Below the pieces are notes generated by a model that saw only the letters and a list, made by a program, of their open reading frames with translations, did not search any database and was not told where the DNA came from. From the NCBI RefSeq assembly GCF_006345805.1, contig NW_021832447.1, positions 1 to 31,134 on the forward strand: a stretch of DNA of 31,134 bases. The letters are read 5' to 3'. The stretch's first letter is position 1, and every line of letters begins with the position of its first letter. The position numbers were made by a program, and so were the translations under genes. The DNA comes from Octopus sinensis (lineage: Eukaryota). Below, piece by piece: positions 1 to 31,134 of the stretch.

Positions 1-215
1 TGTGTGCATTTATGTGTGTCTGAGTTTGTCCCTCTTCGCCGCGTGACAACAGGTGTTGGTATGTTTCCGTCCCTGGAAAAAGAAACCCATAGAAAAAATT
101 AATCTTTTAAAAAAAAAAAAAATCCTCGAGTCGATTTGTTTAGCTAAAACCCTTCAAGGTGGCGCCCCAGTTTGGGCGCAGTGAAAGTGACTCAAGCCAG
201 TAAAGATAAAACGAG
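1..215 (+). mobile_element. 3' half of SINE family A (tRNA head + CORE-like + internal microsatellite type), diverged
   Basis: (TG)-rich start, then GACAACAGGTGTTGGTATGTTT...TCGATTTGTT...AAGGTGGCGCCCCAG...GCAGT...AGTAAAGA. Collinear with the copies at 6120-6338 (+) and 20090-20290 (-). Confidence 0.75.
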
Positions 216-821
216 CTAAAAGATTAATTCGACCAGATTTAAAACTATAGCAAAATCCGTTTTGACCCTTTTAGTGTAGAGAACAATCAAGACCATTATT
301 TGTATGAATTATAGTATGATGACGAAAAGATAACATCAACGTAATGGATTGATAATTGCTTTCTGGCCACCAGAGAGATGCAAAGCACATGACCTTTGAG
401 TGGTATAACAAGTCTTTATTTTGAGATAAATCTTCCTCAAATCCCAACCTATTTTCATAACAAAAGTTACGTCTGTGATCATGAATATTGTCCTCCATAC
501 AAATATCTTACTCTGGTTACGCGGGGCTGAAAAATTTAAACAGTGGAGTCTCTAAGTTATTACGTCTTAAAATGATGCCATAAACACCTTCGACCTATTT
601 ATCCGCTGGGTCGGTGAACAGTCACGGGGCAAGACATTTCCTAAATGTCTGCGTTTATATAGTTTATATCTCTTCTATGTCAAATTATGCATGCAAACAT
701 ACAAATACATAAATATTATTTTCATATGGAAATATATGTATATACATACAAACATTAAAAATCTATATATATATATTTTTAAATACACCTTTGTTGATTT
801 CAAAAACACCTTACCGAAATT

Positions 822-1390
822 AATAACAAATGCTCAAACTGAATACCCTCTGCAGTAAGTCATGTATCAATTTTCTTTAAGAAAGCGTCTTTCACATCCC
901 TGAGTGTGGAAAGGGTGATTTTGGAGCACTCAGTTGTTATTGCATTCTTCATATCATCAAGAGTTCGCGGATGACTCTGAGACAAATCAGATTTGAGTTG
1001 TCCCGAAAATAAATAGTCAAAGTGAGTAAAATCTACGCATCAGGGTGGCCGCTCCACGGAAGTCTCCGTCCAATACATATGTTAGGAAAGGACTGGTTTA
1101 AGTAATTACGCGCGCAATTAGCAAAGTCTGCTGGAACTTCACCCTGCTGAAAAAAGAAGTTGACCCTTCTTTATTCTGTCTTCAAATTCCAATGCATTCA
1201 TCTTTTCCTTTCACCCTTTCGTAATCAATAAATAAAAATCAAGGTCTGCCGGAGCTCCAAATAGGTTTCCCCTGTCAGAAGGCTGTGCGATATCTAGGAC
1301 ACCCAGAATCTAGTAATAAATTGTACAACGAATCTAACAAATCTTCGCAGTGGGGTCAAACCAGTGACTTCTTGGCTGCAAAAGGCTCTT
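822..1390 (-). pseudogene. Decayed Tc1/mariner-superfamily (DDD-type) transposase, C-terminal half
   Basis: Manual minus-strand translation across stops and a frameshift: LTGETYLEL ... FFQQGEVPADFANCARNYLNQSFPNICIGR / VERPP*CVDFTHFDYLFSGQLKS...HPRTLDDMKNAITTEC...AEGIQFEHLL. This matches the family motifs FQQDGAPAH, WIGR, WPPRSPDLTPLDFFLWG.LK and G.QFEHLL. Confidence 0.85.
1159..1237 (+). repeat. 79-bp diverged SINE-B fragment inserted in the transposase; near-identical to 7979-8057
   Basis: GTTGACCCTTCTTTATTCTGTCTTCAAATTCC...CCTTTCACCCTTTCGTAATCAATAAATAAAA occurs at both sites with 3 mismatches. It contains a B-box-like TTCAAATTCC. Confidence 0.85.
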
Positions 1391-1782
1391 TTTAATAACT
1401 CAGATATACATAGATAGACGTGCATATAATTGTACAGTCTAAACGTACATGTGCAAGAATACATACTTATATAAGTATACAAAATCATGTAATCATAATT
1501 ATTTATACTTCCAAAATAATCGGTGATATACGTATTGCTTTATATGCAGAAATATATACTGACAATATTACTGGGTAATATAAGCTAACAACTTCTATGG
1601 ATGGATGGGGTAATTTCATATGTATGTATATATCTAGATCTTTATAAAGTTATGTCATATTAAATAACCATACATAAAGGCATAGAGTATATATATGTGT
1701 GTGTGTATGTATTCCTTATTTAGGAATTAATATAACCATCATTGCGGTGTTGAGCACTCATTTCATCGTTCGACAGTTACTT

Positions 1783-1784
<2 letters not shown>

Positions 1785-1821
<37 letters not shown>
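1785..1821. repeat. (TA)n microsatellite
   Basis: Directly visible. Confidence 0.95.
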
Positions 1822-1825
<4 letters not shown>

Positions 1826-1964
1826 AGAATGTTATTGTCCCACGGAAATGATCACGATTACTTACATAGCGATAAAATCTCTATATAATGTTACATAAGT
1901 ATTGGAAATTAGTCCATTACAGACGGATCCAAAACACATCTTTCTGGATTTTCTTTTTTGTAAT

Positions 1965-2140
1965 TTTGGTGCAAGGCCAACAATCAGAGGAGGAGATGGA
2001 AGCCAATGCTCACAAACATTTCTGTTAAGGATAAAAGGCAAAGTTTATTTTGGTGGAATTTGAGCTCACGAAGACAAAGAGCTAGAAGAATTGCTGCTAT
2101 GCATTGTGTACGATGCGTTACAATTTTTGCCAGTTCCCCT
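1965..2140 (-). mobile_element. Highly diverged SINE family B copy
   Basis: GCAAGGCCAACAA...AAAAGGCAAAGTT...GGTGGAATTTGAGCTCA...TGCTATGCATTG...TTGCCAGTTC, collinear with the copies at 17345-17507 and 23930-24132. Confidence 0.65.
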
Positions 2141-2867
2141 TGTCATGATCAAAGAGATATTTCAAGAAAGGCATTCTCGATGTGAGCAGCCGATTTTGGC
2201 TGGTAATTATATTTAGGTTATCTGACGTGTCTATGTTTTAAGATTGTACGACGTGATATAAAGGGAATGCGACTGCAATTTCTACAAAGATATTGGCGAT
2301 GTATCGCAAATGTGTTAGCTTTACATAGTTCATGAAAAGTAGGCGAGGCAAGAGCGTAATTGTATTAACATTTGTCAGTGCTTTACAAACCTAACATCTC
2401 CATAGAAGCTTTGATAAAGTCAATGGGAATTTACATCGATATATATAAAGTAACATATAAATTTTCCTAAACTTATATCCACTCTAAATTTTATATTATA
2501 GATAATTCAAGTAGCTGGGAACGAAGACAAACCCTTTCATTCAAAGGAAAATTCTAAATTTTAAAGGGATGTATACTTTGTATTATACTATGAATAATTA
2601 AATTTTCGGAGAATCATAATTCTCTTAAGAACGAAGGGAAACTTGGAAAACGTTATGCTATACAAATGATAATATCGTCTTAAATATTGTGTTATAAAGC
2701 GTTCTTGCTGAGGTTGGTTATTTCACATTCACACTCTAGCATTTTTTAAAAATCTTAGTCGCTATCCAGTCTTGCCTGAGTAAAAATCGTAACATGCGTG
2801 CCTGTGTCCATATATGTGAGAAGTCAAGTATGTGTGACCATACTACCTATGTAAATACACACACATG

Positions 2868-2870
<3 letters not shown>

Positions 2871-2920
<50 letters not shown>
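2871..2920. repeat. (TA)n microsatellite, left flank of the palindrome
   Basis: Directly visible. Confidence 0.95.
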
Positions 2921-2923
<3 letters not shown>

Positions 2924-3233
2924 CAATGAAGAAAATGCTGACAAAATAATTTAAGTAAGGGAGAGTGTATTTAGTTAGGTGAAAGTTCTTTACCGGTTGC
3001 GCATTTGTTATGCTTATCAAAAGATATATTTTAAAGAGAGATAGAGTTCCTTTCTGATAGATTTTTTTCTCTTATCAGATAAGAGAAAAAAATCTATCAG
3101 AAAGGAAGTCTATCTCTCTTAAAAATATATCTTTTGATAAGCATAACAAATGCGCAACCGGTAAAGAACTTTCACCTAACTAAATACACTCTCCCTTACT
3201 TAAATTATTTTGTCAGCATTTTCTTCATTTCCT
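2921..3233. repeat. Near-perfect palindrome (156-bp arms, 1-nt centre at 3077), probably a fold-back Penelope-like terminal fragment
   Basis: 2921-3076 is the reverse complement of 3078-3233 with about 3 mismatches; the centre is CTTATC-A-GATAAG. The right side runs on uniquely to ~3276, and (TA)n lies on both sides. Confidence 0.95.
3130..3167 (+). ncRNA. Degenerate type I minimal hammerhead ribozyme (mirror copy at 2987-3024, minus)
   Basis: TCTT-[TTGATAA]-GCAT-AACAA-ATGC-[GCAA]-CCGG-TA-AAGA. Stem I TCTT/AAGA, stem II GCAT/ATGC, palindromic stem III ACCGGT, GUA triplet. Three core substitutions versus CUGAUGA/GAAA. Confidence 0.65.
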
Positions 3234-3273
3234 TCTTTTATATATCACAACTCGTGTTCCACATCTCCTTTTT

Positions 3274-3317
<44 letters not shown>

Positions 3318-3361
3318 GCTATTTATGTATATATAAGTATATGTCTATATATATAAACATA

Positions 3362-3872
3362 GTCAATTGGCACTTGATTTATCGACCCCGAAATGATGAC
3401 AGGCAAAGTCGACCTCGATGGAATTTCAATTAAAAACGTAGCGACGGGCGACATACCTATTTCTTTACTACCCACAAGGGGATAAGCACAGAGGGGACAA
3501 ACAAGGACAGACACACGGATTAAATCGATTGTATCGACCCCAGTGCGTAATCGGTACTTATTTAATCGACCCCGAAAGGATGAAAGGCAAAGTCGAGCTC
3601 GGCGGAATTTGAAGTCAGAAAGTACCGGCAGACGAAATACCTATTTCTTTACTACCCACAAGGGGCTAAACACAGAGGGGACAAACAAGGACAGACAAAC
3701 GGATTAAGTCGATAACATCAAACCTAGTGCGTAACTGGTACTTATTTAATCGAGCCCGAAAGGATGAAATACAAAGTCGACCTCGGCGGAATTTTAACTC
3801 AGAACGTAACGGCCGACGAAATACCGCAAAGCATTTCGCCCGGCGTGCTAACGTTTCTGCCAGCTCGCCGCC
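3362..3872 (-). mobile_element. SINE family B trimer (one tRNA head + 184-bp tandem bodies)
   Basis: Minus-strand head GGCGGCGAGCTGGCAGAAACGTTAGC (A-box-like), GAGTT(C/A)AAATTCC (B-box-like) and central GCCTTTCATCCTTTCGGGGTCGAT domain (resembles the MetaSINE central domain as I recall it). Junction motif at ~3450-3457 (diverged), 3634-3641 and 3818-3825. Confidence 0.9.
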
Positions 3873-5539
3873 TTGTAAACATCAATAATACTAACCTGAA
3901 GATCACAATGCCAAAACAACGTATATTCTGTGACGTGTGCGTGTCTGTACGTATGCGTGTATATGCGTTTGCGAGTATGTATAGGTAAATTTGCTGTGTG
4001 TCACATGCGTGTTTATTACTCTGTACGATTTTCAAGTGTGAATTAAGTAATATTGTAATTTAATTCGAGCCTTGTGCGTTTTATTATTCGTCTGAATTGA
4101 GGTGTCATGGATATTAAATTAGAATTCTGCAATTAATCATGTTTAATAACAGTATATATATATTTTTTCTTGGGTAAAAAAATTCGAACAACATTTCTTT
4201 AAAAAAATATATAAGGTTAATATAATTATTCATAATTGATTTATAAATTCATACTATGAAAACTATACAGATAATTCAATTAGATTTGTACTACACCGTA
4301 CTAGGAAACTGAATACAGTCTCATAGTTTTAATTTATTTCATTTTTTAACTTATATAGAACTCGACACTTCTGTCTCAATTTCTATATAATTTTGCAATG
4401 TTTACAAAGTTTTCAAAAGTATTAAAAATACTTTAATTATGTTTCTCATCATGTTTGGTTCTTGTTTACTTTTCTTTTGCTAATAATTACCATTTCGTCA
4501 AAGACGTTAATATATCGGGTCTTATAAATTTAATCTGTCGACAAAAAAATTACAAAAATGTGGTAAATATTGTAAGGATAGTGTTTAAATGTACAACATA
4601 TTTTCTTCATATTTTACTAACAGATTTAATGAAAAAGTAATGGCTTTCCAGTGAACGGTGACAAATTTTTTTGGTTCACTTCATTTGATAAAAATAAAAG
4701 CAACATCTACTAAATAACACATCCTAATGAATCAGAATAAGCGAACATTACATTAGATATCATAGTGATATGATATTACTAATGATTTTAAAATCGCATG
4801 GAAGTTGATGCTCGAAATGCATATTCTTTTTTTTCATAGATATAGTCGTTAAAGACTACTACAGTGTCGGAAGAATATGAACCATTGTATTTATGGATTT
4901 CTACTTTTGCTTTAAGTTTATGCATACCGAAAAGCACACAAGGAGATATGCACATCGTTTAATTTCGATTCTAGAGATTATCTAATGTTTCTTATTCTAA
5001 GTCAAACCTAATTGCCTTTGACTTGTGTGTAACTTGCTCATTCCATGGGAATGAAGATTGCTTCAATAAATCGTGAATTTTCTATCACACATACCTTTAT
5101 TCACCTGCGTTCGTCCATACCACTATGTTATTCTCTTAGCTTTTATTTTTGCTACATGTATCATATAAGTGTGTTGTGTGTGTATGTGTGTTTATGTGTA
5201 AGTCTAGGTGTCCACGTATAACTTCGTCATGCGTAGGTCTCTTATAAAAGAAAATTTTCCAAAATTTGTGAATAAGTGAAAACATGATCTCGTATTATGT
5301 TTTACAGTGATATTTAGGCAACTGCGTAATGACCAATGCTCTCCGAAATAATAATAATGCTGATAGTGGAACAGACAAATAATATACGTCAACTCATTTT
5401 CATCGCAGATAGACATGGATTCCTAAAAACATTTTCTTTCCTCTAACTAGATATTTCGGCAAGTGCCTTCCGCTAGAGCCTCGGGCTGACCAAAGCATTG
5501 TGAGTGCGATTAGTAGGTGGAAACTCAAAAAACCTGTAG

Positions 5540-5577
<38 letters not shown>

Positions 5578-5578
<1 letters not shown>

Positions 5579-6065
5579 AATTGATCAAAATAAAATAAAA
5601 TAACATGATGCGAAGGATTCAGCGGTACATATGTTTCGGGCCTTTATTAGACAGATTTATAACAATGCATAATGTATGTCTGTGGCTTCTTCAGCCGCGC
5701 ACAACAGCTTCCACAAGGACATGTGTTACATCAAAAATTCTTGGTTGGGGATGCAAATCCTCTCATTCACGTACGACATAATGCGGCAGCAGCATAGAGT
5801 TGAAGCGTCCATCTCTTTCTTCTCTCAATGTAGAATGAGGAAAATTGGATGTTGAGGTAATGTAAATAAATAAATACATATATAGAGGTGAAGATGGAGG
5901 GGCGAGAGTTCGGGACGAGGGATAAAAAAATGTATAAAAAGTGTAAGTATAGAATAATATAAAAATGTAGAGGATAAAGGGTTGTAAGTAGATGTAAAGG
6001 GGGTATAAAGAAATATAAAGTAAAAATAGAAATAGAAATAAAAGTAAAAAAACCTGATAAAAACA
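5578..6065 (-). mobile_element. Non-coding Penelope-like terminal-repeat / retrozyme-like insert carrying a hammerhead
   Basis: ~490 bp flanked on both sides by (TA)n. On the minus strand it has a pyrimidine-rich 5' part, then a hammerhead about 45 nt from the 3' end, then a TTATTTTATTTT tail. Confidence 0.7.
5622..5698 (-). ncRNA. Type I minimal hammerhead ribozyme
   Basis: Minus strand: GCGG-CTGAAGA-AGCC-(ACAGA...TCTGT extension)-GGCCC-GAAA-C-ATAT-G-TA-CCGC. Intact CUGANGA and GAAA, palindromic stem III ACATATGT, GUA cleavage triplet, stem I GCGG/CCGC. The base of stem II is imperfect. Confidence 0.8.
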
Positions 6066-7359
6066 TATATATATATATATACACATACATACATACGTGT
6101 GTGTTGTGTGTGTGTGTGCAGATGTTTGCGTGTCTGTGTTCATCTACCTACTACCGCTTGTGAACCGATGTTGGTATGTTTACATCCCGGTAAATTAGCA
6201 GTTCAGCAAAAGAGACTGATCGAATAAGTAAGAGGCAGGCAGAGAACAAGTCCCGGGGTCGATTTGTTCGACTAAAGGTGGTGCTCCAGCATAGCCGCAG
6301 GCAAATGACTGAAACAAATACAAGAATGAAAGAATGAATTTGACGAGATTAGCCTAAGAAAAATATGCCTTAGAAAAGCACGAATGCCGGCGTATAATGC
6401 ATAAGGTTTGCTTAATCGATTTTATTCAAGGTTTTTTCTCCTCCTTCTTTACCAGTCTTCAAATTTACTAAACAAACTGTCACTCAGGAGCATCCGACTG
6501 TCTTTGTAAATCAACAAATATAATCTGTAATTCACGTTCATAGTAAAGACATCGTTAGTTGTCCTAATATTCGAGACATTTCACTTAAATTACTCATTAA
6601 ATGAAATTACTAAAAAGTACAGCGTGCAAAATTTCTTTTGGTGAACTTGCACACGACATAATCACATAAGATGTTATTAAAAGTTACTTTTATAAGATTT
6701 TATTATGTATTTGTAGACGTTAAATTTTGTTTATTTAGTTTAGCAACAGCAGCTGTTTGTTTCTAGTTAGGGGAAATATAATGTTGTTTTTAGGAGTCTA
6801 TGTGCATCTCTTATGATAAATCTACGATAAAAATGAGTTAACGTATATTATTTGTCTGTTTAACTGTCAGCTATTTTGGAGTGCATTGGTCATTAAGCAG
6901 TTAATTGATATAATAATTGCTGAGAAAATCTCCATAAATAATGACATATGTTAAATGTAGTAATTATTAAACATATGGAGGGTAATTCCAACATATCCCG
7001 ATAAGGTGTACGTATTTCATTTCGTATACAGCTGTTCGATTTTCATGTGCATCACTATATTTATATCACAATGCAACGACTTCGCAAATACCCAAAATTT
7101 TTATTGCTTTCTGTTTTCTGCATTTAGGGTAATATATCTTCATGTATTTTTAATGTTTGTTCTATGAATTTTCTTTATCATTCTTTTTTATTAGTAAGAT
7201 TTATCTTCCGTATTTTATCGGCTTTTCAATTAATATTCGTTATAAAACATGAAAGACATTGCTTTTTAGTACCACTTTCTATCATATTCAATACTATACA
7301 GATGTCTTATTTCACACCAGCTCTTTCCTGCTTGAGGTTATATCCTACTGGTGTTTATA

Positions 7360-7970
7360 AAGCAAATCGGAAACTAAGTAGTGAGGATGATTTCATCAAC
7401 AGCACACGTTCCATTCCGTGCATCGAGGTAGTAAATTGTGATTGGAAGGACCACGTTACCAGTGAAGAGGTTCTGTTCTGGGCTAGACTGACCGGCATTG
7501 AAGCTACCATGGCAGGGCACCGCCTCCACTGGTCGTGACACTTCATACGTATGCTTTGAAGGCGCCTCCTCTGTTAGGTTCTCAGTCACCAGACCGCGCG
7601 AGACCACCAAATTCTGTTTCCGAGACCAGCTCAAGCGACTCCTCTCTTCTGCTCTGTTGACCCAAATACCTGAGAGAAAATTGCCAAGGACCGCCCAAAG
7701 TGGAGATATATCATCGTAAAGGGAACGAAGCAGATGGAAAACAACGTACGTCAACTGTCTGAGATCAGACGTCGAAGAGACAAATAGCCACTCGCTCCTA
7801 CTCGTCCTCCGCCAACTCTTACTTGTGATTAATTTCCCCAGCTTTTCTATAGTACCTTTGGCCCGAAGAGCCACTTCAGGCACTGGCACCGTCCACACTC
7901 CTCTGGATGAAGACGCTCAACCTTTCGTTACACATTAACTATTCGTATGCGAGGTAATGACAACGACGTC
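7360..7970 (+). mobile_element. 5'-truncated RTE-clade (BovB-like) LINE 3' end, pseudogenised
   Basis: Translated across frameshifts: WKDHVTSEEVLFWARLTGIEATMAGHRLHWS*HFIRM ... KFCFRDQLKRLL ... *EKIAKDRPKWRYIIVKGTKQMENNVRQLSEIRRRRDK ... TCD..FYSTFGPKSHFRH. This fits the RTE post-RT motifs W.D.V.N.EVL, LRW.GH..RM, R..D.LK, WE..A.DR..WR and a terminal C2H2-like motif. Confidence 0.85.
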
Positions 7971-7974
7971 GACA

Positions 7975-8071
7975 ATTTGTTGACCCTTCTTTATTCTGTC
8001 TTCAAATTCCACTGCATTCATCGTTGCCTTTCACCCTTTCGTAATCAATAAATAAAAGTACTGTGATCGAC
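7975..8071 (+). mobile_element. Diverged SINE-B fragment directly after the LINE
   Basis: TTCTGTCTTCAAATTCC...TTGCCTTTCACCCTTTCG...AATAAAAGTACTGTGATCGA aligns to the SINE-B body. Confidence 0.7.
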
Positions 8072-8319
8072 TTCATCGAATAACACCACACACATGAAAT
8101 GTGGATGATATTATGCATATGTTAAAAATCACTTTACTGACCAATACCCAGGAGATGATAAGCAGATTCCACTCAGTCGAGAATAAGATCCCTTGAAAAT
8201 TTGATTACATGATGGGAAAACTACCAAAGGTCAATTTAGTTATTCTTTATTCCAGTGACCATAAAATTATTGCGAAGCTAGTGGAGATGAAAATCTTCTG
8301 CAATATTCTCTCAAGAAAA

Positions 8320-8515
8320 AGGCAGCGGGCTGGCAGAAACGTTAGCACGCCGGGCGAAATTTCTTAGTGGTATTTCGTTTGTCTTTGCATTCTGAGTTCA
8401 AATTCTTCTCATCCTTTCGTGGTCAATGAATTAACTATCAGTTGCGTACTGGGGTCGATCAAATTGACTGGACCCTCCCCCAAAATTTCGGGCCTTGCGC
8501 CCAGAGTAGAAAAGA
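8320..8515 (+). mobile_element. SINE family B, near full length, tail type 1
   Basis: AGGCAGCGGGCTGGCAGAAACGTTAGCACGCCGGGCGAAAT...GAGTTCAAATT...CATCCTTTCGTGGTC...CCCCCAAAATTTCGGGCCTTGCGCCCAGAGTAGAAAAG. Confidence 0.9.
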
Positions 8516-9689
8516 ATATTCCCTCAAGAATGCGTCGTATTGGGCCGTTATGACGAAAATGTGAATGTTTCTACAACGGAGGATAACGTGTGTTTGTATT
8601 TAAGTAATTAATCCATGATTCTAAGTGGAAGTAAGGATGTAAACTATGATTTATAAGTGGCTACAGAATGAAGATATATAAAGGTATGAAATTCATCAGA
8701 GCAAAGAAGACACCAATAAAATGACGGTTGCTTTAAACTACTTGATAAGTTATGTTTGTTGTCTAATAACGATCGAATGTATTCCCGAAGGATTTCTATT
8801 TAACGAAGTCTTCTTACATGGAATCCATTGATGTAATTCCGTCGTAGAATATATTGTTTAATGTGTTACTTAGTTGTATCTAACCTAGAATACCGCAATT
8901 ACGATGTGAGCGTCGTAACTGCGAGGCCACGTCTATTCAAATATATTTACATCAGAGAAGAAGCGTTTGCTGCACAATTAAATAGAGTGTCACTGCTCAG
9001 GGACTTATCCTGATGTAATTAATTGTTTGTTTGTTATTTTTCCTACTAAATCTCTGGTTATCTCCCTGCTCTCTATAAGAGATGTCGTCCGAACAAACCA
9101 TGCTGAATACTGAGGGTATGGAATAAAGAATTTATTGTCCTTATACATTCAGTATATTTTGACTATATCCGTTCTTGATATTATATTGCCACATAATTTT
9201 TCTTGCCATTGGTTGCTGAAATGTTCCTGGGTTTCGGTAAAAGAAATTTCAGGAGGCCATATAATTGTGATTTTATGCAGCATATTCTGCATCAAGATGC
9301 ACACATTTAGTACAGTGATTCTTCAGTTTTTTTCTAAGTAAAAGAACCTGAAAAATAGGACCTCCAATCAGGGCTTTCTCGATACCTAATCTAAGTCAGG
9401 AACCTTTCAGCTTCTCTTTGTACATTTTTCTTCTCATGTCATCGTGCCATTCGTTTTGTTTCGTATAAACCTTGTAATATAGTTTCTTTTTTCTAAACGT
9501 TTATCCGAATTTTGGGGTCATTTTTTTCTCTACTTGATACAGGGTAACACTTTCTCTGTATTTTTGTTTTCTTTTCATTGTCCTTGCTTTATGATATTTG
9601 TCTGTTTTTCTTCTTTTTTGGTTTGCAATTTTATATATATATTTTTAAATAAACATTAGTGTTATCAGAACTCGACCAAAATTAATAAC

Positions 9690-9835
9690 CCTTCCTGTTA
9701 AATGCACAACAGCAGTATATTTAAGGACGCGAAGGATTATATGAGTCCCAGTATTGCTTGATACTTTTTTATTACAAGCCCAGAATGGAAATCAGAGTCA
9801 ACGATAAGATCGGGGACATTCGATCTCAGAACATA
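9690..9835 (-). mobile_element. Very diverged SINE-B-like copy
   Basis: GATTATATGAGTCCCAGTATTGCTTGATACTTT...AGAGTCAAC...ATTCGATCTCAGAACAT resembles the SINE-B body in reverse. Confidence 0.45.
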
Positions 9836-9944
9836 ATTTTGGGGAATAAATTGTGTCTGCAACTTCGTTCAAAACTAACTATTGAAGCAATAAGCAAAAT
9901 GTGTACCTGATATTACATCGCTCACATGGTTTTTTAAAATTTTT

Positions 9945-10144
9945 ACCTTGACTGCAGCCAAGCTGGAGCAATGTCTTGAAGGGTTTTAGCCGAAAAAATC
10001 GACCATAGGGTTTGCTTTATTAACGTAGTACTTTTTGTATCGTTAAGTTTTTGCCCAGCCGCTAGTTTACGGGGACATATACAAACACCGGTTGTCAAAC
10101 TGTTGTGTAGCACAAACACAGACAAAAAGACACACACGCGCATG

Positions 10145-10175
<31 letters not shown>

Positions 10176-10350
10176 ATACTTATATACATATACGAGGGTT
10201 TTCTTCCGGTTTCTCTCCACCAAACCCCTTCACAATACCTTGGGCAGATGGAGGCTTTAGTACAAGACACATGCCCAAGGTGCCACGCAGTGGGACTAAA
10301 CCCTGACTCATGTGATTGGGATGCAACGTTTTTAGCACACAGCCACGCCT
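9945..10350 (-). mobile_element. SINE family A, near full length
   Basis: Minus-strand head GGCGTGGCTGTGTGCTAA...GGGTTTAGTCCCACTGCGTGGCACCTTGGGCATGTGTCTT (A/B-box-like plus CORE-like), internal (TA)/(CA) tract, and 3' GCTCCAGCTTGGCTGCAGTCAA. Confidence 0.85.
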
Positions 10351-10626
10351 GTTTTCCTTTGTATCTTCATTTCTGTTAAATTCTATTTTCAAGTTTATTT
10401 CCCACAGTTTTATTCCTTGTTTTCTAATTATATTTAACTCTGGTTGAGAACGTAACCATCCACACTTTTGAACAATTCTTATTTAATATCTGCTGCATTT
10501 GTGTACGTATGAGTGTGTACTTAAATTTCTGAATATTATTTTAAAATTTTTACAGATGATTGAAAATAGGTTAAAATGAAAAAAAATATTAAAACTCCTT
10601 TACATCATGTAGAAATGGAAATGCTA

Positions 10627-10724
10627 GGTACCCTATAAATAGGACACTGTAACAATGTGATATAGCTTATTAAATGTTCTCATTTAGTGTCCTATGTATA
10701 GGACAGTGGGACTTAATGGGTTAA
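10627..10724. mobile_element. piggyBac-like MITE terminus with subterminal palindromic repeats
   Basis: Ends GGGACTTAATGGG|TTAA. Inverted pair CCTATAAATAGGACACT (10632-10648) and AGTGTCCTATGTATAGG (10686-10702). No matching left end is seen. Confidence 0.55.
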
Positions 10725-12006
10725 GAACGACACAGTATTATATTAGAGATACTTGGCTACTCTTTCTTACATAGAAGATTCTCGGTATTTCACTTTTTAT
10801 ATAAGCCCACTTTAAATATACGGAAGTTATGTGCTTACTGAAGATAATATTCACAGCTCTAATAATCTTAATTCTAAAGTATTTTGCTTAAATTACGTAT
10901 TTAAATGAAATAATCTGTGCGGAATACCGTACGCATTTTGTGATTGAAGTTGGTTTTATGATTTAAAGAACAGTTACATAATCCTCTTACATGAGAAAGA
11001 TTGCACGAACAAAACATCATGAATTATCTGAGATTACTTGTTTATTAACCTACACAACACAACAAGAACGTGTAAGCGGAACGTTTTCCATTGAATAGAA
11101 TAGGAATTCTAAAATTGAATAGAGCAGTAGCAGATTTGTGTACAAATAGAGTATCGTAATGTGTGAATAAATAAGATTGCATTAAATATCTAGAATTTAC
11201 TTGATATTTTGTAATTTCTCCGTATCATCTAGTTTAAGCAATTTTATGCGATTTTCTAATGCTTAAGTAGTACACCATAATGCTTCATTGTTGTGTACAG
11301 TGAGCTCAATTGGAAATTTGGGTATCGCATCTTTATTTTGCTGTTGTGGATCATATTTCTTTCTGGTGTTACTGTTAATGTTTGTTTTACTAGTAACTAT
11401 GTAGTATGTGTTAGTTACTATATAACATAGAATCGCAGATTTGATTGTGCTGTGTGTCGGTTTTATAAACAGTTAGATCATTGGACAGAGATAGTTTTAT
11501 GAGAGGTCCAAAAAAATATATCAAATACTTTTGAAATGATGACTTATTTGTTAGTTCGCAAACTGATAATTTTTGCTTTGTTCAACAGAGAATAATGGAT
11601 ATAAGAGTTGTAAAGTAGTAACTGGTTGATCCTTGTGCAGTACTTATATTATGCGAGATGTTCAATTCTGTAATTTTAATTGTATAGTGTGTATGAGACT
11701 CGAAACAAGAGGCTAGTTTATTGAAGGATAGCTTAGTAGCGAATGTATAGTTGTTTTTATCAGAGATAATTTTACGTTTATGCGTAATAATATGAACATT
11801 GTTTAATAGTTTCACTCATGTTTGTGCATCATATTAAGTGGCTGTATTATTAGCAATGTTGTCAATTTATATCAACCATTTGAAGTGTTTGTATTTCAGT
11901 ATGATAGATTCTCAAATGATAGATTCTCAAAATCTTACTATGTCTCAGAAATAAGGGATATAGATTAAAGAGCGGCCACTCCTACCTTCATCCACCCGTT
12001 TTCTTA

Positions 12007-12008
<2 letters not shown>

Positions 12009-12052
<44 letters not shown>
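12009..12052. repeat. (TC)n microsatellite
   Basis: Directly visible. Confidence 0.95.
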
Positions 12053-12057
<5 letters not shown>

Positions 12058-12360
12058 TGCGATAGCTTGAACTTTCATTTGGATTTTAAAATTTAATTTA
12101 AAATTCCTTCACGTTCTCTCGTTTTAACAAAGTCATCCACGTTTGTCTTGCTGTGAGTTAAATCCAGTTTCTAGTTTATTGCCTCCTTGTCTCAATTTCA
12201 CTCTCTACATCTTTAGCTGCCCCTTTTATTCTCCATCTGTGTCTCTTCAAATATTTTTATATCTATAGCTATGATTTATAGCACATTTATTCCCATTTGA
12301 TACCGCATTTTTTGATGCTTTATATCCTATGCTATAATTTATTTGTACTTTCGATGTCCG

Positions 12361-12396
<36 letters not shown>

Positions 12397-12772
12397 AAAT
12401 ATAAATCGACATCTTATTAATTGTACATCACGTTACTATTCAAAGTAAACCGCAATTTAAACTAATCTTTTTGCATTGAGATTATATTTTAGAATCTTTG
12501 TACAAAAGGACATATTTTTTGTCAAAATCGTATTTACTTTAGTAGTATACAAACGATGCATTTAAAGAATCTGACGTTACAATTTCAAAGAAAATAGCTT
12601 AATAATGTGTACATATTTATGTATGACATAAGGTCAGTGCTATATGATAAAGGTTATGCATAATAATGGATAGGAATAGTTTTAATGCCAAACGTCTTAA
12701 TAAACAAGCGAAATGTTATGCAAATGTCGTAAAGATCATGTTTAATGCTGAAGAATTTTGAGAATATTTTTT

Positions 12773-13135
12773 AATACAAAATGAAAATATATCTTCATAG
12801 TATAACATATACTGTATCGTTAATTGGAAAACTGGTGGTAAATACTATTGTTAATGTTCTACACTCGTATACACAGACCCATACATATACACACACATTC
12901 TCTCTCTCTCACACAGACACACGCACACATACTTTCTCCCTATTTCTCACACTCTCACATACACATACATGCACACGTATGATTGATATTATTAAATGAA
13001 TCACAATATGTTATATATATTCATATATTTCAATGTATGTATACACATAAATAGTATATTTTACAATTACACATCTTAGCATAGTGGATAGTGCATATAT
13101 GTTCAGTAGATATTTGTGTATATATATATACATAC

Positions 13136-13187
<52 letters not shown>

Positions 13188-13761
13188 GTGTGTGTATGTG
13201 TGTGTGTGTGGTGTGTGTGTGTGTGTGTGTGAGTGAGTTAATGTATGTTTGCGTTTGTTGTATGTGTGTGTATGTGAATTTGTGTGGGTAGATATAGCAA
13301 GCTGTCTCCTCTTCAAGGACATCTGATAATAGCAGTACTCCTAATCCATATGAAGATGTCATATTTGCGTAAGGTATGCATAAGTGTTGAAAATACTGGA
13401 AAATACGAAAATGAAAATATATCTTCATAGTATAACATATACTGTATCGTTAATTGGAAAACTGGTGGTAAATACTATTGTTAATGTTCTACACTCGTAT
13501 ACACAGACCCATACATATACACACACATTCTCTCTCTCTCACACAGACACACGCACACATACTTTCTCCCTATTTCTCACACTCTCACATACACATACAT
13601 GCACACGTATGATTGGTATTATTAAATGAATCACAATATGTTATATATATTCATATATTTCAATGTATGTATACACATAAATAGTATATTTTACAATTAC
13701 ACATCTTAACATAGTGGATAGTGCATATATGTTCAGTAGATATTTGTGTATATATACATAC

Positions 13762-13804
<43 letters not shown>

Positions 13805-13999
13805 CGTGTGTGTGTGTGAGTGAGTTAATGTATGTTTGTTGTATGTGTGTGTATGTGAGTGTATGTGAATTTGTGTAGGTAGATATAGCAAGCTGTCTCC
13901 TCTTCAAGGACATCTGATAATAGCAGTACTCCTAATCCATATGAAGATGTCATATTTGCGTAAGGTATGCATAAGTGTTCAGAATACTGGAAAATACGA
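12773..13999. repeat. Tandem direct duplication, ~630-bp and ~590-bp units
   Basis: ATGAAAATATATCTTCATAG starts at 12781 and at 13411. The units are nearly identical apart from microsatellite lengths and a few substitutions, and both end ...ATACTGGAAAATACGA. Confidence 0.95.
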
Positions 14000-14172
14000 T
14001 TTGTAGTGGAATTACAATATTGAAATAGGAAATTAAACCAAATGGTATTATTCATACACGATTACACGTGTTTTATATGGTATTGCAAGTTACAAAATTG
14101 TTCATGTGTAATTACAATGTCAAAGGGGGTGATTGGAAAATACTTAGTATTATTCATACACCGCTCCACGTC

Positions 14173-14271
14173 TTTCATTTGCTTATACGAGTTACAAAAT
14201 TGTATATGTACGAAATGTATTGCGTGTTTCTCCTGCATATACAATTTTGTAGCTCCTGCCTGCAAAAGAAA
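14173..14271. other. Long hairpin with pri-miRNA-like geometry
   Basis: 14189-14210 GAGTTACAAAATTGTATATGTA pairs with 14234-14255 TGCATATACAATTTTGTAGCTC (22 bp, two G-U). An imperfect basal stem TTTCATTTGC/GCAAAAGAAA lies in register. Confidence 0.6.
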
Positions 14272-16122
14272 CAAGCGTAATGTTTAATAAATTATACCAA
14301 ATTTCTTTCATTCCTCTGCTTCGGTGTGCATGTGTGTGTGTAATTACACATCTTAGCATAACATATACTTCCAGATATATTCAGTAGAATATGTATATTG
14401 AAGTAGGAATGCATAAGATAGGAAGTGTTCTCACATCTCTCTTGTACATGGATCCTTACTCATCAAGAATAATTTGAAAGTGATTCAAAAGTCTTTCACG
14501 GCAATAATGCAGTGCACTTCCAGAAACAATTTTATTACTATATACCTTGTAAAAGAAAACCGTTGTCTTACGCACAATCCCTTTACATTGTTAATATTAA
14601 CCATATTCTTCTGTCCTCAGTTCCCTAAAATCCTTTGCCAAATATTGTCGTCAAAAAGCCATTGAACTTCTGCTAAATTCACTGAAAATACGATGAAAAT
14701 AAGATTATCGCTGTGTTCTAATTATCTAATATCTTAGGTAGTGTTGTATACTCCTCCCAAGTAGTTGAAAACATGCATTTTCTAATATAGATAATGTATG
14801 AGTTTCTCATGGCCACTCGTGAAATCGACTTAAGAGATCAATAATTTCCAGTTGTAGTCTATGGACAATGAGTGAATCTACATTTGTGGAACAGCTTTGA
14901 TACATTCGACCAGTTGAACAACTGTCCAAATAATGGCATGCTGCGAAATCCCAAATGAGTATTGCGGGCCATACGTCATATTCTCCAAAGAATGATACGA
15001 CGAGTAATTTTGCAGCGATAGTCTTGCAACTTTTAATCGTAGTATTATTGATTTCTAATTCATTCAACTCTATGCCAGCCATTCTCTCTATCTTTGTCAG
15101 TTTGCCTCTCTGTCTGTCTATCTCTTTCTTTATTTCTCTCTCTCTCTCTATCTATTTTTCTATTCGTCAATCCATGTATCGCTATTCAAGTATCTCTTTC
15201 CTTCACTTACTCTCTCGCTCTCAATGTATTTTGTAGACGTGATTCATTTGTTTCTCACTTACTACTACCGCACTTTCTTACACTGTGTCATATAAATTTA
15301 TTCACCCTATATTTTCTCAGCACTTTTCTGTTCGTTGGCACATTCCATTTTTTTTTATTTTATTTCCCCAACTCCCATGACTACGCTCGGTCTCTTTCTC
15401 TGTTTCTAATACAAATCTTCGAAACGACTGAAAATGTTAACAGTAGATATCTTGCTGAGAACCATATATCTCCAAAGTCATGAAGACTGATAAACAATTT
15501 GAACAGAAAAGATATGTAGGGGAATTTTGCAGCAGAATAAGACTACATATACACAGGATTGAAATTATTATAATACTAATTTTCGAAATAAATAGCAAAT
15601 GTATTTACAACATTCAATCGTTTAATTAGGGCTACGACAACAAAATTACCAGGGTTCACAGAAAATATTTTAAATATATATAAACTATTCTTCAAAAAAA
15701 TATTCATCAGTGGATGAATGTTGTGAATAATATATCTTTGGTGTATATAACATCAAAGTTTAAGAGTAATCCATAGGGAAGAAATAGGAATTTGTACGTT
15801 TTCGCATGCGTTTAGCCGAAAGGGGATATAAAATTGAAAAAGACAAAGCAAGAACCACTTGCAAGACTACATGTTGGAATATAGATTAAATTAGACAAGT
15901 ACAGGATATATTCTTGTCATAGTGATGCACGAAATTGGTAGGCAGCCAAACAAAAATTAATTTACACCGGCTCCCAAAAGAAAACCTATAAGCAAAGACA
16001 TATAAACACACAAAGACAAGATTTACTGAATAAATAAACATGTGTGAGAGAAAGTATAAATCGATGTATTTACGCGTGTTAATAATTCTATTAGATGTAT
16101 ATGGATATACGTATTAACATCA

Positions 16123-16126
<4 letters not shown>

Positions 16127-16205
<79 letters not shown>
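16127..16205. repeat. Long (TA)n microsatellite
   Basis: Directly visible; a second tract lies at ~16271-16297. Confidence 0.95.
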
Positions 16206-16209
<4 letters not shown>

Positions 16210-16264
16210 TCTCTGTATTAATATATCTATAGACGCACAGAAAAAATCACACACTCATATGTAC

Positions 16265-16297
<33 letters not shown>

Positions 16298-16559
16298 AGT
16301 ATATAGATGTATACTTAAGTGAATATGCGTATTTATGTGTACGTAAATCTGGAAGGACGTAAATGAGTCCTCGACACTGAATTTGTGGATATAATTTCTC
16401 TATTTGTCAATTAAGGCTAGCATTGTTTTCATGTTAAGAAAAATACCAAATATCCTTCTATCTTCACAGTATCTCAAGCTGATCACATGAAAAAAGATGT
16501 TCGCTTCCATTTTCTCAATGAATCAATTAATCAAGTGACGTTACCCATGAGTGATATCT

Positions 16560-16850
16560 TTTGGGTGTTTGTCTCCCTTTAATTTGTTTTTGGGTAATTT
16601 TGGGGGGATCAATTTGCTTGCTTTACTTTCATTATTTTGTATTTTGTTCGGGGAATGATGTTCTTATACTTGTGTGCTGAGTTATTTCGGCACTGGGGCA
16701 TGTTCGTTCATTGTGTGAAATTTGTGTGCTATGTGGATTCACGTTTACGAAATGGTAGGGTTACCTCACGCATAGGGTTCTTTTCTTTGAAATATCTGTG
16801 TGTAAAATGTTGTTTGTGTATACAGAGAGAGAAGGTTTCATATCTAACGT
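16560..16850 (-). pseudogene. Probable Penelope-like reverse transcriptase remnant (late RT / thumb region)
   Basis: Frameshifted translation LD...NNILHTDISKKRT / LPF....*HT...TNMP...NSAHK..II...KVKQ...PQNYPKT resembles the PLE pattern FLD..I....L.TDIY.KPT...YLPF.S.HP.H...NIP...A.R...I......L...L...NYP. Matched by eye only. Confidence 0.5.
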
Positions 16851-17344
16851 ATATGATGTTATATGTTGATTGCATAATGTTTAATTCTTCTTTAATACAG
16901 ATTTCACATTTGGTACCTCGGCCTCTCTATTTTTTAACTTTAACAATAATTTTCATTTCACTCTAAGGATGTATGTGTGTATATAACACATGCTTAAGCA
17001 GGGTGTGTATTTGTGAGTATACATGTACTTCTAAGCGAATGTACGTATGTATGTATGCATGCACGCATGTGTGCATTTATGTATATTTCGTGTTTGAGCG
17101 TATGCCTTCAAGATTGGTCCATTATCTTCTTTATCATTCATAAAAAAGTGTGGTCACAAATGTAGCTAATAGTTTATCGACTTCACTTTCGAGAAAATAT
17201 ATCGTTTCTAAGTTATCCGACACGTAAGAAGCACATGTGCAACTTCTAATCTCTTCACACTAGCATAAAACCTGACACGATTTCATACACGCATACATAT
17301 GCTTATACATACACACATATACATAGGCAGATATTTGCCCTTTT

Positions 17345-17507
17345 CTTAAATATTCTTTTCACGCTAAGCTAAAGGCCCGAAATTTTAGGGGAAGTGGGGC
17401 GAGTTGATCAGATCGACCCTAGTACGCAAATGGTGCTTAATTTATCGACCCAAAAGTATGAAAGGTAAAGTCGACCTCGGCGGAATTTGAACTCAGAACA
17501 TAGCAGA
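17345..17507 (-). mobile_element. SINE family B, head-truncated, tail type 1
   Basis: AAGGCCCGAAATTTTAGGGG...ATCGACCCTAGTACGCAAATGGTGCTTAATTTATCGACCC...AAAGTCGACCTCGGCGGAATTTGAACTCAGAAC. Confidence 0.85.
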
Positions 17508-17529
17508 TTGGTCATACTTTATACGAATA

Positions 17530-18010
17530 TCTCAACAAACAGGTGTTCGTGAAATTTGAAAAGAAAATCATTAATACTGTATGTGCTTGTTTTAAGTCAT
17601 ATACGTGGGGGCGGGGTGAATATGGGATTTTTTTTCTTTATTTTCATGGATATTTGTGGTTTTCGTTCCTGTTTACAATTATCTTTAAAAATGTTTTGAT
17701 GTATCCTATAAATGCAATTTTTGCCGCTGAATCCGAATTTGTTATTCATTAATTCCAGAAAAATTTTACCAAAATGTTACAGGTGTTCAAAGTTTGATAA
17801 ATTTCAGAATTTTAGGCCAGTAGGTGGGGTCATCGGCGTGTCGGAGCATTAAGCTAGCTATAGTAAACAGTGAAAAACTTGAAAGCATTCGGGAGCAAAT
17901 TAAATATTTCAAAGCTACGAACAAACCAACAGGAGTTGGAAGAAATAAGAGTCAAAAAATTGTTTAAAACATACATTTATTAGTTTAAAAAATTCAAAAA
18001 CGGAACTTTG
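17530..18010. mobile_element. Probable non-autonomous DNA transposon remnant
   Basis: MITE-like wording (GCCGCTGAATCCGAATTTG, CAAAGTTTGATAAATTTC). GGGGTCATCGGCGTGTCGGAGCATTAAGCTA resembles 21083-21114. Ends not resolved. Confidence 0.35.
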
Positions 18011-18256
18011 TAATACACTCTACGATTTTATAAAATAAATTATCTTTCTCGTATCTTTTTCTCCACATACAAAAAAATCTAAGCTGTGGCCATGTTCTAG
18101 AATGGAATACATACTGTAATGAAAATAAAAGTAAAAAATGCATTTATTTGAAAATATTTGATTTATATTTTTATTTCTTAAAATACCCATATTTAAATTG
18201 TTTTCTTTTCTTTTCTAAGCATATATGATTATGTTTTCCTATAAAATTTCCTATTA

Positions 18257-18395
18257 TATGGGTGTACCAAGATATTTCATTCGTCGTGGTTTTGTTTCGT
18301 TTTGGATTTGTGTTTGCATTTATTTCCAAATTATTCTTGTTTTCCAATCATTTATCACTATTGAGACACAGTTCTAAGCGAACCAAAAAGGTCTT
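18257..18395 (-). mobile_element. Possible Tc1/mariner 3' end remnant
   Basis: Minus translation FLVRLELCLNSDK*LEN resembles the transposase C-terminus, followed by a terminus-like GGTACACCCATA. Confidence 0.3.
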
Positions 18396-18404
18396 AAAAT
18401 AATA

Positions 18405-18799
18405 CTCTCTAATACAGGCACAAGGCTTGAAATATTGGGGGAGTGTTTAATTCAATTATATCGACCACAGTAGACAACTGGTACTTAAATAATCGACCCC
18501 GAAATGACGAAAGGTTAAGTCGACTTCGGCAGAATTGGCACTCAGAACGTAGCAACTAGTGAAATACCTATTTCTTTACTACCCACAAGGGGCTAAACAC
18601 AGAAGGGACAAACAAGGACAGACAAACGGATTAAGTCGATTATATCGACCCCAGTGCGTAACTGGTGCTTATTTAATCGACCCTGAAAGGATGAAAGGCA
18701 AAGTTGACCTCGGCGGAATTTGAACTCAGAATGTAGCGGCCGACGAAATACCGCTAAGCATTTCGCCCGGCGTGCTAATGGTTCGGCCAGCTCACCGCC
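18405..18799 (-). mobile_element. SINE family B dimer (head + tail-type-2 body fused to a tail-type-1 body)
   Basis: GAAATACC at 18561-18568 and 18745-18752 (184-bp period). The downstream unit ends in the AAGGCTTGAAATATTGGGGG-type tail. Confidence 0.9.
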
Positions 18800-18927
18800 T
18801 TATCAAAGAGACGTTAAAATAATGAGAGCATACAGTGTGAGACACAGGGAAATGTTTGAAGAAATAAAGCAAGTAATATTTGCGTGTGTGTGTGTGTATG
18901 TGTGTGTGTGTTTGTGTGTGCGTGCAT

Positions 18928-19142
18928 TAGAGGGTTCTGAAAATACTTGGCTTTGGGCCAAAAGAAAAAAAACATCTGGATCAGTTATAAGATTTAATCA
19001 ACATATTTCCCTCACCGATTCATAATCATTGCAGCGGTCTTTCAGTTTTTCTAAGCTCGGTAAAAGAACTCGGAAGTCTGAGCCTCCAGGCAGGTCTTTC
19101 GTGATACCCGTAAAGCCAGGGACTTTTCCGTACCCATTTGCA
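18928..19142 (-). mobile_element. mariner-derived MITE with terminal inverted repeats and transposase C-terminal remnant
   Basis: TIRs GAGGGTTCTGAAAATACTTGGCTTT and AAAGCCAGGGACTTTTCCGTACCCATTTG. Minus translation LEKLKDRCND... followed by (G)KYVD* resembles the mariner ending GI.KL..RW.KC....G.YVE*. Confidence 0.75.
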
Positions 19143-19664
19143 TATGTATTTATATAAGGTACAATTAATAGCACTCTTCATGATTATTCCCTCACTAACC
19201 TTCATGCATTCCCACCCCACACTTGAAGCTCTTCTATGTATTAATAACATGAATTTTTTTTTAGCTGCCGCTATAATCCTGTGATCTCTCTACATCTTCC
19301 GCTCTGCACATGACAATATGCTGACGCATACACAGGCGTGCACATCTATGATATACAATAGACGCTCAGTTAATATATGCGTGCGCGCGAGGATATGTGA
19401 ATGTTTGCTGTCAAGTATTAAACCCCAAATCTCACTCCGACTTCTACGTTCTCCTGATGGTTACGTACTTATCTCTCATTTCCCTTGTTCCTTGCGTCTC
19501 TCATCTTCTCTCATAGCAATTCCATCTTATTCCCAATCCTAAATATTTGACACTTTCTCTTCCTTTTCCTCTCACTCTTGACTATTTCATTTCCTTAAAA
19601 CTCTTTCTTTTCTCCTCCTTTGATTCTGTATAAACGTATAGGCATGTTTGCGACAATATAGTAA

Positions 19665-19862
19665 TTTACCGCGAAATCCTTAGCGGTATTTCGCCAGCCA
19701 TTACATTTTGAGTTCAAATTCCGCCGAGGTCAACTTTGCCTTTCTTCCATTAAATAAGCACCATTTACGGACTAGGGTTGATGTAATCGACGTAATCCCT
19801 TTATCTGCCCTTGTTTGTCTCCTCTATATTTAGCTCCCACCCACGTGGGCAATAAATAGGTA
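19665..19862 (+). mobile_element. SINE family B, tail type 2, monomer
   Basis: GCGAAATCCTTAGCGGTATTTCG...GAGTTCAAATTCCGCCGAGGTCAACTTTGCCTTT...CCTTGTTTGTCTCCTCTATATTTAGC...GTGGGCAATAAATAGGTA. Confidence 0.85.
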
Positions 19863-20089
19863 AATGAATATATTCATTTACCGTTCACATAGTAGAATAT
19901 CACCAGCTTAGCATCCACAAAGACCTTCCGCACAGTCAGCATCAATCTATCATATATGCCTCCTTCATTTGTCTCCTTTTTAAACTCTTAACAACTTTTG
20001 ACAAATTTCCACACCCATGTATTTTACCTCTTCCTTCTTTTATATTACCGACCTGCTTATTTCTTCATACAAATGTTTTCTATTGCTGG

Positions 20090-20287
20090 TTTACTCTTTT
20101 ACTTGTTTCAGTCATTAAACTGTGGCCATGCTGGAGCACCGCCTTTAGTCGAGCAACTCGACCCCAGGACTTATTTTTGTAAGCCTTATTCTATCAGTCT
20201 CTTTTGCAGAACCGCTAATTTAGGGTGACGTAAACACAACAGCATCGGATGCCAAGCGATGTTGGGGAGACAAACACAGACACACAA

Positions 20288-20332
<45 letters not shown>

Positions 20333-20498
20333 ATATATAAAATATACGACGGGCTTCTTTCAGTTTTCGTCTACGAAATTCACTCTCAAGGCTTTGGTCG
20401 ATTCGAGGCTATATTTGAAGGCACTTGCCCGAAATGCAACGCAGTAGGACTGAATCCGGAAACATTTAGTTGGTAAACAAGCTACTTACCACACAGCC
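20090..20498 (-). mobile_element. SINE family A, full length, uninterrupted
   Basis: Minus strand: GGCTGTGTGGTAAGTAGCTTG...GGATTCAGTCC...CGGGCAAGTGCCTT...(TA)n...GGCGGTGCTCCAGCATGGCCACAGT...GACTGAAACAAGTAAAAGAGTAA. Confidence 0.9.
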
Positions 20499-20944
20499 GG
20501 CGAGATAATTTGTGAATTCTTAACGACAATTTAATTAACTTTAGTCTGATGAGTTGCTAATTGAGTATCCCTCATTGAGCTCACTTACGAGGATCTGCTA
20601 AGCTGAGGGAAAGAAGATATCTACAGTTAAACATGAAGTAGAAATTTACAAATATTAACACTCTCGAAATTTGCAATACTATATTGCCGCAAAAAAAGCT
20701 CTTCGTGACCTTCTTCAGATATTACGACGTTAAACCCTCACAATTCATGTCGAATCTAACAGGATGTCATGATTTGGTCAAGGGTTGGAGCAGTGATCGG
20801 ATAGATAAACTTTAAGTTTCTTGTTTGAATGCGGATCTGAAATTCATTCATCTCTTTGGTAGATTAAGAGAATTGACGTGTGAGGTTTTTGTTTTCTGTT
20901 TTTGCTTTATGAGTATTAGAGCAGACCTTCCCCAGTATATGTAT

Positions 20945-21497
20945 TTCATATCTATATAACAATCCGGGTAGTATTACATCGACAGTTACATGATTCACAC
21001 GCAAAAGCAGTATATCCTTGTGTTAGGATTTTCAGCCAATCAGAAAACAGTGAGTTCGTTGCCTCTTCTATAATCAGGGAGCGGGGGGCATCGGCATGTC
21101 AAAATATTAAGCTAAAATTGGTGAGTGAGTTCCATCTGTTACGAAAACAAACAATTATGGAACAAGTGGTGGGTACAATCCTTGTGTGCATGCGCAGCAT
21201 CTTAGGTTACTATGGAAACAGAGGTCTTCGCAATCAGCTATGGAACACGTGGTACTTCTTCGCTTTAGTTACTATGGAAACAGACTTTTTCACCACGGTG
21301 TTATTTAAAATATTCGCTTCTGATTGGCTAAAATACCCAAATTTTGTAAATTTTGAAGGCTAATAACTTTTTAACTATGGATTTATGGGAAAAATTAAAT
21401 TCATTTTCATTACTAGTATACAAATCTTAATTCATGCATCAAATTTGAAAGCAATTGGAACAAAATGGTAAAGAGTGACGAAAACCACGTAGATCCA
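20945..21497. repeat. Probable non-autonomous DNA-transposon-derived repeat with an inverted CCAAT pair and X-box-like direct repeats
   Basis: TTTTCAGCCAATCAGAA (21029-21045) is inverted relative to TTCTGATTGGCTAAAAT (21318-21334). GTTACTATGGAAACAGA occurs at 21206 and 21268. Confidence 0.45.
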
Positions 21498-21628
21498 TAT
21501 ATATATATATATATATATATACAGAGAGAGAGAGAGAGAGAACCAGAGATTTTTTATATAGAAAACATTTACTACGTAAATGATTTGATCTTTCACTCCG
21601 AAACATTTACCGAAACTTCTGCATCGTG

Positions 21629-21653
21629 ATCTATCTATCTATCTATCTATCTA

Positions 21654-21735
<82 letters not shown>

Positions 21736-21759
21736 GATTGTCTGTATGTCTGTCTGTCT
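21629..21759. repeat. (ATCT)n(GTCT)n compound microsatellite
   Basis: Directly visible. Confidence 0.95.
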
Positions 21760-22737
21760 GAGCCCTCTTCTTTGTTCCCAAATATTCAACCTCTTTTTTG
21801 TTCACAAATCTTCACTCTAATCGTAGTCACATTCACTTCCTCTATTTCACATTTGTGTTGAATTAAAATTGTTCTACTGGAATGAGAATACTATCTCACC
21901 GGTCTCACAGCATCACTATAAACTAGTGCTATTGCATATTCACTAGAACCATATGCTTTTCAAAAGAAAAGCCAGAAAATAAATATTTCAGATAATTCGT
22001 TGCCATAGTTTCAATAGTCGATAATCAATAATTAATAATTATTACATATTAAATCGATCATCAACCACATCTTCAGATGTTATGCTGAAATACAATTTGC
22101 GAATCAATTTTCTTCTTATATATATGTACACAAGGAATAAACTAAAACCAATGATAGGAAGGAAGAATGGAGAAACGAGCAACGAGAATAAAACAATTAA
22201 ATTATGTGACCAGTCGAATATAATGCAGTAAAGGTTGGGTGGTTCTGAAGTCAGGGAGGTACGCACGAATGTAGAAACTTGGAAATGCACTGGACCGTGA
22301 AGGAAAACAAAACCTGAAAAGAGGTGAAATGAAATAAAGAAAACATGGCTTATAAAGGACGCAAGTAACAAAGAGGTAAATACATAGTAAGGGATGTGTG
22401 GGGCTGGACTGCAAGTATACGACAGTAGTCGAAATTCGTCTATTTAATTTAGGTTTTGTTGGCTGAAGAAAATTTGTGGTACCCAAACCATATGTTCAAT
22501 GGTTAGGTTTGTGTGTACTGGGGATCAACAATTGTTAGATACCTAGATACTTAGATAAATTTCAACCATAACAGACGCAAGCTATTCACTGAGTAGCAAC
22601 ACCTGGAAAAGACGTTTAATGATGTTTCATATTTCAGTCATTATTTCGGCACCGTAGTCTACTTGAGTAAATAATTTTTGTTTGCGGATATATACTAGAG
22701 TGTAGGTGGTTTAACTGGAATTTGTTGGAGATATGTC

Positions 22738-24456
22738 CTGCTACAGATACGCATAGATCTATCTATTTATTTGTCTATCTATCGATCGATCGATCTATTT
22801 ATCTACCTACCTACCTCCCTACCTGCATACCTACATACCTACATATATGCATACAAGAATACTTTGAATGTTATGCGGTTTTTTTTCTCTTGTGTGACTT
22901 GGTAAGAAGAGCAGGGTCATTAGATATAAAATAAGTGTTTTAGTGTTTGGATGCGAGCAGGAATTTTGTAGAGGACAGTTGGGTGAATTTTGAAGTTGAT
23001 GCCAACATCATTTAGGCAACGATATCGGAATATTTTCCACAAAAAGGACACAAAACCTGCTGAATTAAGAATAACCATATTTATTAGAATAGCGAAAGGC
23101 ATTTAGGTGACAGAAAACTGCCGCCACTAAAATGCAGTGCCGTCTTTTCTAGGTCACATATATGTAACGTTTATTTTGAATGATATCTTGTAAGATATAA
23201 CACCCTTCTTCTCATAATTCCCCGAGTCAGTATTATATTTCCTTTCCTGCAGCATTAATTTGGGATGTTAAATAACATGTCCCCTTTACTTTGAATAAAA
23301 TAAAAACAGGGTAAAAATAATTATGGACATAGACAGTTCCACTTACAGGAGTCTCAGTTAACAAAAAGACAATTAAAACAGTAAAGAATGGAAAGAAAAT
23401 ACGCGATTAAGAACATCTATATTTCCCACGTTTGGAACAACGGGCTGGCATTAGGTAATTTCTAAACTTTTCAAACAAAAACTATAATTAAATTGCTACT
23501 ATTTTTCGCAGGAATTTAATATGAGAGTTTATAACTGTCTAATTATATTGCAATACCTTTCTGCATTTCAGATATTTCCATCTAATCAATTGTATGAATT
23601 TTTATGACCAGATGCGCATATTGCTGTATCATGTTTCGTTCTCATTAGTGCGAGGCAATAAAACATGTATCAATTATACTGCAATCTTGCGGATCTCCAC
23701 TCTCTGAAGTTATTCATTACAGCTAAGCATGGTGTAGTCATAGAAACAATATCGTAACAAATAAATGCGCATATGTAATGACAATATGCAAATAATCATC
23801 GACCAATTCCTTTGAAATCTGAAGGACCCCGAGCAATCACTGCGGCCCTTTTTTCTATGCTGGAAGAAAATCCCCATGTTGAGATCGATTTGGAAAGTAT
23901 GGCGATATCCTAATATTAATTTCAAATTTGGGCACAAGGCCAGAAATTTAGGTGGAGTGGATATGTCGGTTATATCGCATCAAGTGCTCGGCTGTTACTT
24001 ATTATATCGACTCTCGAAAAGATGAAAAACAAAGTCGACCCCGGCGGCGTTTGAACTCGGAACATAAAATCGAGGAAAGTGCTGCTAAGCATTTTTCCCA
24101 GCGTGTTAACAATCTTCCAGCTGACTGACTTAACGTTCTAATATTATGTATTGAAAACGTATTATATTCGAGCAAAACTATGTTGATATTATTTCTTTAG
24201 CAAGCATTAACATATGCAACTGATGATGAACATGTGTGTTTGATTTCATATATATATATATATGGATAGATAAACAGACAGACACAGACAAATAGATAGC
24301 TAGGTATGTACGTATGTATGCATGCATGTATGTATGCATATATGTATGTATGTAGGTAGGTAGGGAGGTAGTTAGATAAATAACTCGTTCGATCGATCGA
24401 TCGATAGACAAAGAGACAAATAGTTAGATAGATAGATCTGTGTGTATCTGTAGCAG
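22738..24456. repeat. Pair of ~120-bp inverted arms (22738-22855 and 24331-24456)
   Basis: CTGCTACAGATACGCATAGATCTATCTAT...ATCGATCGATCG...CTACCTCCCTACCT...CATATATGCATACA occurs in reverse complement at 24331-24456, ending GTATCTGTAGCAG. Confidence 0.8.
23930..24132 (-). mobile_element. SINE family B, diverged full length, tail type 1
   Basis: GGCACAAGGCCAGAAATTTAGG...AAAGTCGACCCCGGCGGCGTTTGAACTCGGAAC...GCTAAGCATTTTCCCAGCGTGTTAAC...CCAGCT. Confidence 0.85.
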
Positions 24457-25567
24457 AAAATTCACTTTTGAATTATTAAATATGCACTTTTGAACTACTA
24501 TATAAAATATAGCATGCAATCATACCAAGTTAATAAATATTCAGAAACTAGAAGCTTACCATTTGATATAATATGCATAAAACTGAAAGAATGTCATAAT
24601 CGGTTTTTTGAAAGTTACACTAGGAGCAGTTGATGTCAGTAATTTTACTATTCACGATCTCTCCGATTGTGTAAAGTTTGCTCATATTTTCGAATTTCAG
24701 GATAGGAGACTACACTCTAATTATCTTTTAAATTCAGAATAGATTACAGTTTCATAAATATTAGTAGTAGCATGAACGATGTAGATTCATATCTGTTGGT
24801 GTTCAACTATACTTCGTGGATTTTAATAGATAAACTTTACCTCCATCAATTTTGGAAATTTTGATAATTTCTTTTAGTACTTCTAACAGTTCTTCCACCA
24901 TGCACATATTTCTAGGTCAAGGCACACAGCAATTCCCTTTCGTGTCACATAAATTAACCGATTTTAGTTTTACAATATATATATATATATATATCCACAA
25001 TATTCAATCTCTTCGCAGCAGCTACTCAATCTAAATAAACATCCGCTTGACTTGTTCGTAACACGCAACTCTGAGTAACAGGCACTCAAATTGATAGATA
25101 GAGATGAGATGTTCTGATATAAATATATATGGACAATTGCCTTAACTGAGGAACCTATGTGCATAAACAATTCCATTTTGGCACGGATCAAGGCTATTCT
25201 GAATATGATATAGCGCATTATCAATTCAATATTCAACTAAATATTGTATTATTGAATTCCGTTTAATTAATGTTCTGTCGTTTCTATCGTAAATATTAAT
25301 TTGCTTCCATTTGGGCAATTATAAATGATAAAGTCATATGTCCTGATTGGAAAACCATTTGTATCTTACAATATTTGCTACAAATCTGTTCAAGCGGCAA
25401 CTTCCAGCTTCCCCCCACCTCTTTCCTTGACCATTATATTTGGTATCTTATCTAAATTGTATAGATGTCCCTCATGTTTAAAACAAGCATTGCAGTACTA
25501 AGCATCGAAGAATTACGATAAAAGAGAATCAACTCATAATAAAAATATATTTATGTATCTGTGCGTG

Positions 25568-25629
25568 TATCTATCTATCTATCTATCAATCAATTAATTA
25601 ATCTATCTATCTATCTATCTATCTATTTA

Positions 25630-25664
<35 letters not shown>

Positions 25665-25707
25665 TATATATATATATATATATATAATATATATATATTA
25701 TATATAT
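25568..25707. repeat. (TATC)n(TC)n(TA)n compound microsatellite
   Basis: Directly visible. Confidence 0.9.
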
Positions 25708-27530
25708 GGTGGGGTACGTATATATGTTTTCTATTCGTTTCTCTCTATGTTGCGTATTAACTCATTTGTTCTCGTATTTCATGCTGTTTACTGCTTTTGA
25801 GGTCCTGTACCTATATATGCATATACGTATATATAAGCATGCATTTTCAAACAGAAGAAAATATAAATGTTAGTCCTGCTTCGTTTACGTTTTTGAAGAT
25901 GCAAATACCACACATTATTAGATTTTATTCTTGCTACTTCATACTTTCTTATCTAAATGGCGACTGACATTTGAGTTTAATGATTCTGAGAGGTTGCATC
26001 GAGAACATAACTATAAAATTATTTAGCTCGCATAACCTTTTTGTGTGAGAAGTTTATGTCATTTTACTCGTTCAATAACAAAGTGAAATAACTTGGCTAG
26101 ATTCATCTCATCAACCCATCGGTGAAAGTCTTGATTCACTTTAAACAATAAAACACTAAAATCGTTATTTATCTCTTTATTTTAATAGCTAAAGTGTTTC
26201 TCTTTAGATACGAAAACCTACGTCTCTTGTTTTGAACGAAAAAGCTATATTATATCTTCTCTTAGTAAACATATTATTCTCTTGGATGTAATATCAAGTA
26301 AGATATTAGTTTGCATTCTGTAGCAAGTTCTTGTAAAAGAGACAAAAAAAGAAAACGTATCAAATGTTCAAAAACAACTATTGTTATATAATGTCTTGAT
26401 GGTAGTTTTAATAGTTGATATTTTTCCCAAATGGTAAACACAGCTTAATGCTCGATGTCTAAATCTTATGAATCTATGATTTATATTGCAATACTCACAG
26501 AATTACACTTTGAAGTATTTTTTAATCATCTTACAATTGACGTATCCTTTAAAGATATTTCTCTTCTAGGCGTATGGTCTACGATATTACATTTCGGTTT
26601 CAAATAGCATCCTACTTGCGACAACAGAGACAATCAATTACATGTATACTGATCAATTGAACGGCCAAGTTTTACTTCCACTATTTTTAGACGTAAACAT
26701 TCTAAAACCGCTGTCATGTCTTAAAGCTTGTTTTCGGTACTCGAAGAAATGTAGGAAGTAGCAATTTTGTTGACGTTAATAATAAAACAGTATTTTTAAA
26801 TGTGTTCTAAACACAGTTATACAAACTACAGATTCTATGTGCCTTAATATTACAGTTTGCATTGGCTATAAATGTTTGTAATGAACAAACATGAAATTTG
26901 TGATTGTATTAGTCAGCTATGATATTAAAATGGCGTTATTAACGATATTATTAAAGAAATGTCATGTTTGCAACAAATTTATTGACTATACATGTGAGGA
27001 AAATGATGTGTACAAAAATCGTAATTAAGATACACATGAATTCTCAGTAGCTGCGCTCCATTCCATGGCATTCATAAAATTCGGCGGTGCGATGACGCTT
27101 GTGGATTACTTACATTAATTAGCATGAAAAGCAGAATATGAGATGTGTTAGTATGATAGGAAGAAAATGTTCTATTATTAGGAAGAATAAAATGCATATT
27201 GTGAATTCAAGGTAGCTTTAGACAGTATTGTAAATTATATTCCTTCTAAGTTATATAACGATTAATAAACATATACTATACTTAAAGAAAACTATTAGAA
27301 AAATGTTTACATCGTTATAGAAAACCTGGAAAAAGCTGATGTATAACCAACCAACAGAGTCACACAACTTAATTACAATTAAAATACAACTATTAGTAAA
27401 TGTTGAATTTCATAGCACGACATGATATATGTGCTCAAGTGATTGTATGTGTGCGTGTGTCTGCATATGTGTGTGCACCAATAGTGTATATAAGGATATA
27501 TATATATATATGTGTGTGCGTGTGTAGATA

Positions 27531-27942
27531 TAGATGAATTAGGTATTTAGTTGAGGCACCAGAATTTAGTACCGTAATTTTTCATACAATTTCAATATAA
27601 GGTGAATAAAATCAAAATTTGCAACCAGGATATCCAGAGGTAATGCAACATGAGGGATTAGTTCACAGGGGAAGAAAGCGATTAGGTACGCTATGTAAGT
27701 GCTGTAATGGATTACTAGCGCAGCAAGGTCATAGCCGAGATGGTAATTATGGATTCATTGCAGATTTCCACACTGTCACGCCTGTATATATAAATCAAAA
27801 TAAGCAACAAGAATATCCAGAGGTACTGCATTACGTCTGGATATCTTTGTTGCTCATTTTGATTGAAATCACTCCATTCTGATTATATGGATAATACCAT
27901 ACTAATTTCTGGTGCCTTTAACTTAAGTACCATATTCAACTG
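27531..27942. mobile_element. MITE with ~40-bp TIRs (possibly Tc1/mariner type) and internal direct/inverted repeats
   Basis: Left end TAGATGAATTAGGTATTTAGTTGAGGCACCAGAATTTAGTA versus reverse complement of the right end CAGTTGAATATGGTACTTAAGTTAAAGGCACCAGAAATTAGTA. An internal motif AATCAAAAT..GCAAC.AG.ATATCCAGA occurs at ~27610 and 27793, and inverted at 27836-27864. Confidence 0.8.
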
Positions 27943-28933
27943 AATCTAAATTTTACTGAACCTATATATATACACATGTATATGTACAAGTGAAACTATG
28001 AAGACTTCTTCAAATACAAGGATTATAGCAATCTTTACTCCGATAAAGCTGTATATTGTACACACGTGAACACAATATATTACTAGGCATGCTTTAATTC
28101 AATGAAATATTTCAAAAATTGTAAATATCTATATCATAGTTTTCTCGCTCCTTACTTTCTTACCTCGATTTAATTTTCTATGAATGCAATTAATCATGCT
28201 TATCATAAAAATGTATGAATATTTTTATAGGAATATAGTAACCTGATAAGATATTCCATGGTTATTTTTTATGGAACATAACTTGATAGATGATATGATG
28301 TATAATCTAACTTTAAATTAAGAAAGTAGCTCCAATGAAGTCCTTTTATTATTTTTGATCATATTTGAATTATGCTACAGAATCGCTAAGTTAATAATTA
28401 CACGAAATATTGCTACAATAATTCGTTTTCTAAATACGAAGAAACAGGCGGAGTAATTTTCATTTATAGTCATTTTCTAATTAATTCTAAAAATGAGGCT
28501 ACCAACTCAATTTTCAGTGCTGCTTTATCTTCCTTTATCTTTTTTCCTTTTACAAAGAAAAAGAATGGGCACATATCCAAAAAATACATGATTACTATAC
28601 GTTCATTGAGTATTGATTCAAGAGAAAAAAATTTCTTACTGGCGCTATATTCTCTTTGTATATAGATTTATCATTTAGGGCAGACAATCTCGGATATTAC
28701 AAAAGATTGTATAAAATATTCTATTGACCCATGTTGACACATCACTGCAATAAAAGAACTCGCTCTTACTGACATTGTTTATATGTGTATTTGATTTTTT
28801 ATATATTATCTTTCACATTGATCGCAGTGTTTGATATGTGCAAACATCTACGTTGAATATTATGAAACTAATTCGCCTTCAGTTTTCGGAAGACATCACA
28901 ATAATATTATCGTTAAAATCGACGACTAACGAT

Positions 28934-28971
28934 ATCTGTCTATCTCTCTATCTATATACATATGTATGTAA

Positions 28972-29032
<61 letters not shown>

Positions 29033-29067
29033 GCAGAGAGAGATATATATAGATTTACATACATATT

Positions 29068-29111
<44 letters not shown>

Positions 29112-29278
29112 GAGAGAGAGATATATAGATTTACATACATATTATATATATATATATATATAGATAGATAGATATATGTATGTATAGATAGATAGATATA
29201 TGTATGTATAGATAGATAGATATATGTATGTATAGATAGATAGATATATTATGTATAGATAGATAGATATATGTATGT

Positions 29279-29313
<35 letters not shown>

Positions 29314-29363
29314 TATGTATGTATAAATACATACATATTTATACATACATATATATATGCATG

Positions 29364-29427
<64 letters not shown>

Positions 29428-29450
29428 AATACATATATATATATATATAT
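28934..29450. repeat. Compound microsatellite/minisatellite field
   Basis: (TA)n, a duplicated GCAGAGAGAGA..ATAGATTTACATACATATT block, and a ~24-bp unit TAGATAGATAGATATATGTATGTA repeated over ~29161-29320. Confidence 0.9.
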
Positions 29451-30114
29451 GCGATAGAGAATATTTGACAGCATTAATGTGGATTTCAAACATCAAACAA
29501 TTGATTTCGTCGATTACCACTTCCAAATAATTTTATATCCGAACATATAAAAACATATTTCTCTTTAAATAACAAAAATATCGGAGAGCTTAGTAAAGCA
29601 TGGAAATTGACGAAGCGTTCGACCGAATAAGTTTTGTAATTTACACATTTCAATGAAGATACTAAAATGTGTTTTGTATCTTTACTTGGATATATCTGTT
29701 CGGAATTATGTATCATTTTACAAGGAAGTATGGGTTTATATATCACCTATTCTATACAAAATATGTCGAAATGTATTCATAGATGATTGCATATATTTCT
29801 ACTCTCTCTTTCTCTCACACACACACACACCAACACACACACACACACATACACTCACACATACGCAAACACACAGAGGCACACACACATACATGTATAG
29901 ATACATGCATATATCTGTGTGTTCACTATATATCTAATCCTGATCGTTCGTGTGGTTGTGTAAGATCGAATGTGTGTCGTATCAGTGTATGCAGTGCATG
30001 TGTATGTGCAGCGTATGCAGTGTGTATGTTTGTGTGTGTCTGTTTATGCGTATTGCACACATTATATGCATTTGTGTATTATAATACATATACTATACAT
30101 ATTGTATTATATTT

Positions 30115-30195
30115 AGACTACCCACTAAAATTCCCTTTAAGACGGTGCTCTAGCATGGCCACAGTCGCATGATTGAAACAAGTAAAAGTATAAAA
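30115..30195 (+). mobile_element. SINE family A 3' terminal fragment
   Basis: AAGACGGTGCTCTAGCATGGCCACAGTCGCATGATTGAAACAAGTAAAAG. Confidence 0.8.
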
Positions 30196-30230
30196 AATAG
30201 ACATTTGTGTATATAGATATGTATAAATAA

Positions 30231-30273
<43 letters not shown>

Positions 30274-30894
30274 CTTGTGTGTGTATGTATAGATAGATAT
30301 ACATGAATATATTCACGTGTGTATATTTGTGTATGTGTGTGTATACATACTTTACAATCTTTAGGTCTGTGAATATTATTCATATAATGATTAGCATGTA
30401 ATTGAATTTAGTACAGACAACTAGGCATATTGTCGGCAATCTTCTGTAGAGACGTTGGGCTTAGTATGCTATGATAGATATTTGTTCGTGAGAAATATGC
30501 TTAATGTTCCACGAAGAGACTATAAAATGTCAAGCTTCAATTGTTACCACTGTATCCATGGAGCAACTCATGACTAAATCGGTACTATTTTAATTGAAAT
30601 GCATGAACAGGCACACAGTCACGATTCGAAGAATGTTTCTCTTACCCTGCCTTGCGGTAAGCATATTAATTAGTGCGCACAGCGCAGATCATCTGTTAAT
30701 TTCATAATTTGAAATAAGATACTACAAATTGTATATACTTTTTCGTAGAAATGTTATAGTGCTTTTAAAGTTGTTACCAAGTGTTTCTTATATTAACTGT
30801 TGCAAGACTGGATATTTTTCTTAGCAGTAACAGCATACAGGCCCTGATTTACAGGATTATATATATATATATGTATATATGTATATGTATATTT

Positions 30895-31071
30895 AAATAA
30901 TGAGGGAGATGAGGTATGCAATTAATTCTGTTTTTTATATAAATTTTCATCCGTCCTGCCCGCCAAATTTGGTTCTGGTGTTCGTTGAATTTTTCCTCTA
31001 GTGAACTTTCTTTGTAGTTTGATCGTTGATGATCTATTTCTAGCATACCTAGTAGTCTTGTCCTGCCAATG

Positions 31072-31072
<1 letters not shown>
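30895..31072 (-). pseudogene. Possible Penelope-like RT N-terminal remnant between microsatellite tracts
   Basis: Translation pieces QDY / MLEIDHQRSNYKE...HQNQIWR / GRTDENLYKK / CIPHLPHY loosely fit the PLE pre-RT pattern DY..KM...L.D...Y......N.I......I....Y..L.....P..YGLPK. Flanked by (TA)n and (CA)n(TA)n. Confidence 0.3.

Positions 31073-31134
<62 letters not shown>

Follow-up and report, generated by a model that had tools for sequence, protein, structure and literature searches.

The Hydra clade of C-terminal EN+ Penelope-like elements (PLEs) was defined by Craig et al. 2021 (PMC8557442). Hydra elements have a single ORF, RT followed by GIY-YIG, and their definition comprises DKT, CxCX5C, absence of CCHH, CxxC and CxH motifs flanking conserved E and N, and RWK, with GxKF/Y not conserved. 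They carry a type I hammerhead near the 3' end and target (TA)n, and the function of hammerheads in these elements is called unclear. Most Hydra families are <3 kb (those listed are ~1-3 kb), their hammerheads have loops of 3-10 nt on 3-7-bp stems (supplement File S2), and their tail measures 30-40 nt.

Three other systems bear comparison. The minimal type I hammerheads of metazoan PLEs (Cervera and De la Pena 2014, PMC4209133) have a short helix I, a helix II of 7-8 bp opened by an unpaired or mismatched base, a small palindromic helix III and a predicted dimer, and occur mostly in single truncated copies or opposite-strand pairs; motifs of this type were found to have low activity, as dimers only. 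The Poseidon element PAc of Anolis (Frangieh et al. 2024, PMC11167929) uses, as demonstrated in vitro, two internal start sites, which bound its tail and lie inside the ORF; its targets are AT-rich, and its hammerhead, located upstream of the start sites, is protein-assisted and dispensable in vitro, with no ends at the cut. Finally, non-LTR retrozymes (bioRxiv 10.64898/2026.07.22.740005) are tandem short hammerhead units without an ORF, whose type I hammerhead is related to that of PLE terminal repeats.

The locus studied here lies in a 31,134-nt stretch of the Octopus sinensis genome, which we call the window. Its insert (5577-6066 when microhomology is counted in) is very probably the 3' end, truncated on its 5' side, of a Penelope-like retrotransposon that is young, autonomous and bears Hydra-clade motifs; it was likely inserted into (TA)n by the family's own endonuclease and RT, and the place of that tract in an old SINE is likely due to chance (Table 1). 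Like non-LTR retrozymes, the window copy is non-coding, but it represents a single fragment, truncated, of an element that is autonomous.

Table 1. Insert, hammerhead and host sequences in the window (positions are those of the window)
Feature	Position	Strand	Basis or remark
Hydra-type Penelope-like element, 5'-truncated 3' end (pseudo-LTR)	5577..6066	-	ends ambiguous by 1-3 nt (AT/TA microhomology)
Short tail of window copy	5577..5625	-	ends +44 to +48 past the cut (family numbering), where the family has its short end site
Type I hammerhead motif: 4-bp stem I, 50-nt domain II (family: 51 nt), 2-bp stem III	5622..5698	-	sequence, folding
Stem I strands GCGG and CCGC	5698-5695 and 5625-5622	-	
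Core CTGAAGA; domain II (50 nt); GAAA	5694-5688; 5687-5638; 5637-5634	-	
8-nt palindrome ACATATGT forming stem III	5627..5634	-	predicted pairing between two molecules
Predicted self-cleavage site, after GUA, between 5626 and 5625	5625..5626	-	sequence against the hammerhead consensus of PMC4209133
(TA)n target tract, element's 3' end	5540..5578	.	20 copies of TA
(TA)n/(CATA)n/(TG)n remainder of target microsatellite, truncated 5' end	6065..6122	.	
Head-side half of older host SINE-like repeat, outer 63 nt missing	5453..5541	+	75% to window 20345-20435
Tail-side half of host SINE-like repeat	6123..6325	+	78% to window 20095-20290
SINE-like repeat, unsplit reference copy	20090..20498	-	strand from tRNA-promoter-like boxes, by eye

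Several lines of evidence connect the insert to complete elements. Compared with the 3' repeat of the ORF-bearing copy L064, it is identical at 485 of 491 positions and differs by short indels only, without a single substitution. A genome search with 5583-6066 yielded 1,456 first-look candidates, and all 40 scored matches are 99-100% identical over 482-484 nt. In 28 of the 29 other best-matching loci that were fetched, the shared sequence extends upstream past the point where the window copy breaks, and walking upstream from the insert leads through ~2 kb of non-coding repeat to the end of a GIY-YIG-like ORF and then to RT. Because of this continuation into ORF-bearing copies and of the match to the 3' end of L064, the insert is best described as a 5'-truncated end and not as a separate unit. 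The window locus itself is ordinary, being one among >1,000 truncated ends.

An earlier note, made from the window alone, had interpreted the insert as a separate non-coding unit of ~490 bp that resembles a retrozyme, is processed by its own hammerhead and uses the microsatellite of a SINE as its target. Such a unit would fit a window copy which carries no element ORF and splits a SINE, as well as locus L026, the only one of the 29 to break at most 2 nt from the window's 5' point. However, 5' truncation points in position-sampled loci are spread from ~80 to ~1,900 nt upstream of the cut, no short direct tandem arrays occur among the first 100 matches, no scored 3' end lies at the cut, and the reading is largely refuted by the contiguous ORF-bearing copies, in which the supposed unit terminates a 2-kb 3' repeat that follows an 836-aa ORF. 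We consider it highly improbable.

The split SINE described in the earlier note was confirmed, with one correction. Both halves of the reference repeat do flank the insert, but the left one aligns over only 91 of the 154 nt of the head-side half (75%) and lacks its outer end, while the right one aligns at 78%. We presume the repeat to be a SINE from tRNA-promoter-like boxes read by eye. The window contains other repeats: a second abundant one, built of 184-bp tandem units and present at six or more sites (3360-3874, 8319-8520, 17349-17505, 18398-18801, 19671-19837, and 23912-24122), a direct duplication at 12773-13114 and 13402-13744 (99% identical, possibly recent or an assembly artefact), a 79-bp direct repeat at 1159-1237 and 7979-8057 (96% identical, 6.8 kb apart, with the insert in between), and, at 3043-3111, a hairpin formed by a near-perfect inverted repeat of 31 bp around a short loop. 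A short open frame at 7128-7538 ends in what resembles a decayed LINE RT C-terminus. Part of the stretch is present in 19 of the 22 sequencing runs listed, which fall under four organism codes and include no RNA run; the four runs examined consist of contigs, with no joints and no end pile-ups, and are silent on expression, cleavage and introns.

Complete units measure 4.4-4.7 kb and comprise a leader of ~200 nt, the 836-aa ORF and a 3' region of 1.7-1.9 kb (about 2 kb) ending in the hammerhead. The cut site lies 196-203 nt before the ATG (L077, L066) and 1,947 nt after the stop (L064), and, measured from cut to cut, the unit spans 4,440 nt in L066, whereas adding up the parts gives ~4,650 nt for the main subfamily. 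Pseudo-LTRs, partial tandems, an inverted 5'-truncated arm and a tail at one end are all present in the family. Adjoining the element in L066 is a 442-aa open frame (L066:7726-9054), which resembles a LINE-type reverse transcriptase in its motifs.

The open RT-endonuclease ORF, P0001 (L066:2301-4811), gave no RT match in Pfam, where its endonuclease piece produced a weak GIY-YIG match only (E 0.066), and a PDB sequence search found nothing. Its predicted structure (mean pLDDT 79.6) has telomerase RT (TERT) as top PDB fold match (E 1.3e-8), with a TM-score of only 0.31. Argonauta is the one organism named among the homologues. P0001 carries DKT at 126-128 (a modified DKG), YRDD, a CxCx5C linker at 696-704 before the endonuclease, a GIY-YIG core (VIY..YIG, 715-732) devoid of the inner cysteine pair (CCHH absent), CxxC at 793 and CxH at 823; RWA at 39-41 aligns with RWK/RWR of homologues, and GxKF/Y is absent. 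Two N/T-rich inserts (residues 487-549 and 629-693), predicted to be disordered, recall the asparagine-rich inserts of rotifer Penelope ORFs (PMC3846280).

On these motifs, and with reference proteins compared by eye only, P0001 fits the Hydra clade as defined in PMC8557442, sharing with it the single ORF with RT then GIY-YIG, DKT, CxCx5C, CxxC and CxH, the lack of CCHH, the type I hammerhead near the 3' end and the (TA)n target. Neptune was also considered and dropped: Neptune and Nematis likewise have a C-terminal GIY-YIG, a cysteine linker and a (TA)n bias, but their CX2-5CxxC linker and CCHH motif are absent from P0001. The inverted pairs described below led us to consider a DNA transposon with terminal inverted repeats as well, a candidate dropped on account of variable arm lengths and an ORF that encodes an RT-endonuclease. 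Compared with the listed Hydra families, the element is longer, with its 1.7-1.9-kb 3' region and two N/T-rich ORF inserts, and has RWA for RWK; its hammerhead has a 51-nt domain II, and its tail is about 75 nt. The N-terminal part of Hydra-1_Obim, from Octopus bimaculoides, shares its motif order with P0001 by eye, but Hydra-1_Obim is 2,507 bp long and has another hammerhead (PMC8557442), which makes the present 4.4-4.7-kb element another family. Judged by these motifs, the element is a new family of the known Hydra-type PLE kind, with a variant hammerhead.

Related sequences occur in the same genome. A sister family (L099, L120-L149; 1,518 first-look candidates, possibly including the main family) shows 79% protein identity; its basal stem II has 7 bp, and its ends fall into the two clusters seen in the main family. 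In addition, L094:1019-1840 contains a related ORF with 83% protein identity over residues 1-275, and the 330 bases upstream of it have no match to the family 3' repeat. Searches of the openly accessible literature found no description of this Hydra-type family, no account of long-armed octopod hammerheads and no strict two-end rule of the kind presented below.

In the similarity-ranked sample, 42 of the 44 scored 3' ends meet (TA)n, as do 48 of the 58 ends in a position-ordered sample under a strict match (40 loci on contig C1, 2 of them dropped with ends unresolved), nearly all others meeting AT-rich or compound repeats by eye. The earlier note's proposal of a ribozyme-bearing Penelope-like retroelement lying in (TA)n, with such repeats on both sides of the insert, is correct. 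Its idea of a SINE microsatellite serving as landing pad is not: a SINE lies beside 4 of the 44 ends in the similarity-ranked sample, window included, and beside 4 of 38 loci in the position-ordered one, versus 10 of 74 background TA tracts drawn from 20 arbitrary 10-kb stretches (Fisher p=0.77, with samples small enough to be compatible with a mild bias). By hand count, the sister family lies beside the SINE in 6 of 23 insertions, nominally above background, which would favor a SINE-aimed unit and leaves room for a mild bias. We conclude that the main family targets (TA)n in general, not the SINE, which looks like a passive carrier of TA tracts.

The hammerhead in the window was confirmed on the minus strand at 5698-5622, with the core, 4-bp stem I, palindromic stem III and predicted cut at 5626/5625 that the earlier note had recognized; the ACAGA...TCTGT extension of its long stem II is present in the predicted fold of domain II. 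Rfam detected no hammerhead at E<=1 anywhere in the window, nor at E<=10 in 5400-6300. A simple descriptor finds a single site in the window and produced any match in only 2 of 300 windows simulated with a second-order Markov model. The type I core CUGANGA...GAAA...UH and three stems are present in both window and family, and core and stem ends are identical in 46 of 57 distinct family copies (4 are truncated inside the motif, and 6 have other single changes).

The window copy is one G short in stem II compared with the family form, and is the only one of these 57 copies to lack it; genome-wide, there are 16 exact matches to the window form and 1,171 to the family form. Its own minimum-energy fold is not a hammerhead, the hammerhead fold lying 3.3 kcal/mol above the minimum, and unconstrained folding of 5615-5705 is unremarkable (z=0.41). 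For the family sequence, the computed minimum-energy fold is the hammerhead, and two co-folded copies form a hammerhead dimer in which stem III is intermolecular and 8 bp long, as in the predicted dimers of PMC4209133. Thus, for want of the stem II G, the window copy is predicted to form the hammerhead less readily than the family sequence does. As the short form recurs on unrelated backgrounds, it would represent a sporadic mutation or an assembly error; a subfamily was considered and rejected for this reason and because, in the pair L182, just one of the arms has the variant. Inspection by eye for a pseudoknot joining loop II to the 3' flank revealed none that is kept between subfamilies. 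Self-cutting of the family hammerhead is predicted from its sequence.

Such long-armed hammerheads are widespread. With an unchanged stem III and a spacer (domain II) of 46-75 nt, the core pattern has 6,674 matches in the genome versus 17 for the reversed control, while a 15-45-nt spacer gives 345 matches versus 6; standard descriptors may thus undercount such ribozymes, the longer form outnumbering the shorter one 6,674 to 345. Forty loci (L190-L229), chosen for diversity from the first 100 listed, together with four family loci, provided 55 motifs in 18 clusters. The motifs fall into at least 18 sequence clusters with an identical palindromic stem III, many being in inverted pairs. Across the 18 clusters, stem I is paired at 82% versus 47% after shuffling and stem II at 82% versus 49% (0 of 10,000 shuffles, kinship uncorrected), and slid controls give 33-58% and 29-54%. 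In contrast to the 7-8-bp helix II of PMC4209133, domain II spans 46-75 nt and contains internal loops, and no more than 5 of the 18 clusters retain the G10.1-C11.1 pair. A related ORF piece is located upstream on the same strand in 7 of the 40 loci, the others being unlinked within 4 kb; the assignment of all 6,674 motifs to PLEs is thus tentative.

These counts bear on whether the family hammerhead is a relic that has lost its catalytic activity and persists solely as a structure for protein binding or dimerisation. The first (basal) stem II position, an A-C mismatch in the family and A-A in a neighbouring cluster, is paired in only 67% of clusters, and no copy ends at the cut, as expected of a relic. 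However, a first position that does not pair, for example U-U, is frequent among published Hydra hammerheads too (PMC8557442 File S2); the pattern recurs thousands of times with both catalytic boxes in place, far above its reversed control; and the hammerhead is the minimum-energy fold of the family. Loss of catalysis appears rather unlikely to us.

Where copies end is informative about the template. Their 3' ends cluster at +29-48 and +117-129 past the predicted cut, and of the 44 and 58 ends scored in the two samples, which share one locus, none lies at the cut, the closest being 8-9 nt before it. The 5' ends of ORF-bearing copies are scattered around the cut, 1 of 30 loci starting 3 nt before it. 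Three ORF-bearing copies (L072, L080 and L082, a small sample) have a 5' break 51-57 nt past the cut, just beyond the short end site. With no 3' ends at the cut and scattered 5' ends, the 3' hammerhead of the template was likely uncut or had been religated, and the description of the insert as ribozyme-processed finds no support in these ends. PAc similarly has its hammerhead upstream of the start sites and AT-rich targets, but its start sites lie inside the ORF, instead of in the 5' leader as here.

The religated form of this template would be a circular or multimeric RNA generated by hammerhead cleavage and ligation, as in a model proposed in PMC4209133, with the ribozyme essential in vivo and copies crossing the religated site. 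Accordingly arranged copies exist: in 10 of 30 ORF-start loci the 3' repeat, running >30 nt upstream of the cut, directly precedes the ORF, and L065/L066 and L073/L075 are direct tandems. Conservation of core and stems across the 18 clusters also agrees with an essential ribozyme. Yet an uncut tandem or read-through transcript would yield equal DNA structures, catalytic mutants still inserted in the one PLE tested in vitro (PMC11167929), and the family has its A-C mismatch at the base of stem II. An obligatory circular or multimeric template is possible but seems doubtful to us.

Many insertions consist of two arms. Among the first 100 matches, 64 form 32 inverted pairs, all with tails outward, one direct repeat has a 4.4-kb spacing, and 34 are singles. 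All 27 measured pairs, as well as the 5 pairs uncovered among supposed singles, have one short and one long end, so that the rule holds in 32 of 32 two-armed insertions (L230-L249, L031-L033, L064, L067, L069, L012, L024, L250, L252-L254, and L266; the duplicated locus L235, also discordant in the position-ordered sample, is left out). In the sister family, 5 of 6 pairs are short plus long; the exception, L149, has two short ends and is flanked on either side by the same SINE half, so that it probably arose later through an inverted duplication. That the tail is found on one arm only was known qualitatively (PMC3846280; PMC8557442 figure legend). For PAc, no strand difference in start site was seen (PMC11167929), whereas the two arms of the present element always use different sites.

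Arms of a pair differ from each other by 1.5% and from other copies by 3.9%. Their lengths are within 20% in 17 of 27 pairs (permutation mean 3.4), a figure somewhat inflated by arms having been set equal where the alignment bridged the centre, although separate estimates agree within ~25%. Near-identical arms of similar length would be expected if cDNA started from the long site snapped back and copied itself, the short end being where the copy joined or was cut, and self-priming has been proposed for PLE palindromes (PMC3846280). Fold-back predicts, however, that the long tail is always on the longer arm, which was seen in only 6 of 11 asymmetric pairs, and single copies end at the short site too (10 of 15). 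We therefore find fold-back improbable, and favor paired priming at two sites in one complex, which the positions of the ends suggest.

Under paired priming, the GIY-YIG domain would nick (TA)n, and RT would prime at one of two internal sites on an RNA that is uncut at its 3' hammerhead. The window copy would have started at the short site and halted after ~490 nt; in two-armed copies, one target strand would be primed at the short site and the other at the long site, both in a single complex. The hammerhead is likely slow, cutting as a dimer or with the help of protein, and may trim multimeric or read-through transcripts but not the inserted end. We tentatively suggest, as a proposal that has a real chance of being right yet stands somewhat below even, a fixed two-site rule: a dimeric RT-endonuclease would cut both (TA)n strands and copy one RNA, or a hammerhead-linked RNA pair, twice, always once from each of two start sites ~75 nt apart, both copies often stopping together, while the long-armed hammerhead (~6,700 copies in many families) would act as a scaffold setting up the asymmetric complex.

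A strict rule of one short and one long end makes the known remark on one-end tails a testable prediction, and this young, abundant Hydra-type family with its open ORF can be used to test PLE integration and the role of the hammerhead in it.
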